Source: a virus (lineage: Duplodnaviria; Caudoviricetes). From it: a stretch of 64,000 nucleotides of DNA. Positions 1 through 64,000 of this stretch are shown here, in pieces. How positions within the stretch are numbered: the stretch's first letter is position 1; every line of letters starts with the position of its first letter. The DNA lies in the IMG/VR virus record IMGVR_UViG_3300017560_000009, positions 1 through 64,000 of that record. One strand, written 5' to 3'. The notes under the pieces are model-generated. The model was not told where the DNA came from. It worked only from the letters and a program-made list of their open reading frames with translations, and made no database searches. The position numbers and the translations under genes were made by a program.

Positions 1-1
1 C

Positions 2-193
2 TACCGCGCCCAGGTCTACAAAGGTCGAAGGTTCTATCTTGGTACGTTCGATACCGTGGAAGAGGCGCAAAAACAGTACGCGGAGGCCAAAAAACTGGTC
101 CACAACCCGAAAAACTGGGCTGTGGACGCCGAGACGTTGCTGAAAGGACTCATGATCGACTATAAAAATCGTGCAAAAGACAGCGAATCATGA
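2..193 (+). CDS. 3' end of an AP2-domain protein (probably HNH-AP2 type), truncated by the window edge
   Basis: Frame +2 reads YRAQVYKGRRFYLGTFDTVEEAQKQYAEAKKLVH...DSES* (stop 191-193), matching the AP2 pattern W/Y-x-A-x-I...YLGxFxTxEEAxxAY. Absent from the ORF track because the start lies upstream. Confidence 0.75.
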   Translation, partial: YRAQVYKGRRFYLGTFDTVEEAQKQYAEAKKLVHNPKNWAVDAETLLKGLMIDYKNRAKDSES

Positions 194-252
194 GAAGATG
201 TGTCGGTCCAATGTTGAGCAGCAGAGGACGATGAGTTGACTTGAGGGAAGTC

Positions 253-286
253 AAGGGGAGCCTGGAAACAGGCTCCCTTTCTTTTT
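253..286 (+). terminator. Rho-independent terminator
   Basis: AAGGGGAGCCTG-GAAA-CAGGCTCCCTTT followed by CTTTTT; a further 7-bp hairpin TTGACTT/AAGTCAA lies at 236-254. Confidence 0.75.
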
Positions 287-291
287 GCATG

Positions 292-318
292 AAAAAGCCA
301 CCTTGATGGTGGCTTTTT
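292..318. terminator. Bidirectional terminator between converging genes
   Basis: AAAAAGCCACC-TTGAT-GGTGGCTTTTT, a perfect 11-bp inverted repeat just past the primase stop (355). Confidence 0.8.
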
Positions 319-354
319 GTACCTAGTAGGTCTCTTTATTGAGGATGAAGCGCT

Positions 355-2871
355 TCAGGCGGTCATAGGCGTCTTGCCAGAAGGCTGTGAGTTCGACTGA
401 GACGAAGCGGCCTGACTTATCAGCGTAATATTCTCGTACACGACCTCTTGAGCCCCTTGCGGCGTGTTTCTTATCGTAATCTTGAATCCAAACTCGGTGC
501 CAAGCTCCCGCATCTTCGCTCTGAACTGTGTGGATCCAACTGGCCTTGCAGACGCCGGCCCGATGCAGAATGACCAGTATGCCCCGTAAATCTTCGATTC
601 CTCCACTGACATGGGGTTCGTAATCTTCTCTCCAGCGGACGACACCAGTTGGAGATTGGCCGTCCGCACCTTGCCGCTCTCCGTGAGAAAAAAACGTACA
701 GAGTTGTTCAAGTTGGCCACTTCGCGGATCATCTGCTTGTGCGATTCCGGGATCGTGTACTCGTTCTTGGCCCTCAACCGGCCCATTGCTTGAACAGCCC
801 ACGCCACGATGCCTTCGCGCTCGTTGGCCACGATGGTATCGCCGAAATCCAACTTCCGTTCTTCAGGTGGCACCGGCCTACTAAACTGAAGCATCAACCA
901 TCGACGGTTAAAGCCCTCCGATGTGTCGTCTGTCTTCGGATAATGGTTGCCAGCGAACCAGTGAGCGCACACCGGCTTGAAGACGAAGATCTGACCGCCC
1001 TTCATCTGGCCGCTCATCTCTGATCCATCAATGATGTCCTTGAACTTCTGGCCATCAATCAGCTTCTTTTCGCTCAGCTCGCCCGCCACGTTCAGCAGCT
1101 TTTCGTTCATCGTGGTCGGGATGAACTTGTCGCTCCACATATCAGGCGGCACAGCACAGCGGGCCGAGTCCGGCACGAGCGCCGCAGCGATCTTCAACAG
1201 CTGCGACTTGCCCGATTTCGGAGCACCTTGCAACAGAATTGCCCTTTGGTAACGCGGAGCCACTGCAAAAAGCGTCACGCAGAGCGCTTCTTGCAGCGCC
1301 ATGATCTTTTCTTGGTAGTCCTCGTCTTGACTCCAGCTGCGCTCAAGAAATTCGAAGAACATAGGTGCGTTCTTGGCTTGCTCGGGCAAATAGCGGAACG
1401 GCAGCGTGTAGGTCATGCCGAACTGCGGATCATGCGTGAGCAACGACAGATTCTCGGTCAAGAATCCATTGGCGAAGTTCACGCCCTTCACCTCAACCGT
1501 CTTAATCTGCTGCGGCAGCAGCATTTTCATGACGTTCAAGATGCCTTTCATGTCCGAATGCTTGCGGCAGGCTTGCAGATGGCCAAATTCGGTCGAGATC
1601 TTGGCCAGCAAGATCTGATCATCCATCACTTCCCAGTGCGATCCCGCCCACTTCCAGACCATTCCGTTGTGGTGGCGCACCGGATGGATGAGTTCCAAGT
1701 CAGCGATGAGCGCACGAGCCAGCTCCGACTGGTCCTCACCCTTCAAAGTCCCCTTGCGCAAGTCCTTCACGCGGGCCTTCAAGGAGGCAACCTTCATGCC
1801 CAGCTGGCCGGCCGACGCGATGTAGTCGAAGAGCCGGTCTTCTTCCAGGCGATTGAGCGTCTTCGACGCGGCGATCTTGGCCAGCGCCTTGTCGATGGAC
1901 AGAACACGCTGCGGGCTTTCCTTCGGGAAGCGCTCGAACTCGTCCTTCAGGTAGTCCACGATATAGTCGTAGGACCACTCTTCATGCTCCTTCTCGAACT
2001 CCAGGCCATAGGCCTTCTTTTCGTCGGGGGTCATGTCGGCGTCCCAACCCACGGGCAGCGCCTTCTGCTTGTCGATCACGTCCCGATGCAGGAACTTGAT
2101 GAGGTTGGAGACGTGCTTCTCCACGTCCACCGGGTCGCCTGCCACGTTCTCCACGAACTCGGTGGCATACGAGCGCAGCATGCCGATGGCTTCCTTCAGC
2201 GTGCGGTCGCCGCGCAGGACAGCGTAGGCAAAGAGGCCAGCACGCTCGGTCAAGCTGGTATCACGGGAGCCGGCCGACGCGAAGTCGAGCGTCTTGGTCC
2301 AGCCGGAGTGCGACAACTCGCAACCGGCCTCGGAGAGCGCGGCGCGCAGGATCGCTTCTATGTTAGGATCCAGCGCCGGCAAGGTGTCGATCACGTCCAG
2401 CAGCTCGACGTTGGCCGTGTACGGGCGCTTCGTGGTCGGGTGGATCGACGGCGGCAGAACGACCTGGGTACGGCTTGACAAATGCTCGCAGATGGTCTGG
2501 CCATCGGTGTTCTTGATGCGGAAGGTGGACGTGCCGGTGTACTTGAAGGCCATGACCATGCCCTTCGCGCCGATACGCACCCAGGGCGACGGAGGCAGCA
2601 AGGCCGTGATCACGCGGATGATCCGCTCGTCCACCGCGTCAATGTCCAGCGCCACGATGCCCGACTGCGCGCCCAGCACGATACCGATGTTCGAATCAGC
2701 ATGGGCATGCAGCCACTGCTGCTGAACGTTGTCTTCGACTGGCTGGTCATGGTAACGAGACCAGTCCATCGGCATCGGCTTCTTATCCTGGGGATACAGC
2801 GGGATGACCGGCAGGTTCCGCGCATAGTAGGCCGGCGCGGTCTGGGCAAAGATAGGTTGACGAGTTGACAT
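355..2871 (-). CDS. Bifunctional primase-polymerase (Prim-Pol) fused to a D5-like SF3 helicase
   Basis: N-terminal VIPL...KKP, NIGIVLG, ALDID and VVLPPSIHP are Prim-Pol motifs; the C-terminal part has Walker A GAPKSGKS, NHYPKTDD..GFNRR and a winged-helix-like tail. Confidence 0.9.
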   Translation of the reverse strand: MSTRQPIFAQTAPAYYARNLPVIPLYPQDKKPMPMDWSRYHDQPVEDNVQQQWLHAHADSNIGIVLGAQSGIVALDIDAVDERIIRVITALLPPSPWVRIGAKGMVMAFKYTGTSTFRIKNTDGQTICEHLSSRTQVVLPPSIHPTTKRPYTANVELLDVIDTLPALDPNIEAILRAALSEAGCELSHSGWTKTLDFASAGSRDTSLTERAGLFAYAVLRGDRTLKEAIGMLRSYATEFVENVAGDPVDVEKHVSNLIKFLHRDVIDKQKALPVGWDADMTPDEKKAYGLEFEKEHEEWSYDYIVDYLKDEFERFPKESPQRVLSIDKALAKIAASKTLNRLEEDRLFDYIASAGQLGMKVASLKARVKDLRKGTLKGEDQSELARALIADLELIHPVRHHNGMVWKWAGSHWEVMDDQILLAKISTEFGHLQACRKHSDMKGILNVMKMLLPQQIKTVEVKGVNFANGFLTENLSLLTHDPQFGMTYTLPFRYLPEQAKNAPMFFEFLERSWSQDEDYQEKIMALQEALCVTLFAVAPRYQRAILLQGAPKSGKSQLLKIAAALVPDSARCAVPPDMWSDKFIPTTMNEKLLNVAGELSEKKLIDGQKFKDIIDGSEMSGQMKGGQIFVFKPVCAHWFAGNHYPKTDDTSEGFNRRWLMLQFSRPVPPEERKLDFGDTIVANEREGIVAWAVQAMGRLRAKNEYTIPESHKQMIREVANLNNSVRFFLTESGKVRTANLQLVSSAGEKITNPMSVEESKIYGAYWSFCIGPASARPVGSTQFRAKMRELGTEFGFKITIRNTPQGAQEVVYENITLISQAASSQSNSQPSGKTPMTA

Positions 2872-2873
2872 TT

Positions 2874-3428
2874 TTATTCTTCCACCGTAGAGAGATCGAC
2901 GGGTTCATTACGCCCTTTGGACAAGATGGAGCGGAGGCCGTCCATCACTTGAGTGCGTTGCTCGGGCGTCAGGACTTCTTCCATGACGCCGAGCACGGCA
3001 CCTTCGAATTCCTTGACCTGCTTGACGCCCACGGCGCGCTCGCGCAGCATGGTCAGCTTTTCAAGCAGGCTCGTGACCGTGCGGAAGTAGGACATCTTTT
3101 CCGTCTGGTCGGCATTGGTCAGCGTGGCCCCGTAGTGCTTCAGATCCTTCAGCACGGCCAGCAGGTCTTGTTCAATCGTGGTGTCAATACTGGCCACCTC
3201 GTCGTCCGTGACGACCGTGGCAGGCGCGGCAGGCGCATCCTTGGGGGTCTGGCACATGGCCTGGAGCAGCACCAGCGTGCGGCCCTCGTAGGGGCAGTCT
3301 TGGTGGAGGAAGTAGTCCGCGTTCTCGGTGCCTAGCGTGGCGATGATGCCCAAGGCCCATTCCGCCTTTTCGCCCAGGTCAGGATAGTGGTAGCTCATTT
3401 CTTGCTCTTCGGAGGGGGAGGACGGCAT
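2874..3428 (-). CDS. Hypothetical helical protein, possibly terminase small subunit (alternative start 3398)
   Basis: Clean ORF with phage codon bias abutting the primase start and lying head-to-head with terL; the TerS role is inferred from position and helical character only. Confidence 0.4.
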   Translation of the reverse strand: MPSSPSEEQEMSYHYPDLGEKAEWALGIIATLGTENADYFLHQDCPYEGRTLVLLQAMCQTPKDAPAAPATVVTDDEVASIDTTIEQDLLAVLKDLKHYGATLTNADQTEKMSYFRTVTSLLEKLTMLRERAVGVKQVKEFEGAVLGVMEEVLTPEQRTQVMDGLRSILSKGRNEPVDLSTVEE

Positions 3429-3468
3429 CTTCCCACACCGGCAAGATTCAATGAACGAAAATCTATCG

Positions 3469-3524
3469 TTTATACGATAAATGCCCCTCGGGTATCGGAT
3501 ACACCGTGGTCTTTATACGATAAA
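3469..3524. promoter_or_regulatory. Two identical 13-bp quasi-palindromic boxes in the divergent intergenic region
   Basis: TTTATACGATAAA at 3469-3481 and 3512-3524 (arms TTTAT/ATAAA). Confidence 0.55.
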
Positions 3525-3600
3525 GGCTCGACCTTCAGGTTTCCTTTGTGCCACACCCCGGTCCTGGGCGAGAATAGCGTCCTAGCAAACCAGGGCCGTC

Positions 3601-5385
3601 ATGAGCAACCACTTCATTGAAACCTTCCTCGACCGCTGTTCGAACCGCTATGCGACGGATCGGGAGGGCATGACGGCCGGTGATTGGATGATCACCAACA
3701 CGAGGTTGAACGATAAGCCTTTCAGCTTCAAGCGCTATCCTTTCCAGAAGCAGATCGCCGACGACATGCACACGGACTTGAACGTCATCAAGCCGTCTCA
3801 GGTCGGCTTGACCGAAGTTCAGATCCGTAAGGTGCTCGCCTTCATCGCTCGATACAAGGGCGTCAACGTCATCTACACGTTGCCCAACGAGAAGATGTTC
3901 GAGAAGATCTCGACCGGTCGTATTCGACCCATCGTTGACAACGACAAGGTGTTCAACCTTGAGCAAGTCGGCAACTCGACCAAGCCGACGCGCACGAAGT
4001 CCATCATCCAGGTAGGTCGATCCTTCATGTACATCACGGGCGCGACGGAAGGTGACGCGACCGCGACCACAGCCGACATGGTGGCCAACGACGAAGTGGA
4101 CTTGACCAATCAAGCCATGCTGGCGCTGTTCAACTCGCGTCTGCAAGGTTCCGACTGGGGCTTGAACCACAAGTTCTCGACGCCGACCTTCGAAGGCTAC
4201 GGCATCGACCAGCTTTTCCAGAACAGTGATCAGCACGAGTACATGCACAAGTGCGAGCACTGCAACCACCATCAGACGCCGCTCTTCAACCGCAACTTCG
4301 TCCATCTCGACGGCATGCCCGACAGCATGGACTTCGAAGAGCTTGAGCCGGATATGTTCGACTCGGGCAAGATGGACTTCCTCGGCATGCACATCAAGTG
4401 CGAGAAATGCCACAAGCCCATCAACGTCGGCCTGCATGAGCGCCGGCAATGGGTTGCCAAGTTCCCCAACCGCACGCACTCACGCGGCTACCGCGTGCGC
4501 ACGTTCTCGACCGAGCGCCTGACGCCCCAATACGTCGTCCAGCAGCTGTTCAAGTACAAGCAGCTGGACAACCTGCGCGGCTGGCACAACACCGTGCTGG
4601 GCCAAGCCAACGAAGGCGGCAACGAGCGCCTGTCGGTGCCTGTAATCCACCAGTGCTTCACGCATGAGATGCTGGTCAAGGCTCCGCTCATCGGCGTGCC
4701 GGCCTGGGTCGGCATCGACATGGGCCAGACCGTCCACATCGTGGTGGGCCAAGGTTTCAGCCTCTTCGACCTGGAGATCCGCGAGTTCATCGCCTGTCCG
4801 GTTGATCAGCTGCCCCAGGTGATCGAACGCATCAAGAAAGACTACCGACTGTTCGGCGGCGGTTGCGACCGCCACCCCTACACGCCAACTGCTGACGCGG
4901 CTCGTGATCAGACCAATGGTCTCATCTTGCCTATCGAGTATCGCGGCCAGAAAGAAGTCAACATCGTGAAGGATGCAGGAGGCAATGAACTGTATGCGCA
5001 GGCCAACCGTACCATTCTCCTTGATGATGTCGCACGTCTCGTCCGCCAGGGAAAGATCAGCTTCTCGGGTTACGGAACTCAAAAGAACACCATCACCGAG
5101 CACTTCCGGGACATGGTGCGCGAAGAGACTCCTGAAACCGAAGCAACGTGGCGAAAGCTGACCAACAACGACCACTATTTCCACTCGCTGGGCTTCTTGG
5201 TCACGGCAGTCAAGATCAGGATGGAAGGCGTCGGCGCGAAGGAAGCGCCAGATACTCGTTCCACCGTGTCGGTCGCTGGGGTATCCTTCGCGCAATCTCC
5301 ATTCAACTCCAACATCTTTCTGCCGCTCGGGCAGTCATCGCACAAAGTGAACCATGGCAACCAAGCAAACATCCTCTTCGTCTAA
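3601..5385 (+). CDS. terL: Terminase large subunit (lambda GpA-like)
   Basis: KPSQVGLTE (Walker A region), ANDEVD (Walker B), FSTPT, CxxC pairs CEHC and CEKC, nuclease GIDMG and C-terminal NDHYFHS. Confidence 0.9.
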   Translation: MSNHFIETFLDRCSNRYATDREGMTAGDWMITNTRLNDKPFSFKRYPFQKQIADDMHTDLNVIKPSQVGLTEVQIRKVLAFIARYKGVNVIYTLPNEKMFEKISTGRIRPIVDNDKVFNLEQVGNSTKPTRTKSIIQVGRSFMYITGATEGDATATTADMVANDEVDLTNQAMLALFNSRLQGSDWGLNHKFSTPTFEGYGIDQLFQNSDQHEYMHKCEHCNHHQTPLFNRNFVHLDGMPDSMDFEELEPDMFDSGKMDFLGMHIKCEKCHKPINVGLHERRQWVAKFPNRTHSRGYRVRTFSTERLTPQYVVQQLFKYKQLDNLRGWHNTVLGQANEGGNERLSVPVIHQCFTHEMLVKAPLIGVPAWVGIDMGQTVHIVVGQGFSLFDLEIREFIACPVDQLPQVIERIKKDYRLFGGGCDRHPYTPTADAARDQTNGLILPIEYRGQKEVNIVKDAGGNELYAQANRTILLDDVARLVRQGKISFSGYGTQKNTITEHFRDMVREETPETEATWRKLTNNDHYFHSLGFLVTAVKIRMEGVGAKEAPDTRSTVSVAGVSFAQSPFNSNIFLPLGQSSHKVNHGNQANILFV

Positions 5386-6877
5386 GGGCGGCGGCCTGCT
5401 GGGCAAGCTCCAAGCATTGGTCTTGCCCAAGAAGCCGAACAAGGCCGGCGTGTCCATCCCTGGCCACTACAACCCGAGCGACCCCAATCAGGTCTTGACG
5501 GTGCCGCAGTACCGCGACCACCTGACCGACATCTTCACGTCGCGCTCGGCGTCGAACTCGCGTGAGCTGATCAAGAGCCTGTTCATCCAGGATCCTGACA
5601 CCTCGGCTGCGGTCAACGCTTACTTGACCATGGCGAATACCGACATGCAGCCGCTGGTCAAGGACGTGGACGGAGCCATCGACCGCGAAGGCCAGAAGAT
5701 CTTGAACGCCATCCTCCAGGCTTTCGAGCAACGCAGCGACTACTCGAAAGGGTTCCAGCTGCGCCCGTCGATCAAGGAAGTGTGCGAGAACCTGCGCTAC
5801 CTGCTCCTGCGCTGCGGCGCTCTGCCGGTTGAAGCCGTGTTCGATGAGAACTTCGCCATCAGCGAGTTCCGCATGGTCGATCCTGACACGCTCGAATGGG
5901 TGGAACCTCAACCCGGCGTCTACAAGCCGCAGCAGAAGACGAGCGATGGCAAGACCCTGGTTCTGGACATTCCCACGTTCTTCGTGAAGTTCCACCGCCG
6001 TGACCCGACGAGCATGTACACCTACTCGCCGTTCGTCTCGTCCATCAACACCATCGCTGCACGCCAGCAGGTTATCAACGACCTGTACCGCATCATGCAG
6101 CTGACCGGCTACCCCCGCATGGAAGCCAAGGTGCTCGAAGAGGTGCTGAATAAGAAAGCGCCTGTCGAGATCCGCATGGATCCTGAAAAGCTGCGGACCT
6201 ACATCGAAAACCAGATGCGCCAGATCTCAGCGGCCATCTCCAACATCCGACCGGATCAAGCCTTCGTGCATACTGATTCGGTCGAAGTGTCGATGATGAA
6301 CGAGAAGTCCCCAGGCATGGCGCTGGATATCAGCAAGGTCATCGACACGCTGAACGCCCAGAACCAAGCCGGCTTGCGCACGATGGCCACCATCCTAGGT
6401 CGCGGCAACTCCGGCGTGAACACAGCCACGGTGGAAGCGCGGCTCTTCACCATGAACGCTGAAGAGCTGAACAACCCCATCGCTGACTTGATGGCCAGCG
6501 TGCTGACCCTTGCCATCCGGCTCCAAGGTTCAGCCTCCCGGGTTGAGGTGACTTTCCGTCCCTCTGAGATGCGCCCTGATACCGAACTGGAACCGCAATA
6601 CACCATGCGGGCGGCGCGCCTGAAGGAAGACCTGTCGCTGGGAATCATCAGCGACGACGAATACCACCTTCAGATGTACGGCCGGTTGCGGCCGGACTCC
6701 GCGCCGGAATTGTCCGGCACGAACTTCTTGATGGGGCAAGGCGCGGTCGGAAGCGGCATCGACGTGGAGAGCGTCAGCCCCAACTCGGATCCGATGGGCA
6801 AGTCCTTGGCACCGGAAGGCGGCAAGAACGCAAGAAGCAATACCGTCAAGAAGCAACCATCAAGCACCAAGAAGTAG
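5354..6877 (+). CDS. Portal protein
   Basis: 507 aa directly after terL, helical, in the canonical head-module position. Confidence 0.75.
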   Translation: MATKQTSSSSKGGGLLGKLQALVLPKKPNKAGVSIPGHYNPSDPNQVLTVPQYRDHLTDIFTSRSASNSRELIKSLFIQDPDTSAAVNAYLTMANTDMQPLVKDVDGAIDREGQKILNAILQAFEQRSDYSKGFQLRPSIKEVCENLRYLLLRCGALPVEAVFDENFAISEFRMVDPDTLEWVEPQPGVYKPQQKTSDGKTLVLDIPTFFVKFHRRDPTSMYTYSPFVSSINTIAARQQVINDLYRIMQLTGYPRMEAKVLEEVLNKKAPVEIRMDPEKLRTYIENQMRQISAAISNIRPDQAFVHTDSVEVSMMNEKSPGMALDISKVIDTLNAQNQAGLRTMATILGRGNSGVNTATVEARLFTMNAEELNNPIADLMASVLTLAIRLQGSASRVEVTFRPSEMRPDTELEPQYTMRAARLKEDLSLGIISDDEYHLQMYGRLRPDSAPELSGTNFLMGQGAVGSGIDVESVSPNSDPMGKSLAPEGGKNARSNTVKKQPSSTKK

Positions 6878-6884
6878 AAACTCT

Positions 6885-6913
6885 TTGACTTAAATGGTGT
6901 AGGCCGAAATAAT
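6885..6913 (+). promoter_or_regulatory. Sigma70-like promoter candidate
   Basis: TTGACT-17 nt-AATAAT in the portal/protease gap. Confidence 0.5.
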
Positions 6914-6954
6914 ACCGGCACTTCACCGAAGCCCACTTTACTCACCAGACTGGT

Positions 6955-8103
6955 ATGGCCAAAAGCATAAAGATCACCCCCGCGATTGAAGCCCGCATTC
7001 AGGCGAACAATGGCGGCGAAGACCTCGACTTGTCCAAGGTCGTGGCATTCGAGTGCGTGGCTGCTTCGACGCGCCCGATCAGCAAGCGCGGCTCCATCTT
7101 CGATAAAGGTCGCATCTCGACCTCGACGCTGATGGAGATGGCTTCTTATCTGAATACGCAGAAGGGCTTCGTGCCGCTGCACACGCTGCACCCGATGGGG
7201 GATGAACTGCCCTTGGGCCGTTTCTTCTACGCCGAGGTGCTGCCGTCGCCGATGAACGACGGCTCCATGGATCTCGTGACCCAGTTCTACATCTCGGCCT
7301 CCGAGACGGACAAGATCGAGAAGATGGAAGCCGGCATCATTGACGAAGTGTCGGTGACGCTGCGCACGAAGACCATGATGTGCTCGGAATGCGGCTGGGA
7401 CTACCTCGGTTCTGAAGCAACGATCATGCACCTTCTCGACCAGACGTGTGGCAACGATCACGTCATCGGCGAGAACGGTGTTCACCTGAACCTCAACGGC
7501 ATGGAGGCGTGGACCGAAACCTCGCTCGTGTCCAAGGGTGCCTCGAACAACGCGAAGATTCTGGGCCGCTCCAAGCAGCGCCTTGGCGCGGAGCGTTACG
7601 AGAAACTGGCCGCAAGCGGGATCTCCCCCGAAGCCACCTTCCTTATTGCAACAACCAAAGACCATCCTCGGAGTTCCAACACCATGGACAAAGAAACCCT
7701 CGACCGCCTGACCGCCTTGAGCGCCAGCGAAGCAACCCTGAAGGCTTCCGTCGTCACCCTGACGGCGAGCGAAACCGCTCTGAAGGCACAAGTGGCCGAG
7801 CTGACCGCCGAGCGCGACAGCCTGAAGTCCGGCGCTGCTGTGACCGCCGTTCAAGCCGAGCTGGCCACCGCCCAGGCCTCGCTGACCGAAGCCAACACCG
7901 CTCATGAAGCCACCAAGGTCGAACTCGCCGCCGCGAATACCGCCAAGGCCGAGCTGGAAACCAAGCTGACCGTCGTGAACGCCCAGGTCGAAGTGCTGAA
8001 GGCCGGCGTCATCAACAACCCCCGTTCCAACGGTGACAAGACCGGTGTGACGGACCTCTCCGCTTCGGCGGGCAACAGCGCGTTCAAGTCGGCGCGCCGT
8101 TAA
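6955..8103 (+). CDS. Prohead protease/scaffold fusion
   Basis: N-terminal domain with LHTLH, IDEVSV and ETSLVSKGA (phage maturation protease-like); Ala-rich coiled-coil C-terminal scaffold. Confidence 0.7.
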   Translation: MAKSIKITPAIEARIQANNGGEDLDLSKVVAFECVAASTRPISKRGSIFDKGRISTSTLMEMASYLNTQKGFVPLHTLHPMGDELPLGRFFYAEVLPSPMNDGSMDLVTQFYISASETDKIEKMEAGIIDEVSVTLRTKTMMCSECGWDYLGSEATIMHLLDQTCGNDHVIGENGVHLNLNGMEAWTETSLVSKGASNNAKILGRSKQRLGAERYEKLAASGISPEATFLIATTKDHPRSSNTMDKETLDRLTALSASEATLKASVVTLTASETALKAQVAELTAERDSLKSGAAVTAVQAELATAQASLTEANTAHEATKVELAAANTAKAELETKLTVVNAQVEVLKAGVINNPRSNGDKTGVTDLSASAGNSAFKSARR

Positions 8104-8133
8104 TCATCAACCCACCGATTATTGGAGAACACA

Positions 8134-8532
8134 ATGCAAATCGGTCAAGGCGTTACCCTGAGCGGCCACTTCCACGAAGACTCGCAGTACACCTTCGTGC
8201 TGAATGCCGCCATCACCAAGGCTGACATCGGCAAGGCCGTGCGTGTCACTGGCACCAACACCGTGTCCCTGGCCGGCGACGGCGAGGAAATCGACGGTCG
8301 CCTGGAAACGGTTGAAGACCGCGTTCAAGAAGGCATCAAGGTCGGCACGATCAACACCAACGCGGGCGTGAACTACCCCCTGAAGGCAGCGGACGCCCTG
8401 GCTCCCGGCGACTGGGCCATCGGTGGCGGCGCGGGTTCGGTGCGCAAGGCTCTGGCGGCTGACGAAGTGGTCAAGCGCTGGAAGTGCGTCGAGAAGATCA
8501 ACGCCACCACCGTCGTGCTGCTGAAGCTGTAA
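8134..8532 (+). CDS. Head decoration/cement protein
   Basis: Small beta-rich protein between scaffold and capsid genes; GGAG RBS before ATG 8134. Confidence 0.65.
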   Translation: MQIGQGVTLSGHFHEDSQYTFVLNAAITKADIGKAVRVTGTNTVSLAGDGEEIDGRLETVEDRVQEGIKVGTINTNAGVNYPLKAADALAPGDWAIGGGAGSVRKALAADEVVKRWKCVEKINATTVVLLKL

Positions 8533-8587
8533 TTCCGGCTCTCAACCCGCTCCAACACAACCTCACATAGATCTCTAGGAATAGAAC

Positions 8588-9766
8588 ATGGATCTCATCG
8601 ACATCAAGCGTCAATCGCCGGAAGACGCGCTGGTCGGCCTGAAGGCCGAGAGCACCAGCGAATCCGTGGCTTCGGGCCAGAAGCTGATCGCACGCGCCAA
8701 GGACGTTGGCCTGAACCTGCGCGACTACCTCGTGCTGGCCATCGACCCCCGCATGTCCAAGGCCGACGACGCCCGCAAGTACGAAGGCCTGAACGGCTAT
8801 GAAGCCGCCCTGTCCCACCTGAACCTGCCGGTTCGCAACGACCTGGAACAAGGCGTCATCCTCCAGGCCGCGAGCGAGACCTTCCAGACCTACCCCGGCA
8901 CCCGCGCCATGTTCCCCGAAGTCATGGACGACGTGCTGCGCTGGAAGAACCGCCAGGACCAGCTGGAAACCGTCGCCCCGCTGATCGCCCAATCGCGCAC
9001 CATCAACGGTGCCGAAATGATCTCGACCTTCGTGGAAGACGACTCCGACCAGCGCGGCACCTACTCGGTGTCGGAACTGGGCCGCATCCCGGTTCGCTCG
9101 CTGCGCACCACGCAACAAGCGGTCGGCATGTACAAGCACGGTTCGGGCTACCGCACCAGCTACGAATTCAACCGTCGCGCCAGCCTGGACATCATGACCC
9201 CGTTCGCCGCCCGCGTGGCCCGCGAGCTGGAGATCTCGAAGGTCCGCGCCGCCACGTCGATCCTGATCAACGGCGACGGCGTGAACCCGGCAGCTCCGGT
9301 GGTGCCGATCTCGTCGTTCGACGGCGTGGCTGCTGACGGCCTGTCGAAGAACTACAAGGCGCTGGCCAAGTGGCTGATGCAAGCCGCCAAGGAAGGTCGC
9401 CCGATCGACACGATCATCGGCAACTACGACATCTTCGTTGACCTGCTGTTCATGTTCCAGCCCACGCTGTACGGCACCACGACCGACATCGAAAAGCTGG
9501 TCGCGGCCGGTACGCCGAAGATCAACACCAACATCCCGCTGCTGAACCAGTCGGTGAACTTCCAGCTGTCGTCCACCGTTCCGGCCGGCAAGCTGGTGGG
9601 CTACACCAAGGCTGAAACGCTGGAAGAGCTGCTGGAAGCGGGTTCGAACATCTCGGAAAACGAGCGTTCCATCGTCAACCAAGCGATCACCTACGTTCGC
9701 TCGGAAAACACCGGCTACCGTCTGGTGTTCGGCGACACGCGCTCGATCCTGGACACGACCGCGTAA
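8588..9766 (+). CDS. Major capsid protein
   Basis: 392 aa with very strong codon bias, followed by a strong terminator; position after the decoration gene. Confidence 0.85.
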   Translation: MDLIDIKRQSPEDALVGLKAESTSESVASGQKLIARAKDVGLNLRDYLVLAIDPRMSKADDARKYEGLNGYEAALSHLNLPVRNDLEQGVILQAASETFQTYPGTRAMFPEVMDDVLRWKNRQDQLETVAPLIAQSRTINGAEMISTFVEDDSDQRGTYSVSELGRIPVRSLRTTQQAVGMYKHGSGYRTSYEFNRRASLDIMTPFAARVARELEISKVRAATSILINGDGVNPAAPVVPISSFDGVAADGLSKNYKALAKWLMQAAKEGRPIDTIIGNYDIFVDLLFMFQPTLYGTTTDIEKLVAAGTPKINTNIPLLNQSVNFQLSSTVPAGKLVGYTKAETLEELLEAGSNISENERSIVNQAITYVRSENTGYRLVFGDTRSILDTTA

Positions 9767-9786
9767 TCCAGCCAGCATGTAGGCAC

Positions 9787-9818
9787 AAAGGCCCGCCCGA
9801 ACTCGGGCGGGCCTTTTT
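9787..9818 (+). terminator. Rho-independent terminator after the capsid gene
   Basis: AAAGGCCCGCCCGA-AC-TCGGGCGGGCCTTT followed by TT. Confidence 0.85.
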
Positions 9819-9842
9819 ACTTCAAACCTTGGAGCTTCAACC

Positions 9843-10472
9843 ATGAAACAGAAACTGCTCGTCCAAGCCCTGTCGAACATCATGCTGGTGGACCCCTCCA
9901 CTGGTGACTACATCGACAGCAAGCGCCCGCATGTGGTCAACAACACCTACTTCATCAAGCAGCGCTCCGGTGGCACCGTGCCTCCGATGACGCCGCAGAT
10001 CAAGGTGTTCGATGTCGAGTTGAAGGATGACGCGACCGACGCTGAACTGGCCAAGTTCTTCAAGGACTCGGATGGTGACGAACACCTCGCCATGAACGCC
10101 TTCCTGAGCAAGTGGCACGCGGAAGCGCCGGACACGACCGAAGAAGCCCAGGCCAAGGCCGAGAAGGAAGAAGCCGAGCGCGTGGCCAAGGAAGAAGCCG
10201 ACCGTATCGCAGCTGCGGCCACCCCGGCCGGCCAGGAAGGCACCGAGAACGCGGGCCAGGAAGGCACCGAGAACGCGGGCCAGGAAGGCACCGAGAACGC
10301 GACTTCGACCGAGACCGGCACCGAGACCCAGGCCAACGGCCAGCAGGCCGCTGAGGGCCAGGAAACGAGCCAGGGCGCGGCTTCGACCGAGACCCCCGCT
10401 GACACCAAGGTCGATGAGCAAAAGACCGCTCAGGCCCAGGAAACGGCCAAGACCGGCCGTCGCCGCGCATAA
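9843..10472 (+). CDS. Hypothetical head-associated protein with an acidic low-complexity tail
   Basis: Globular N-terminal ~95 aa followed by an A/E/T/Q/G-rich tail containing GQEGTENA x3. Confidence 0.7.
   Translation: MKQKLLVQALSNIMLVDPSTGDYIDSKRPHVVNNTYFIKQRSGGTVPPMTPQIKVFDVELKDDATDAELAKFFKDSDGDEHLAMNAFLSKWHAEAPDTTEEAQAKAEKEEAERVAKEEADRIAAAATPAGQEGTENAGQEGTENAGQEGTENATSTETGTETQANGQQAAEGQETSQGAASTETPADTKVDEQKTAQAQETAKTGRRRA
10230..10301 (+). repeat. Perfect 24-bp tandem repeat x3
   Basis: GGCCAGGAAGGCACCGAGAACGCG at 10230, 10254 and 10278. Confidence 0.95.
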
Positions 10473-10484
10473 CGGGAGACCACG

Positions 10485-11210
10485 ATGCTGTGGGGATTCA
10501 CTGGCAGGGAATTTTCGTTCACCATGCAAGCCATGGCGGACGGCGTGCCGATCATGCCGGACAGCGGTAACGCTCGGCTGTACGCCTACAACCAAGCCGG
10601 GGATCCTGTATCCCCGTTTGATGAGGTGACGGCGGTGGAAGGAACCGCCGTTCGCGTGATTCTCCCGGCATCGGTCATGACCATCAACCCCGGAAACGAG
10701 ACGGAGACGCGCATCATCCTGGCTCGCTACGAGGTTGAAGGCTTCACGTATGAAAGCCGCATGACCGTGGGTATCACGCCCTTCATCAGCATTGACGCTG
10801 ATGCGGAAGCCGTCCGCGCCGTACTTGGTGTCAGCGCTGAAGAACTTCCTGACTTCGAAGTGGACACGATCAGTGCCTACTACGATCTCAAGCAGCGCTA
10901 CAAGACGCCTTTCGTCAACAAGGTGAAAGACGGCATCACGAGCATTCGTCGTGGGGCCAACCAGCTGGTCGCCATCTGGGCGGCATTGCAGGTCATCCCT
11001 TCCCTTCAACTCCGAACCTTCCAGACGCGCCAAGATGAAAACGCAATGTTCACTCGATTTCGTGGAATCGACTGGGATCGTCTCGTCGCTGATCTTCAAG
11101 CTCGGATGGGCGAGATTCTTGTTGATATTGGCATTGTCACTGATGTGACGGAGTTGTACCCGACTCTGTTCATCGTTTCCAACCCGACCGATCCGGTAAC
11201 GAACCAATGA
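10485..11210 (+). CDS. Putative head-tail adaptor
   Basis: Position after the capsid module; beta-rich N-terminal half and helical C-terminal half. Confidence 0.5.
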   Translation: MLWGFTGREFSFTMQAMADGVPIMPDSGNARLYAYNQAGDPVSPFDEVTAVEGTAVRVILPASVMTINPGNETETRIILARYEVEGFTYESRMTVGITPFISIDADAEAVRAVLGVSAEELPDFEVDTISAYYDLKQRYKTPFVNKVKDGITSIRRGANQLVAIWAALQVIPSLQLRTFQTRQDENAMFTRFRGIDWDRLVADLQARMGEILVDIGIVTDVTELYPTLFIVSNPTDPVTNQ

Positions 11211-11737
11211 GCCGTGCCACCAACCTGACCAGGATGGTGATCAACTTGACGCAGAACAACGCACGGGTTCCGTGCGTTATCTCTGCCCCTCAAGCACGAT
11301 CCGCCACCGAAGCATTCGAGTCCGTGATGCGGATGATGCGCGCGCCTCATCGTTCCGCCTGCTATCCAGGCGACGTGATCGTGGACCGCGACGAGTTCTA
11401 TACCCTCGCCTACTTCAACAAGACGGCGCGAGACAAGGTGTTCCGCATGTTCCACACGCCCATTAAAGGGCAGCAGATGCGTCGTGAAATTTCGACGCAC
11501 CCCGTGACCAACTTGCCGATGAGCGAGTCGTCGTGGAACATCATCAACAATATGGCTTACTTCAACGTGGAAAGTCGGACTTCCACGCAAGCAATGGAAG
11601 ACTTCAAGTCCTCCACGTATCGCCTCATCACAGGTGTGGAAGTGGCAGTCGGTGACGCCTTGGATCTATATCAGATCATGGACGTTCGATTCGACAACGG
11701 CATCTACTACTGTGTAGCGAAGGATCGAACCAAATGA
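11207..11737 (+). CDS. Putative head closure/neck protein
   Basis: ATGA overlap with the previous gene; position-based call. Confidence 0.45.
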   Translation: MSRATNLTRMVINLTQNNARVPCVISAPQARSATEAFESVMRMMRAPHRSACYPGDVIVDRDEFYTLAYFNKTARDKVFRMFHTPIKGQQMRREISTHPVTNLPMSESSWNIINNMAYFNVESRTSTQAMEDFKSSTYRLITGVEVAVGDALDLYQIMDVRFDNGIYYCVAKDRTK

Positions 11738-12495
11738 CGCCGGCCGAGGCCATCGCTTCCCTGAAGGTCCAGATCCAGAACCAAGTTCTGCGTCAGACCA
11801 ACGAGCGCATGGCCATGACCGCTGACCGCATGGCGCTGGAGATCAAGAAGCAGGTTAAGAAGGATCTTCAAACCTTCTTTCTTGAGTTCCGGCGACTGCT
11901 TCAGAACGTGAACGACACCCCCAACTGGATCACGGATAACATCGGCTACTCGTGGGAAGATCTCAACCCCTGGTATGTGAAAGAAAAGAAGAGCGGACGC
12001 ATTGATTTTTTCGTCTACTCAGAACTTCCAAAGCTGGCGAGGTTTCGCAAACCTCGCAACAGGAAGAAGACCCTTGGCGGATCTGAGCGCACGCGGGTGA
12101 GCTTGCGCAACGTGCTGGCCGGCATCACGAACCCCGAACGCATCTTTGGACCCTTGACCGTGACCGTGCAATCACACACCGCCATCAACAAGGCCGGCAA
12201 GCGCTACTACGTCGCGGGAACCACGCTTGATGGTGTGCGCGCCGGAGGCCGGCTTGTACAGAATGGAAGAGACGTGGTGTCCATCGTTGTTGATTGGGCA
12301 CCACGGTTTGAAGGCAAGAACGTGCTGCAACGAGGTGTTGTTGAATCACAGCTTCCACGAGCTGGTCGTCTTCGTCAGAAGCTGATGAACCGAGAAGGAA
12401 GCTACCGCGCCCTGGTCGGCCCTCGCATGCTTTGGTATCAAGCTGAACGGCTACCCATCATCATCCAGAACGCATTGAACGGCAGGAAAAAATGA
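11734..12495 (+). CDS. Putative neck/tail-completion protein (basic)
   Basis: ATGA overlap; Arg/Lys-rich; position-based call. Confidence 0.45.
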   Translation: MTPAEAIASLKVQIQNQVLRQTNERMAMTADRMALEIKKQVKKDLQTFFLEFRRLLQNVNDTPNWITDNIGYSWEDLNPWYVKEKKSGRIDFFVYSELPKLARFRKPRNRKKTLGGSERTRVSLRNVLAGITNPERIFGPLTVTVQSHTAINKAGKRYYVAGTTLDGVRAGGRLVQNGRDVVSIVVDWAPRFEGKNVLQRGVVESQLPRAGRLRQKLMNREGSYRALVGPRMLWYQAERLPIIIQNALNGRKK

Positions 12496-12971
12496 GTGAT
12501 CTTTCAAGCTTGAATCCTTACGCTGACCATCTGGCGAGTTTGTTCAAATTCGCCACCGATGTATTGCCCTCTCTGGATCTCAATGAGAGCTATCAAGGCA
12601 ACCTGAACTCTGGGCCGGTGATCAACCTTGATGCTTACGGAGACAGCGATCAACTGCCTCCTGGCAACCTTATCGGCATCTCCAACTACACAATGGACGT
12701 TGACGACCATCTGGTCGTCGTGACCGTGATGTTTGCTGTGATCACCCAAGGTGACTTGAACAACACCCGCCTGGATAAAGCCACCGGGATCTTGCTCAAC
12801 AGTCTTCTACCGACGAAAAAAATCCCCGTTGTTCGTGAGACCAACGGGGAAGAGATCGGAACGATGACGGTGGGTAAAGAGGTCCGAGTGCTGCCTATGT
12901 CTGGCGATCAAAACCGCAACTTCAAGATGATCGCGGTAACGCTTCACTCAACTGCAACCCTCAACCTTTAG
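12492..12971 (+). CDS. Putative tail terminator protein
   Basis: 159 aa, last neck gene before the tail tube. Confidence 0.5.
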   Translation: MSDLSSLNPYADHLASLFKFATDVLPSLDLNESYQGNLNSGPVINLDAYGDSDQLPPGNLIGISNYTMDVDDHLVVVTVMFAVITQGDLNNTRLDKATGILLNSLLPTKKIPVVRETNGEEIGTMTVGKEVRVLPMSGDQNRNFKMIAVTLHSTATLNL

Positions 12972-13164
12972 TCTTCCCGATGCTGCTTCGAAGTTCGACA
13001 TCGCGGGCAACTGCACTGTCGATTGCATGAGTCAGCATGTGGACGATCTCGGCGTTGCGGGTTCGATGCTGGATCTTGGCCCGCAACTCGATCTGCTCTT
13101 TCAACTGCTTGGGGATCCGCAACGTGAACGCGGCGAATTCCTCTTCTGTAGCTGGATGGCTCAT
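12961..13164 (-). CDS. Arc-family ribbon-helix-helix DNA-binding protein
   Basis: FTLRIPKQLKEQIELRAKIQHRTRNAEIVHML matches the Arc pattern F-x-LR-x-P..L...A....RS-x-N-x-EI. Confidence 0.85.
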   Translation of the reverse strand: MSHPATEEEFAAFTLRIPKQLKEQIELRAKIQHRTRNAEIVHMLTHAIDSAVARDVELRSSIGKTKG

Positions 13165-13191
13165 GGTTAGTTCCTGTACCTAATAAAACCT

Positions 13192-13220
13192 TTGCTTGTT
13201 GAAGGTATCACGATTACGAT
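13192..13220 (+). promoter_or_regulatory. Sigma70-like promoter candidate for the tail tube gene
   Basis: TTGCTT-17 nt-TACGAT upstream of the GGAG RBS of 13254. Confidence 0.4.
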
Positions 13221-13253
13221 TCCGCAACCAGATTTTTAACCCGGAGATTCAAC

Positions 13254-14045
13254 ATGGCTGGTGAAGCTAAAACTGAACAATTTATGCTGGGGACGGCCAC
13301 GGTCATGATTGGTCCGATGGCCGACCTCTTCAACCTCAACCCCGAAGAGCATTCCATCGGCTTGGTGAAGAACTTCACCATGACCTCGGAACCCGGCTAC
13401 ACCGAGCTGACGCAAGGTGTGAAGAACACGACCGTCTACTCCATCATGACCTCGAACCCCGTTCGCGCCACGATGGAAGTCTACGAGCACACGACCCGCA
13501 ACTTGGCGTATGCCCTGGGCCTGAACGGCGGTGACTACGAGCCGAGCCTGCCGGTCAACGAAACCACGACCAACGCCGACATCGCCGCCGACCCGGCCGG
13601 TATCTCCGTTATCCCCGTGGCGTCGGCTTCGACCATCATGGCCGGCGACTGGATCATGGTGGAAGCGATCAACAGCGGTGATAACGTCTTCATCGGCGAG
13701 ATCGAGTCTGTGGACACGACCGCCAAGACCCTCACGGTCAAGCAGAAGATCACCGCCGCGATCCCGATGGGTTCCGCTGTGAAGCCCTTCCAGCCCGTGG
13801 GCGTCGGCTCCAAGGAAAACCAGCCGTACCTCGCCGCCAAGGTCGTGGGCAAGCTGGCCAACGGCGACAGCGTGGCACTGCTGATCCCCAAGATCCGCAT
13901 CACCGCCGGCTTCACGCTGGCCTTCCGCACCGACAACTTCGGCAACCTGCCCTTCACCATGACGCTGTACGATCTGGTCGGCACGGACGAGTTCTTCGAG
14001 ACCTTCAAACCGTATGGCCAAGCCATGCTGACGGCGACGAAGTAA
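13254..14045 (+). CDS. Major tail tube protein
   Basis: FMLGTATVMIG...IGLVKNFT tail-tube-like N-terminus, strong codon bias, followed by a terminator and the chaperone/TMP genes. Confidence 0.8.
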   Translation: MAGEAKTEQFMLGTATVMIGPMADLFNLNPEEHSIGLVKNFTMTSEPGYTELTQGVKNTTVYSIMTSNPVRATMEVYEHTTRNLAYALGLNGGDYEPSLPVNETTTNADIAADPAGISVIPVASASTIMAGDWIMVEAINSGDNVFIGEIESVDTTAKTLTVKQKITAAIPMGSAVKPFQPVGVGSKENQPYLAAKVVGKLANGDSVALLIPKIRITAGFTLAFRTDNFGNLPFTMTLYDLVGTDEFFETFKPYGQAMLTATK

Positions 14046-14081
14046 GGTTAATCTGGGTATCTAAAATACCCTTGATGAACC

Positions 14082-14113
14082 AAGCCCCACGAGGCATACT
14101 CGTGGGGCTTTTT
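14082..14113 (+). terminator. Rho-independent terminator
   Basis: AAGCCCCACGAG-GCATA-CTCGTGGGGCTT-TTT. Confidence 0.85.
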
Positions 14114-14130
14114 CATTGAGGACTCCTTAA

Positions 14131-14574
14131 ATGTCGAACCATCAAGCACCCGCCTCCAAGCGCCCGTTGGACCGGATCCAGATCAAGGTGAACGGCGAGA
14201 CCCGCGACCTGTTCATGTCGTTTGGGCTGCTCAACGAGCTTTGCGCGCTCATCCCCGATGCCCACGCGGCTACCCAGATCGCGCTGAACGCGGATCTGCG
14301 CGACGTGGCCCTGATCACGGTCTTGTCCCCCCGCGACGAGAACGGCGTCATTCCCGAAGATAAGGTCTTCAACGTGAAGACCATGGACATCCCGCTGGAC
14401 GAGGCCGACAAGCTGTTGGACTGGGTGTCGGAGCACATCCTGTATTTTTTCTTGAACGCGCTTCGGAGGGTCGTGGCAGCGCAGAAGGCAAACACGGCCC
14501 TGAAGGAGCTGGTGGAAACGGCAAAAGTGCAACTCGATCCATCGACCACTTCCTCAAATGGTACGGAGGCCTGA
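14131..14574 (+). CDS. Tail assembly chaperone (gpG-like)
   Basis: Between tail tube and tape measure; contains the slippery heptamer T TTT TTC at 14445-14451. Confidence 0.75.
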   Translation: MSNHQAPASKRPLDRIQIKVNGETRDLFMSFGLLNELCALIPDAHAATQIALNADLRDVALITVLSPRDENGVIPEDKVFNVKTMDIPLDEADKLLDWVSEHILYFFLNALRRVVAAQKANTALKELVETAKVQLDPSTTSSNGTEA

Positions 14575-14840
14575 GCTTTATCGAGGCGATCTGCTGGGCC
14601 TTTGATGTCGTGCCGTCTGAAGTGCCAAGACTTTCCTGGCGGTACACCAAGCACGACATTAAAATACGCACCAGATTGAAGCTTGGCGAATGTCAAGCGA
14701 ATCATGTGCAGCAGTTCCAGACGATTGCCCTGCTTCTATCTCAGACTTTGCGAGCCGGCAGCGGAGACGCTGATGACCAAAGGCCGAAGGACATGGCAGA
14801 TGCACAGGGGCAACTGCGACGACTCTTCGGGAATAGATAG
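14445..14840 (+). CDS. -1 frame extension of the chaperone (gpGT-like)
   Basis: The -1 frame is stop-free from 14445 to TAG at 14838-14840, 2 nt before the TMP start; it encodes ...IDHFLKWYGGLSFIEAICWAFDVVPSEVPRL... Confidence 0.65.
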   Translation, partial: FFLERASEGRGSAEGKHGPEGAGGNGKSATRSIDHFLKWYGGLSFIEAICWAFDVVPSEVPRLSWRYTKHDIKIRTRLKLGECQANHVQQFQTIALLLSQTLRAGSGDADDQRPKDMADAQGQLRRLFGNR

Positions 14841-14842
14841 AT

Positions 14843-17800
14843 ATGGCCACCAGTAACCAAGTTGATAAAGGGCAAGTTGATATCACCCTGAATCAACAGG
14901 TCTTTGATGACGTAAGGAAGCTTGAGTCTTCGCTTCAAGGCGTCTTGAAGACCTTGAACTCGGTAAGCTCCGCGTTCAAAGGAATGTCCATCCCTGGTGT
15001 ATCTTCGACGGATACTCGAAGCGCCAACCTAGGATCTCAGATAGCCATCTTGACCCGTGACGTGCGCAGCCTTCTGGCTGCTGCACGTCAGTCCGGGGCT
15101 ATCACTCAAGCCGGCCCGCAGGCCGCGTATCAATCCTCCTTCAACCAGGGCCGCGTACAAGCTCAAGCGCAAGCATCGCGCTATGGCAACAGCCGCGTGG
15201 ACCTGGAGATCGCCAACGCTCAGGTCAAGGCTGCTGAACGCCGCTTCGAGCTTCTGAAGTCGCAGGACGTGCTGGAAGAAGCCAGCCGTCGCCGTGCTGT
15301 GAACAGCATCGGCATGCAGACCCAGGCTCGCCGCGAGCTGGCCAACATGGAGAAGTCGCAGCTCGACTATTCGAAGGCGCTGGTCGCCAACGATGAGCAA
15401 GCCGCACGGTTGGCCAAGCAAGAGATCCTGAATGGTCGTCAACGCCTGGACCAGCTCGAATCCGAGCTGAAGCTGCGGCAGGCCGGCGCTCGCGTGCGCA
15501 TGGCCAACGCCATGGACACCGGCAGCACTCGCGGCGCGGACACTGCGGCCTCCCAAATGCGGGCTGTGCAGGAGTCCTTGACCCAGGTGCGGGAGGCCTC
15601 GCGTCAGAGCGAGCTGGCCATGCGCGCCGCCGAGCGCACGGCCGAGGCCAACCGTCGTCAGCGCCGCGTCACCCAGGAACGCGAGGAACGCGCTGCGGAG
15701 CGCGCAGCAGCCGCCTACGGGCCGAACAACGACACGCGGCTCCAGGCCCGTGACCGTGCCGCCAACGCGGCCCAGCAGGCCGCATACCGGCCCGCACGCA
15801 TGGCGGTGATGCAGACCCAGCTGCTGGCCAACTACACGGCCACACGCACGCTGATGGACTCCATGCGCGCCGGCATCCAGTTCACGCTTCAGTACGAAGA
15901 AGAGCTGATGCACTTGCGCACGATCACGAAGGCGACCGATGACCAGATGAAGGGTCTTCAGTCCACCATCGAAGCCGTGTCGAACACGACCCGCTACAGC
16001 GCCGACGACCTCACCAACGCCGCTGCGGCGCTGTCCGAGACCGGCGTGACGATCAACCAGATGGCTGGCAGCTTGAAGGCTGTCTCCGATCTGGCCACTG
16101 CGACAGGCGCGAACTTCACCATGGCGGTGAACACCGTGACCGGCTCGCTGGGCGCGTTCAAGATGTCGGCCAACGACACCGAAGACGTGGCCAACATGAT
16201 CGCTCAGGCGGTGAACTCGTCTCGCCTGACGATGGACAAGTTGAAGACCTCCATCGAAACGGCTGGTGAAACCGCGAGCCAAGCTGGTGTGTCGTTCAAG
16301 GAATTCCTGGCTGCTGCCGCGACGATCTCCGACAGCGGCACCGGCACGGGCCAGACGCTGGGCAACGGCATGCGTCAGCTGTTGCTCGACCTGGAGAACC
16401 CGAGCAAGGGTCTGAAGGATTCGCTCTCGCGCCTGGGTCTCGTTGAAGAAGACATCAACGTCAAGACGCAAGGTCTGTATGGCGCGTTGATGAACCTGAA
16501 GACCGCAGGCTTCACGGCCAGCGATGCGATGAACGTGTTTGAGGCCCGCTCGTCGTCGGCCTTCAACGCCTTGACTTCGAACCTTCAGAAGATGGAGCTG
16601 TTCCAAGAAACGCTCCTGAACACCGACGCCGCGACTCGTGCCAACGCCGACCAGATGCAAACGCTGGGCGCGCAGTTCGACCGCGTGAAGAACCAGACCA
16701 ACCTGCTGGTCAGCGAAGCGCTGAAGCCGATGGCCGTGGTGCTGACCAACGTGTTCGAAGTCATCGCTGATGGCGAAGGCAAGCTGAAGGAAATGTCTGT
16801 GCTGGTCCAGGGCGTTGGTGCTCTGCTGGCAGGCGGCGCGTTCGCGGTCGGCCTGAAGTACGCGGCTTCGCTGCTGGGCGGTATCGCCGGCCTGTTGGTT
16901 CCCGGAGGAAGCATCCTTCGCGCTACGACCTGGGCGGCGGCACTTGGCCCCATCGGTCTGTATGTTGGCGCGGTCTCTGCTGCCGCTGCGGGCGTGGCCT
17001 ACCTCGTCATGCAACTCACCAAGGGCGAAGATGCTTTCGAGAAGCAACGTACCAAGGTGAACGAGTCGAAGGCCACGCTGCAAGAGACAACTCAGGCCTA
17101 TGACACCATCGGTCGCCGCATCACGAACGTGCAAGACAAGATGATCGCCATGAACCGCGATACATCTGGTGCGATGCTGCGTCGTGAGGTCAACGACGTG
17201 GCCAAGCAGTTCGAAGAGTACGGTGTGACGCTTGACCGCAGCGCGATCAAGAAGACCGAAGACTTGATCGACGCTCTTCAGCGCCTGCGCTCCGAACTGG
17301 GCAAGCGCTACGCGATTGATGCGTCGATCATGGCCAACGATCTGGAAACCTTGACGCTTCGTGCGCAGGACAAGTCCGGCAAGCTGGCCACCACTTCGCG
17401 CAACCGCCCGTTCGCAGATGGCACGCTCGACAAGACCTTCGCCCTCCCCGACCTGTACGCCGGATACTCGACGCTTGAGTTCATGCTGGGGACCGCAGGC
17501 CGTACCGGGAAACGCCTTGGCACAACCCTGGGAGGTCGTGACTCGACCGGCTACATTCCCCTGCAAGAAGGTCTGAACTCCAACAACATTCAGTCCATCG
17601 TGCAGTACCTGAAAGACTCCGGGATTGAAGGCACTGAAGGGGTTGGCGCTGGTCTGATGGAAGCCTTCGGCTTGAACGGCAAGGCCTTCCCCAACGACGC
17701 CGGCTCCATCGGTCAAGCGATCTCGGCCTTCTCGCAGCTGAACCGTCAAGCTGCCCGTCAGCGCTCGTCTTCCGCAGATGGAAGCATGGAGTTCCGTCGC

Positions 17801-20317
17801 GCCGAGGGCATCTCGGCGATGGCTGAGTCCATGGTGGCCACGCTGCGCACCGTGCAGCACTCGGTGCAGGAGCAAGACAAGGCCGGCCGTGAAGCCGAAC
17901 AAGCCCGCAAGACTGAGGCCTCTGCGGTCTACAGTCAGTCGCCTGAAGCCCAGGCGCTGGGCAGCGAGGTGCAGGCTGTGATCCAGGGCGTAAACCGCGC
18001 CATGGCCAGCCGTGCCTCTGGAGCCTCGCAGCCGTTCGATGCGCTGTGGAACGCGGTCAAGATGGCTGAAAGCGGTGGCAAGCAGTTCGACGCCAACGGC
18101 AATCCGCTGACCAGCCCCAAGGGCGCTATCGGGATCTCGCAGCTCATGCCGAACACCGCGCCGGACGCCGCACGTCTGGCTGGTGTGGAGTGGGATGAGA
18201 ACGCCTACAAGACCGACGCGGCCTACAACGAGAAGCTGGGTCAGGCCTACCTGAAGTCTCTGCTGTCGCGCTACGGCGGCAACCAGATGCTGGCCACGTC
18301 CGCCTACAACTGGGGCATGGGCAACGTCGATAAGCTGCTGGCCAAGGGTGATCCTCGGACCCCTGGTTCTGGTGTGACCTCGACCGACTTCATGATGAAT
18401 CTGCCGGCCGAGACGCGGAACTACAACATGCGAACCGGGACGGCGGACTACGCCACCGGCCTCGGCGTGTATGGTGCCTTCAACAGCCTGCAAGCCAACA
18501 AGCAGATGGCTTCAGCCCGCACAGAAGCCGGCGACATGCTGCGTAGACTGACGACCATGCTGGAAGAAGCCACGAAGAGCGGCAACGACCAGATGATCGC
18601 CACGATCAACGAGCAGATCAAGCTGTTGAACGAATCTAAGAGCAGCATCGACAAGGTGTATGCAGGGTCTCGTGCCGCTGCTGAACAAGCTATCAACCGT
18701 ACTTCGGTTGCTCAACAACGGAGCATCGCTGAACAGATTGAACAGTCCCGTCGTGAAGCTGCGAACGAGAAGGATCCTGAAGTGGTTCAGGCTATCTTCG
18801 AGCGCATCAAGGCTCTCACGAATATGTCTTATGACGCCGAGATTGATAAGCTGAAGAAGACGAACGAGGCCAAGTACAACGCGGCTACGGGAACCAGCGA
18901 GTACACCGAGGACGTGAACGACCAGCTCCTGGCTATTCAAGCCAAGAGAGAAGCGGATATCGCCAAGGAGTCGGAGAACCAAAAGCATGAAATGGAGAAG
19001 CGCTACGACATCATCGCTGATCGTAGGCTTGCCACCAACATGCGTTCTGATCGTGTTGCGTTTCAACGCTTCATGGACGCCATTGAAGCTCGTCGCAAGG
19101 CTACCAGCAAGGCTCTTGCAGCTGAACTCAATAGCGCCGAGATTGACTCCGGCCTGCGCGGCTATCAGCGTGATCAGAAGATGATGAGTGATCCGCGCTA
19201 CGCCTCCCAGTACAGCGGGGTACAGCGCAACTACCTGACGACGCAGATTGCTGATGCTCAAGACGTGACTGACCGTGCTCAGTACGCGCTTGTGACCGCT
19301 CGTCTGAAGCAGATGGAACGAGATGCTGAATCCTTGAAGGAACAGCTCAACTCGTACACCGAACGCCTCGGGACTGAAGGACTCGAAGATGGTTCGCTCT
19401 ATCAGAAGCGCAGCGGTCTTCTGGAAAGCTCCAACGAGTACCGTATGGTCACGAAGGAGATTGACGAAGCAAACCGTCAACGTCGTGATGTCACGGAGCA
19501 AATCAACAAGCTGGAAACGGATCGTTTGCCGGTGCTCGAACAGCAGAAGAACCTGTACGAGACCATCAGCCGTCAGAAGCCGGCCCCCGTCAGCTTCTCC
19601 GAAGGGATGAAGCAGGCCAACGAGAACTTCCTTCGTGACAACGACGAAACGGCCACGGCTATCGACGGCTATGGCCAGTTCTTGTCCACGTCGAAGAACT
19701 CGCTGGCCACCTTCCTGTCGGACGTGGCCACTCGATCCAAGACTGCTGGCGAGGCCTTCAAGGACTTTGGCCTGAGCGTGGCGCGTTCCATGATGGACAT
19801 CGCCAACCAGTATCTGGCCATGGCCGCAATCAAAGGCCTGATAGGGCTGGTATCGGGGGTTGTAGGCGGCGCTGCCGGAGGCGGCGGTTCTGCGGGCGCT
19901 GGTGACGTGTTTACGCCCACCACGACTGGTTTTGCCAACCAGGGTGGCGTGGCCCGCGCTGGGGGCTTCTATCGCTTCGCCAATGGGGGCAAGGTGCCTG
20001 GAGGCATGCCGCGTGACTCTGTACGCGCTCTGCTGCGCCCTGGTGAGGTGGTGATGAACACGGACGCCGTGTCGGCGGTCGGCGAAGACTTCCTGACCGG
20101 CCTGAACACCTACGGTCGCCGCGAGGTCCAAACCAGCGCGCCGCCTCGTCTGCCGCAGACGAAGCGCGAGCCGGACATGACCAACGTGTACATCGTGGCT
20201 CCAGGCCAGCAGCCGTCCATGGGTCCGAAGGACGTACTGGTCACGCTGCAAGATGATGTCTTGCGTGGTGGTCAAACCAAGAAACTGATTCGCCAAGTTG
20301 CGATGGGAGAGATTTAA
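14843..20317 (+). CDS. Tape measure protein with an internal lytic transglycosylase (SLT) domain
   Basis: 1824 aa, Ala/helix-rich with a TP901-like core; SLT motifs AES (Glu at 18068), GAIGISQLMP and AYNWG at ~18040-18330. Confidence 0.9.
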   Translation: MATSNQVDKGQVDITLNQQVFDDVRKLESSLQGVLKTLNSVSSAFKGMSIPGVSSTDTRSANLGSQIAILTRDVRSLLAAARQSGAITQAGPQAAYQSSFNQGRVQAQAQASRYGNSRVDLEIANAQVKAAERRFELLKSQDVLEEASRRRAVNSIGMQTQARRELANMEKSQLDYSKALVANDEQAARLAKQEILNGRQRLDQLESELKLRQAGARVRMANAMDTGSTRGADTAASQMRAVQESLTQVREASRQSELAMRAAERTAEANRRQRRVTQEREERAAERAAAAYGPNNDTRLQARDRAANAAQQAAYRPARMAVMQTQLLANYTATRTLMDSMRAGIQFTLQYEEELMHLRTITKATDDQMKGLQSTIEAVSNTTRYSADDLTNAAAALSETGVTINQMAGSLKAVSDLATATGANFTMAVNTVTGSLGAFKMSANDTEDVANMIAQAVNSSRLTMDKLKTSIETAGETASQAGVSFKEFLAAAATISDSGTGTGQTLGNGMRQLLLDLENPSKGLKDSLSRLGLVEEDINVKTQGLYGALMNLKTAGFTASDAMNVFEARSSSAFNALTSNLQKMELFQETLLNTDAATRANADQMQTLGAQFDRVKNQTNLLVSEALKPMAVVLTNVFEVIADGEGKLKEMSVLVQGVGALLAGGAFAVGLKYAASLLGGIAGLLVPGGSILRATTWAAALGPIGLYVGAVSAAAAGVAYLVMQLTKGEDAFEKQRTKVNESKATLQETTQAYDTIGRRITNVQDKMIAMNRDTSGAMLRREVNDVAKQFEEYGVTLDRSAIKKTEDLIDALQRLRSELGKRYAIDASIMANDLETLTLRAQDKSGKLATTSRNRPFADGTLDKTFALPDLYAGYSTLEFMLGTAGRTGKRLGTTLGGRDSTGYIPLQEGLNSNNIQSIVQYLKDSGIEGTEGVGAGLMEAFGLNGKAFPNDAGSIGQAISAFSQLNRQAARQRSSSADGSMEFRRAEGISAMAESMVATLRTVQHSVQEQDKAGREAEQARKTEASAVYSQSPEAQALGSEVQAVIQGVNRAMASRASGASQPFDALWNAVKMAESGGKQFDANGNPLTSPKGAIGISQLMPNTAPDAARLAGVEWDENAYKTDAAYNEKLGQAYLKSLLSRYGGNQMLATSAYNWGMGNVDKLLAKGDPRTPGSGVTSTDFMMNLPAETRNYNMRTGTADYATGLGVYGAFNSLQANKQMASARTEAGDMLRRLTTMLEEATKSGNDQMIATINEQIKLLNESKSSIDKVYAGSRAAAEQAINRTSVAQQRSIAEQIEQSRREAANEKDPEVVQAIFERIKALTNMSYDAEIDKLKKTNEAKYNAATGTSEYTEDVNDQLLAIQAKREADIAKESENQKHEMEKRYDIIADRRLATNMRSDRVAFQRFMDAIEARRKATSKALAAELNSAEIDSGLRGYQRDQKMMSDPRYASQYSGVQRNYLTTQIADAQDVTDRAQYALVTARLKQMERDAESLKEQLNSYTERLGTEGLEDGSLYQKRSGLLESSNEYRMVTKEIDEANRQRRDVTEQINKLETDRLPVLEQQKNLYETISRQKPAPVSFSEGMKQANENFLRDNDETATAIDGYGQFLSTSKNSLATFLSDVATRSKTAGEAFKDFGLSVARSMMDIANQYLAMAAIKGLIGLVSGVVGGAAGGGGSAGAGDVFTPTTTGFANQGGVARAGGFYRFANGGKVPGGMPRDSVRALLRPGEVVMNTDAVSAVGEDFLTGLNTYGRREVQTSAPPRLPQTKREPDMTNVYIVAPGQQPSMGPKDVLVTLQDDVLRGGQTKKLIRQVAMGEI

Positions 20318-20712
20318 TGGCGCTGCAAGATGACATCTTCAGCTTCCCCGCCCACACCGTGTCGGAGAAGTACCCGCAGAGCGGCCTGCGGGTACAGCTC
20401 GGGAACTCGTATCAGTTCGATTCCCCTCCGAGCGGGCCTGATCAACGCACCTTCACGCTCAACTTCGAATCCATGGTTCGACTGCTGGGAGAAGACGGGA
20501 AGATGGACACCACCACGATGCAGGAGGTGAATGCTGGCGCGTTGCTGATGTTCTATGAGAATCATCGGCTGTACAAGCCCTTCACGTACCCGCACCCCTG
20601 GTTGGGGGACATCATCGTGAAGTTCAACGCCCCGTTGGAATTGCCCAAGGGGATTAAGAACGGGGGAGGGTGGACTGAACCCTTCTCCATCGAACTTATT
20701 GAGCAACCATGA
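20317..20712 (+). CDS. Distal tail protein (lambda gpM-like)
   Basis: Follows the TMP; GNSYQF and YKPFTYPHP are minor-tail-M-like. Confidence 0.65.
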   Translation: MALQDDIFSFPAHTVSEKYPQSGLRVQLGNSYQFDSPPSGPDQRTFTLNFESMVRLLGEDGKMDTTTMQEVNAGALLMFYENHRLYKPFTYPHPWLGDIIVKFNAPLELPKGIKNGGGWTEPFSIELIEQP

Positions 20713-21206
20713 GAGCTGATCTTCCTGTTGATCACGTCATTGATGCGTTCGAGCTGGTCGGCAAGGCCCAGGTCGATCTGGTAAAGATCGAACTGAACCA
20801 GAACAGCGGCGGCACGATCATCTGCATCAATCCTTCGGTGGACCGCGTGTGGCAAGGCCGCACCTGGGAGTTCATACCTTTCACCATCCAAGGTGAGGGT
20901 GTGAGCACCCAGGGTGAAGCCAAGCGCCCGAAGTTCTCGGTGGCCAACCCTGATGGTGCGTTCTCGGCCTTTATCGCTCAAGGCAAGATGGACAACGCGA
21001 CCATCACGAGGTATCGGGTCAACGTCGAAGACGTGATCAACAACGTGAACCGTTTTCAGATGAATGTGTGGCGTATTTCGAGGGTCATGTCGATGGGCAA
21101 GCCCACTGCGACCTTCGAACTGCGCTCACCCCTTGATGGTCAATTCTTCCTCTTGCCGGCTGACGCCTTCTATCCCCCGGAGTACCCTCATGTCTCTCTT
21201 CAGTAA
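20709..21206 (+). CDS. Minor tail protein L-like
   Basis: WEFIPFTIQG..STQG..KRPKFSVAN and TFELRSPLD resemble gpL; no C-terminal Cys cluster. Confidence 0.7.
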   Translation: MRADLPVDHVIDAFELVGKAQVDLVKIELNQNSGGTIICINPSVDRVWQGRTWEFIPFTIQGEGVSTQGEAKRPKFSVANPDGAFSAFIAQGKMDNATITRYRVNVEDVINNVNRFQMNVWRISRVMSMGKPTATFELRSPLDGQFFLLPADAFYPPEYPHVSLQ

Positions 21207-21738
21207 GTACATCGTCGGCTTCGAGGGCATCGAGTACGTGGAAGGCCGTCAGGACTGCTACCAGCTCGTGCGCAGCTGGTTCAAGAAGCACTACGACCTG
21301 CCGATGGTCAACTATGCCCGCCCCAACGGCCTCGTGGTCCAAGGGGAATCCGTGATCTACAAGAACATGGAAGCCCTGGGCTTCTACCTTGATCAATCTG
21401 CGCAGCTGAACCGCCTCCAGATCGGGGACGTGCTGATGATGCAGGTCAATACGCGCATGCCCGAACCGAACCATGTTGGCGTCTACGTCGGCAACGGCTA
21501 CTTCCTGCACCATCTGTTCGGCCGCAAGTCCGTGGCGGACACGCTGGACGCCCGCTGGCGCGCCCGCGTCATGGATGTGTGCCGGCACGCCGATGTGGTG
21601 GAACAGAACCGAAATGGCCCCATTGAAACCGTGAGCATCCTCGACCTGATGACTCCGCAAATACGAGCACGCTATGAAAGAGAATCTGCTGGCCCTGTGG
21701 GTATCGACCCTGGAACGTTGCGGCCTAATACTCCGTGA
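21190..21738 (+). CDS. NlpC/P60 tail-tip protein
   Basis: GRQDCYQLVR (Cys), NHVGVYVG (His), FLHH. Confidence 0.85.
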   Translation: MSLFSKYIVGFEGIEYVEGRQDCYQLVRSWFKKHYDLPMVNYARPNGLVVQGESVIYKNMEALGFYLDQSAQLNRLQIGDVLMMQVNTRMPEPNHVGVYVGNGYFLHHLFGRKSVADTLDARWRARVMDVCRHADVVEQNRNGPIETVSILDLMTPQIRARYERESAGPVGIDPGTLRPNTP

Positions 21739-22042
21739 CGGAACCATCATTGAATGTCAAAATGTTCATGAAGATCCGCACATCGGGGTGGAGATCTCAG
21801 CAGCAGATCTCGTGAGGTACAAGGACGAAGCAATAGCCACATGGCATACCCACCCCGACTCTGGTTCGAACCTGTCGCCTGAAGACTATACGGCGTTCAC
21901 GAACTGGCCAGATTGGAGGCACTACATCGTTTCAGAGAAGGACGTGTGGTGCTACTACGTAAGAAATAACCTTGTGGTGTTGTTCGATGAAGAAGATCCA
22001 TCTCCTTGGCTACCTGAACAAGTTCCATCCTCGACCCATTGA
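21674..22042 (+). CDS. JAB/MPN metalloprotease-like tail protein
   Basis: ERCG...WHTHPDSGSNLSPED (HxH-x7-S-x2-D). Confidence 0.85.
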   Translation: MKENLLALWVSTLERCGLILRDGTIIECQNVHEDPHIGVEISAADLVRYKDEAIATWHTHPDSGSNLSPEDYTAFTNWPDWRHYIVSEKDVWCYYVRNNLVVLFDEEDPSPWLPEQVPSSTH

Positions 22043-22601
22043 GGTCGAAGCTGAGAGCGTATCGGAGGCCTTGATCGCTCTCAAGTACGTCAAAGGCATC
22101 GACACTGAAACGATGGAGAAGAGAGTCGTGCGCGTCCTGGGCTTCGATTCCCAGGATGCGTTGAACGCGAAGACCGACGTGGTTGATATCTATGTCGTAC
22201 CGTCTCTGCGAGGCGCTGGCGGCAAGAGCGGGGGTATCTTCCAGATCATCGTCGGCATCGTCCTGGTAGTGGTAGGAGCGCTGACCTCCTGGTCCGGGGG
22301 TGGCGCACTGATGGCCTCTGGTATCTCGATGATCGCTGGCGGGATCATTGCCATGCTGGCCCCAACACCGAAAATCTCCAAGAACGATTCTGATGGGGGA
22401 ACGTCGCTCTTCATCCCGGCGACCCAGAACACGGTCAAGATCGGAACTCGCAAGCCCATTCTCTATGGCCGTATCAAGCACTTCGGCCATTACCTCTCGT
22501 TCAACGTCGATGCCAAGCGCTATGACGAAACGCCCCTGAACATTGCCGGCTACTGCAACAGCACCGGCTCGGGCCAAGATAACCTTTGCGTGATTTATTA
22601 A
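21987..22601 (+). CDS. Tail assembly protein I-like
   Basis: Ubiquitin-like N-terminus, GAGGKSGGIFQIIVGIVLVVVG hydrophobic stretch and PILYG motif. Confidence 0.8.
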   Translation: MKKIHLLGYLNKFHPRPIEVEAESVSEALIALKYVKGIDTETMEKRVVRVLGFDSQDALNAKTDVVDIYVVPSLRGAGGKSGGIFQIIVGIVLVVVGALTSWSGGGALMASGISMIAGGIIAMLAPTPKISKNDSDGGTSLFIPATQNTVKIGTRKPILYGRIKHFGHYLSFNVDAKRYDETPLNIAGYCNSTGSGQDNLCVIY

Positions 22602-25600
22602 ATGCAGATCGCACCTTTCCGTGGGGCGGGAGGCGGTGGCGGCGGTGGGGGATCTTATGATCGCACCAACGACAACCTGTTTTCCCGAGATACCGTCGAG
22701 CTGGTCCTTGGACTGAGCGTCGGCCCGATCCGTGGTTTGACGGGAGGGATGAAGACCTTCTATGTCGGCGGAACGCCTCTCATGGCCGAAGCCGGAACCA
22801 TGAACTTTGAATCTTTCAACCTGGGCCTGAAGCTCGGGTATGAAAGTGACACGCCCGTGAGCTACAAGCTCGGCGGCGAAGCCTCCAACAAGCAGGTCGG
22901 TACGAAGCTGGCCCAGAACTCGTGGATCACTCGCCAGACCGAAGCTTCGCTGCGCGGTGTGATCGACCAGATCCAAGTTCGTCTCACGATCTCGCAGCTG
23001 TACTATCAAGACGAAGACGGCATCTACAACAACACCGCTCAGTTTTATATCCAATACAAGCCGGCCTCATCGGGCTGGTGGCAGAACTACGGCGGTGGTC
23101 TGACCCAGCTTCATGGCAAGACCATGAGCGGGTACTACGTGGACTACGTGTTCGACGTGCCGCGCATTGACGACGACTGGCTGGTTCGAGTCATGAAGGT
23201 TAACCCGGACAACAACAATGACGTTGTGGCCGATCTCGCCTGGGAAAGCTATCAAGTCATCACGAAGCAGAACCGCCGCTACAACAAACTGGCGCTGGTC
23301 CATATCGTCGCGCTGGCGACTAGCCAGTTCGGGTCGATCCCTGACTTCTCCGGCATCTATGATGGCCGCTTGATTTCGATCCCAACCAATTACAACCCTG
23401 ACCTGCACATCTACGATGAGCTGGTTCCGTGGAACGGTACGTTCAAGACTGGCTGGACGAACAATCCGGCCTGGATCCTTTGGGATCTGATCATGAACAC
23501 CGACTACGGCCTGCGGAAATACTATCCTCACATCACGGCCAACCGCTACGACTTCTACGAGGCGGCGAAGTGGTGTGACGCACCCGTGCCTAATGGCAAG
23601 GGCGGGTATCAACCTCGCTATACGTGCAACATCGCACTGACCGAAGCGAGGAACGGTCTGGAGATGCTGCAATGGATCGCCGGCAGCTTCGGTGCCGTGA
23701 TCTTCGATGACGCAACTGGTCAGATCTACCTGCGTGTGGACAAATGGGAAGAGCCGAAGATGCTCTTCACACCGGAGAACGTCGAGAACGGGGAGTTCAA
23801 CTACAGCTTCACCGACCTCACCACGCGCTACAACGACTACAAGGTCCAGTTCACGAACCCTGATCTGGACTGGAATACCGACCAGCGCCGCGTGAAGAGC
23901 GATGCTCACATCACGGCCTATGGCAACATCGACACCGAGATGGTCATGGTCGGTTGCACGGACGAGCACGAAGCGCTGCGCCGTGGCTACTATCGCCTGA
24001 TCACGTCCACAACCGAGACTGCTTCCGTCTCGTTCACCACAGCGCGCCTGGGAAAGATCGTTGATCCTTACACCATCGTTGCCATTGCCGACCCCACCCC
24101 TGGCTGGTCGATGCCTGGGCGCATCAAGCGCTACCACAACAGCTACATCGAGCTGCGCGACCCGATCTACTTCCTGGCTCAACAGAACTACACGCTGACG
24201 CTCCAGACCGTGGATGGACTGGTGAAGGTCGTGGTGGATCCCGAGCAAGTCGGTACGGTGTACAAGCTGCGCGTGGTCTCCGGCTACGTGCCTGATGGCC
24301 TGCCGGATCGCACGGTCTACACCATCGAAGACAACGGCAACTTCGGCATCGCCAAGCCGTTCCGTATCGTTGACTGGGAGTCCGTGGATGGAAGCCCGGA
24401 CAAGTTCCGCTTCACCGCCGTCGAGGTCAACCGCAACAAGCAGGTCGGCGCGGACAACTGCACTCCTGTAGGCAGCGTCCAGTATTCGTTCAAGAACCCG
24501 CTGATCCCACCGCCTCCGACGAACATCAAGGCCGAGTCTGGCACCGAGTATCTGATGATCTCGCAAGACGGCTCCTTGATGGCTCGCATCTTTGCATCTT
24601 GGGAAGCCCCGCCTAACGTGCTCATCGAGCGCTACGACATCCACTGGAAGGAAAGCCGGCTCTCCACCTGGAACTCAGCCACCAGCCCTGCGGAAAGCGT
24701 GTTGCTTGGTCCGTGCGAGAGCGGTGTGGCCTACGACATCGTGGTCTGGGCCGTGAACTCGTTCGGCAACCGTTCCGCCGCGCTGACGCTGTTCAACTAC
24801 GTGGTGGTGGGCAAGAGCGATCCTCCGTCGAACGTGAAGAACTTCACGATCCGTCGCCGCGCCAATGACATCCTGCTGCGCTGGGATGCGATCCCTGACC
24901 TGGACCGCAAGGGCTACGAGATCCGGCAAGGCACGAACTGGGAAACTGCGACCGTGCTGGTCACGGACTACGCCGCTACACAGTTTGCGTGGACCACGAC
25001 CGAAGGAGGCAGCTACACCTTCTTGATCCGCGCCATCGACACGTCGGGCAACTTCTCGCTGCTGCCCACGGCCCAGACGATCTATATCCAAGGCCCGAGC
25101 GCGGTCACAGGCGTGATCGCCATCCAGTCGAACAACCGGATCGAACTGCGCTGGACGCCGAACCCGGAAGACAACATCCTGGAGTACGAGATCCGCGAGG
25201 GCTTCTCGTGGGGTACAGGCGTGTTCTTGGCCAAGGTGAAGTCCACCAGCTACAGCATGACGGCAGGTTCGTCTGGCACGCGCATGTTCTGGCTGAAGGC
25301 CATCGCCTCGCCTGGGGTGTATTCGGAACGCGCCACGTTCGTCACCACGGACATCGCGCAGCTGGACAACGCCAACATCATCTACACCACGGATGAGGTG
25401 GTCAACGGCTTCACTGGCACGCGATACAACATGGTCGTGACCGGCGATACGCTGCGCATGGACGATGGCCGCGCCCACGCCGAGTACATCTTCCCGGTCG
25501 TGCTACCTACGGTCTTCCGCGCCCAGAACACGCTGTTCGTTGGCCTGGACGCCATCGTGGACCAGAGCACGCGCTGGGTCGATGCGACGTACCCCTGGAC

Positions 25601-26204
25601 CGACGCCCGCGCCCAGACACCGTGGACAATCCCTGGCGACATCTCGTCCATTGGCTACAAGGCCGAGATCGCTGTGCGCAAGGGCTTCCCGGACAACATC
25701 CGGCATTCGATCACCTTCAACGGCACGCTGGTATCGGAAGGCCCAGCCGGCTACAACCCAGCTCCCGTCGTCTCGATGGACAACATCACGTATGCCACCG
25801 GCAAGTTCGGCCAAGGCTTGTACGTGCGAGGTGGAGACGGTGATAACCCGCTGCTGAAGACGATGCTGCTGCTGTCAACGCCGCTGCCTTCGGTATTCAC
25901 CTACGGCGGTTGGTTCCGCATCATGTCGGATGAGAACCAGGCCTTGACTACGCTGCACACTGACTCGTCTGGCCACTCGCTGTATTACAGCAAGACCCTA
26001 GAATCCCTCATATGGGGAGGCGCGGACGGCAACAGCTTGTACATCCCGTTCAAGCCGGAACTGGGTGAACGTTATCTGATGATGATGGTTCAAGATACCG
26101 CCAATCGTCGCCTGTATTTGGGCCGAGAAGATAAGACCTTTGTTCGCATTGAAATGTCAGCGGCTCCGTTTGAAACTGTGCAGTATCTGAGGTACACGAC
26201 ATGA
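22602..26204 (+). CDS. Tail tip/host-specificity protein J-like with FN3 repeats and a C-terminal LamG-like domain
   Basis: WTNNPAWILWDL, RYTCN, FN3-like PSNVKNF/YEIR repeats and GKFGQGLY. Confidence 0.85.
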   Translation: MQIAPFRGAGGGGGGGGSYDRTNDNLFSRDTVELVLGLSVGPIRGLTGGMKTFYVGGTPLMAEAGTMNFESFNLGLKLGYESDTPVSYKLGGEASNKQVGTKLAQNSWITRQTEASLRGVIDQIQVRLTISQLYYQDEDGIYNNTAQFYIQYKPASSGWWQNYGGGLTQLHGKTMSGYYVDYVFDVPRIDDDWLVRVMKVNPDNNNDVVADLAWESYQVITKQNRRYNKLALVHIVALATSQFGSIPDFSGIYDGRLISIPTNYNPDLHIYDELVPWNGTFKTGWTNNPAWILWDLIMNTDYGLRKYYPHITANRYDFYEAAKWCDAPVPNGKGGYQPRYTCNIALTEARNGLEMLQWIAGSFGAVIFDDATGQIYLRVDKWEEPKMLFTPENVENGEFNYSFTDLTTRYNDYKVQFTNPDLDWNTDQRRVKSDAHITAYGNIDTEMVMVGCTDEHEALRRGYYRLITSTTETASVSFTTARLGKIVDPYTIVAIADPTPGWSMPGRIKRYHNSYIELRDPIYFLAQQNYTLTLQTVDGLVKVVVDPEQVGTVYKLRVVSGYVPDGLPDRTVYTIEDNGNFGIAKPFRIVDWESVDGSPDKFRFTAVEVNRNKQVGADNCTPVGSVQYSFKNPLIPPPPTNIKAESGTEYLMISQDGSLMARIFASWEAPPNVLIERYDIHWKESRLSTWNSATSPAESVLLGPCESGVAYDIVVWAVNSFGNRSAALTLFNYVVVGKSDPPSNVKNFTIRRRANDILLRWDAIPDLDRKGYEIRQGTNWETATVLVTDYAATQFAWTTTEGGSYTFLIRAIDTSGNFSLLPTAQTIYIQGPSAVTGVIAIQSNNRIELRWTPNPEDNILEYEIREGFSWGTGVFLAKVKSTSYSMTAGSSGTRMFWLKAIASPGVYSERATFVTTDIAQLDNANIIYTTDEVVNGFTGTRYNMVVTGDTLRMDDGRAHAEYIFPVVLPTVFRAQNTLFVGLDAIVDQSTRWVDATYPWTDARAQTPWTIPGDISSIGYKAEIAVRKGFPDNIRHSITFNGTLVSEGPAGYNPAPVVSMDNITYATGKFGQGLYVRGGDGDNPLLKTMLLLSTPLPSVFTYGGWFRIMSDENQALTTLHTDSSGHSLYYSKTLESLIWGGADGNSLYIPFKPELGERYLMMMVQDTANRRLYLGREDKTFVRIEMSAAPFETVQYLRYTT

Positions 26205-26674
26205 GCATCATCGTTTCCGACGTTTTCACGAGTCCTCAAGCCCTTACGTTTGACGACTTCCTGGAGATGTTGAATAACCAATCGCCTGTCGGGTTCAGCC
26301 CCTTCCAGCAGTTCGTGGCGGGAGACTATGAATACGACAAGGCGCTTTACCGGATCTCGATGAGTTCAACTTCCGGGGACCGAGGCATCATCACGAAGCT
26401 TCAAGTGGACGTGGACGTTCCTGACATGCTGGACCGTGGCCGAGTCACCATCACGCCGGCTGAAGCTGCGGCCGGATTGAAGTGGGTTCCGTTCACTCGT
26501 CCCTTCCACGTCCCACCTGTGCCGCTGGCTACCGTGATGAGCGCGTCTTACCCGTGCGTGGCCCGCATCCCCCAGGCCAACGTGACACGATCAGGCTTCA
26601 TGGTCTCGCTTCAGAAAACGGACGGATCCGGAGGCACGGACGGCGTGCTTACCTGGGCCGCGCACTCGTATTAA
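26201..26674 (+). CDS. Tail-tip accessory protein
   Basis: ATGA overlap with J; the C-terminal VPFTRPFHVPP...VTRSGFMVSL...LTWAAHSY is typical of fibre beta-sandwich tails. Confidence 0.55.
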   Translation: MSIIVSDVFTSPQALTFDDFLEMLNNQSPVGFSPFQQFVAGDYEYDKALYRISMSSTSGDRGIITKLQVDVDVPDMLDRGRVTITPAEAAAGLKWVPFTRPFHVPPVPLATVMSASYPCVARIPQANVTRSGFMVSLQKTDGSGGTDGVLTWAAHSY

Positions 26675-26735
26675 ACCTGGGCTTTGTCAAGGCTCCCGGA
26701 TAAAATCGCATCATTGATCAACGGAAGAATTCAAC

Positions 26736-28178
26736 ATGCAAGGCTATACCCAAATACCGGAGTCACAGCGCGTATCGGACTCGTTGCCGATGCTGCTGAA
26801 CAACGACCTGACGGCGATCTCGCGCAACAGCGGTACGGCGTTCCCCACGGCCGGTCTCCAAGTGGGCATGTCCTTCCTGCATCTGACCGAGCGCAAGCTG
26901 TACCGTTTGGACAGCGTGTCGCCCATTACCTGGGCGCTGGAACTCGACCTGACGCGCCAGCTCGTCTACAACGACACCGTGGCGTTGCTCCAGATCGACA
27001 TCGCCTCGAAGATCCCGCTGGCTGGAGGGGTCATGACCGGGTTGCTCACGCTGTCCGGCAACCCCGTCAACCTGATGCACGCGGCCAACAAGCAGTACGT
27101 GGACACCGCGATGGCCACGGCTTCCGCGTCCGCCAATACGCGGGTGCTGCGCACGGGCGACACCATGACCGGCCCGCTGACGCTTCCCGGTGATCCATCC
27201 TTGGATCTTCATGCCGCGACGAAGCGCTACGCTGACTACCTGTACAACTTGTCAAACCAGAACAAGCTGGGCAAGGTCGGCGATACGGTGAACGAGATCT
27301 ACAACACCGGATGGTTCCGTTCGGTCGGCGCTGTGGGCTGGTACAACCAGACTTATGGAGGCGGCATCACGATGTCGGATGCCTCCTGGGTCCGTGTCTA
27401 TGGCAGCAAGGGCTTCTTGACCGACTGGCACCAGTTGATTGCTGGCGGTCAGATCTACACCTCGCGCTACGGCTACCTCGAAAACGCCTTCGCCGCCAAG
27501 GGCGCTGAAGATCGCGTCTACGCAGCCGGCACCTACGACGAAGGCGCAGGCGTCTGGTATCGACCCGGCAGCTACTATCTCGTCCGCTCCGGCGCGTACA
27601 TCTATCTCGTGCGGCCCAAGGCCAACTGCAACTGCGACTGCAACTGCTCCTGCTTCCCGGCCGGCACGATGGTGCTGATGGCCGATGGCACGCAGAAGCC
27701 TATCGAACAGGTGCAGGTCGGCGATATGGTCATGGCCTGGGACGGCTCGGCCGACGAAGTGGTCGAGATGGAAACCCCGATCCTGGGGGATCGTCGCCTG
27801 ATGCGCTTGACCGATGGCTCGCTATCCTGGTCCGAAGAGCATCTGCTGTGGACCCGCCAGGAAGGCAAGGAATGGTGGGGATGCGCCAACCGCAACCAGT
27901 GGTACTCCGAAGTGCTGGTGGACCACATCAAGGGTCTGCCTGACAACGCCTCGCTGCGTGACATCGGCGATCAAGTCGAGCTGGCTCACGTCTCTGGCTG
28001 GGTCAACCGTGAAGTCACGGGCCAGCAGGAAGATCCCAACACCCAGCTCTACCTGCCGCGCACGAAGCGCACGCACATGATCATCGTCAACGGCTATCTG
28101 GCCGGCGCGGGCGTCGATGGTTTCTCGATGGACTACAACGAAGTGAACTGGACGGGGATTCCCAATGTTGCTGCATAA
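26736..28178 (+). CDS. Tail fibre protein ending in a CxCxCxC motif plus a Hint domain
   Basis: Two GxxMTGxLTL...AA(N/T)KxY(V/A)D fibre repeats and a GWFRS..GWYNQTYGGG segment; NCNCDCNCS at 27624-27650; Hint start CFPAGTMVLMADG at 27651, SEEH block B and HMIIVNGYL block. Confidence 0.85.
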   Translation: MQGYTQIPESQRVSDSLPMLLNNDLTAISRNSGTAFPTAGLQVGMSFLHLTERKLYRLDSVSPITWALELDLTRQLVYNDTVALLQIDIASKIPLAGGVMTGLLTLSGNPVNLMHAANKQYVDTAMATASASANTRVLRTGDTMTGPLTLPGDPSLDLHAATKRYADYLYNLSNQNKLGKVGDTVNEIYNTGWFRSVGAVGWYNQTYGGGITMSDASWVRVYGSKGFLTDWHQLIAGGQIYTSRYGYLENAFAAKGAEDRVYAAGTYDEGAGVWYRPGSYYLVRSGAYIYLVRPKANCNCDCNCSCFPAGTMVLMADGTQKPIEQVQVGDMVMAWDGSADEVVEMETPILGDRRLMRLTDGSLSWSEEHLLWTRQEGKEWWGCANRNQWYSEVLVDHIKGLPDNASLRDIGDQVELAHVSGWVNREVTGQQEDPNTQLYLPRTKRTHMIIVNGYLAGAGVDGFSMDYNEVNWTGIPNVAA

Positions 28179-28887
28179 ATCTTTCGTGGATCCCGCCCTC
28201 GTGTTCCAGGAGAACGAGGAAGAAGCCAAGAAGTGGTCCTTGACGATTCGTGTCCAGGCCACTCCGACTGGCTTCATCATGTCATCATCGGAATACTCGC
28301 TCTACTGGCAATTTGACTACACGAAGCTGGCGCACGGTGATGACATGATGTACATCGTGCAAGACCGTGGCCAGCAAGTGAAGTACATCTGGAAGTCCGA
28401 GTTCGCCAACTCCAAGGACGGGCTGGCTGCTGCGCTCCAGCGCAACAACATCGACTCCTTCTCACCGCTGGCCGTGATCGCTATCGGCCGCAGTACCAGC
28501 GACTGGGCGGCGCTCTTCATGACGAACACGACCCAGACCCTGGGCGAGTTCGTGAAGCTGGACTCCAAGTACGAGCGCATGCGCAGCGACCATATCTTGA
28601 TGGACATGGCCCCGTCGATGGCTCCCATGATCCAGGCCTATGACGACAAGATGGCGCTGCTGCGCAAGATCCGCACCAACGATTCCATCGCGGCGCTGGA
28701 GTCCCAGGTGGATCTGCTGACGACCTGGGTGGCCGCGCTGATCCCGGAGGAATTCCGAGACCAGTTGCTGGAGGTCATAGCTTCAAGGAATAAAGATACC
28801 AAAGTGGTTTTTGATGATATGCTTGCGTTCAAACAGCGCCTGCGTACTGCGGTGGGCGATTACCAACGCACCAAGAACCCGTCATGA
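28165..28887 (+). CDS. Hypothetical protein coupled to the fibre and radical SAM genes
   Basis: Overlaps the fibre stop and the rSAM start (ATGA); helical C-terminus DSIAALESQVDLLT. Confidence 0.75.
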   Translation: MLLHKSFVDPALVFQENEEEAKKWSLTIRVQATPTGFIMSSSEYSLYWQFDYTKLAHGDDMMYIVQDRGQQVKYIWKSEFANSKDGLAAALQRNNIDSFSPLAVIAIGRSTSDWAALFMTNTTQTLGEFVKLDSKYERMRSDHILMDMAPSMAPMIQAYDDKMALLRKIRTNDSIAALESQVDLLTTWVAALIPEEFRDQLLEVIASRNKDTKVVFDDMLAFKQRLRTAVGDYQRTKNPS

Positions 28888-30242
28888 CCACCTTTGTTCT
28901 CAAGACGGTCGATGCCAACGGCGTCGGCCGTGATTTTTTGTACAACAACATGGCGAGCGTGCTGCGCGATTACGCGACCAGCAACAAGCTCCTGCCGGGT
29001 GTGACGCAAGAGAAGGTCACGCCCACTAAGCCCGTCATGCTGACCTGGGGTAAGAGCCGCGAGGTCCGCGTGCTGAAGATCCAGCTGGGCTTGTCCTGCA
29101 ACTACTCCTGCGAATACTGCCTCCAGCGCTTCGTGCCTTTCGAGCAAGACACGAGCGCCCAGGACGTGGAAGCCTTCTTGGCTAGTCTGGAAGCCAACGT
29201 GGTGTTGGCCCCCGATGCCAAGATCCAGTTCTGGGGCGGCGAACCCCTGGTCTACTGGAAGACCATGTTCCCCCTGGCGCGTGCGCTGCGCGCCCGCTAC
29301 CCCGAGGTCGAATTCTCGGTCATCACCAATGGTTCGCTCATGGACCCGGAGAAGGCGCTGTTCCTGTTGGAGCTGGGCTTCACGGTCTCCATCTCGCACG
29401 ATGGCCCTGGCCAAGCTGTGCGTGGTGAAGACCCCTTCGACAACCCGAAGACCAAGCAGGCGATCTTGATGCTCTACAACCGCCTGCGTCCCCTCGACCG
29501 GATCTCGTTCAACGCGATGATCCACAAGAACAACCAGAGCCGCGCAGCGGTGCAGAAGTTCTTCCAGGAGCTGACCGGCGACGAGGACGTGCCGATAGGG
29601 GAGGGCAGCTTCATCGACGCCTACGATGAAGGCGGCATGATGCACACCGCCATGACCGATCAAGAGCACATCGACTACCGCAGACTGGCCTACGATGAGA
29701 TCTCCAACGGCCAAGCGTTGAACTTCGGCACGATCACGCACAAGATCCGCGACTTCTTCGAGACACTGGATACGGGCCGAAGCGCCTACCACGTCTGGCA
29801 GAAGTGCGGCATGGACAAGGACGACCGCATCGCCGTCACGCTCAAGGGCGATGTGCTGACCTGCCAGAACGTCTCGACCACTTCGACCGCAGCCAATGGT
29901 GCGCCCCACCATGCTGGCAACATCGAGAAGATGGAAGAAGTGAAGATCGAGACCAGCACGCACTGGCTCTCGCGGCCCAACTGCCGGTCTTGTCCGGTTT
30001 TGCAGTTGTGCCGTGGCTCGTGCATGTACCTGCAAGGCCCGCTGTGGGAGGCCAGCTGTGCAGCCGCCTACAGCGACAACGTGGTCCTACTGGCGGTGGC
30101 TATCAAGGAGCTGACTGGCCACCAGCTGGTGTCTATCGAACCCCTGGAAGACTCGCTGCCTGAAGTGCGGCGCAACGTCTTCGCAGACCCAACTACCAAG
30201 AACCCGGCTCGGAAAGTCATTCCGATCACCCTGGAGAAGTAA
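28884..30242 (+). CDS. Radical SAM enzyme with a SPASM domain (anSME/peptide-maturase-like)
   Basis: CNYSCEYC (CxxxCxxC) at 29097-29120, FWGGEPL, ITNGSL, ISHDG; SPASM C-x13-G-x4-C ... CxxC-x5-C-x3-C-x11-C at 29805-30059. Confidence 0.93.
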   Translation: MTTFVLKTVDANGVGRDFLYNNMASVLRDYATSNKLLPGVTQEKVTPTKPVMLTWGKSREVRVLKIQLGLSCNYSCEYCLQRFVPFEQDTSAQDVEAFLASLEANVVLAPDAKIQFWGGEPLVYWKTMFPLARALRARYPEVEFSVITNGSLMDPEKALFLLELGFTVSISHDGPGQAVRGEDPFDNPKTKQAILMLYNRLRPLDRISFNAMIHKNNQSRAAVQKFFQELTGDEDVPIGEGSFIDAYDEGGMMHTAMTDQEHIDYRRLAYDEISNGQALNFGTITHKIRDFFETLDTGRSAYHVWQKCGMDKDDRIAVTLKGDVLTCQNVSTTSTAANGAPHHAGNIEKMEEVKIETSTHWLSRPNCRSCPVLQLCRGSCMYLQGPLWEASCAAAYSDNVVLLAVAIKELTGHQLVSIEPLEDSLPEVRRNVFADPTTKNPARKVIPITLEK

Positions 30243-30244
30243 AA

Positions 30245-30658
30245 ATGGAAAACCCTCAAGCAGCCCAACCCGAAGGCCTCTCGCCGGAAGTCGCCAACGT
30301 CTTGATCAAGACGCTTCAGGACCAGCGCAACACCGCCCATGATGAGCTGGCCAAGGCGCTCACGAACGTCACGCTGCTGACCCAGCAGGGCCAGCAGTTC
30401 CTGGAACAGCACACGATGTTGAACAAGGCTTACGACGAGCTGATCAAGAACTTCTCGGCCGTCGAAGAAGAGGCCGTCGCGCTGCGCGCCGCGAATGCCG
30501 CCTTGACCGCCAAGCTGGAGCAAGCCCAGGCTCCGCAACCCGGCGTGGTCAGCACGCTCATGACGGCCGACAATCCCCCGGCCGTGATGCCTCCCAGTCA
30601 CCAAGACCCTCTTGCGCCGACTGGCGGGCCGGTGACGGCGAGGGGGTCGGAAAGTTGA
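30245..30658 (+). CDS. Coiled-coil hypothetical protein
   Basis: Starts 2 nt after the rSAM stop; heptad-rich LQDQRNTAHDELAKAL... Confidence 0.7.
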   Translation: MENPQAAQPEGLSPEVANVLIKTLQDQRNTAHDELAKALTNVTLLTQQGQQFLEQHTMLNKAYDELIKNFSAVEEEAVALRAANAALTAKLEQAQAPQPGVVSTLMTADNPPAVMPPSHQDPLAPTGGPVTARGSES

Positions 30659-30782
30659 CGGCCCGGAGGTCGTGCTGGAAGAGGCGGTGAGCCGATTCTG
30701 GAAGCGAGTGAAAGGGTGGGCTAGGGTAGCGTGGGAAAAGCGCACCATGGCCTGGAAATCGAAGCCCTGAACCTCTATGCAC

Positions 30783-30805
30783 AAGCGCCCGCAAGGGCGC
30801 TTTTT
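30783..30805 (+). terminator. Rho-independent terminator closing the fibre/rSAM module
   Basis: AAGCGCCC-GCAA-GGGCGCTT-TTT. Confidence 0.8.
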
Positions 30806-30876
30806 CATGCCAGAAAACCTTTGGGAAGGCTAGTCCTTCCCGGTTAGAATCATCCAACCTTCACTGGAGCATAAAA

Positions 30877-31407
30877 GTGATCATCACCCCCCAACAACTC
30901 AAGCGGATCATGCCCAACGCATCCATCGCCAACACGGAGATCTATGCTCCCTTGTTGACGAAGCACATGATCAAGTGGCACATCGACACGTTCGAGCAAG
31001 CCACGGCTTTCATTGCCAACGTTGGTCATGAAAGCGGCGAGTTGAAGTACACGGAAGAGATCGCTAGTGGAGCGGCTTACGAAGGCCGCAAGGATCTGGG
31101 GAACACTGAACCCGGTGATGGGAAGCGCTACAAAGGAAGAGGGCTGATTCAACTGACGGGCCGCACGAACTACCTGCTCATGGGCCTGATGCTGGATCAA
31201 GATTTCATCAACAACCCAACCTTGCTCATGCAACCTGAGTTCGCGTCGGAGAGTGCTGCGGCCTTTTGGTGGAACAACTATTTGGACAAGGTGGCAACTT
31301 CAGCGTCCAAGTTCATCACCGTGGTCAAACGCATCAACGGCGGCACCAACGGCATAGACCACCGCGAACAGCTGTACAAGAATGCGCGTAAGGTTCTCGC
31401 GGAGTAA
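30877..31407 (+). CDS. Endolysin, glycoside hydrolase family 19
   Basis: GHESGEL...YEGRKDLGN...GDGKRYKGRGLIQLTGRTNY...RINGGTNG. Confidence 0.92.
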   Translation: MIITPQQLKRIMPNASIANTEIYAPLLTKHMIKWHIDTFEQATAFIANVGHESGELKYTEEIASGAAYEGRKDLGNTEPGDGKRYKGRGLIQLTGRTNYLLMGLMLDQDFINNPTLLMQPEFASESAAAFWWNNYLDKVATSASKFITVVKRINGGTNGIDHREQLYKNARKVLAE

Positions 31408-31410
31408 GCA

Positions 31411-31821
31411 ATGAACCATAACGACTTCATCGGCCGGCTAATGTTCACGTCTTGGGCAGTTGTCGTGGTCATCCTGGCTGTCACTCCGTCTGACTCCATC
31501 CCGGAACTGAGTACGATGTACGGAGGGAAGTTCCTCACGACACTCCTGGCGCTCGCATGCCTGTTCCTGGTGTCTGACCTAGTGATTAACGACTTCATGC
31601 CCGCTCGTTTCGTGTTTCGCAGCGCTACCAAGTGGCGCACCTGGGCTTATATCCTCTCGTCGTTCGTCTTTACCGCCCACCTGTTCGTGGTGATGCGTTC
31701 CATTGGTTTCATCGAAGGTGGAACCATCGCGCTTTACACGACCATGGTGGTCTTTGGCTTGCTGCTCTCGTTTCGCAACATCTTCTGCCTTCGAGGGAAA
31801 AAGCGTGCAACCCATCATTAA
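31411..31821 (+). CDS. Membrane protein in the lysis cassette (holin/antiholin-like)
   Basis: About 4 hydrophobic segments with a basic C-terminus. Confidence 0.6.
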   Translation: MNHNDFIGRLMFTSWAVVVVILAVTPSDSIPELSTMYGGKFLTTLLALACLFLVSDLVINDFMPARFVFRSATKWRTWAYILSSFVFTAHLFVVMRSIGFIEGGTIALYTTMVVFGLLLSFRNIFCLRGKKRATHH

Positions 31822-32215
31822 ATATTTGGCCGCTATGACGGCCATGCTGTGGGGCGTGACCTTCACCGCTGCGGTACGCGCTGAAGGTATCGGATATCGC
31901 ATTGGCGCAGACCTTGCGAGCATCCCGTTTTCTGCATACGTGATCGTCACGATGCTCAGTGGTATCGGAGGTTTCGTTTCGACACTCATCCGGCTTTCCA
32001 ACGAGCCTGATGAGAAGCTGGCACGTTGGAAGCTGCTTGTCCTACGCGATATGGCAGCGTCGTTGCTGGCTGGCGTGGTGGTGTTCTTCTGGAGCGAAGC
32101 TTCGCAGTGGTCTACCGCGAATGCTGCCATCATGATCACGCTGGCTGGGTTTGGCGGCACCAAGGTGCTAGACATCTTGGTCGATAAGTTCATCGCCAAA
32201 AGGGAGCCGCAATGA
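31805..32215 (+). CDS. Putative holin
   Basis: GTG start; 3-4 TM segments, LAGFGGTKVLDIL, charged C-terminus. Confidence 0.65.
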   Translation: MQPIIKYLAAMTAMLWGVTFTAAVRAEGIGYRIGADLASIPFSAYVIVTMLSGIGGFVSTLIRLSNEPDEKLARWKLLVLRDMAASLLAGVVVFFWSEASQWSTANAAIMITLAGFGGTKVLDILVDKFIAKREPQ

Positions 32216-32778
32216 AGATGATCTCGCTACAGACCACCATCATTGCGGCCGCAATAGCACTCGCTACCGGGGGCATTGCTGGGTCTCTGACGGCCTGGAG
32301 TCTTACCAAGAACCACTACGTCGCAAAGATCGAGAAACAACAACGTGAAGCGAGTGAGCAAGCCCGCGTTGCCGAACAACAGTTCAACACCAAGGTTGCC
32401 AACCTCAATTCTGATAGCGCCAAGAGGTTGGATCAAGTTTCAACAGCTTTTCAAGAGAAACTGAATGCTGCGGAGAAGAAATATGAGGATGTTGCTGCCC
32501 TTATTGCTGATGGCACTTACAGCTTGCGCGACCCCGGCACCAGTAGCTCCTGTGAAGTACCCAAGGATCGAAGTGTCGCCGCCGCCAGCAGCGGTAATGG
32601 TCAAGCGGGAGGCCAACTTTCGGCAAAGGCTACTCGATTTCTTTGGGGGGAAGCCGAACGTGCCGACCTCATCACCGAGCAACTAGCCGCGACCCAAGAG
32701 GTAGCCGCTGCCTACTGGCAACTGATCAACAAGTACGGGTTGGAGATTGAAGCTTTGACCCTCACCATGCAAAGGTAG
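32212..32778 (+). CDS. Inner-membrane spanin (Rz-like)
   Basis: N-terminal TM segment followed by a coiled coil. Confidence 0.8.
   Translation: MKMISLQTTIIAAAIALATGGIAGSLTAWSLTKNHYVAKIEKQQREASEQARVAEQQFNTKVANLNSDSAKRLDQVSTAFQEKLNAAEKKYEDVAALIADGTYSLRDPGTSSSCEVPKDRSVAAASSGNGQAGGQLSAKATRFLWGEAERADLITEQLAATQEVAAAYWQLINKYGLEIEALTLTMQR
32483..32686 (+). CDS. Outer-membrane spanin (Rz1-like), fully embedded in Rz in another frame
   Basis: MRMLLPLLLMALTA-C lipobox followed by a Pro-rich chain. Confidence 0.85.
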   Translation: MRMLLPLLLMALTACATPAPVAPVKYPRIEVSPPPAAVMVKREANFRQRLLDFFGGKPNVPTSSPSN

Positions 32779-32782
32779 TCGC

Positions 32783-33400
32783 ATGACCCAACAACTAATG
32801 CCGACCAACGTGGCGGGCCAGCAAGTCATCTTGGTCGTGTCCCCTGTTGTGGCCAACGGAGATTCCATCGTGCCTCTCAGAATGCTTTACGGGAGCGGCG
32901 CTCCTGGCAACAACGTCGGTGACGACAAAGAGTTCTATCTGAACATCGACAACTACCGCCTGTATGGTCCGAAGATCGGTGGGCTGTGGGGCGATGGCTA
33001 TCTGCTGAAGGGCGACAAGGGCGATGCCGGCCAGAACGGCAAGATCAACATGGAGACCATCGCCACGCTGGTCGGTGGCACGGGGTCTCCCTTCACCTTC
33101 AACCTGGATCTGTCGCAAGAAGCGTCGATGTTCACTCTGGTGCTCCAGGCTGATGAAAACGCCATCATGCTGCAAAACACGAGCGCGCCCGAAGGCATGG
33201 CTCGTACCTTCACGATGATCCTGCAACAAGGCACCGGAAGCAGCCGCGTGACGACCTGGGATCCGCGCATCCGCTGGCCGGATAACGTGAAGCCCACGCT
33301 GTCGTTCCAAAGCGGCATGCGTGACATCTTCCACTTCGTGTCGCTGGACCGTGGTGACTCGTTCATCCCGTTCTACCTCGGCGGCAACTTCCCGGTGTAA
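32783..33400 (+). CDS. Virion/tail accessory protein
   Basis: Short collagen-like KGDKGDAG; C-terminal beta domain TMILQQGTGSSRVTTW...PTLS...DIFHF typical of fibre ends. Confidence 0.6.
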   Translation: MTQQLMPTNVAGQQVILVVSPVVANGDSIVPLRMLYGSGAPGNNVGDDKEFYLNIDNYRLYGPKIGGLWGDGYLLKGDKGDAGQNGKINMETIATLVGGTGSPFTFNLDLSQEASMFTLVLQADENAIMLQNTSAPEGMARTFTMILQQGTGSSRVTTWDPRIRWPDNVKPTLSFQSGMRDIFHFVSLDRGDSFIPFYLGGNFPV

Positions 33401-33403
33401 GTC

Positions 33404-34918
33404 ATGCGCAACATTGTCGCCAGTGCTTTCTCCCGCAACTCTCCCTTCGCGCAAAACGCGAAGATGATGGGCGTCGGCTTCGTGGAGTTCCTGAAGCTGA
33501 AGACGGGCTTCGCCGACGCCACGCATCCATGGACGAACTACGTGGTCAACGACGTGGGCGTCATCGCCAACACGCTGACTGGCACGGACATGGGCAACGG
33601 CTGGACCGACCACACTGCGGTCTCGCTGGATCAGATGGAGCTGATGCAGGGTGCGTTCGCCATGTGGAAGGCCACGGGCGAGCCGCGCTATTACACCCTC
33701 TTCATGCAGACCTTGACCGCGTATCGCACGTACTTCTACGCTGGCCAGCCTGTGCCTCCGTTCGCGCAGATCTGGCGCGCCAACTACATCGTCAATGCCC
33801 GCGAGCCGTTCACCTTGAATGGTCAGACGGTGGCGCGCAACCAGCCCTACGATCCTCTGCCTCCGGGTGGTGGGACGGTCGTGACCGATCCTGCGCTCAT
33901 GGGCAACTACACGTTTGCGGATCTGTCGCTGGCAGAACTGCTGTCCCAGGCCTTCTCGTTCACAGCGGAGCGCGACTTCCAGGCGATGTTCAACTCGGTC
34001 GTCTACACCGCGTTCGACTTCCTGGCCAACATGGAACAAGGTAACGCGGGGGTGAGCCTTCCCTACGTGCCTGGGGCCGCGCCTGGAACCATCGGCATGA
34101 CGCCACGATTGTTCCGCAAGGACTCGTGGAGCGGCATGTGCTTTCTGGCCATGCAGTATCCTTCAGCCATGGCGACGGCCGGTCGTGCAGACGAGATGAT
34201 CAACGTCATCAACCTGTACACGGACTCGCAGGATGCGTACCTCTCGGCCAAGGCCATTGATGGTCCGTTCTACACGACGTACCTGTGGGACCGTCCTGGA
34301 AACCCTGATCCTGGCGGCTTCCCGTGGGCGAACTCCGGGCTGAACAACGACAACGCCCGAGCCTTCCTGAACATGGCCCGCCTGATGCTCACGCTGCATG
34401 AGCGCAATGGCACGCCGATCCCGGAACCCGAGCGCATCTGCACGCGGCACGCTGAATGGCTCTATGCCTACGTGCAAGCCAACAACGAGCTGCCCACGTT
34501 CAATGATCCGATGGATCCGATCAACGCGACCGCGCCGGGAATCTACGGCCCGACCGCCGCGCTGTATCTGACCGGCCTCGTGTTCATGGCGCGTGCTGGC
34601 TACGACACGCCCGAGATGCAGACGCTTCGCACGTTCTGCTTCAACAAGCTGTCGTCGTTCTACGCCATCACGCGCTCGCCCGTCGATATGTCCGGGGCGT
34701 TCACGCCGGACGCTGCGAATCGGAACTTCACGTCAGCGCACGGTGGCATGGCGCTGCGTGCTCTGGGAGAATTCATCTCCTGGGAAACTCGCAACGACCC
34801 TGCTGTGGTTCGACCTGTTGGTCTGGCGCGTGTGATGCTGGAAAACGAATCGGGGTTCGTGCGCGTGGAAACCGCCGATGGTGTTGTGTTGAAAGAAGAA
34901 TCTCAAGCCGAGGAATAA
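33404..34918 (+). CDS. Large hypothetical protein, possibly an (alpha/alpha)6 glycosidase-like virion protein
   Basis: Helical repeats such as LMQGAFAMWKATGEPRYY loosely resemble six-hairpin glycosidases; catalytic residues not confirmed. Confidence 0.4.
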   Translation: MRNIVASAFSRNSPFAQNAKMMGVGFVEFLKLKTGFADATHPWTNYVVNDVGVIANTLTGTDMGNGWTDHTAVSLDQMELMQGAFAMWKATGEPRYYTLFMQTLTAYRTYFYAGQPVPPFAQIWRANYIVNAREPFTLNGQTVARNQPYDPLPPGGGTVVTDPALMGNYTFADLSLAELLSQAFSFTAERDFQAMFNSVVYTAFDFLANMEQGNAGVSLPYVPGAAPGTIGMTPRLFRKDSWSGMCFLAMQYPSAMATAGRADEMINVINLYTDSQDAYLSAKAIDGPFYTTYLWDRPGNPDPGGFPWANSGLNNDNARAFLNMARLMLTLHERNGTPIPEPERICTRHAEWLYAYVQANNELPTFNDPMDPINATAPGIYGPTAALYLTGLVFMARAGYDTPEMQTLRTFCFNKLSSFYAITRSPVDMSGAFTPDAANRNFTSAHGGMALRALGEFISWETRNDPAVVRPVGLARVMLENESGFVRVETADGVVLKEESQAEE

Positions 34919-34921
34919 GAG

Positions 34922-37900
34922 ATGCCTGATCTCAAGATTAGCGAGTTCGAAGAACGGACTCCGCTGCAAGGTACGGAAGACATTGCCGCAGCCGATGCTG
35001 GGTTGAACGTGCGCTTCAAGGTCTCCACCTTGCGCCTGTTCTTGAACGCTGCCTGGGGAGAATACGCGGGCTTCATCAAGGCTGCTGAACGCACCAAGCT
35101 CTCCAACATCGCCACAGCTGCGACCAAGAACAGACCCGACTTGGAGCTGCTGAACCGCGAGAACCACACCGGCTCGCAGTCCGTGAGCACGATCACGGGT
35201 CTGGGCAAAGTAGCCACGTCCAACCAGTACAACGACCTCGACGGCAAGCCTGCCGCTATCGGTCTGGCTACCAGTGCAACCGCTGGTCTCGTCGCGCTCA
35301 GCCCTGGCATGACGCTCGACCCCATCACCAACCAGCTGTACGTGACGCGCATGACCCAGCGACCCTCGCTGGATCCCATCATGAAGTCGCCCAAGATCAC
35401 GCTGGCCAACTCCGACTACACCGCCGCTGGCGATGGCACGGGGCAGGGTACTGTGATCGGCACGACCGGCAACTTCGCCGGCAAGTGGTACTTCGAAGTC
35501 GTGTTCGCGGCTGGCACGGCCAACGTGGATAACGCAGTGGGCTTGGCCACGCTCGACGCGGATCTCGACCTCATCCCCGGCGTGGCTGGCCCTGGTGCTG
35601 CGATCCGCCAGACGACCGGCGCGATCTCGGTAGACGCGGGGGCCGTCACGGGCAATGCCCAGGCCTTCAACACCGTCAGCAACGTGGTGCGTGTCGCGCT
35701 CGACGCTGCGGCCGGCCGCGTGTGGTTCGCGGTCGGCAACGCGCCGTGGAACGGCAGCTCCAGCGCCAACCCGGCCACGGGGGCTGGCGGCTTGGTCATC
35801 GGTAAACGCAAGCTTTATCCTTTCGTCTCGGTGGCTTCTGATGCAAGCTTCACCGTGCGCTTCGGCGGCACGATGAGCTTCACCACGCCGGCAGGCTACG
35901 CGCCGTGGGCGACCTCGACGCAAGCCATCCGATTGGCGGACTTGACCGACGTTGACTCGTCGGGCTGGGAAGCGGATCTCGTGCTGAAGTTCGACGTGGC
36001 CAGCGGCAAGTGGAAGGCGTTGCCGGAAGCCGATTACGTCGTGCAGGCAACCGCGCTGGTCGGACAGGCCACCCAGGCTGCGGAAGATGCGCTCGCGGCC
36101 AAGGACGGGGTGGACGCGACCGTCACCACGGTGCAGGGCTACGCGGCCGAAGCGCTGGCCAGCAAGAACGCAGCGGCCAGCAGCGCTACCGCCGCCGCCG
36201 ACAGTGCCTCGGCAGCGGACGCGAGCAAGACCGCTGCGGCCAGCAGCGTCACCACTGCGGCCGGGCATGCGACTGCGGCCAACAACTCCAAGACGGCAGC
36301 GGAAACGGCCAAGACGGCGGCGGAAACGGCCCGCGACACGGCTGTGACGGCGGCGAACTCGACGGCGGCGGATGTCACCGCCGCCGAGCTGGCCCGCAAT
36401 CAGGCCGCAGGCAATGCGACGGTGGCGCAGTCCGCTCGTGACGCCGCTGAAGGCAGCGCCACGGCAGCGGCCGGCAGCGCGAGCGCAGCGCTGGCCAGCA
36501 AGAACGCAGCGGCCGACAGTGCCACGGCAGCGGATGGCAGCAAGACGGCAGCGGCGAACAGCGCCACGGGTGCGGCCAGCGCCAAGACGGCAGCGGAAAC
36601 GGCCCGCGATCAGGCGGTCACGGCGGCGAACTCGACGGGGGATAACGTCACCGCTGCCCAGGCGGCACGGGATGCCGCAGCGGGAAGCGCCACGGCAGCG
36701 GCGAACAGCGCCACGGCAGCAGACGCGAGCAAGACTGCTGCTGCGGCGAGCGCCGCTGCGGCGGCACAGAGCGCGGAAGATGCGGAGGCAGCGGGCGCGG
36801 GCTGGCAAGCGGGCTTGGCCGAGGCCGGGATCCCGAACGCCAAGGTGCTCACCGGCACCGTGGACTGGCAGACGCTGGACAAGTCCGGGTATTTCATCCT
36901 GCCTTCTATCGGCACGAACGGCCCGCCCGTGGAGTCCTCGTACTTCGGCACCGTGCTGGCTCACGTTGAGGTGGCAGCGGACGGTTCGCGCCAGATCTGG
37001 GCGTATCTGAACGCGCTCGACAGCACATGGTCGGCCCAGGCATGGACGATGGCGCGTCGGCCGTCCGGGGTGTGGAAGCGCTGGGAACCGATGGGGGGCT
37101 TCTCGTATCGGCGCACGCGCAGCTTGAACATGGGCAGCGCGACCCTGGCAGCGGTGGACCGTGGCAACTTGTTGGCTGTCACCCCCGTTGCAGGCAATAC
37201 CTTCACTCTTCCTGATCTCAACGCCAGTGGGGTAAATGCCGGCGATGCGTTCACCTTCTACAACTACTCGGGTAGCACCCAGCTCGTTATCAAGCCCACG
37301 GGAACCAACCAGATCTGGTACATGCCTGATGGTAGGCTTCCTCGTGACACGTCCAACGTCTATTCCGTTACGTTGAACCCAGGGGAAAGCATCACGCTGG
37401 TGGTCAACGATAACCGTGTCAACTGGGTGCCTCTCAACTATTCGAAGGCACCTCCTGCGGTTCGAATTCCCGTCATAACGAACGGGATCAACCTCAACAC
37501 CTTGATCGTGCCGGGGGTCTATAGTTTCTCTGGAAGTCAGGCGGTGCATGCGGACGCCGTTGGCTGGCCCGCTGGGATCTCGTCTCAAGATGGATTCATT
37601 GAAGTCATGCCGTCCGGATCGGCTGCATTAAATGATGTCTTCCAGAGGATCACCTTCGTCCCCTCGACCAGCGGCTACAAGGCGGTGAGCTATGAGCGCA
37701 TGATCCTGAACGGAACGCCTACCGGGGGTCGCCAGTGGCGCATCGTTGGTCCTGTCTCCCACTATGATCTGCTGCCCACGGCCAACAACGGCCCAGTGTA
37801 TGTGGATGAGGTGGGGGATGTGTGCGTGTGGGATACGCTGGACAGCAAGTATTACAAGGACAAGACCTACAGCCAGATGATCACCTGGGTCTTCTCGACC

Positions 37901-38506
37901 TCCTGGATGCCGCCGCGTTGGTGCAAGTACGCTCGCATCGTGGAGATGATAGGCGGCGGTGGCGGCGGCGGCACCGGACCCAACTTCTCCACTGGCCTTG
38001 CTGGCGCGGGGGGCAGTGGCGGGTACGCGGGCCAGAGCCTTACCCGGAACTCGTCGTACCTGGAAATCACCTTGACCCCCGGTGCGGTCATGGACGTTGT
38101 GATCGGAGCGGGTGGGGCCGGAGGCAACGACACGACCAACGGAGCCGCAGGGAACCAGGGCGGTCTGACCTCCTTCGCTGGTAAGACAGTCACAGGCGGG
38201 CAGGGAGGGGGGAAGGCGTCAGGGGCGTATCCCAGCGGGATGGGTGTGATCGGCGAGAAAGGCTGGCCGGCCACTGTGACCAACCAGCGTGGTGGCTCGG
38301 GCGGCGATGGTCAACCCTCTCGGTTCGGCCCTGGTGGCACCGGGGGTCTTGGTGGCTCGGATTCCATCGCGCCGCTTCCTGGAAACGTCGCACCCAACTA
38401 TTCTTACGGCGCGGGCGGCGGTGGCGGTGGTGGCTCGGTGAGCGGAGTCGGAAATGCGAAGAACGGCGGCAATGGCGCCCCTGGCATCATCATCTTGGAG
38501 TATTGA
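34922..38506 (+). CDS. Long tail fibre with a SPRY-like domain, Ala-rich stalk and Gly-rich C-terminus
   Basis: MPDLKISEF start; GKWYFEV...VALDAAAGRVWF...ANPATG (SPRY-like); Ala/Thr/Ser repeats; GGGGGGG...GAPGIIILEY terminal domain. Confidence 0.8.
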   Translation: MPDLKISEFEERTPLQGTEDIAAADAGLNVRFKVSTLRLFLNAAWGEYAGFIKAAERTKLSNIATAATKNRPDLELLNRENHTGSQSVSTITGLGKVATSNQYNDLDGKPAAIGLATSATAGLVALSPGMTLDPITNQLYVTRMTQRPSLDPIMKSPKITLANSDYTAAGDGTGQGTVIGTTGNFAGKWYFEVVFAAGTANVDNAVGLATLDADLDLIPGVAGPGAAIRQTTGAISVDAGAVTGNAQAFNTVSNVVRVALDAAAGRVWFAVGNAPWNGSSSANPATGAGGLVIGKRKLYPFVSVASDASFTVRFGGTMSFTTPAGYAPWATSTQAIRLADLTDVDSSGWEADLVLKFDVASGKWKALPEADYVVQATALVGQATQAAEDALAAKDGVDATVTTVQGYAAEALASKNAAASSATAAADSASAADASKTAAASSVTTAAGHATAANNSKTAAETAKTAAETARDTAVTAANSTAADVTAAELARNQAAGNATVAQSARDAAEGSATAAAGSASAALASKNAAADSATAADGSKTAAANSATGAASAKTAAETARDQAVTAANSTGDNVTAAQAARDAAAGSATAAANSATAADASKTAAAASAAAAAQSAEDAEAAGAGWQAGLAEAGIPNAKVLTGTVDWQTLDKSGYFILPSIGTNGPPVESSYFGTVLAHVEVAADGSRQIWAYLNALDSTWSAQAWTMARRPSGVWKRWEPMGGFSYRRTRSLNMGSATLAAVDRGNLLAVTPVAGNTFTLPDLNASGVNAGDAFTFYNYSGSTQLVIKPTGTNQIWYMPDGRLPRDTSNVYSVTLNPGESITLVVNDNRVNWVPLNYSKAPPAVRIPVITNGINLNTLIVPGVYSFSGSQAVHADAVGWPAGISSQDGFIEVMPSGSAALNDVFQRITFVPSTSGYKAVSYERMILNGTPTGGRQWRIVGPVSHYDLLPTANNGPVYVDEVGDVCVWDTLDSKYYKDKTYSQMITWVFSTSWMPPRWCKYARIVEMIGGGGGGGTGPNFSTGLAGAGGSGGYAGQSLTRNSSYLEITLTPGAVMDVVIGAGGAGGNDTTNGAAGNQGGLTSFAGKTVTGGQGGGKASGAYPSGMGVIGEKGWPATVTNQRGGSGGDGQPSRFGPGGTGGLGGSDSIAPLPGNVAPNYSYGAGGGGGGGSVSGVGNAKNGGNGAPGIIILEY

Positions 38507-39075
38507 TCATGGCAGTTGTCGAAGCAGTGCGTAAGCTGGTTGTGGCGGGGGTTGGTGAACCCCTTAACGGTGAGGTGGTGAACGTGGTCGTGGCCGCGCC
38601 GGGGTTCCGGCTCCCCGGCTTCACGTTGATGGCCTCGGAAGAGGGCGGGCTGGGCTGGCAGTACGTGAACGGGGTCTTGACCCCGCCACCGACCTCGCCC
38701 GTGGAAGAGCCGCCCACAGCGGCCCAGCTGAAGCGCGAGGCCATCACGCGCATCAACGTGGCCAGCGAACAGGGCTTGCGCCAGTACCTGGAGATATACC
38801 CCGAGTACGAGATCCAGACGTGGCCCAAGCAGGAAGCCGAGGCGCGGGCCTGGGCGCTGGACGCGAACGCGCCAACGCCCACTTGTGATCTCATCATGGC
38901 CGAGCGCGGGCTGACCAAAGAGGACTTCATGCAGCGCGTGATCATCAAGGCGGATCTCTTCACCGAGATGTCCGGGCGCGCAGCCGGCAAGCGCCAGCGC
39001 CTGGAAGATGAGATCACGGCGCTGGCCGACGACGACCCTGATCTCGCGGCCAAGCTCGACGCTATCGTTTGGTAG
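38503..39075 (+). CDS. Tail fibre assembly chaperone-like protein
   Basis: YPEYEIQTWPKQEAEARAW...APTP...GKRQRLEDEI is typical of fibre-associated chaperones. Confidence 0.7.
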   Translation: MIMAVVEAVRKLVVAGVGEPLNGEVVNVVVAAPGFRLPGFTLMASEEGGLGWQYVNGVLTPPPTSPVEEPPTAAQLKREAITRINVASEQGLRQYLEIYPEYEIQTWPKQEAEARAWALDANAPTPTCDLIMAERGLTKEDFMQRVIIKADLFTEMSGRAAGKRQRLEDEITALADDDPDLAAKLDAIVW

Positions 39076-39085
39076 CACAAACGAC

Positions 39086-39118
39086 AAAAAGCCCCACACC
39101 GCAAGGTGTGGGGCTTTT
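39086..39118. terminator. Bidirectional terminator between the late and replication arms
   Basis: AAAAAGCCCCACACC-GCAA-GGTGTGGGGCTTTT. Confidence 0.9.
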
Positions 39119-39135
39119 CTCATGACGGACGCCTG

Positions 39136-39759
39136 CTACAGCGCCAGCACTTCGGCATAGACTCGATTCATCGCCGCACGTAGGGCGTCTTGCTCGTCCT
39201 TGTTGTTGATGATCACATGGTCGAACAACTCGTCTGCCAACGGGATTTCCGACTGGTGTGTGATGTCGGGTTTAGGTGCCCAAGGTGCGAAGATCTTCAC
39301 GAAGGTCGTGTCGAAGTCCCGCTCAAGCATCTCGTACTCGGTGGCGAACCGCAAGTCGTCCACAAGGATGACATGGCCAGGGCTTCGCCGCCAATGTTGC
39401 TCGATCTTCATCTTGGCCAGATGAACCCACAGGTTGGGGTGGATGATGTTGCGGCCCCACTCGGTTCCCAGCGTTTGCTGGAGACGACGCGGCGTGACGC
39501 CGAACAACTCCTGGATCGGCAGCGACTTCATCATGGGATCTTCCATCGACTTCACGGCCATGTCTGGCGCGTCACCCATGTAGATCAAGAGCGTGGCCAG
39601 CATGTTCTTGATCGGCGCGGCGAACTTCACCACGTCCAGGCCGTGCGCCGACACCAGATGCTTGGTCGAAGTGGTCTTGCCGTGGGATGCGGCACCGTGG
39701 ATGGCGATGACTTTGGGCCTGCCAGCCTTTGGTAGCAATCTTTTGGTTGAGTCAGTCAT
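39136..39759 (-). CDS. Deoxynucleoside monophosphate kinase
   Basis: P-loop GAASHGKTT, KFAAPIK, TPRRLQQTLGTEWGR, DDLRFATE. Confidence 0.9.
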   Translation of the reverse strand: MTDSTKRLLPKAGRPKVIAIHGAASHGKTTSTKHLVSAHGLDVVKFAAPIKNMLATLLIYMGDAPDMAVKSMEDPMMKSLPIQELFGVTPRRLQQTLGTEWGRNIIHPNLWVHLAKMKIEQHWRRSPGHVILVDDLRFATEYEMLERDFDTTFVKIFAPWAPKPDITHQSEIPLADELFDHVIINNKDEQDALRAAMNRVYAEVLAL

Positions 39760-40996
39760 TGCTGGACCCTCCAGAATCGCCGCCAGCGCCCGATTCGGAG
39801 CTGGGTAAGGGGTCAGTGTGGGTAGCACCAGAAAACGCTTCACGGGGCTTCTCCTGGCCTTGTTCCACGGCGATGGCGAAAGCCAGCGCCGTGCCGTCAT
39901 CCAGAGGGTACTGGTAGCCGGGTTTTCGGTTCTGGCGCGCCGTGAATTCCAGGCCGGAAGTCAAGCCACCATGACCTCTTGACTTTTCCGTCTCCATTCG
40001 GGAGAAGCTTGTCTTCGTCGGCAGCTCGGCCGTCCCCAGCTCGCGCACCACACGCTCGTTCATCCAGCTGCGCACCTCGGCGGCGCGGGCGTTGCGGATG
40101 GCCCAGTCCTCTCCCGTCCACTTGCGCTTCAGGATGCCGACTTGCCGGCCTTCGTTGCGGTCGCGCATCTCGGCCTCGGCTTCAACCTGATAGCGGTACT
40201 GCCGCCATCCTTGGACGTTGCCGTACTGCTTCTCCATGCCTTCCATCGGCCGCAGCTGGTGCTCGGTCGGCGAAGCGTGGACAGGACGAGATCCCACCAG
40301 CAGGTCATGACGGGAGATCTCTTTCTCGATGGCAGCGTTGCCGTCGAACGGGGCCACGCTCACGCGAGCGCAGCGTGCGGCCGAGACCTTGAGCTGGGTG
40401 TCCAGCGGCAGCTCCTTGCGCTCTTGCCGGCTGATGTACGGCAAGTGCCACTCGTCGTAGCCCAAGGGCATGGGCGTCGAGAGTTCGATGGCCGTCATGA
40501 TCTCGATGGCCAGATCTCGGATAGTCGGATCGGCGTCGGCGTGGCAGCGCAGGACCGCGTAGGCGTGCCAGGACTTCTCGGAAGCCGTGATCAGCGTGTT
40601 CATGTACTGATACGGCTCGGTGACGCGGTTGGCCACTTGCTTGTGCGCGCCCAGCTTCATCATGCCCCACGACATGACGGCAGCGAACTTAGCAGCCATC
40701 GACCACAGCGTGCGCACACCGAAGAGACGCCAGCCCGTCAGCTCCGCGCCGGCCTGCATGCCAGCCTTGTTGCTTCCCCATTCGACCGGCATGGCCGGGT
40801 CGTTGAAGATCTGGGCCAGCATCTTCTTGACAGGGATCGCACGCGAGGATCCAGAGTTGCGGTTCTGGTTGCGGTGCGTGAGCTGTTCAGCATGGACGAT
40901 GCGCGGGTAGCGCAGCTGAAGCGTGATGACCCGCTTGCCAGCCGGGGAGATCGAATCTTCGATCACCTTGGCTGTGATGGTTGGTTTTAGTTTCAT
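39752..40996 (-). CDS. thyX: Flavin-dependent thymidylate synthase with a C-terminal extension
   Basis: YPRIVHAEQLTHR...SSRAIP, HKQVANRVTEPY, SAARCARVS, HASPTEHQ. Confidence 0.85.
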   Translation of the reverse strand: MKLKPTITAKVIEDSISPAGKRVITLQLRYPRIVHAEQLTHRNQNRNSGSSRAIPVKKMLAQIFNDPAMPVEWGSNKAGMQAGAELTGWRLFGVRTLWSMAAKFAAVMSWGMMKLGAHKQVANRVTEPYQYMNTLITASEKSWHAYAVLRCHADADPTIRDLAIEIMTAIELSTPMPLGYDEWHLPYISRQERKELPLDTQLKVSAARCARVSVAPFDGNAAIEKEISRHDLLVGSRPVHASPTEHQLRPMEGMEKQYGNVQGWRQYRYQVEAEAEMRDRNEGRQVGILKRKWTGEDWAIRNARAAEVRSWMNERVVRELGTAELPTKTSFSRMETEKSRGHGGLTSGLEFTARQNRKPGYQYPLDDGTALAFAIAVEQGQEKPREAFSGATHTDPLPSSESGAGGDSGGSSND

Positions 40997-41053
40997 ATGT
41001 CCTCTGTTGAAGAACCCGCTGCCGCCCCTGGCAGCGGGTGGCATACCGAAGGA

Positions 41054-41668
41054 TTACGACGCGGTGTGAGCAGCACCATCCTTGTCGGCACGCGCTTCGG
41101 CCGCTTGGTCCGAGTAGCCGGCTGCGCCATAACGCGCCTGCGTACCCGAGAGCAGCTTCTGGTTGTTGGCGGTGAAGAGTTCTTCCAGGCTGGAACCCAT
41201 CAGATCGGCGGTCATCTTGACCAGATACAGGGTCTGGCCGAAGGCCACGGACAGCTCGACCTTCTTCTGGACCAGGATGTCGTCGTCTTCCAGGGCCAGC
41301 TCGGACAGCGTGCCGATCAGCGAACCCAGCGCGTAGGTGATGCGCTCCAGGCGGCGGGCTTCGTCGTCTTCCGGCGAGAATTCGACTTGGTACATGACCG
41401 GGCGCATCTCGTAGTTCGTGGCAGCGAAGCCGATGGCGATGTACCAGCAGGTGTCGGCCAGCTCTTCGAACATGCCGAAACGCGGCGTGGCTTCACCTTC
41501 CTTGCGCGGCGTGTCGATGTTCTTGCCGTAGATGGCCACGCGCTTGACCTGACTGGCGAACTCGCCGATCTCGGTAATGCAACCGATGATCGCATGGCGC
41601 AAGCGCTTCGGCAGGGGGAAGGGCTTCTCGGTTTGCAGAGCGCCGTTTTGGTAAGCGATGATGTTCAT
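41054..41668 (-). CDS. MazG-like NTP pyrophosphohydrolase
   Basis: TEIGEFASQVKR...EELADTCWY EXXE/EXXD helices; TAATG coupling to the upstream gene. Confidence 0.8.
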   Translation of the reverse strand: MNIIAYQNGALQTEKPFPLPKRLRHAIIGCITEIGEFASQVKRVAIYGKNIDTPRKEGEATPRFGMFEELADTCWYIAIGFAATNYEMRPVMYQVEFSPEDDEARRLERITYALGSLIGTLSELALEDDDILVQKKVELSVAFGQTLYLVKMTADLMGSSLEELFTANNQKLLSGTQARYGAAGYSDQAAEARADKDGAAHTAS

Positions 41669-42009
41669 TAGTAGGTTTCCTTCGGTGCGGTGAACCATGC
41701 GGTTCGAGGTTGAGAGATAACGGGTACTGCGTATTGGATGATGTAGTCGCCCTCACGGGCCTGCACCATCGAGATCCTGCCTTGATCGTGCGCGAGGCGG
41801 GCTTCAGCCAGAACCACCAAGTCCGGTTCAGGCCATGCACGTTCCCATGCACGCTTTCGTGAGATGACCAGATGAAGTTTCTGCGGGGAACCCCACCCCA
41901 CCATCCGGCATTCCTTTATCACGGCGACCACTTCATCGACCGTGACCCTGAGTTGTCGGGATATGGACGCAGGCCCATATCCCATTTCGAGTAGTTGTTT
42001 TATGTTCAT
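41668..42009 (-). CDS. Hypothetical protein with an N-terminal HTH-like segment
   Basis: ATGA-coupled to sbcC; GYGPASISRQLRVT. Confidence 0.6.
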   Translation of the reverse strand: MNIKQLLEMGYGPASISRQLRVTVDEVVAVIKECRMVGWGSPQKLHLVISRKRAWERAWPEPDLVVLAEARLAHDQGRISMVQAREGDYIIQYAVPVISQPRTAWFTAPKETY

Positions 42010-44018
42010 TGCTTCAAAGGCAACTCGTAGATTACGTCCGCGATAGGTCGTTTGTGAGTCACCAGGATGACTTGCCGGATTGCGGGAGACAGGCGGCGCA
42101 GACATTCCGCCGTGAAGGCAGCACGCTCATCATCCATCCCTTCGTCTACTTCGTCCGCTTGGAACGACGAGAAGATGCTGTTGGTCATGATCTGCCCAAG
42201 TCCGATGCGAATAGCGAGGTTCGCAACGGCCTTGCCCGAACCAGACAACGTAGCGATGTCTGAACCGTCAACCTGGATATCGAAGTCCTCCGAGATAGTG
42301 ATGTTGTTCCGAACGCCGCCCGTCATCTGCGACAACAACAGGGACGCCACCTGATTCAAGGAAGGCACCAAGAACGACTTGATGACCACCTTGGCTTCTT
42401 GCACCGCAGCCTTGGCGCGAGTCAGATCCTCGGACTCTGCCAGCAAGGCTTCCATGCCTTCGACCTTCTCTTCGTAGGCCTTGAGCATATGGACGAACGC
42501 CTCGCTTTCGACTTCGTACTGCTTGGCCTGGGCAGCGCGAGTGATGACGGATTCCAGCTGCGCCTCGGTCGGCTCCAGCTCGATCATGCGCTCACGCTTG
42601 CGCGGGTAGTCTTCCATGAACACGTCATAGGCGCGCTTCTTCTCTTCGAAGAGCACCATGGCCGCGTCGAACTGCTGGCGCTTCTTCAGATCTTCCGAAC
42701 GATCCGGCAAACCGTTCAACTGCGCGGTCAATCCGGCCAGCTCTTCCGTGATGGCCGCGATGTCGTCGTCCGAATTCTTGAGGGCCACGGTGTGGTGCGC
42801 CATCGCGGTTTCGAAGTCCGACTCGGCCTTGCGCACGTCTTCTTCGTGCTGGGCCTGCATGCGCTCCCAACGCACCGCATGATCCTTCTTCAGCTGTTCG
42901 ATAGCGTCTTCGTTGGACACGATCTTGGCCGCAGCGTTGATCTGCGCCAGCGTGAGCGCCGGAGCTTCGCATTCCTGGACGGCCTGCATGTCCGGGTGCG
43001 ACAGCGCTTCCGCGATGGGCCAGTGGTGATTGCATGCGGGGCAGACGTGCTCGCCCTGGTCGATCAGCTTCTTCTTGGCCAACCATGCTTGGTGATGATG
43101 GTAAGCATCGCGCAGCGCGGCCAGTTGCTCGGCCGTGTGCGTCGGCACGATCAGCTCGGGCAACACCAGCTTCGGCTCGACCAGCGCAGGCACCTCGCGG
43201 CGCTCGGGCTTCTTCAGCCCAGCGCGCTCGGCCTGGATCCGTTGGGCGCGGGCGGTGCGGTCGGTCAGCTTGCTGCGCACGGCCTGCCGCTCGTCCAGCA
43301 GAAGCTGGAGGGTCGCCGCCGTCTCCTGCACGTCGGTCTCGGGCTTCTTCGGCTCTTCCGGCACGCGGGACAGCTCGGCCTTCAGGCCACGGAACTCGTC
43401 CACCAGCGGGCGCACGGCGTCCAGCTCGGCGGTCAAGACGGCAGCAGAAGCGTAGCCTGCGGGCTGGGTCGGCTCCTGGGGCCGCGTCAGCACCTCGGAC
43501 ATGCCCTCGGCGCGGCGGCGCTTCTCCAGCGCTTCCTTGCCCAGATCCTCGGCTATGCCGTCCAAGATGTGCAGGCCGATGGTCTGGTCCACCAGCCGCT
43601 TACGCTCGGTGGGCAGCGCGTCCGACAACGCTTCGATCTTGCCTTGCAGGCAGGCGTTGGCCATGGCGTAGACGCTGTAGCCGTAGCCGAACAGCTCGAT
43701 GATCTTCTGGTTCACGGGCTTGGTGCCGGTCGCAATCGGATCGCCGCCGTTGTCGTAGAGCGCAGCGTTCTTCAGCCCGCGCTCGACCATGTAGCGGTTG
43801 CCGCGCACGGTGAATTCCAGCGAGACCTTCAGATCCTTCTTGTAGCCCGAGGCCGACACGCGCAGCGCAGCCACGCCCCAGAGTGCAAAGGCGACCATCT
43901 CCAGGATGACCGACTTGCCCGATTCGTTCTTGCCCACGATGGCCGTCTGGCCTTCACCGAATTCGAGCGTGGTGTCGTCGTGACGGAAACCGTTTTGAAT
44001 GCGGATCTTATGCAGCAT
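42006..44018 (-). CDS. SbcC/Rad50-like SMC ATPase
   Basis: GKNESGKS, coiled coils with a central CPAC zinc-hook motif, LSGSG signature, DEVD, LVTH. Confidence 0.9.
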   Translation of the reverse strand: MLHKIRIQNGFRHDDTTLEFGEGQTAIVGKNESGKSVILEMVAFALWGVAALRVSASGYKKDLKVSLEFTVRGNRYMVERGLKNAALYDNGGDPIATGTKPVNQKIIELFGYGYSVYAMANACLQGKIEALSDALPTERKRLVDQTIGLHILDGIAEDLGKEALEKRRRAEGMSEVLTRPQEPTQPAGYASAAVLTAELDAVRPLVDEFRGLKAELSRVPEEPKKPETDVQETAATLQLLLDERQAVRSKLTDRTARAQRIQAERAGLKKPERREVPALVEPKLVLPELIVPTHTAEQLAALRDAYHHHQAWLAKKKLIDQGEHVCPACNHHWPIAEALSHPDMQAVQECEAPALTLAQINAAAKIVSNEDAIEQLKKDHAVRWERMQAQHEEDVRKAESDFETAMAHHTVALKNSDDDIAAITEELAGLTAQLNGLPDRSEDLKKRQQFDAAMVLFEEKKRAYDVFMEDYPRKRERMIELEPTEAQLESVITRAAQAKQYEVESEAFVHMLKAYEEKVEGMEALLAESEDLTRAKAAVQEAKVVIKSFLVPSLNQVASLLLSQMTGGVRNNITISEDFDIQVDGSDIATLSGSGKAVANLAIRIGLGQIMTNSIFSSFQADEVDEGMDDERAAFTAECLRRLSPAIRQVILVTHKRPIADVIYELPLKQ

Positions 44019-45018
44019 TGTGACGCTCCTTGTACATGGCCAGCACCTTCTCGGAGGTGGGCTGCGTGACTTCGTTCTTGGTGAGGCAGCGCGAGATGAC
44101 ATCGACCGTATCGAAGGACTCGGGATGCACGCTGATATCCACGAAGTCCTCGCCGTTGTCCTGGATGAGCTTGGTCGTGATCGCCCAGGCATCAATGGCG
44201 AAGTCCACCTTCTCGCCGGGTTTCAACTGGACGCGCAGCGCCTTGTCATGGAAGAAGGTCGGATCTTCAGCCAGCTTGGCGCGCACGGCTTCCAGCGGCA
44301 TGGTGATGTAGCGGTCGCTATCCGGGTCTTCCGCGTGCGAGTACGGCTGCATGGATCCGGTGTAGAGGATCTTCACCTCGCCCACTTCGTATTCCACGGC
44401 ATTGTGGTCATGCCCCGAGACCAGCAGCTTGCAGTACGGGCGCAGCTCGTTCAGCGGGATGCAGTTGTGCGGTTCCTCATCGAACGTCACGCGGTCCCAG
44501 TGGCCGACCACCATGTCGAACTCGTAGTCGTCGGCCGTCAGCTTCTTGGCCATGTCACGCGAGTTGATGAAGGGGTGCCAGGGCAAGAGGCCGATGCGCA
44601 GCACCGAGTCGTGGAACTCCAGGATCTCGGGTTGATCTTCGGTGATGATCAGACGGTCGCCCGATTCGATCATGCGGGCCAGGATGGCGTAAGACGACAC
44701 CTTGTCCACGTCACGCGAAGCATCGTGGTTGCCACGGATGACCACGATGTGCAGGTCCGGGTTGTTGCCGTAGGCATCCATGATGAGCTGGAAGAAGCGC
44801 ATCACGATAGCGTTGGGAACGGCGAACTGGTCGAACACGTCACCCACGATGATCACCACGTCCAGGCCTTCGGTGTTCAGCTCCGCTTCCAGCTGTTCCC
44901 ACTGGCTTTCCTCGCGCTCGCCACGGCGGTCCAGCGGCACGCCGGTCTCGAACTTGCGGCCAAGGTGGGGATCTCCGATCAACCCGATCTTCTTGCCTTG
45001 CAGTTCCAAAATCTTCAT
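44008..45018 (-). CDS. SbcD/Mre11-like metallophosphoesterase nuclease
   Basis: GDPHLG, GDVFD, GNHD, GHW, SGHDH. Confidence 0.9.
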   Translation of the reverse strand: MKILELQGKKIGLIGDPHLGRKFETGVPLDRRGEREESQWEQLEAELNTEGLDVVIIVGDVFDQFAVPNAIVMRFFQLIMDAYGNNPDLHIVVIRGNHDASRDVDKVSSYAILARMIESGDRLIITEDQPEILEFHDSVLRIGLLPWHPFINSRDMAKKLTADDYEFDMVVGHWDRVTFDEEPHNCIPLNELRPYCKLLVSGHDHNAVEYEVGEVKILYTGSMQPYSHAEDPDSDRYITMPLEAVRAKLAEDPTFFHDKALRVQLKPGEKVDFAIDAWAITTKLIQDNGEDFVDISVHPESFDTVDVISRCLTKNEVTQPTSEKVLAMYKERHNAA

Positions 45019-45033
45019 GGTTTCTTCTCCGGT

Positions 45034-45064
45034 AAAAAGCCCTCGGGTTCTTACGCCGAGGGCT
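45034..45064 (-). terminator. Rho-independent terminator
   Basis: Minus strand AGCCCTCGG-loop-CCGAGGGCT-TTTT. Confidence 0.65.
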
Positions 45065-45086
45065 GTACTACGTTGCGCTGGTTGGC

Positions 45087-45674
45087 TTACGCCATCTCGA
45101 AGGCCGGGTGCGGCGTCGAGTGCGCCTTGGCCGTCAGCAGCACCTTGATCTGGTGCAGCACGTCATGCAGCGCGTTGTGGGCGTCCCCTTGGAACGGGAT
45201 CATCGTTTCCAGAGGCGGGGGATCTTGCGGGTAGTAGCGACCGCGCAAGAACGAGTTCATGTCGTTGGTCATGCGGAAGTGGAACGGATTGCCCACGCCG
45301 AATTCCTTGAAGTAGGACTCCAGGAACGGGTACTCGAAGTGCGAGGGCTTGGCCCACAGACGCGGCTGGTCGTTATAGGGATCAAGATCAGCTTGCACCC
45401 AGTCCTTGAAGGCCTGCAAGACCAGCTCGGGCTTCTCGCCACGGGACATGATCGACATCAGCAGATCCTTCTTATCCTTGAGCCACCACGACCGGGTGTC
45501 TTCCTGCCAGAAGCGCGTCGGCGGCATCATCAGGCAGCGGTCGAAGGTATGCGGCGAGATCGTGCCTTCCTTCAGGTTGAACTTCACAGCGGCGATCTGG
45601 ATTATGGCGGTGGTCTCCGGCTGCGTGCCGGTGGATTCCAAGTCGCACATAACGTCGGGAAAGAGTTGAGTCAT
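45087..45674 (-). CDS. DEDDh 3'-5' exonuclease
   Basis: CDLESTG, HNALHD. Confidence 0.85.
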   Translation of the reverse strand: MTQLFPDVMCDLESTGTQPETTAIIQIAAVKFNLKEGTISPHTFDRCLMMPPTRFWQEDTRSWWLKDKKDLLMSIMSRGEKPELVLQAFKDWVQADLDPYNDQPRLWAKPSHFEYPFLESYFKEFGVGNPFHFRMTNDMNSFLRGRYYPQDPPPLETMIPFQGDAHNALHDVLHQIKVLLTAKAHSTPHPAFEMA

Positions 45675-46117
45675 TGCTGTACCCAGAGAGTGAATTGAGG
45701 AAAGGTGAGGGAAGGGAGGTCAAGCCACTTCACCGACTTCTTACCAGCATCAACGAGTCGGATGAAGTGTCCAGCATCCACCACATGCCACTGTTCCAGC
45801 GCCAAGTGGTAGATGAAGAAGAAGTATCGGCCTCCCGCCGCCAGTGTTTGGCGAGCGCAGGCCATTTGTTGTTTGGTGATGTTGGAGAAAGCGAAGGACG
45901 TTTCATTGGCCGTCTCCTTCACTTCCGCATAGAACATCTTGTTGTAGGCACTCATCATGTAGTCGGCAGGTTGAGCGTCCTTTCGGGCCAGATGATTGGC
46001 CTGTTGGCCAATAACGAACGTCGAGTCTGTGAAGCGTTGGACGTGGACCCGCTTACCATGGGGTTTCCACCAGTCTTCGAACATGCTTTCGGCGTCCTTG
46101 CCCTTACCGCGTGCCAT
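45671..46117 (-). CDS. RecU-like Holliday junction resolvase
   Basis: QPADY...YAEVKET...FSNITKQQ (PD-(D/E)xK family). Confidence 0.7.
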   Translation of the reverse strand: MARGKGKDAESMFEDWWKPHGKRVHVQRFTDSTFVIGQQANHLARKDAQPADYMMSAYNKMFYAEVKETANETSFAFSNITKQQMACARQTLAAGGRYFFFIYHLALEQWHVVDAGHFIRLVDAGKKSVKWLDLPSLTFPQFTLWVQQ

Positions 46118-46190
46118 GGTGCTTCCTTCAAGAATGAAGGTTGCATTATAGGCCGGAATACACCTTTGTGGTGCATCCGGCCTAGTCTTT

Positions 46191-46421
46191 TTACTTGGGC
46201 AGGTTCAGCCCAAGTTTCTGGTGGGCCTTGCTCAGCAACTCCATAGCCAAGTCGATGGCTTCCTTCGGGGTCAGGTGAACGCGCAGATCACGTTGATCAC
46301 CGTGTTTTTCGAAGAACTCCATCTCCACGCCCTCGGGCGAACTGGGGCTGGCCCTCACCATGACGGCGTTGACATCGACCAGCTTAGCTGCCCGCTTGTT
46401 GAACTTCTCATCAACTTTCAT
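46191..46421 (-). CDS. Hypothetical protein
   Basis: GGAG RBS before MKVDEKF; phage codon usage. Confidence 0.6.
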   Translation of the reverse strand: MKVDEKFNKRAAKLVDVNAVMVRASPSSPEGVEMEFFEKHGDQRDLRVHLTPKEAIDLAMELLSKAHQKLGLNLPK

Positions 46422-46431
46422 GGTATCTCCT

Positions 46432-46731
46432 TCAATAGACCATGCAGTCCCGGCTACCGCAACGCCAGCCTTGCGTGTCTTGATGGACGTTCTCCGTGGT
46501 CCCGCAGCAGACACATTTGTGCGGCACCAGGGTGAAGCGCGGCACGCCGGTATGGTGCTGGCCCTGGAAGTTCTCGACCGTCCTGGTCCAGTGCCGGCCA
46601 TCGTGCTTGCCACGGAAGGTCACGGACGGTAGGTCGATCCCACCCTCCAGGGTGATGTGGCCCGTGCAGACGACGTGGTAGAGCTTGCCGTTGACGTGGG
46701 TGTAGTCACGGCCGACGAGGATTTCAGGCAT
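46432..46731 (-). CDS. DUF1653-like protein with a C-terminal Cys cluster
   Basis: YTHVNGKLYHV...WTRTVENF; CVCC...CGSRDC tail. Confidence 0.6.
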   Translation of the reverse strand: MPEILVGRDYTHVNGKLYHVVCTGHITLEGGIDLPSVTFRGKHDGRHWTRTVENFQGQHHTGVPRFTLVPHKCVCCGTTENVHQDTQGWRCGSRDCMVY

Positions 46732-48067
46732 GTTCCACCTCCTGCACTTCGTGAAGCCGCACGTACACCGGGTTCTTCAGCGAGCCGTCCTTGGTGATCT
46801 CGATGGCTTCCAGCACCACGCGCTTGCCGTTCATGCGCTCACCCATCGACCAGAAGAGACCACGGGTGCCGAGGTCGAAGCCGGAACCGCACTTCGAGTC
46901 GAACTTCACACCATGCTCGTCCTGGCCACGGACCATGATGCCTCCCATGTTGCCTTCCAGCGCCGAGTTCTTCTTGCCTTCGTACATGCCGTAGATCACA
47001 CCGTCGAAGGTTTGCAGCGGCTTGCCCTTCAACCAGTTGCCCGAGCGCTTGTACTCGTAGTAGCCACGCGGGTCTTTGATCATCAGACCTTCATAGCCAT
47101 CGTCCACGGCCTTGCGCAGCTTCTTGGACAGCTCTTCCTGGGTGTGCGCCCATTCGAAGGGGCTGGGACGCAGCAGCAGGTCGTCGCCGTAGAGGTTCTT
47201 CAACTCGTCCAGCGCGGCCAGCAGCATGCTGGAGCGGGCCTCCTGGTCCATCGCGCATTCCTGGTTGTCCCATTGGTTCAGCGGGATCCAGTCGAAGAGG
47301 TAGTAGCGCAGCTTGGACTTATCAGCGCCTTCCTTCTTCGATTCCATGGTGGCGTTCCAGGTGTTGGACTTGCCACCGGGGTTGAGCTGCTGGTCCATGA
47401 CCTCGCCGTCGAAGACCACGCCGTTGATGCTGCCGACCAGGAGGGTACGCAGTGAATCCAGCTGGGCGTCGAACATATCTTCCAGCCAGCCTTTGCGCTG
47501 GTCCAGGCCGTCGCGGGAACGCATCTCGAAGCGGGCCGGAAAGTCCGGGCGCTTCTTGATGAGCGTGGTCACACGCTGGCCGTCGAACTTCAGCTCGACC
47601 ATGCAGGGGATTACGGCGTCGTTCTTGCCCGGTTCCCACTTCTCGGCCAGCATCACGTCGAAGACGGGGATGAAACCGGGGAGGATCTTGTTGATCTCCT
47701 TCGCGCCCATGCCCACGCGCAGGTTCTTGCGCAGCACGCAAGCCAAGGCTTCCGCCGCTTCCTGGGGGTACAGGCCCAGGACTGCCGTGATCTCCTTCTG
47801 CGCGGCCTTGCCCGTCAGCTCGCGGTCGGACAGCTGGTCCAGCAGCGTGAAGAAGTGGTCGATGGGCTTGCAGCTCATGTCCGGGTATTCCTCGGGCATG
47901 TCGAAGTTCTTCACGCCGAAGGTGGTAAACGGCGTCATGGCCTTGAACACCAGCTCGTGCGCGGTACTGGGCGGCGCGCCCAGCTGAATGAAGGCCTCGG
48001 CCTTCTCGATGCGACTGCCAGTGGCCGCAGCGGCGCGCATGAAGTTCACAAAACGGGTAAGACTCAT
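46724..48067 (-). CDS. ATP-dependent DNA ligase
   Basis: ELKFDGQR (KxDG), FDGE, EGLMIKD, WLKGK, C-terminal OB fold. Confidence 0.92.
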   Translation of the reverse strand: MSLTRFVNFMRAAAATGSRIEKAEAFIQLGAPPSTAHELVFKAMTPFTTFGVKNFDMPEEYPDMSCKPIDHFFTLLDQLSDRELTGKAAQKEITAVLGLYPQEAAEALACVLRKNLRVGMGAKEINKILPGFIPVFDVMLAEKWEPGKNDAVIPCMVELKFDGQRVTTLIKKRPDFPARFEMRSRDGLDQRKGWLEDMFDAQLDSLRTLLVGSINGVVFDGEVMDQQLNPGGKSNTWNATMESKKEGADKSKLRYYLFDWIPLNQWDNQECAMDQEARSSMLLAALDELKNLYGDDLLLRPSPFEWAHTQEELSKKLRKAVDDGYEGLMIKDPRGYYEYKRSGNWLKGKPLQTFDGVIYGMYEGKKNSALEGNMGGIMVRGQDEHGVKFDSKCGSGFDLGTRGLFWSMGERMNGKRVVLEAIEITKDGSLKNPVYVRLHEVQEVEHA

Positions 48068-48070
48068 CTT

Positions 48071-48256
48071 TCAATCCTCGTACAAGTTAACCCAGGCTTG
48101 CTTTTCTTTGTCCCAGTATTCTTGGGCAAGCATGGTGTAGGTGGAAAACCACATCGTCCCTGGCGCTGCGGTACTGACCTGACCAGTATTTGGGTCTGTG
48201 TACCGCAGCGTCCCGTGGCGAGGCTCAGCTGTTCTTGAACTCTTGCCAGTTGACAT
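48071..48256 (-). CDS. Small hypothetical protein
   Basis: Fits the tight gene packing upstream of the ligase. Confidence 0.45.
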   Translation of the reverse strand: MSTGKSSRTAEPRHGTLRYTDPNTGQVSTAAPGTMWFSTYTMLAQEYWDKEKQAWVNLYED

Positions 48257-48506
48257 TGGGCGCTTCCTCGCTTTCGTTCTTCAGCCATTGCTCGGCTTCG
48301 ATCACGCCATCAAGCAGTTCCTGGTCGAACTCTTCGCCCGTGGATTCTTCGCCGTACTTATCGAAGATCTCATCATGGGTGGGCAGCTCTTCGAGCACCC
48401 ACACCTGGGCGTCCAGCGTGTGCTTGTGGAAGTTCGGAATGAACATCCGGCACTGGGCGAGTTCTACCAGCTCGGCCGCGATCTCTTCCTTGGTGCGCAG
48501 GGCCAT
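48225..48506 (-). CDS. Acidic hypothetical protein
   Basis: MALRTKEEI...; RBS GAGGGG. Confidence 0.6.
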   Translation of the reverse strand: MALRTKEEIAAELVELAQCRMFIPNFHKHTLDAQVWVLEELPTHDEIFDKYGEESTGEEFDQELLDGVIEAEQWLKNESEEAPNVNWQEFKNS

Positions 48507-48507
48507 G

Positions 48508-48753
48508 TCACTTCCCCTCGACCAGACGTTCGAGGTCTTGCGCGAGCATCGGCAGCTCACGCTCGCAGTGGCGGGCGTAGGCACGCAGCGCGGGGCCGGC
48601 GTACTTGTCGTTGTCGATGTCGATCACGAAGTAACGCGCACCTTCGCGGTCGCCACCCGGTTGGTCGCGCCCGTCATTGCGGGTCACGGTGAACTTCTCG
48701 TACAAGCCCTCGGGCTGCACGTCGTTGGGGTTGTAGGGTGTGTCCATCTTCAA
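48508..48753 (-). CDS. Small hypothetical phage protein
   Basis: GLYEKFTVTRNDG...YFVIDID...ALRAYA. Confidence 0.7.
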   Translation of the reverse strand: MKMDTPYNPNDVQPEGLYEKFTVTRNDGRDQPGGDREGARYFVIDIDNDKYAGPALRAYARHCERELPMLAQDLERLVEGK

Positions 48754-49385
48754 TCCTTGAGGTAGTGAGTCTGCGGGGCCATCGACTGGCCCATGGGGGC
48801 CAGCTTGTTGTACATCTGCATGAACCGCTTACGCGATTCATCGCGGTTCCACACGCAGTCCAGGTAGACCTCCAGTGGGAAGTCCAGTCTGGCCAGCGTG
48901 AGGTGGTTGATACCGGCGTCTTCCAGGCAGGCCCAGAGGTCGCCGTTCTGAAGCAGAACATGCTTCTCGATGGCCAAGGCCACGAGATCCGCGTAGCGGA
49001 TACGCGGGTCGTGCGTCGGATCGAAACGGAACCAGCGGGCCATGTGGCCATGCAGCTCGTTCTCGATCCTGCGGTAGTCCGGCAGCAGGCGCTTGAGTGG
49101 CGAGGTGGCGTCTCCCATCAGCGATTCTGTCGCATCATGGAAGAGGCCCATGTACCAGAGCTGCGGCTGGCTCGGGTTCAGTTCCATCAGCAGCTGGGCA
49201 ACCAGCACGCTGTGCTGTGCGACGTTGTAGGTCACATAAGGGAGCTGGCCGCAGTAGCGCGCCGTCGAAGACAGTCCGCTCGCCACGTCGTACACGCTCA
49301 TGTGGCTGTTCGCTCCGATGTTGGTCCAGTCGAAGTAGCCACCGGAGGCCAGCGACACGTCATCTTTATGCGGGGTTGGCTTCAT
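48750..49385 (-). CDS. HD-domain phosphohydrolase (YfbR/YfdR-like)
   Basis: RYCGQ, YNVAQHS, LFHDATE..MGD..SPLK. Confidence 0.88.
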   Translation of the reverse strand: MKPTPHKDDVSLASGGYFDWTNIGANSHMSVYDVASGLSSTARYCGQLPYVTYNVAQHSVLVAQLLMELNPSQPQLWYMGLFHDATESLMGDATSPLKRLLPDYRRIENELHGHMARWFRFDPTHDPRIRYADLVALAIEKHVLLQNGDLWACLEDAGINHLTLARLDFPLEVYLDCVWNRDESRKRFMQMYNKLAPMGQSMAPQTHYLKD

Positions 49386-50037
49386 CTTCGGTCTCCTTGT
49401 TGGCGCGGTCGAGCTTGTGCTGAGCGACCATCAGCTCCCACTCTTCCTTCTTCACACGCCGGCAACCTTCCAGGCTGTCGGGATCATAGGTAGCGCACGG
49501 TCCCGTGACCTTGAAGCCTTTGTCTTCCTGCTCCTTGACATAGGCCCGGATGTCAGGCGCCCACATGGCATAAGGACCGTCCTTGCCCAAGTACAGGAAG
49601 CCGACTTCATGCAGCGGAGGCCAGCCGATGTGGCGGAAACCTTCTTCCGATTCCTTGCCGTCCTCGATCTTGACGAAGGACATGGTGAGCGGGATCTTGT
49701 AGGCGTCCACCAGCTTGCTCGGTTGCGTTTCGATGCAAGGCTGGTTCTTGAAACGCTCCGCCCAGTGCGTGCCTTGCTTCGGGTGGCAGGTCTTGTTGCG
49801 ACCCTTCGGCTTGGTGAAGTCCGGGTGGTGGTGGCCGCGTTCGAACTGCACGCCCAGCAAGGTGCCTTTGTCGATGTGACGGAAGGCTCCTTCCACCTTG
49901 GCTTCGTCGCTGATTTCCTTGATCAGCGCAGCGCGAGCGCCGTCCGTGGCGATCACGTCACGGATGTGGGCTTGCACCAGTTCGAGGGCGAGACCCCCTT
50001 CGATGATGTAGTAGAGAGAGGGAATGTTGGGGTTCAT
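49366..50037 (-). CDS. Hypothetical protein
   Basis: ATGA-coupled to the polymerase stop; phage codon usage. Confidence 0.7.
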   Translation of the reverse strand: MNPNIPSLYYIIEGGLALELVQAHIRDVIATDGARAALIKEISDEAKVEGAFRHIDKGTLLGVQFERGHHHPDFTKPKGRNKTCHPKQGTHWAERFKNQPCIETQPSKLVDAYKIPLTMSFVKIEDGKESEEGFRHIGWPPLHEVGFLYLGKDGPYAMWAPDIRAYVKEQEDKGFKVTGPCATYDPDSLEGCRRVKKEEWELMVAQHKLDRANKETEDEANPA

Positions 50038-52760
50038 GCGGCTTTCCTTTCTTGTTTGGGGCCGTCCAGGATGTAGTCCAGGATGGCTTGCCGTTCTTCG
50101 TCGTTGGCAGCGTTGCCCCACGAGCTTTCAGCCACGCAGGGGACGCCCTTCTGGATTTCCATCAGTTCGATCTGGCCGTTCGGTGCTTTGTCCAGGCTCC
50201 ACGGCTGCAACGTCTTACCGATGGCCAGCGAAGAGTCCAGCTTCAGGTTGTTGATGAGGCCAGCGCCTTCGATCATGACAGCGTATAGATCCTTCATGAA
50301 GGCCAGGGCTTGCGAACGCGGCACGGAGTAGACCAGTTCGTCATGGATCAGCAGGAAGAAGCGGGCGCGGTATCCCTTCTCAGCGATCACTTCCTTCATG
50401 CGCTTGATCTTGCGCTTGGCCAGCGCCGCACACAGACCTTGCACCATGGAGTTCACCGACTGGTTGCCGGCGCGGCGGTTGATCTTCTTGATGACCAGCT
50501 CGCCGAAGTTGGTGATGGCTTCGACACCGTAGTGCTGGAACTTCTGGCGCATGTGGGCCATCCATTCGTAGGTCGATTCGAAGCGATCACGACGATGGTG
50601 GTCAGGCAGTTCGACGTAGCCGTTGTCACGCGAGAAGTCGATGACACCAAGACGCCATGCTTCGCCTTGAGGGAACGTGTTGCGGTACTTCTCGGTCTGC
50701 TCCCACATCTCGTCCGATGTCCAACCCATTTCCTTGGCCGTGGTGCCGAGCGCGCCGGAGTACCAGTAGCCGAAGTTGGACACCTTGCCGACCTTGGTTC
50801 GCAACTCCTTCTTCTTCGGGCTGATGTCGTACTCTTCCTTGCTCATCCCGGTCATACCGAGTACGGCACGAGAGTGCAGATCCTTGTGCGGGCGCTGGCC
50901 ATAAGCGTCGAAGAAGCCCGCATCGCCGGAGTATTCCCCGATGATCACCAGCTCAACCGCCGACCAGTCCGCCGAGATCAGCACATGCTCTTCACCCTCA
51001 GCGTCGTCCTTGTCAGCTTCGAAGAAGCCGCGCACGTACTGGGATTCCCCGAACTTGGCCAGCTGCTGGCCGTTGGGGGTCGAGCACGCCGAGCGCCGGC
51101 TGGCCAGCAAGCTGGACAAGACCGGGTACACGCGGTTGGTATCAGGGTCGATGAGGTTCAGATACGGCGTGATGTACAGCTTCACGCGCTGGGAGATCCC
51201 GGCCATCTTGGCGTAGACATCGAACACCCCCAGGCCGGCCCGGAAACGGGCATAGGCGCTCTCCAATTCCTCGGGGAGTACCCAGGTAGCCACGTCCTCC
51301 AAAACCTCGCCCTGCGGGTCCACAGGCACGCCCTTTTCGGGGTGGATGAAACCGGCCAGCTCGCCCTCGGCGTAGCGCTTGATCCAGCGGCGGCGCAACT
51401 CGGTGCGGCAGTCGCCATCCGATTGGGTCTTGCCGTTGACCAGCATGAAGCTGCCGCGCATCAGGTCGTACAGAATGACGCGCATCGGCATGTAGTGGAC
51501 GAGGTTCGGGCCAGTGCTTTCACGCTCACCATTTTCCAGCGCCCAGGCGGCTGAGACCGGTGAGCGAACCTGTTTGACCTGCAAGTAGTCGTCCTGGTGG
51601 TCCATGCTGTTGGCCCAGGCCACGATCTGGGAGCGGTACTTGGCGACGTTGCCGCTGCCTTTGGTCTCGTCCCAATACCACTTGTCGTACTTGGCCAGCT
51701 TGTCGTGCATGTCGGCAGGGAAGGGGAGCAAGCCCTTAACTGCGGCCTTCAACTCCCGCAGCGATTGCGCTTCCAACGAGCGCTCGACCGAACGGCGCGC
51801 ATACACCGCGTCGGTGTTCATCTCGATGCCGTGTTGCCAGACTTCGGAGGCCGCTTTCACGAAAGGCATTTCCTGTTCCAGATACGTCTGGAAGACAGGC
51901 GGGTTGGTCTGCATGATGTAGGCCAGCACCGTATGGAACAGCTTCAGGCACCAGTAGGCGTCGTCCACGCCGTAGCTGGCCACTTCGTCGCCAGTCAACT
52001 GGCCCATGTGGACCTTCTTGCCCATGGTCTGTTCAAACGTGGCCATGTCGTAGCCGAACCAGGACTTCACCGCACGCTTCAGGTCGTAGCCGATCTTGAT
52101 GGAAGCGACGTAGCCGTTCCAGCTGTGGTCTGCGTCCGACTCCTTGGCGATGACCTTGTACAGCAGCTCTTCCTGTTCGTTGCTCATCTCCATGCCCGGT
52201 TGGTAGCCGGCGAAGACGCGCTGCACGATGGGCAGAAGCTTCTCGATCCCGCCCAGACCTGGGCCATAGAAGCGATCCCGGAAGTAGGTGTCAGGCGAGT
52301 AGGCCGACACGCACAACTGCATGGAGCACAGCACCTTGTCGCCCAGCTCGAAGCCCAGCGACTTGGCCATCATGGTCCATTCATAGTTGGCGTTGTGGAT
52401 GACCCAGTACGCATCGGGGCGCTTGGCCTCCAGCATCTGCTTGGCCACTTCCCACGGCACGCGGTTCTCCACGTCCGCGTGAGCGAGATTGATGTAGTAG
52501 CCGCGCTCGCCTTTGTCCGGGTAGATCGAAAACCCGGTCACGGTGGTGCGGTTCACATCGAACACCAGACGCGCCGCCGCCGACTTGCGGCCTTCATCGT
52601 CCGCCTTCATGAAGCGGTTCAGGCCATCGTGACGGTCGATGTCCTGGGTTTCAATGTCGAAGCCGATCATGCCGGCCTTCGACACCTCGTCCACGATGAT
52701 CGGAAGATACTGGTCGATGTTGCGAGCATCGACCAGTATCTTGTTCTGCAATTCCAACAT
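50034..52760 (-). CDS. polA: DNA polymerase family A with a 3'-5' exonuclease domain
   Basis: GFDIETQD (Exo I), ISADWSAVEL (motif A), KVSNFGYWY (motif B, Phe at the 762-equivalent position), IHDEL (motif C). Confidence 0.93.
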   Translation of the reverse strand: MLELQNKILVDARNIDQYLPIIVDEVSKAGMIGFDIETQDIDRHDGLNRFMKADDEGRKSAAARLVFDVNRTTVTGFSIYPDKGERGYYINLAHADVENRVPWEVAKQMLEAKRPDAYWVIHNANYEWTMMAKSLGFELGDKVLCSMQLCVSAYSPDTYFRDRFYGPGLGGIEKLLPIVQRVFAGYQPGMEMSNEQEELLYKVIAKESDADHSWNGYVASIKIGYDLKRAVKSWFGYDMATFEQTMGKKVHMGQLTGDEVASYGVDDAYWCLKLFHTVLAYIMQTNPPVFQTYLEQEMPFVKAASEVWQHGIEMNTDAVYARRSVERSLEAQSLRELKAAVKGLLPFPADMHDKLAKYDKWYWDETKGSGNVAKYRSQIVAWANSMDHQDDYLQVKQVRSPVSAAWALENGERESTGPNLVHYMPMRVILYDLMRGSFMLVNGKTQSDGDCRTELRRRWIKRYAEGELAGFIHPEKGVPVDPQGEVLEDVATWVLPEELESAYARFRAGLGVFDVYAKMAGISQRVKLYITPYLNLIDPDTNRVYPVLSSLLASRRSACSTPNGQQLAKFGESQYVRGFFEADKDDAEGEEHVLISADWSAVELVIIGEYSGDAGFFDAYGQRPHKDLHSRAVLGMTGMSKEEYDISPKKKELRTKVGKVSNFGYWYSGALGTTAKEMGWTSDEMWEQTEKYRNTFPQGEAWRLGVIDFSRDNGYVELPDHHRRDRFESTYEWMAHMRQKFQHYGVEAITNFGELVIKKINRRAGNQSVNSMVQGLCAALAKRKIKRMKEVIAEKGYRARFFLLIHDELVYSVPRSQALAFMKDLYAVMIEGAGLINNLKLDSSLAIGKTLQPWSLDKAPNGQIELMEIQKGVPCVAESSWGNAANDEERQAILDYILDGPKQERKAA

Positions 52761-52769
52761 GACAGCTCC

Positions 52770-53171
52770 TTAGAACTCGCGCCGGCCCACAACCTCGCCG
52801 GTGAAGTCGTGAATCAACAGTTCAGTCGGGTAGTTCTTTCCGTCAACCATCAGCACCTTCGGGGCGATCAGGTTTTCGAATACCGTCTGGCCCCAGCAGT
52901 TGATGACGACTTGATCGCCTTTGCTGAAGAAGTGAGCCGGGGGACCGTGCAGTGTGATCTCGCCTTCAACGTCGGACTCGATCACATAGGTTTCCCAGTG
53001 CTTGCCGTTGGCCATGCTGTTGACATGGACCATCTCGAACGGCTCGATGCCCACCAGCGCCATTAGGCGGCGGCAGATGGCGATGCTTCCCCGGTAATTC
53101 AGGTTGGCGTCCGTCACCGTGGCGCGGTGGATCTTGGCGCGCAGGAAGGTGCGCGTGGTCTGGTGGGCCAT
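52770..53171 (-). CDS. panD: Aspartate 1-decarboxylase proenzyme (pyruvoyl-dependent)
   Basis: KIHRATVTDANLNYRG|SIAI (Gly-Ser self-cleavage site), NG..ETYV (Tyr58-equivalent), GDQVVI. Confidence 0.88.
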   Translation of the reverse strand: MAHQTTRTFLRAKIHRATVTDANLNYRGSIAICRRLMALVGIEPFEMVHVNSMANGKHWETYVIESDVEGEITLHGPPAHFFSKGDQVVINCWGQTVFENLIAPKVLMVDGKNYPTELLIHDFTGEVVGRREF

Positions 53172-53617
53172 TACACGCGCCCCTTGCGCACGTCGCCGAC
53201 CATCTCGTAGCGACCCATGGCCAGCGGCACGATGGGGCGGTTTTCGACGGTGATGACGATGTTGGCTTCGCGGGCTTCGGCCAGCAGCAGCTCCAGCTTG
53301 GCCTGGATGCGCGCCAGGGCTTCGTCCTGGTCCACGGGCGGTGCAGTCTTCTTGGCCACGTACTGGAAGACTTCTTCACGGGTCACTACCACTTCCATCT
53401 TGTGCTCGCCGGAGGCCTTCCACTTGGCCTTGGCCGGTTTCTTGGTCGGCACGAACACATCCCCAGTCAGCTTCAGCGCATGCGTGCCGATGCGTTCGAC
53501 CAGATAGAAGTTGAAGTTCTCCAGGCCTATCGTGTCCCGGTTCAACTTCTCCCAGGCCGCGAGCATATAGTCCTGGGGTTCCATGCCAAAGAGGTCTTTG
53601 TATTCAGGCGTCTTCAT
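53171..53617 (-). CDS. Hypothetical protein
   Basis: TAATG-coupled to panD. Confidence 0.65.
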   Translation of the reverse strand: MKTPEYKDLFGMEPQDYMLAAWEKLNRDTIGLENFNFYLVERIGTHALKLTGDVFVPTKKPAKAKWKASGEHKMEVVVTREEVFQYVAKKTAPPVDQDEALARIQAKLELLLAEAREANIVITVENRPIVPLAMGRYEMVGDVRKGRV

Positions 53618-53618
53618 G

Positions 53619-53834
53619 TCAGTTTCCTTGTTCGAGGATGGCAACTTGCAACGCGAGGCCAGCGGTCGAGACGGCCAGCACGCCGATGGCACCGTGTTCC
53701 TGCACGATGGCAACGATCTTGCCGACCAGCTCTTCGCCGAGCTTGCGTTGATCTTCGGGGAGGGTCTTGATGAGGTCTTGGGCTTGCATCAAGTCAAGGC
53801 GAGCAGCGCGGAGTTCTTCGGGGGAGGTCTTCAC
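53619..53834 (-). CDS. Small hypothetical protein
   Basis: GTGA overlap with the exonuclease stop. Confidence 0.55.
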   Translation of the reverse strand: MKTSPEELRAARLDLMQAQDLIKTLPEDQRKLGEELVGKIVAIVQEHGAIGVLAVSTAGLALQVAILEQGN

Positions 53835-54619
53835 AGCATGTATCCTTTGAGGATGTTTTCGATTTGCCCGATGTTGGGAATACCTGCCTTCATGTACTTC
53901 TTCAGCTCCGCGTCGGGCACGTCGCGGAATCCGATGATGTCCCACATCTTTCGCAGGACGGGTTCGTTCTCTTTGATCCACTTCAGAGAAGCCGGTTTCA
54001 ATGCCAAAGCTTCGGCAAACATCTCGAAGTCGAGCGGTGTTGAATTTACGAAGTAGTCGAGCCATAGCTTCTTATCCGTGTTGCTCCAGGCCACGTCGCC
54101 GAACTTGTAGACACCGGAGATCGAGTCGGAAGCATCCCCCACCAGTGTCTTGCGCAAGCGCACTTCGGTCCAGTCCGTGGCTTCATAGACCACATTGTCG
54201 CGCCCATGGATGGTCACGTTCGTGCCATCGCATAGCGCGAGAAAGTCACCGTCGTTGGAGTAGATCTTGAATCGCTGGCCAGTGCCAGCACGGGAGCGCA
54301 CGAGCGCTGCAATCACATCATCCGCCTCATGGTAGGGGACTTCAACCTGGATGCAGCGGGTGTGGAGCAAGACCTGCTTGAACAGATCTTGAGTCTTGTA
54401 GAACTCGTCGGTGGCGCGAACGCGCTTGACCTTGTAGTTGGGGTAGATATCGCGGCGATACTTCTTGGAGTGATAGCCGTCCCAGACGTAGATGACCGGA
54501 TCACCGACCGGGTACATCATCTGGATATCAGCCAGCACGCCTCGCATCATCCCGGTGGCTTCGAAGGTCCGGCGAAACGTGTTGTTGCCGTCGATCAGGT
54601 GAATCGTGGTCATGGTCAT
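53831..54619 (-). CDS. 5'-3' exonuclease/flap endonuclease (PIN-like)
   Basis: IDGNN, VWDG, EADDVIA, SNDGDF, LVGDASDSISGV. Confidence 0.9.
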   Translation of the reverse strand: MTMTTIHLIDGNNTFRRTFEATGMMRGVLADIQMMYPVGDPVIYVWDGYHSKKYRRDIYPNYKVKRVRATDEFYKTQDLFKQVLLHTRCIQVEVPYHEADDVIAALVRSRAGTGQRFKIYSNDGDFLALCDGTNVTIHGRDNVVYEATDWTEVRLRKTLVGDASDSISGVYKFGDVAWSNTDKKLWLDYFVNSTPLDFEMFAEALALKPASLKWIKENEPVLRKMWDIIGFRDVPDAELKKYMKAGIPNIGQIENILKGYML

Positions 54620-54632
54620 CCTCGGGAGAAAG

Positions 54633-54666
54633 AAAAAGGGCGGAAGGTTTTATCCTTCCACCCTTT
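54633..54666 (-). terminator. Terminator hairpin upstream of the exonuclease gene
   Basis: Minus strand AAAGGG-T-GGAAGG-loop-CCTTCC-G-CCCTTT-TT. Confidence 0.65.
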
Positions 54667-54846
54667 GATGGTCCCAGTTGTTGTCCAAGCGTTGCGGGAT
54701 GGTCTTTAGCGAAAGCACGCATAGCGGACCATGGAGCGTTGCCGAACTGAAGGTGCCAAGGTTTCCTGCCGACTTACATGACGGTTGCTTTCCCGTCATC
54801 AGCTCCCCTCGGGACCGTCCACCTTCCAACTGGGACCATCAAAGGG
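54661..54846 (-). ncRNA. Candidate structured RNA or cis-element, 186 nt
   Basis: Perfect 20-bp inverted repeat (54661-54680 / 54827-54846) enclosing three further perfect helices of 7, 7 and 6 bp. Strand is assumed from the flanking genes. Confidence 0.5.
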
Positions 54847-54873
54847 CCGCGCCCTGAGACGCGGCCCCTCGTC

Positions 54874-55581
54874 TTACTCGTCGCCGCCTTCGTCCTGGAC
54901 CATCTCGCCCAACAACTTCCAGGTCATGATGCCCCAGGTGTTGTTGTTCTTGTTGGTCTTGGCTTCGAAGCTGACTTCGACTTCAACGCACTTGCCCACC
55001 AGACCGGCGCTCACCACGGCCTTGTAGAACGATTCCCACGCGGCCCAGTTCGTGGTCGAGGTGGAGTAGCCCAGGCGCTGACCGGCCTTGGCCAGTTCAG
55101 TACCCTTCGGCGACTTCACGTCTTCCAGCAGGACCATCGGCACGTCCACCGAGCGGTACGGACGGGCCTTGGCGTCCAGCGCGACAGCCTTCTGGATCGC
55201 CTCGTTCCAGGGGATGCCCTTGTCGGACATCGCACCGTCGTAGGTGGACCAGTATTGCGCGGGGTTGCCGGCCTTGATGGACTGCTTGCAGGAGAAGCCC
55301 ACGCCGTCCGTCATGTCGATGTAGACCTTGAAGGACGAGACCAGTTCCTGGGTTTGACCCACGACCAGACCGAACTCCTTGCACTTGACCCAGATGTCAA
55401 CGGTCATGCCGCCAGCCATCAGTTGGTCCATCGACATCTTCTGACCCGTTGGCATGGCGACAGCGCCGCCTTGTACTTGGGTCGAGACTGCGGTGCCGGT
55501 TTGTTGGGCGGCGGCTTGGGAAGCCACAGCGCCAGCGGCGTTTTGGGCTTGGGCGATTGCGTCAGCGATTGCGTCACTCAT
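54874..55581 (-). CDS. Putative single-stranded DNA-binding protein
   Basis: Strong codon bias, beta-rich core and acidic C-terminus QDEGGDE within the replication cluster. Confidence 0.5.
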   Translation of the reverse strand: MSDAIADAIAQAQNAAGAVASQAAAQQTGTAVSTQVQGGAVAMPTGQKMSMDQLMAGGMTVDIWVKCKEFGLVVGQTQELVSSFKVYIDMTDGVGFSCKQSIKAGNPAQYWSTYDGAMSDKGIPWNEAIQKAVALDAKARPYRSVDVPMVLLEDVKSPKGTELAKAGQRLGYSTSTTNWAAWESFYKAVVSAGLVGKCVEVEVSFEAKTNKNNNTWGIMTWKLLGEMVQDEGGDE

Positions 55582-55616
55582 GTTAATGCTCCAGGGTATG
55601 TTTCAGTTTCGTATGT

Positions 55617-55650
55617 TCTCACCAACTGGTGAGATGGCAAGATCATACCA
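55617..55650 (-). promoter_or_regulatory. Extended -10 promoter candidate with an adjacent 18-bp palindrome
   Basis: Minus strand TG-G-TATGAT (55650-55642); TCTCACCA-AC-TGGTGAGA at 55617-55634. Confidence 0.45.
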
Positions 55651-55672
55651 TGGTTCTTGAAGGATGGAAGAT

Positions 55673-56077
55673 CTATTTATCAGATAAATGGATCATTTCT
55701 TCCTCCTGTTTGTGTGCTGCGTTAATCGAATCAACCAGCTTGTTGAAGTGGTCAAGCGGGATTTGCCAGTGCATGTGGGATTCAACGTCCACACGCATGT
55801 CATGTTCCATGCCGCAAGCGGTGTCGTACTTCAGGAACACCAGCTGGCCAAGAATCATGATGCCTTGAGGGCCGACGGGTTGGCCATCGAGGTCCACGAT
55901 GTCCTTGGCCGCTTCGAAGACCGGGAAGTGCTCACCGAGCATGTCGCTGATGGCGTCATGGTTGTCGCAGATCACTTCTTCTTCGATGATCTCCAACGAG
56001 ACCTTCTTGGCGCTCGGGTCATCCTTCCAGGTATGCAGCTTCACCATGTAGGCGAAGGGGACGGTGCCGGTAATCAT
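55673..56077 (-). CDS. Hypothetical protein
   Basis: ATGA-coupled to the helicase. Confidence 0.6.
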   Translation of the reverse strand: MITGTVPFAYMVKLHTWKDDPSAKKVSLEIIEEEVICDNHDAISDMLGEHFPVFEAAKDIVDLDGQPVGPQGIMILGQLVFLKYDTACGMEHDMRVDVESHMHWQIPLDHFNKLVDSINAAHKQEEEMIHLSDK

Positions 56078-57528
56078 GATGCCTCCATAAAGGTTGCCAT
56101 GCTGGCCTTGCGGTCAGCGATCTTGTCCACGTCGTAGATGCCACCTTCCATGGCTTCCTCGTCCATGTTCTGCTGCGAGAGCTTGAACACTTCCTTGGTC
56201 GGATCCACGAGGTGGGCTTCCCGCGACTTCATCTCGATGATCTTCATGATGCGTTGATCAATCGAGTCGCGGTACTCCAGCACGTAGATGAGCAGCGGCG
56301 TGTCACGCTTACCACGGATACCACGGCGATACGCCTGCATGAACGAATCGTCCTGGTAGTCCAAGGAGGCGAACACCATGACACGCAGATGGTTCCAGTT
56401 GAACCCGATGCCGGCCGTGGCGGGGGAGGCCACCACGCAGTCGAGATCCCCGCGCTGGAAAGCCGCGTCGATCTCAGCGCGCCGGTTGGCCGACACCGTG
56501 CCATTGATGAGTCCCACGCGCAGGCCCATGGACTTGGCCAGCTCCACGATGCGGAGCTGTTCCGGCACGAGGGAAGCGAAGACCGCGATAGGCTCGCCGG
56601 ACTGCACGGCGTCACCTAGGTGGATCTTCAGGCGCTCGTCCTTGCCCGTCGTACCGACCTTCAGGCCGAACGTCTCTGGGTGGGCCATGAGCTGGCGGCA
56701 GCGGATCGCCGCGACCGCCATGGATCCGGCCGACAAGAAGCTGTCTTCCAGTTCGACCAGCGCGGATTCTTCCATCTGGTCGTAGACCTTGCGCTGGGCC
56801 GGCGACATATCGCACAGCTCAGGGATGATGACCTTGGCTTCCGGCCCGTGAACTTCTTCGAACGTGTGGCGCACGGCCACGTTCATGAAGATCTGGCGCA
56901 GCTTTTCGTGGTTGCGCCATCCCGTGATCTTGCCCGAAGCGTCGTCGCGCACGGCATGAAAGCCGATGAACGCGCCGTAGCTTCCGTAGAAGCGCGGTTC
57001 GATCACCTGGAGTGCGGGGTACGCGCTGGAGAGCCGGCCCTTGATGATGGTTCCGGTCATGCCCAGGAAGGTGTCCATCTCCTTCATGGAGTCGTACCAG
57101 TTCTGGGTGCGCGTGGAGTCGTTGCCAGTGAAGCCCAGGTGCAGCTCGTCCACCGTCTGGTGTTGCATGCGGGGGTGGTAGCGCAGGATGTTGTCCCAGT
57201 CAGCAGACCAGCGGTCAAAGCCCATGAGCAAGACCTTGCCGGATCCCTTCTTCATGATCTCTTCACGCTCGCCTGGGGAGCCGTCCACGATCAAGACTTC
57301 ATCTTCCTTGAAGTGGCTGAAGTCCAGGATGTCCTGGCGGTTCTTGCGCAGCAGCGACTTGGGCATGACCCAAGCCGATTCGATGTTCTTCTCGCTGGCC
57401 AGATACCACGTATACATCGCGGCGCTGCCAGTCTTCTGCGCGCCAGGGTCGGACAAGTTCAGGCAGCGCTTCTTCGTCATGTAGAACGACAAGTCAGCGA
57501 TCTGGTGAGGGCGGGGAGTGACGCGCAT
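56074..57528 (-). CDS. Superfamily 2 (SNF2-like) helicase
   Basis: DPGAQKT (Walker A variant), VDELH, MTGT, TAGIGFNW, QAYRRGIR. Confidence 0.85.
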   Translation of the reverse strand: MRVTPRPHQIADLSFYMTKKRCLNLSDPGAQKTGSAAMYTWYLASEKNIESAWVMPKSLLRKNRQDILDFSHFKEDEVLIVDGSPGEREEIMKKGSGKVLLMGFDRWSADWDNILRYHPRMQHQTVDELHLGFTGNDSTRTQNWYDSMKEMDTFLGMTGTIIKGRLSSAYPALQVIEPRFYGSYGAFIGFHAVRDDASGKITGWRNHEKLRQIFMNVAVRHTFEEVHGPEAKVIIPELCDMSPAQRKVYDQMEESALVELEDSFLSAGSMAVAAIRCRQLMAHPETFGLKVGTTGKDERLKIHLGDAVQSGEPIAVFASLVPEQLRIVELAKSMGLRVGLINGTVSANRRAEIDAAFQRGDLDCVVASPATAGIGFNWNHLRVMVFASLDYQDDSFMQAYRRGIRGKRDTPLLIYVLEYRDSIDQRIMKIIEMKSREAHLVDPTKEVFKLSQQNMDEEAMEGGIYDVDKIADRKASMATFMEAS

Positions 57529-57532
57529 TGCA

Positions 57533-58237
57533 TTACCTCTTTACAGGAAGCGGGCCGAGGGGATCATCTTCTCGGCGCATGTGACGTTTCAAGACCATCA
57601 TGCCCAGGCTTTCAAGGGGCATCTGGCTGAGCGTGTCGAAGTCCTCGACGCCCAGCTGCGTTGTGATCTTTTCAATCGGTTGAGTCACGATCAGATGCGG
57701 GGATCCGGTCATGATCAGATTGCGGCGGCTGTTGTAGCTGATGTCTTTCAGGTCTTCCAACAGGCCGTGCTGGCGCACAGTCATCTGCGTGATGACCAGC
57801 GGTTGCACGTTGGTGCGGCCCAGCTCGATAGGGAGCCGTGCGGGGTTCACGAGTGTCCACGCGGCCTGCACGATAGGCTCAATCGGGCTGGAGAGCCGCG
57901 AGAGCGTGTACAGAGGGCGCAGCAGCTCGTTGCCGGCGTCTTCGATGAAGTACAGGCCAGGGGTGTACTGTTCCTTCGGGATCGGCAGCATGGCGCGAAC
58001 CAGCGGATCCTGGGCGTATCGGCGGAACAGCTCCCAGTGGCGCGCATCCGGCACCGCCGCCGAGACCGGGAACATATGATTGCAGGTCTTGACGCCGTTG
58101 GGACGCACGCGGTAAGGGGAGGGCGCACGCAGCGACAGGAAGTTCACTGCGCCGCGCCCTTGATGGAGGTAAGCCACTCCGGTTTCGGTCCAGTGGACAC
58201 CGAAGTAGGGGACTTCAATCTGCGTTTCTACGGTCAT
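57533..58237 (-). CDS. Hypothetical protein
   Basis: ATGA-coupled; phage codon usage. Confidence 0.6.
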   Translation of the reverse strand: MTVETQIEVPYFGVHWTETGVAYLHQGRGAVNFLSLRAPSPYRVRPNGVKTCNHMFPVSAAVPDARHWELFRRYAQDPLVRAMLPIPKEQYTPGLYFIEDAGNELLRPLYTLSRLSSPIEPIVQAAWTLVNPARLPIELGRTNVQPLVITQMTVRQHGLLEDLKDISYNSRRNLIMTGSPHLIVTQPIEKITTQLGVEDFDTLSQMPLESLGMMVLKRHMRREDDPLGPLPVKR

Positions 58238-58632
58238 ATTTGCACCAGCTCGGCGATGGGTTTCTTCGTATAGGTGGAGATGTCCAGGAGATCGGTCAAG
58301 GTGACATCGAAGACACCTTTCTCTATGGCCGCAAGCTTGTGCGTTGTCCACCCGATCCTGGCCGCAGCTTCCTGACGGGTCTGGCGGATCTCCATGGAAC
58401 GAGTGAAGGCCAGACGCTCACCCAGCTTTTCATGGGTTCGGCTGATGGTGCTTTTCATCTTCCTTTCTTTGGGTCCGTTGAACTTCTCCCGGTCGGAGGC
58501 CTTGATACCACGCGCAGCTAGGATCTTCCTGACCAAAGGTTCGGAGATCTGGAACGACCTAGCGAGCGCGGGGGCCGAGGAACCCATAAGGTATCCATCG
58601 GCCACCTGTTGGTCGCGCTCGTCCTTCGTCAT
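58234..58632 (-). CDS. Transcriptional regulator with two HTH segments (C-terminal XRE-like)
   Basis: SAPALARSFQISEPLVRKIL and QTRQEAAARIGWTTHKLAAIEKG. Confidence 0.75.
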   Translation of the reverse strand: MTKDERDQQVADGYLMGSSAPALARSFQISEPLVRKILAARGIKASDREKFNGPKERKMKSTISRTHEKLGERLAFTRSMEIRQTRQEAAARIGWTTHKLAAIEKGVFDVTLTDLLDISTYTKKPIAELVQI

Positions 58633-58636
58633 ACCG

Positions 58637-58864
58637 TCAACCGATCTTGGTGAACGGATACTTGGAGGGATTCTTCTTGATCGTGCTGGAGAAGGCCGAA
58701 CCAACCGAGGTGGATTGGAAGACGTGTTCGACAACGTGGGGTTCGACCCCCTGGTATTCGTACACGCCACCACGGGTGAACTTCACCTTGAGGGTGGAGG
58801 TGCGAGCGTCGTAAGCGTAACCCGTGATCTGGGACGATTCGACGGCGGTGAAGGTGGTGTTCAT
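58637..58864 (-). CDS. KTSC-domain protein
   Basis: VESSQITGYAYD...LKVKF..GGVYEY..V...S.GSAF...IK. Confidence 0.88.
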   Translation of the reverse strand: MNTTFTAVESSQITGYAYDARTSTLKVKFTRGGVYEYQGVEPHVVEHVFQSTSVGSAFSSTIKKNPSKYPFTKIG

Positions 58865-58866
58865 CT

Positions 58867-58891
58867 TGATTCCTTGAAGGAAGGTTGAAGG
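58867..58891 (-). repeat. 25-bp leader repeat, copy 1
   Basis: Plus strand TGATTCCTTGAAGGAAGGTTGAAGG; one mismatch to the copy at 60556-60580. Confidence 0.85.
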
Positions 58892-58985
58892 GTAGGGGTG
58901 GCGGGTTACGATCCAAATGCTCGTCAGCATCGCGCCTTCCGGTTAAGAACCGGGTGCTCTCCATGAGCTACACCCCACAGGAAAA

Positions 58986-59537
58986 TCAGCCCGGACTGTA
59001 CAGGTTCTCGAAGTCCTGGCGAGCGGCCGAGGGCCGCGTCGGTTGCGGCACGCCATCGCTGCACAACCCCTGGCCGGCGAGTGCGGCGCGGGTCTTGTCA
59101 TCAGCTTGGCATAGCACGTCGATGGCTGCGGTCTCCAGACGCTGGGAGCGATTGGGATCCTTTGTCGTGGCGCTGGCCTGCATGATGCGTTCGAAGTTGC
59201 GGCGCAGGTTGCAGTTCTTGTCTTCGACCGGAACGGCGACGTTGATGCCGAAGGCGATGGCCGAGCCACCTCCACCGCCCGAGACCATGCAGCTGTCGGG
59301 CGAGAAGGATCCGTAGAAGCCTTGACCAGCCACAGGCGGCGCGAACTTCTGCGTGCTCGTGCCGTCGTTGCTGGACTGGAAGGTAATGTTCTGGGCATTG
59401 CCCGCGTTCGTCGCGCCGCTGGACGACTGGGTAGTTGCATTCGAGCTGGTGTTTACGGCTACCTGCGCCGTCGCGTTCAGCGGGAAGCCGGCGACCAGAG
59501 CAACAAAAGCGGCGATTCCGAAAGAAATCTTAAACAT
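58986..59537 (-). CDS. Secreted hypothetical protein with four Cys
   Basis: Signal peptide MFKISFGIAAFVALVAGFPLNATA|Q; S/T/N-rich linker; DSC, NC, LC and LC cysteines. Confidence 0.75.
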   Translation of the reverse strand: MFKISFGIAAFVALVAGFPLNATAQVAVNTSSNATTQSSSGATNAGNAQNITFQSSNDGTSTQKFAPPVAGQGFYGSFSPDSCMVSGGGGGSAIAFGINVAVPVEDKNCNLRRNFERIMQASATTKDPNRSQRLETAAIDVLCQADDKTRAALAGQGLCSDGVPQPTRPSAARQDFENLYSPG

Positions 59538-59563
59538 GGTGAGCACCTGTAAAACTGGAGTTG

Positions 59564-59593
59564 AAAAAAGCGGGGGCCATCGGCCCCCGCTTT
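59564..59593 (-). terminator. Rho-independent terminator between the two secreted-protein genes
   Basis: AAAGCGGGGGCC-loop-GGCCCCCGCTTT with an A-run on the plus strand (U-run on the minus strand). Confidence 0.8.
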
Positions 59594-59609
59594 CACTGCC
59601 GAGACGGAC

Positions 59610-60125
59610 TTAGTGCGGGCCGAAGCCGCCGATGTTGCCCGTCGTCTTGATGGCGCCCACAGCGCCGATGGCGACCGTTCCCCAGGTAGCCGTGCCACCC
59701 GCGTTCACCTTGGTCTGGCCGAAGGCCGCGTTGCCGTTGGCGATGCTATCGCCCACCGTGATCGGCGCGTTGCCGGACACGCTGCCGGAACCGAAGGAGT
59801 TGGCATAGTGGCTGGTGTTGGTGATGACCTGCGCGCCTTGGTAGTTCACGGTGCCGCCGATGCTGGCTTGGCCACCCGAGTTGCCCCAGGCGTTTTGGAT
59901 CGACTGGCCGAAGCCGTTGATCTGGGACGCGGCGACGGAACTGCCTTCGGAGAAGCTGTTGGCGCTGCCGGAGATCGCGCCGGCCGTGATCTGGCCACTG
60001 GCGGACACTCCGCCTTGGTTGCCGTTGTTGCCATTGCCGTTGTTGCCGTGCGCCCAGGCGGAACCTGCGGCCAGGGCCAGCCCGATGCTTGCGATCAGCG
60101 AGAGAGAGCGGAGGGATTTCATCAT
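59610..60125 (-). CDS. Secreted Gly/Asn/Ser/Ala-rich protein
   Basis: Signal peptide ending SAWA|H; the mature chain GNNGNGNNGNQGG... has almost no charged residues. Confidence 0.75.
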   Translation of the reverse strand: MMKSLRSLSLIASIGLALAAGSAWAHGNNGNGNNGNQGGVSASGQITAGAISGSANSFSEGSSVAASQINGFGQSIQNAWGNSGGQASIGGTVNYQGAQVITNTSHYANSFGSGSVSGNAPITVGDSIANGNAAFGQTKVNAGGTATWGTVAIGAVGAIKTTGNIGGFGPH

Positions 60126-60175
60126 GGTAAGACTCCAGAGTTGGAAAGTTGCCGGTGAACCGACCGGCTGCGGTA

Positions 60176-60553
60176 TTACTCCTGCGTGGTGGCGAGGGCG
60201 AGGATGACCGCCCGCACCACTTCGAACCCGTTGTTCCCGGTCGGGTCTTGGCTGAAGCCGGCAAGGGCTTCAGCGACTTGTTCGTGTTCTTGTACGCGCT
60301 CCACCAGCGGCTGCGGCACGTCGGTAGCGACGACGTAATCCGGCTTGCGGTGGAAGCCCTTGGAGGCCAGCCATTCGACCATGTTGATCTCGGGCTTGCC
60401 AGCATGGGTGACGCCCATGAAGATGAAGTTCAATCGGGCCGACTTGTCTTTCTTGAGGGAAAGAGGAATGCCCATGGTGGCCTGCATCCGCACGGTGGGG
60501 CTGTAGTTGTCAACGCGGAAGGAGGTGGATTGAACGTGATCGCCAGAACGCAT
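60176..60553 (-). CDS. Hypothetical early protein
   Basis: AAGGAA RBS within the repeated leader. Confidence 0.6.
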   Translation of the reverse strand: MRSGDHVQSTSFRVDNYSPTVRMQATMGIPLSLKKDKSARLNFIFMGVTHAGKPEINMVEWLASKGFHRKPDYVVATDVPQPLVERVQEHEQVAEALAGFSQDPTGNNGFEVVRAVILALATTQE

Positions 60554-60555
60554 AA

Positions 60556-60580
60556 TGATTCCTTGATGGAAGGTTGAAGG
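60556..60580 (-). repeat. 25-bp leader repeat, copy 2
   Basis: Plus strand TGATTCCTTGATGGAAGGTTGAAGG. Confidence 0.85.
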
Positions 60581-60859
60581 TTACTTCTTCTTGAACGAAA
60601 GCACCAGCCCCCGTTTCAGGTTTTGCACTTCTTTTCTTTCTGCCTTGGAAAGATGGCCACTATCCAGGAGGTTGTTGGCGGCAGTCATCCAGGTCTCGCG
60701 GTTGACTTCACGCGGCGGGCGCGGATCTCCCTCGTCGTAAGCCGCTTGAATCACCGGGTTCTTGCGCAATTCGTTGGCCGTCTTGCGCAAGGCTTCGATG
60801 GCCTGCTTGGTGGTGAAGGGCTTGGTCTTAACCTCTTCGGTTTGGATTTCAGGGTTCAC
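60581..60859 (-). CDS. Hypothetical early protein
   Basis: GTG start with a GGAG RBS; tight packing. Confidence 0.55.
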   Translation of the reverse strand: MNPEIQTEEVKTKPFTTKQAIEALRKTANELRKNPVIQAAYDEGDPRPPREVNRETWMTAANNLLDSGHLSKAERKEVQNLKRGLVLSFKKK

Positions 60860-61232
60860 GGGGATTGCTCCGTAGGATGTTGAGCGCCATATCGCGGATG
60901 GCGTGCTTGATGTTGTTCTCGTCCCCTTCGCAGAAGACCCCGATCAGCTCTGGGATCTCGGGATGAGTGCCGAAGGTGACACCTTCTGGGAGATGAGGCG
61001 CGACCAGCTCGCCGATACGGGCGAAGATGGCTTGGCCTTGCATCGACCAGAACGGATGAGATTCGTCCCGCAGCGCAGCACGCAGCCCGAGCGGGATCCA
61101 TTCTTCCTTCAACGTGTTGATCGACTCGATGTGGACCCTGGCCAGTACCAAGATCGCAGCATCGACCAGCTTACACATCGACTTGCTTTCGGCGAGGTAC
61201 ACCGGACGGTCGGAGGCGAGTTCGTAAGCCAT
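60849..61232 (-). CDS. Hypothetical early protein
   Basis: GGAG RBS; LPEGVTFGTHPE motif. Confidence 0.6.
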   Translation of the reverse strand: MAYELASDRPVYLAESKSMCKLVDAAILVLARVHIESINTLKEEWIPLGLRAALRDESHPFWSMQGQAIFARIGELVAPHLPEGVTFGTHPEIPELIGVFCEGDENNIKHAIRDMALNILRSNPREP

Positions 61233-61234
61233 GC

Positions 61235-61438
61235 CTATCTCCGTTCGATGACCGCGCCTTTCGGCAGCGTGAAGAGCGGCATGACCATGAAGGTCTGAAT
61301 CACGCCGACCTTCTGAAAGACGGTCATGGTGGTCTTCCAGCGGTCCAGCACGGTCTGCGAATCAAAGAATCGCTGACGCATGCCGCCCTTCGGATACGTG
61401 ACCAGCATGACAGCCGTGGTCTTGGCTTCAGTTTGCAT
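61235..61438 (-). CDS. Small hypothetical protein
   Basis: Fits the gene packing. Confidence 0.5.
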   Translation of the reverse strand: MQTEAKTTAVMLVTYPKGGMRQRFFDSQTVLDRWKTTMTVFQKVGVIQTFMVMPLFTLPKGAVIERR

Positions 61439-62003
61439 TGATGATGTGTCCTTTGCCCATGGCGTTGAGGCATTTGATGATCAGCTCCCTGGGAAAATCA
61501 ACCATGTAGGCATGGCCGAGAAGATCTTCCAAGGTCGCCGGCCCGCCCATCGAGAAGATCTGGTCGAGTAGATCCTGGCAGTCGAGGGCCATCGTCTCTT
61601 CGGGACTTGGAGGTTCAGTGCTCACCAGCTCGCCGGCCTTCTTCTTTTCAGGTTTGGGCTGGCCAGGGATCAGAAGCTCCCAGTGGTCTGGGTTGCAGCA
61701 CAGCGAGTTGCCGCAGGTATTCAACAGCTTCCACGGGCGTTCAATCTCGCTGGTCTCAGGCTTCAGGTACTCATACACCACTCGCACGGGGTTGAGATAC
61801 TTCTTGTTGTGTTGGATCGAGGCATAAGGCCTGTCCTTCTGAACCCTCAAGGTTGGAGGCTGGCCGAGAGCGAACCCCCGTCGCACGCGGGTCCGTGGTT
61901 GGCTCTTCTTGCCAGTCCACTCCCAGCACATTTCCGGGTTGCCGTAGTTGGAAATGCGCTTGAGGATGCGCTTGACTACCTTGGCGAGTTCGTCTCTGTC
62001 CAT
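61428..62003 (-). CDS. HNH-endonuclease-like protein with a degenerate active site
   Basis: CWEWTG, PVRVVYE and LLNTCGNSLCCNPDHW, compared with the usual AHRxxY...LHxCxNxxCxNPxH. Confidence 0.65.
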   Translation of the reverse strand: MDRDELAKVVKRILKRISNYGNPEMCWEWTGKKSQPRTRVRRGFALGQPPTLRVQKDRPYASIQHNKKYLNPVRVVYEYLKPETSEIERPWKLLNTCGNSLCCNPDHWELLIPGQPKPEKKKAGELVSTEPPSPEETMALDCQDLLDQIFSMGGPATLEDLLGHAYMVDFPRELIIKCLNAMGKGHIINAN

Positions 62004-62005
62004 GA

Positions 62006-62236
62006 TCAGAGATGCCCAAGCAGGTTGTCGAAGAAGTCCTGCGGCTCCTTGTCGCACTTGCCGCCCGTGTAAGCGCGGATGTGCTTCGTCGTCGTGCTGC
62101 TGAAACCTTTCTCGGTTTGCACGTAGCCACGTCCGGGGATGAACGCGGCAACCGGCGTCTCGTAGGAGAAGAGCACTTCGGTGCCATCGTTCAGGATCAA
62201 GGTCGTGGAGTTGGCGGTGTTGATCTTGAGCTTCAT
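62006..62236 (-). CDS. Small hypothetical early phage protein
   Basis: VLFSYETPVAA...FSSTTTKHI. Confidence 0.7.
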   Translation of the reverse strand: MKLKINTANSTTLILNDGTEVLFSYETPVAAFIPGRGYVQTEKGFSSTTTKHIRAYTGGKCDKEPQDFFDNLLGHL

Positions 62237-62237
62237 G

Positions 62238-62633
62238 TCAGTGTCCTTTGTTTGCTTTCTCGTCGTAGTAGGCGCGAAGCGCCGCCTGAAGAGCGTGTTT
62301 AATCACCCGAAGATACGGATGACTTTGATCGGAATGCAAGACTTCGTTTGCTGCACGGACCATGGCCGCTGTGACCTGGATCTCTTCTTCTTCGGAAGGA
62401 GGCGGCGGCTCTTCATACTTCGGCTCGGGCAACGTCTCGGTCAAGACGCCGTTTTTGAAGAAGTTGACTTCACCCCAGCGGTATTGCCGCAGCCATGCCA
62501 TCATGGCCCCAACACGTCGCCAGTCTGTGCCGGCGTATTCGAGATGGCCACCTTGGATCAGGTGATATTCGGCTGGACCTGATGGTGTGTTCATCATGTC
62601 CAGCATCGTGTACTTCTTAGGCTTCGTCGTCAT
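62238..62633 (-). CDS. Hypothetical protein
   Basis: GGGAG RBS before MTTKPKKY. Confidence 0.55.
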   Translation of the reverse strand: MTTKPKKYTMLDMMNTPSGPAEYHLIQGGHLEYAGTDWRRVGAMMAWLRQYRWGEVNFFKNGVLTETLPEPKYEEPPPPSEEEEIQVTAAMVRAANEVLHSDQSHPYLRVIKHALQAALRAYYDEKANKGH

Positions 62634-63573
62634 CGTCAGCTCCCTGTTCAAGCGCATAATGCATGCCAGCCTGCGGCACGGCGCTTTGACCATCGTAGCT
62701 TGGCGTTCCATCTTGAACGTAGACGGTGGCAGCTTCCAGCTGCTGACGACCTTCGCGGATCTCCATCTCGCGTTCGACCCAGAGATCCGGGTTGATCTCG
62801 TCCACGATGTGACGACGCACAAGATTGGAGAGGTAGCGCGGCTCCAGCGCGTCCAGCTCCCACGACGATTCGCCGAACTGTTCGGCGTAGGCTTCGAACC
62901 GGGCATCCGTCGTCTTGGCCGGGTTCTCGGGAGGATTCTGTTCTTCGACCTGGGCCATGTTGAGCGCGAGACGGCGCAGCTCGAAACGGTAGCCGGCGAA
63001 GATCTCCAGGCGCTCGGTGAGGTCGCGGGTCATGTCGATGCCCGAGGGGTCGTGGTCGCCCAGGTGCAGGATCAACGAGCGCTGACGGCGCAACGTGGTC
63101 TCGGCGAAGTCGCGCAGCACGGTGGAGGATGGGTAGCCACGGGCCGCGAGGATCGGCACGCCGAAGCGATGGCACACATCCGTGAGCACGCCCACCAGTG
63201 CTTCCTTCTCGATGATCACGAACACGCGGCGCGGCTGGTTGGCCCACATATCCATGTAGAACTGCTGGGCGCAAGCCTTGACCATGGAGGCGGGTGTGGA
63301 CCACGTACCACGCCGCTGGAATTCGCGGGTCCGGTCTTCGAACCAGTCCCAGTCCAACAGGCCGGCCATCTTGGCTTCATTGATCAAGTCGGCCACGCGC
63401 TTATAGCTGCGCATCGTGTTCTCGACGTGGCCACGGGCCACCAGCTGGTAGTAGGCCTGACGAGTCGTGAGGATCAGACCCATCGTTTCGTACTCGCGGC
63501 CGATGTCGTGGATGATGTTGATCAATGCCAGCGACTCGGCACGGAACTTCTTGTCTTTATAGGCCTGCTTCAT
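62617..63573 (-). CDS. Spo11/topoisomerase VI-A-like protein (winged helix plus TOPRIM)
   Basis: LTTRQAYYQL (63448-63468) resembles the Spo11/Top6A T-x-R-x-x-Y-Y motif; IIEKEAL (TOPRIM Glu), RGYPS, GDHDPSG (DxD). Confidence 0.75.
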   Translation of the reverse strand: MKQAYKDKKFRAESLALINIIHDIGREYETMGLILTTRQAYYQLVARGHVENTMRSYKRVADLINEAKMAGLLDWDWFEDRTREFQRRGTWSTPASMVKACAQQFYMDMWANQPRRVFVIIEKEALVGVLTDVCHRFGVPILAARGYPSSTVLRDFAETTLRRQRSLILHLGDHDPSGIDMTRDLTERLEIFAGYRFELRRLALNMAQVEEQNPPENPAKTTDARFEAYAEQFGESSWELDALEPRYLSNLVRRHIVDEINPDLWVEREMEIREGRQQLEAATVYVQDGTPSYDGQSAVPQAGMHYALEQGADDDDEA

Positions 63574-64000
63574 TTCAGCTTCTCCATGATGACTTCGATA
63601 GCCTGCATGCAGCGCGGCACGTCGAACATTGCGAAATGGCATTCAGCGGCTGAGATGCCCATGGCCTTGCCAAGCCATGCGTAGGCCTCGCTGCGGTCCT
63701 TGAACGGTGCGCGGGTATGTGAGGGCCAGTGCAGCTTGTTGAAGTGGCTCTTGGCCACTTTGCGGGCTTCCCGGATCTCGAACGTGGCCAACGTGCCGAG
63801 GGGAATGCCAGTGAACGGGTGGAGACCGACATACGCACCGCAGTGCTCGTTGCGGCACAGGAATACCCAGGGCCAGTCCCCGTACTCCATGCCGTTGTAG
63901 ATCTCGGAATTCTTGACGCACTCGACCTTTCCGCCGCAGTGCGGGCAGACGGTCGGCGCAGGCAGAGGGTCTTTCACCCTCGCTACAGCCTTGCGGCTGG
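63570..64000 (-). CDS. DUF3268-like zinc-finger protein, start probably beyond the window
   Basis: CPHCG...LC....CGAYVGLH...PLGTLA...AYAWL...CHFAMFD; the frame stays open (SRKAVARVKDP) to the window edge. Confidence 0.75.
   Translation of the reverse strand, partial: SRKAVARVKDPLPAPTVCPHCGGKVECVKNSEIYNGMEYGDWPWVFLCRNEHCGAYVGLHPFTGIPLGTLATFEIREARKVAKSHFNKLHWPSHTRAPFKDRSEAYAWLGKAMGISAAECHFAMFDVPRCMQAIEVIMEKLK

Follow-up and report, generated by a model that had tools for sequence, protein, structure and literature searches.

A probable fibre-tip modification unit in the tail module of a JWF-like Achromobacter siphophage

The locus

The window, the whole 64,000-nucleotide stretch of viral DNA that was analysed, comes from a JWF-like Achromobacter siphophage. 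Its tail module contains a side tail fibre gene whose product runs into a Hint autoprocessing domain, followed by a gene of unknown family and a gene for a radical SAM/SPASM enzyme. The features of the unit and its borders, all on the + strand, are as follows.

26201..26674, +, 157-aa gene directly 5' of the fibre gene, without a Pfam match
26736-28178, +, 480-aa side tail fibre (ORF)
26736..27650, +, mature side tail fibre, residues 1-305 (predicted)
27624..27650, +, (Asn-Cys)n ladder NCNCDCNCS, proposed substrate of the radical SAM enzyme and proposed mature C-terminus
27651..28178, +, Hint autoprocessing domain, residues 306-480 (Pfam, AF2 model)
28165..28887, +, 240-aa accessory protein (F2) of unknown family (ORF)
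28884..30242, +, radical SAM/SPASM enzyme, 452 aa (PF04055, TIGR04085, phrog_1802)
29097..29120, +, CxxxCxxC radical SAM cluster motif (C72, C76, C79), invariant in alignments
29805..30059, +, seven-Cys SPASM signature (C308, C327, C367, C370, C376, C380, C392), from 22 homologues
30245..30658, +, 137-aa coiled-coil protein, last gene of the unit, in JWF-like phages only
30785..30805, +, intrinsic terminator, read by eye from the sequence

The fibre, F2 and radical SAM genes are linked through overlapping stop and start codons, an arrangement that points to co-expression: the F2 ORF and the end of the fibre ORF share 14 nt, and F2 ends in an ATGA that contains the radical SAM start. The unit ends at a hairpin, GCGCCC-GCAA-GGGCGC followed by TTTTT (6-bp GC stem, GCAA loop, T5). 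A consensus terminator scan missed this hairpin at 30785; the JWF genome has an annotated terminator at the equivalent position. A sequence-only reading of this DNA had described the Cys-rich fibre end joined to Cys1 of the Hint domain, the overlapping genes, the Cys signatures of the enzyme and the terminator, and this anatomy is borne out throughout.

Of the two flanking genes, the 157-aa gene has a homologue directly 5' of a ladder-tailed fibre in about 100 loci (tblastn), and its product is probably a fibre attachment or adaptor protein. Homologues of the coiled-coil protein were found by tblastn in JWF-type loci only.

The fibre and its Asn-Cys ladder

The side fibre has PHROG tail-fibre matches and a Shufflon_N-like fibre motif at residues 189-250, and its N-terminal ~170 aa are homologous to those of most other ladder-tailed fibres. 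Residues N297-S305 form the ladder, and the next residue, Cys306 (27651), opens the Hint domain. A CxCxC ladder is found once only in the credible ORFs of the whole window. Judged by this single occurrence and by the presence of the radical SAM enzyme beside such ladders over hundreds of loci (see below), the ladder is not a product of chance.

The consensus from 72 distinct homologues is N-C-N-C-N-C-[N/D/A]-C. Conservation of Asn is as strong as that of Cys, and Asn occupies position -1 in 70 of the 72 tails; at ladder position 6, Ala replaces Asn/Asp in 17. Nearly all of 44 distinct tails have the ladder 0-5 residues from the stop codon, and it is the natural C-terminus in ~90% of loci. Many tails end in extra CC, CCGC or CCC residues. 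The proteins that carry the ladder are diverse, comprising JWF-type fibres, collagen-repeat fibres, 90-110-aa mini-fibres, small Cys/Asn-rich proteins and an Ackermannviridae fibre. The AF2 model of the fibre shaft (residues 1-303), a trimer modelled as a monomer, has the low confidence expected in such a case (pLDDT below 50) and gives no information on the geometry of the ladder.

The Hint domain and exposure of the ladder

Residues 306-345 match Pfam Hom_end_hint at 45.4 bits (cut-off 32.1). The AF2 model of residues 304-480 is confident and matches BIL2 6tmm (Z 17.6, rmsd 2.3 over 145 residues; Foldseek 1e-7); inteins and Hedgehog 1at0 (Z 13.5) are matched as well. The catalytic positions are in place: Cys1 is C306 and block B reads S-E-E-H369. 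Across 11 divergent homologues neither C306 nor H369 varies, nor do several glycines. The domain thus meets the criteria of the Hint superfamily, namely, the fold, a nucleophilic Cys at position 1 and the block B T/S-x-x-H. It does not meet those of a splicing intein, as its last strand (...NGYLAGAG) lacks His-Asn and only ~20 residues follow the fold. Without the terminal His-Asn, N-terminal cleavage only is expected. Activity is supported by the fold and the invariant Cys1 and T/S-x-x-H, cleavage itself being an inference.

In a minority of loci the ladder is likewise followed by a Hint domain, directly from Cys1, which is the usual case where sequence continues past the ladder: the junction is present in the JWF and B. 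paludis clade and in loci L023/L114, L244 and L264, and L275 has the same junction. In relatives L293, L305 and L308, a Peptidase_S74 domain sits where the window has Hint. The S74 match is a marginal pass (PF13884, 22.4 bits; cut-off 22), and it starts at residue 138, which is the cleavage Ser of ...DCFW/SDDTLK. Other ladders have extensions of ~170-205 aa of unknown fold (the 'SKIIC...' family). In the sequence-only reading, the fibre would end at the ladder once the Hint domain has cleaved. Comparative support for this is strong, as most homologues end at the ladder and self-cleaving domains of either kind directly follow it in some of the others, but the cleavage has not been shown. In the Hint and S74 variants, nature has in effect run an experiment on why the tag needs to lie at the C-terminus.

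The Hint domain might instead stay on the fibre, either as a degenerate structural or adhesion domain or as a folding aid only, in which case the enzyme would act on an internal ladder. The lack of a terminal His-Asn, the ~20 residues after the fold and the occurrence of the 'SKIIC...' extensions after ladders are compatible with retention. Against it stand the invariance of Cys1 and the block B His in divergent homologues, the many relatives that end at the ladder, the unrelated self-cleaving S74 at the same junction in L293, and the changes of Hint state on the radical SAM tree, which number at least 4. We consider retention improbable.

Release of the ladder by the Hint domain would have a parallel in the Peptidase_S74 intramolecular chaperone of endosialidase tailspikes and T5 L-shaped fibres, also a C-terminal phage-fibre domain that is self-cleaved off after assembly. 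The mechanisms differ: S74 uses Ser-Lys, whereas an intein or Hedgehog-type Hint domain uses a Cys nucleophile and a thioester intermediate. We know of no enzyme-made modification of S74 fibres. Hedgehog-type and BIL Hint domains share with the window domain the fold, Cys1, T/S-x-x-H and the expected N-terminal-cleavage-only chemistry. Unlike them, the window domain has no sterol-recognition region, terminal Asn or C-extein, and is fused to a phage fibre right after a Cys ladder.

The radical SAM/SPASM enzyme

The enzyme qualifies as a member of the radical SAM superfamily (PF04055, 43.3 bits; cut-off 29.5) with a SPASM domain (TIGR04085, 35.3 bits; cut-off 27), and matches phrog_1802 at 3e-70. 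All ten Cys of its two signatures are invariant in 22 homologues: C72-x3-C76-x2-C79 in the radical SAM motif, and C308-x13-G-x4-C327, C367-x2-C370-x5-C376-x3-C380 and C392 in the SPASM domain. An eighth Cys upstream is not conserved. Since only seven SPASM Cys are conserved, an open iron site would possibly be allowed. The CteB structure has such an open site, where the substrate Cys binds the cluster. CteB (5wgg) is among the solved structures nearest to the enzyme, together with 8vpo and anSME (4k36-39).

The best full-length NCBIfam matches are PapB (the top one), CcpM, QhpD and anSME, that is, thioether-forming or protein-modifying SPASM maturases. The scores, however, fall far below every curated cut-off: 58.7 bits against 340 for the PapB-type ranthipeptide maturase (NF047865), 49.7 against 453 for QhpD (TIGR03906), 47.7 against 349 for the anaerobic sulfatase maturase (TIGR03942), and 40.5 against 525 for TIGR04463. 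The neighbours are fibre genes, not QhpC/QhpG, and the anSME recognition motif C/S-x-P/A-x-R is absent from all 44 tails. By these profile scores the enzyme belongs to no characterised maturase family, although it may work like PapB. A nucleotide-modifying role, which would have counted against the sequence-only reading, was considered and rejected: resemblance to viperin or MoaA is limited to the core (residues 71-175), and the best full-length scores are all to maturases of peptides and proteins. Searches with Pfam and NCBIfam profiles found no RRE or PqqD match in the enzyme or in F2.

Co-occurrence of enzyme and ladder

The pairing is tight in both directions. Of the homologous radical SAM loci, 122 have 3 kb or more of upstream sequence, and in 116 of these a same-strand ORF with an NCNC... 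ladder lies upstream of the enzyme gene; among control (other) ORFs, 16 of 11,099 have a ladder. Of the six loci without the strict motif, two carry a variant of the tail (NCQCGN in Ralstonia phage RSP15; NCACACEC). Conversely, a scan of the collection with two NCNC-coding DNA patterns matched 90 real ORFs, and the enzyme lies downstream of 84 of them (median 1477 nt) and just upstream of two more (86/90 in total). The earlier reading had suggested such a search, and would have been refuted by homologous enzymes lacking a Cys-rich fibre gene; it survives on both counts. The system is widespread: it is present in >540 IMG/VR contigs and in 189 genome contigs, the majority of which belong to Burkholderiales phages of freshwater and soil.

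Many loci share the same tail module, to which gpJ, the 157-aa gene and the fibre N-terminus belong, and fewer independent events therefore stand behind the pairing than the counts suggest. This sharing, and the variation of accessory genes among loci, leave room for the pairing to be a matter of co-inheritance, the true substrate being a neighbouring accessory protein, a host envelope component or a small molecule. However, the pairing of ladder and enzyme outlasts both complete replacement of the carrier protein (JWF-type to Ackermannviridae fibres) and changes of the accessory genes, and these two are the elements present in nearly every locus, carrier proteins and accessory genes being variable. 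A substrate other than the fibre tail is hence very hard to credit. Because the enzyme accompanies Asn-Cys ladders in hundreds of phages, it is probable that these phages chemically modify their host-binding fibre tips.

Accessory genes

The F2 family is present in 30 loci, always directly 5' of the radical SAM gene. It has no Pfam, NCBIfam or PHROG match, and profile comparison indicates no relation to F1, an unknown 250-340-aa family that follows the fibre in most other loci. In the AF2 model (pLDDT 85), a beta domain at the N-terminus is followed by a helical hairpin at the C-terminus. Foldseek found nothing in the PDB at E <= 0.001, VIA-align gave generic helical-hairpin matches only (Z <= 5.8), and nothing above chance level came from the ESM Atlas. 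Complex prediction for the enzyme and F2 gave a score of 0.00, which says nothing about whether the two bind.

Two further genes of most relatives, one for a 2OG-Fe(II) oxygenase and a second, unknown one, are missing from this phage. As no PF13759 oxygenase was found in the phage's own genome, the oxygenase step of most relatives is absent here, and the full pathway may differ between phages.

Proposed maturation of the fibre tip

The reading that we favour, and regard as moderately likely, is that the locus encodes a fibre-tip maturation unit, in which Hint-mediated release is followed by modification of the ladder by the radical SAM enzyme, most likely through thioether crosslinks. The 480-aa side tail fibre would be a precursor, in which an N-to-S acyl shift at Ser305-Cys306 would allow the Hint domain to release itself, leaving a 305-aa fibre that ends in NCNCDCNCS. 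The co-translated radical SAM/SPASM enzyme would then modify the ladder, the likeliest reaction being abstraction of a hydrogen atom from Asn/Asp and joining of the Cys sulfur to their carbon, as in ranthionine-type thioethers. Links of this kind, within one chain or between the three chains, would give a covalently stapled tip resistant to proteases and redox change. F2 may assist the enzyme or the folding of the fibre, a role that has not been shown. The order of events and the presence of a modified protein in the virion are inferred, and the chemistry rests purely on analogy, since there are no mass spectrometry, structure or expression data for any member.

The analogy is drawn from SPASM enzymes whose substrates have a Cys-rich C-terminal core, in which a Cys sulfur becomes bonded to the beta or gamma carbon of Asn, Asp or Glu: PapB/PapA, CteB/CteA (SCIFF) and NxxcB/NxxcA. 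PapB makes Cys-Asp and NxxcB Cys-Asn crosslinks. Ranthipeptide substrates, however, are short peptides that are secreted, have an N-terminal leader and depend on RRE recognition, whereas here the target would be the end of a 300-aa (up to ~690-aa) virion fibre. Modification at the protein level does have precedents. The archaeal CrpC of Methanococcus voltae forms ranthionine thioethers on CrpA, and, as in the window, a SPASM enzyme is encoded beside a Cys-rich protein rather than a short peptide, with repeated Cys motifs in its C-terminal part (PMC13692751). The CrpC/CrpA system differs in being cellular, in the RRE of CrpC and the leader of CrpA, and in its motifs, which are C-x-x-Q/D repeats of 17 residues instead of a strict N-C ladder at the extreme C-terminus; the function of CrpA is unknown. 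QhpD, which makes Cys-Asp crosslinks (PMC13692751), is comparable in that its Cys-Asp and Cys-Glu thioethers are formed in a structural subunit of a larger assembly (PMC7876137; PMC13692751). That subunit, QhpC, unlike the fibre, is part of an enzyme, quinohaemoprotein amine dehydrogenase, its leader peptide is removed by a separate protease, and neither a Hint domain nor a phage context is involved.

Crosslinking of Cys to Asn/Asp remains the likeliest chemistry by this analogy, and has not been shown. Three observations weigh against it or its RiPP-like recognition: an intrachain link between adjacent N and C residues would close a very small ring; some tails have Ala at position 6; and no RRE-type domain was detected by profile. 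The ladder could alternatively serve mainly to bind a metal or an Fe-S cluster or to form a disulfide knot at the trimer axis, the enzyme carrying out some other reaction on it (Cys to formylglycine, epimerisation, or another modification of Cys or Asn). CxC runs do resemble metal-thiolate motifs, strict alternation suits a two-faced beta strand with Cys on one face and Asn on the other, and virion Fe-S proteins are known, such as lambda gpL; the extra Cys at many tail ends and the place of anSME among the nearest structures and families point the same way. However, formylglycine formation is not favoured by the anSME family score or by the tails, none of which has the recognition motif, and participation of Asn in the reaction would be the simpler explanation for its near-invariance. 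Nor, to our knowledge, do radical SAM/SPASM enzymes act as cluster-loading factors, and the idea raised in the sequence-only reading that the enzyme helps to load a metal or Fe-S cluster thus has no support from enzyme precedent. We regard a mainly metal-binding or disulfide-knotted ladder as unlikely, without dismissing it.

Thioether crosslinking, if it is the reaction, could go further. Using a minimal (Asn-Cys)n tag, a dedicated radical SAM enzyme might weld the three chains of the receptor-binding fibre to one another at the tip by Cys-Asn/Asp thioethers between chains, with the self-cleaving Hint and S74 domains as removable caps that time exposure of the tag. This remains speculative and is open to considerable doubt; if true, a structural protein of the virion would receive a RiPP-type post-translational modification, made on a portable tag of ~8 residues.

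Enzymes that covalently modify the receptor-binding proteins of phages have hardly been explored. A literature search found no paper on a radical SAM plus tail fibre, ranthipeptide or Hint system in phages, and the paper on the JWF relative Lumi is silent on the ladder, Hint and radical SAM system. A crosslinked ladder would be a new way of building stable fibre tips and would bring large virion proteins within the range of radical SAM "RiPP" chemistry, and a recognition tag so short, on such different carriers, would be attractive for protein stapling. The cultivable Achromobacter phages JWF and 2-1, as well as Ralstonia phage RSP15, make the system directly testable.

Gene organization of the fibre-rSAM region

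The region is carried by a siphophage of 80,420 bp (99% complete), and its nucleotide identity over the finding is 85% to Achromobacter phage 2-1 and 75% to JWF. The genes and sites concerned are as follows.

22602-26204: gpJ-like tip protein
26201-26674: 157-aa gene without known family, between gpJ and the fibre
26736-28178: fibre, 480 aa
27624-27650: Asn-Cys run (the ladder), fibre residues 297-305
28165-28887: 240-aa gene (family F2)
28884-30242, plus strand: radical SAM/SPASM enzyme (rSAM), 452 aa
30245-30658: coiled-coil gene, 137 aa
30785-30805: terminator hairpin
32783-33400: second tail-fibre gene, with matches to several PHROG tail-fibre families

All the features from which the sequence-only reading had proposed a fibre maturation system, namely a Cys-rich fibre tip, a Hint domain and a SPASM rSAM, are found in the sequence. 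In about 100 loci a homologue of the 157-aa gene (38-80% identity) directly precedes the gene of a ladder-tailed fibre; the protein is likely an attachment adaptor of the fibre. On the 3' side of the terminator come endolysin, holin and spanin genes and then a second fibre cluster. The lysis cassette, at 30877-33400, has a GH19-type endolysin, membrane proteins and a spanin-like gene; as it lies between the rSAM unit and the second tail-fibre gene, the tail-fibre genes are split by lysis genes, as in JWF.

Co-occurrence of the ladder and the rSAM

All ORFs were listed in 165 loci, and a ladder, defined as a (C-x)n-C run containing C[N/D]C, was sought in same-strand ORFs up to 6 kb upstream of the rSAM. 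Among rSAM loci with at least 3 kb of upstream sequence, 116/122 have an upstream ladder ORF, while only 16 of the 11,099 other ORFs of the same loci meet the criterion. Variant tails account for two of the six exceptions: Ralstonia phage RSP15, a member of the Ackermannviridae (...NTNCQCGN), and locus L094 (NCACACEC). In the reverse test, IMG/VR was scanned for DNA coding NCNCNC[N/D]C or NCNCDCNC, and a hit was counted if a genuine ORF extended for at least 60 aa ahead of it and 3 kb or more of sequence followed (n=90). An rSAM lies downstream on the same strand for 84 of these ladder ORFs, at a median of 1477 nt, and just upstream for two more (86/90). Simple repeats, several of them in giant-virus DNA, make up the remaining hits as well as 46 others that lie in no ORF. 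Homologous rSAMs without Cys-rich fibre genes would have spoken against the maturation proposal; because of the counts in both directions, this objection does not hold. That the rSAM acts on the ladder is, in our judgment, very likely. The enzyme could instead have an unrelated target, the pairing being mere co-inheritance, but this explanation is weakened because ladder and rSAM remain paired while the carriers and the accessory genes change.

A literature search found no paper describing a ladder-rSAM system; the kind of enzyme is known, its biological use here is not. The window contributes these two-way statistics, cultivable Achromobacter phage relatives and a minimal fibre-F2-rSAM set, as well as evidence, from Peptidase_S74 and multiple Hint domains, for the requirement of a C-terminal tag.

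The ladder and its carriers

The consensus from 72 non-identical examples is N-C-N-C-N-C-[N/D/A]-C, and in many of them extra Cys come next (CC, CCGC, CCC, CYC). Asn precedes the first Cys in 70/72 and occupies the next two odd positions in 64/72 and 57/72. Distinct tails number 44, and the tail ends 0-5 residues before the stop codon in about 90% of loci. The carriers vary widely: fibres with a common JWF-type N-terminus, a collagen-repeat fibre with a CBM_5_12, three tandem mini-fibres of 90-110 aa (L006/L007), small Cys/Asn-rich proteins, and the RSP15 side fibre.

In L007 (5467-6379), and likewise in L006, the three small fibre-like genes code for 92-109 aa and have the ladder ends NCNCNCACNC, NCNCNCNC and NCNCACNC; several 2OG-Fe(II) oxygenase-like genes surround the rSAM. 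The genes for the small Cys/Asn-rich proteins of L057 (7479-7934) and L068 (7375-7770) directly precede the rSAM, at a distance of 16-48 nt and without an intervening accessory gene, and in L057 an acidic tail, GDSDDGDDGDD, follows the ladder.

Probable exposure of the ladder by cleavage

The fibre reads ...YLVRPKA-NCNCDCNCS-CFPAGTMVLMADG around the ladder, with Cys306, the first Hint residue, directly after it. In Pfam, the match to Hom_end_hint (45.4 bits) covers no more than the initial 40 residues of the Hint domain. The AF2 model of fibre residues 304-480 is confident and matches Tetrahymena BIL2 (Z 17.6, rmsd 2.3, 145 residues), many inteins and, at Z 13.5, the Hedgehog autoprocessing domain. 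A comparison of 11 homologous fibres with a Hint domain shows no variation at Cys1 (C306) or at the histidine of block B (H369, in S-E-E-H, T-D-D-H or T-R-E-H contexts), and the terminal His-Asn of inteins is absent; hence the Hint domain should cut only the bond preceding Cys1.

A minority of loci have sequence beyond the ladder, and there a self-cleaving domain usually comes first, beginning exactly at its cleavage residue. Hint domains occupy this position in the JWF and B. paludis clade, L023/L114 (NCDCNCNCGTC|CFPLDT), L244 and L264; a Burkholderia prophage (L008) has the same Hint layout as the window. This junction recurs in L275, whose rSAM is more distant. Mapped on a tree of 122 rSAMs, the Hint state requires no fewer than four changes. 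In L293, L305 and L308 a Peptidase_S74 intramolecular chaperone starts at its cleavage Ser (NCNCDCNCDCFW|SDDTLKNRE); the match (PF13884, 22.4 bits) is barely above the cut-off, and the rSAM is 194 nt downstream. Two unrelated self-removing domains at one junction, together with free ladders elsewhere, argue that the ladder has to become the C-terminus. That the Hint domain stays uncleaved was considered; we think it probable that its cleavage exposes the ladder.

A third extension type, of about 170-205 aa, may be an exception to the self-cleaving-domain rule. It starts SKI(I/V)C(A/G/T)KL, is hydrophobic at its end, matches no Pfam family, and is found in L290 (4633-5631), L064, L067, L189 and L334. 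The rSAMs of these loci make up a single clade, and those of L290 and L334 are upstream of the substrate, not downstream.

Providencia phage PSTNGR1 (L004, 4563-5516) encodes, after a T7-like tail fibre, a 317-aa protein terminating in a Hint domain (...WSVS|CFTEDCLVLMADG). Its N-terminus (MALPSSGPITMAQI) resembles that of small Cys/Asn-rich ladder proteins (L244, L290, L293). The protein lacks a Cys ladder, and its neighbourhood contains no rSAM, so Hint-capped virion proteins also exist outside the rSAM system.

The enzyme and its chemistry

The rSAM passes the SPASM domain cut-off and is assigned to PHROG 1802 (3e-70); its CxxxCxxC motif and seven-Cys SPASM signature are both invariant in 22 homologues. 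Relatives of 40-56% identity occur on more than 541 IMG/VR contigs and 189 genome contigs, mainly Burkholderiales prophages or phage contigs binned with Limnohabitans, Polynucleobacter, Polaromonas and Burkholderia, and some in Alphaproteobacteria bins. The top full-length family matches are PapB, CcpM, QhpD, anSME and other SPASM maturases, and the closest solved structures are 8vpo, anSME and CteB. As far as sequence comparison goes, the rSAM is a family separate from these maturases, because all the scores are far below the family cut-offs.

PapB links Cys to Asp, and NxxcB Cys to Asn. For a tag of only Cys and Asn/Asp/Ala, we know of no other rSAM crosslink chemistry. QhpD joins Cys to Asp/Glu by thioethers within a protein subunit, and CrpC was reported in 2026 to place ranthionines on a Cys-rich protein (PMC13692751). 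Thioethers, which the rSAM would form on the ladder, are favoured because of the enzyme class, the tag composition and such precedents; that they specifically are the product we hold to be an evenly balanced proposition. A metal or disulfide knot, with the rSAM carrying out a different reaction, has also been considered. The conservation of Asn suggests that this residue is a reactant.

Accessory genes

In most loci, F1, an unknown family of 250-340 aa, and at least one 2OG-Fe(II) oxygenase (PF13759/PhyH-like, PF13640) lie between substrate and rSAM. F2 takes their place in 30 loci, among them this window and every locus of the JWF and B. paludis types; its gene invariably adjoins the rSAM gene on the 5' side, and in many cases the codons of the two overlap. 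A 2OG oxygenase of the relatives' type is absent from the window phage genome, which makes its gene set minimal. The 240-aa F2 protein found no family match and has no relation to F1; it is modelled (pLDDT 85) as a beta domain plus a helical hairpin, for which a structural search gave no convincing relative. A role as Hint partner is ruled out, since F2 also stands beside free-tailed fibres (L011, L050).

Further unknown proteins of 280-290 aa lie between substrate and rSAM in RSP15 (ORF046; L003, 6072-6938) and L101 (2857-3705). Both have a C-terminal sequence resembling W(L/F)DYD...W...(N/E)(E/F)(Y/F)G(K/R)(I/K)HP(Y/F).M(I/L)R(E/D)G, and they may be another accessory family.
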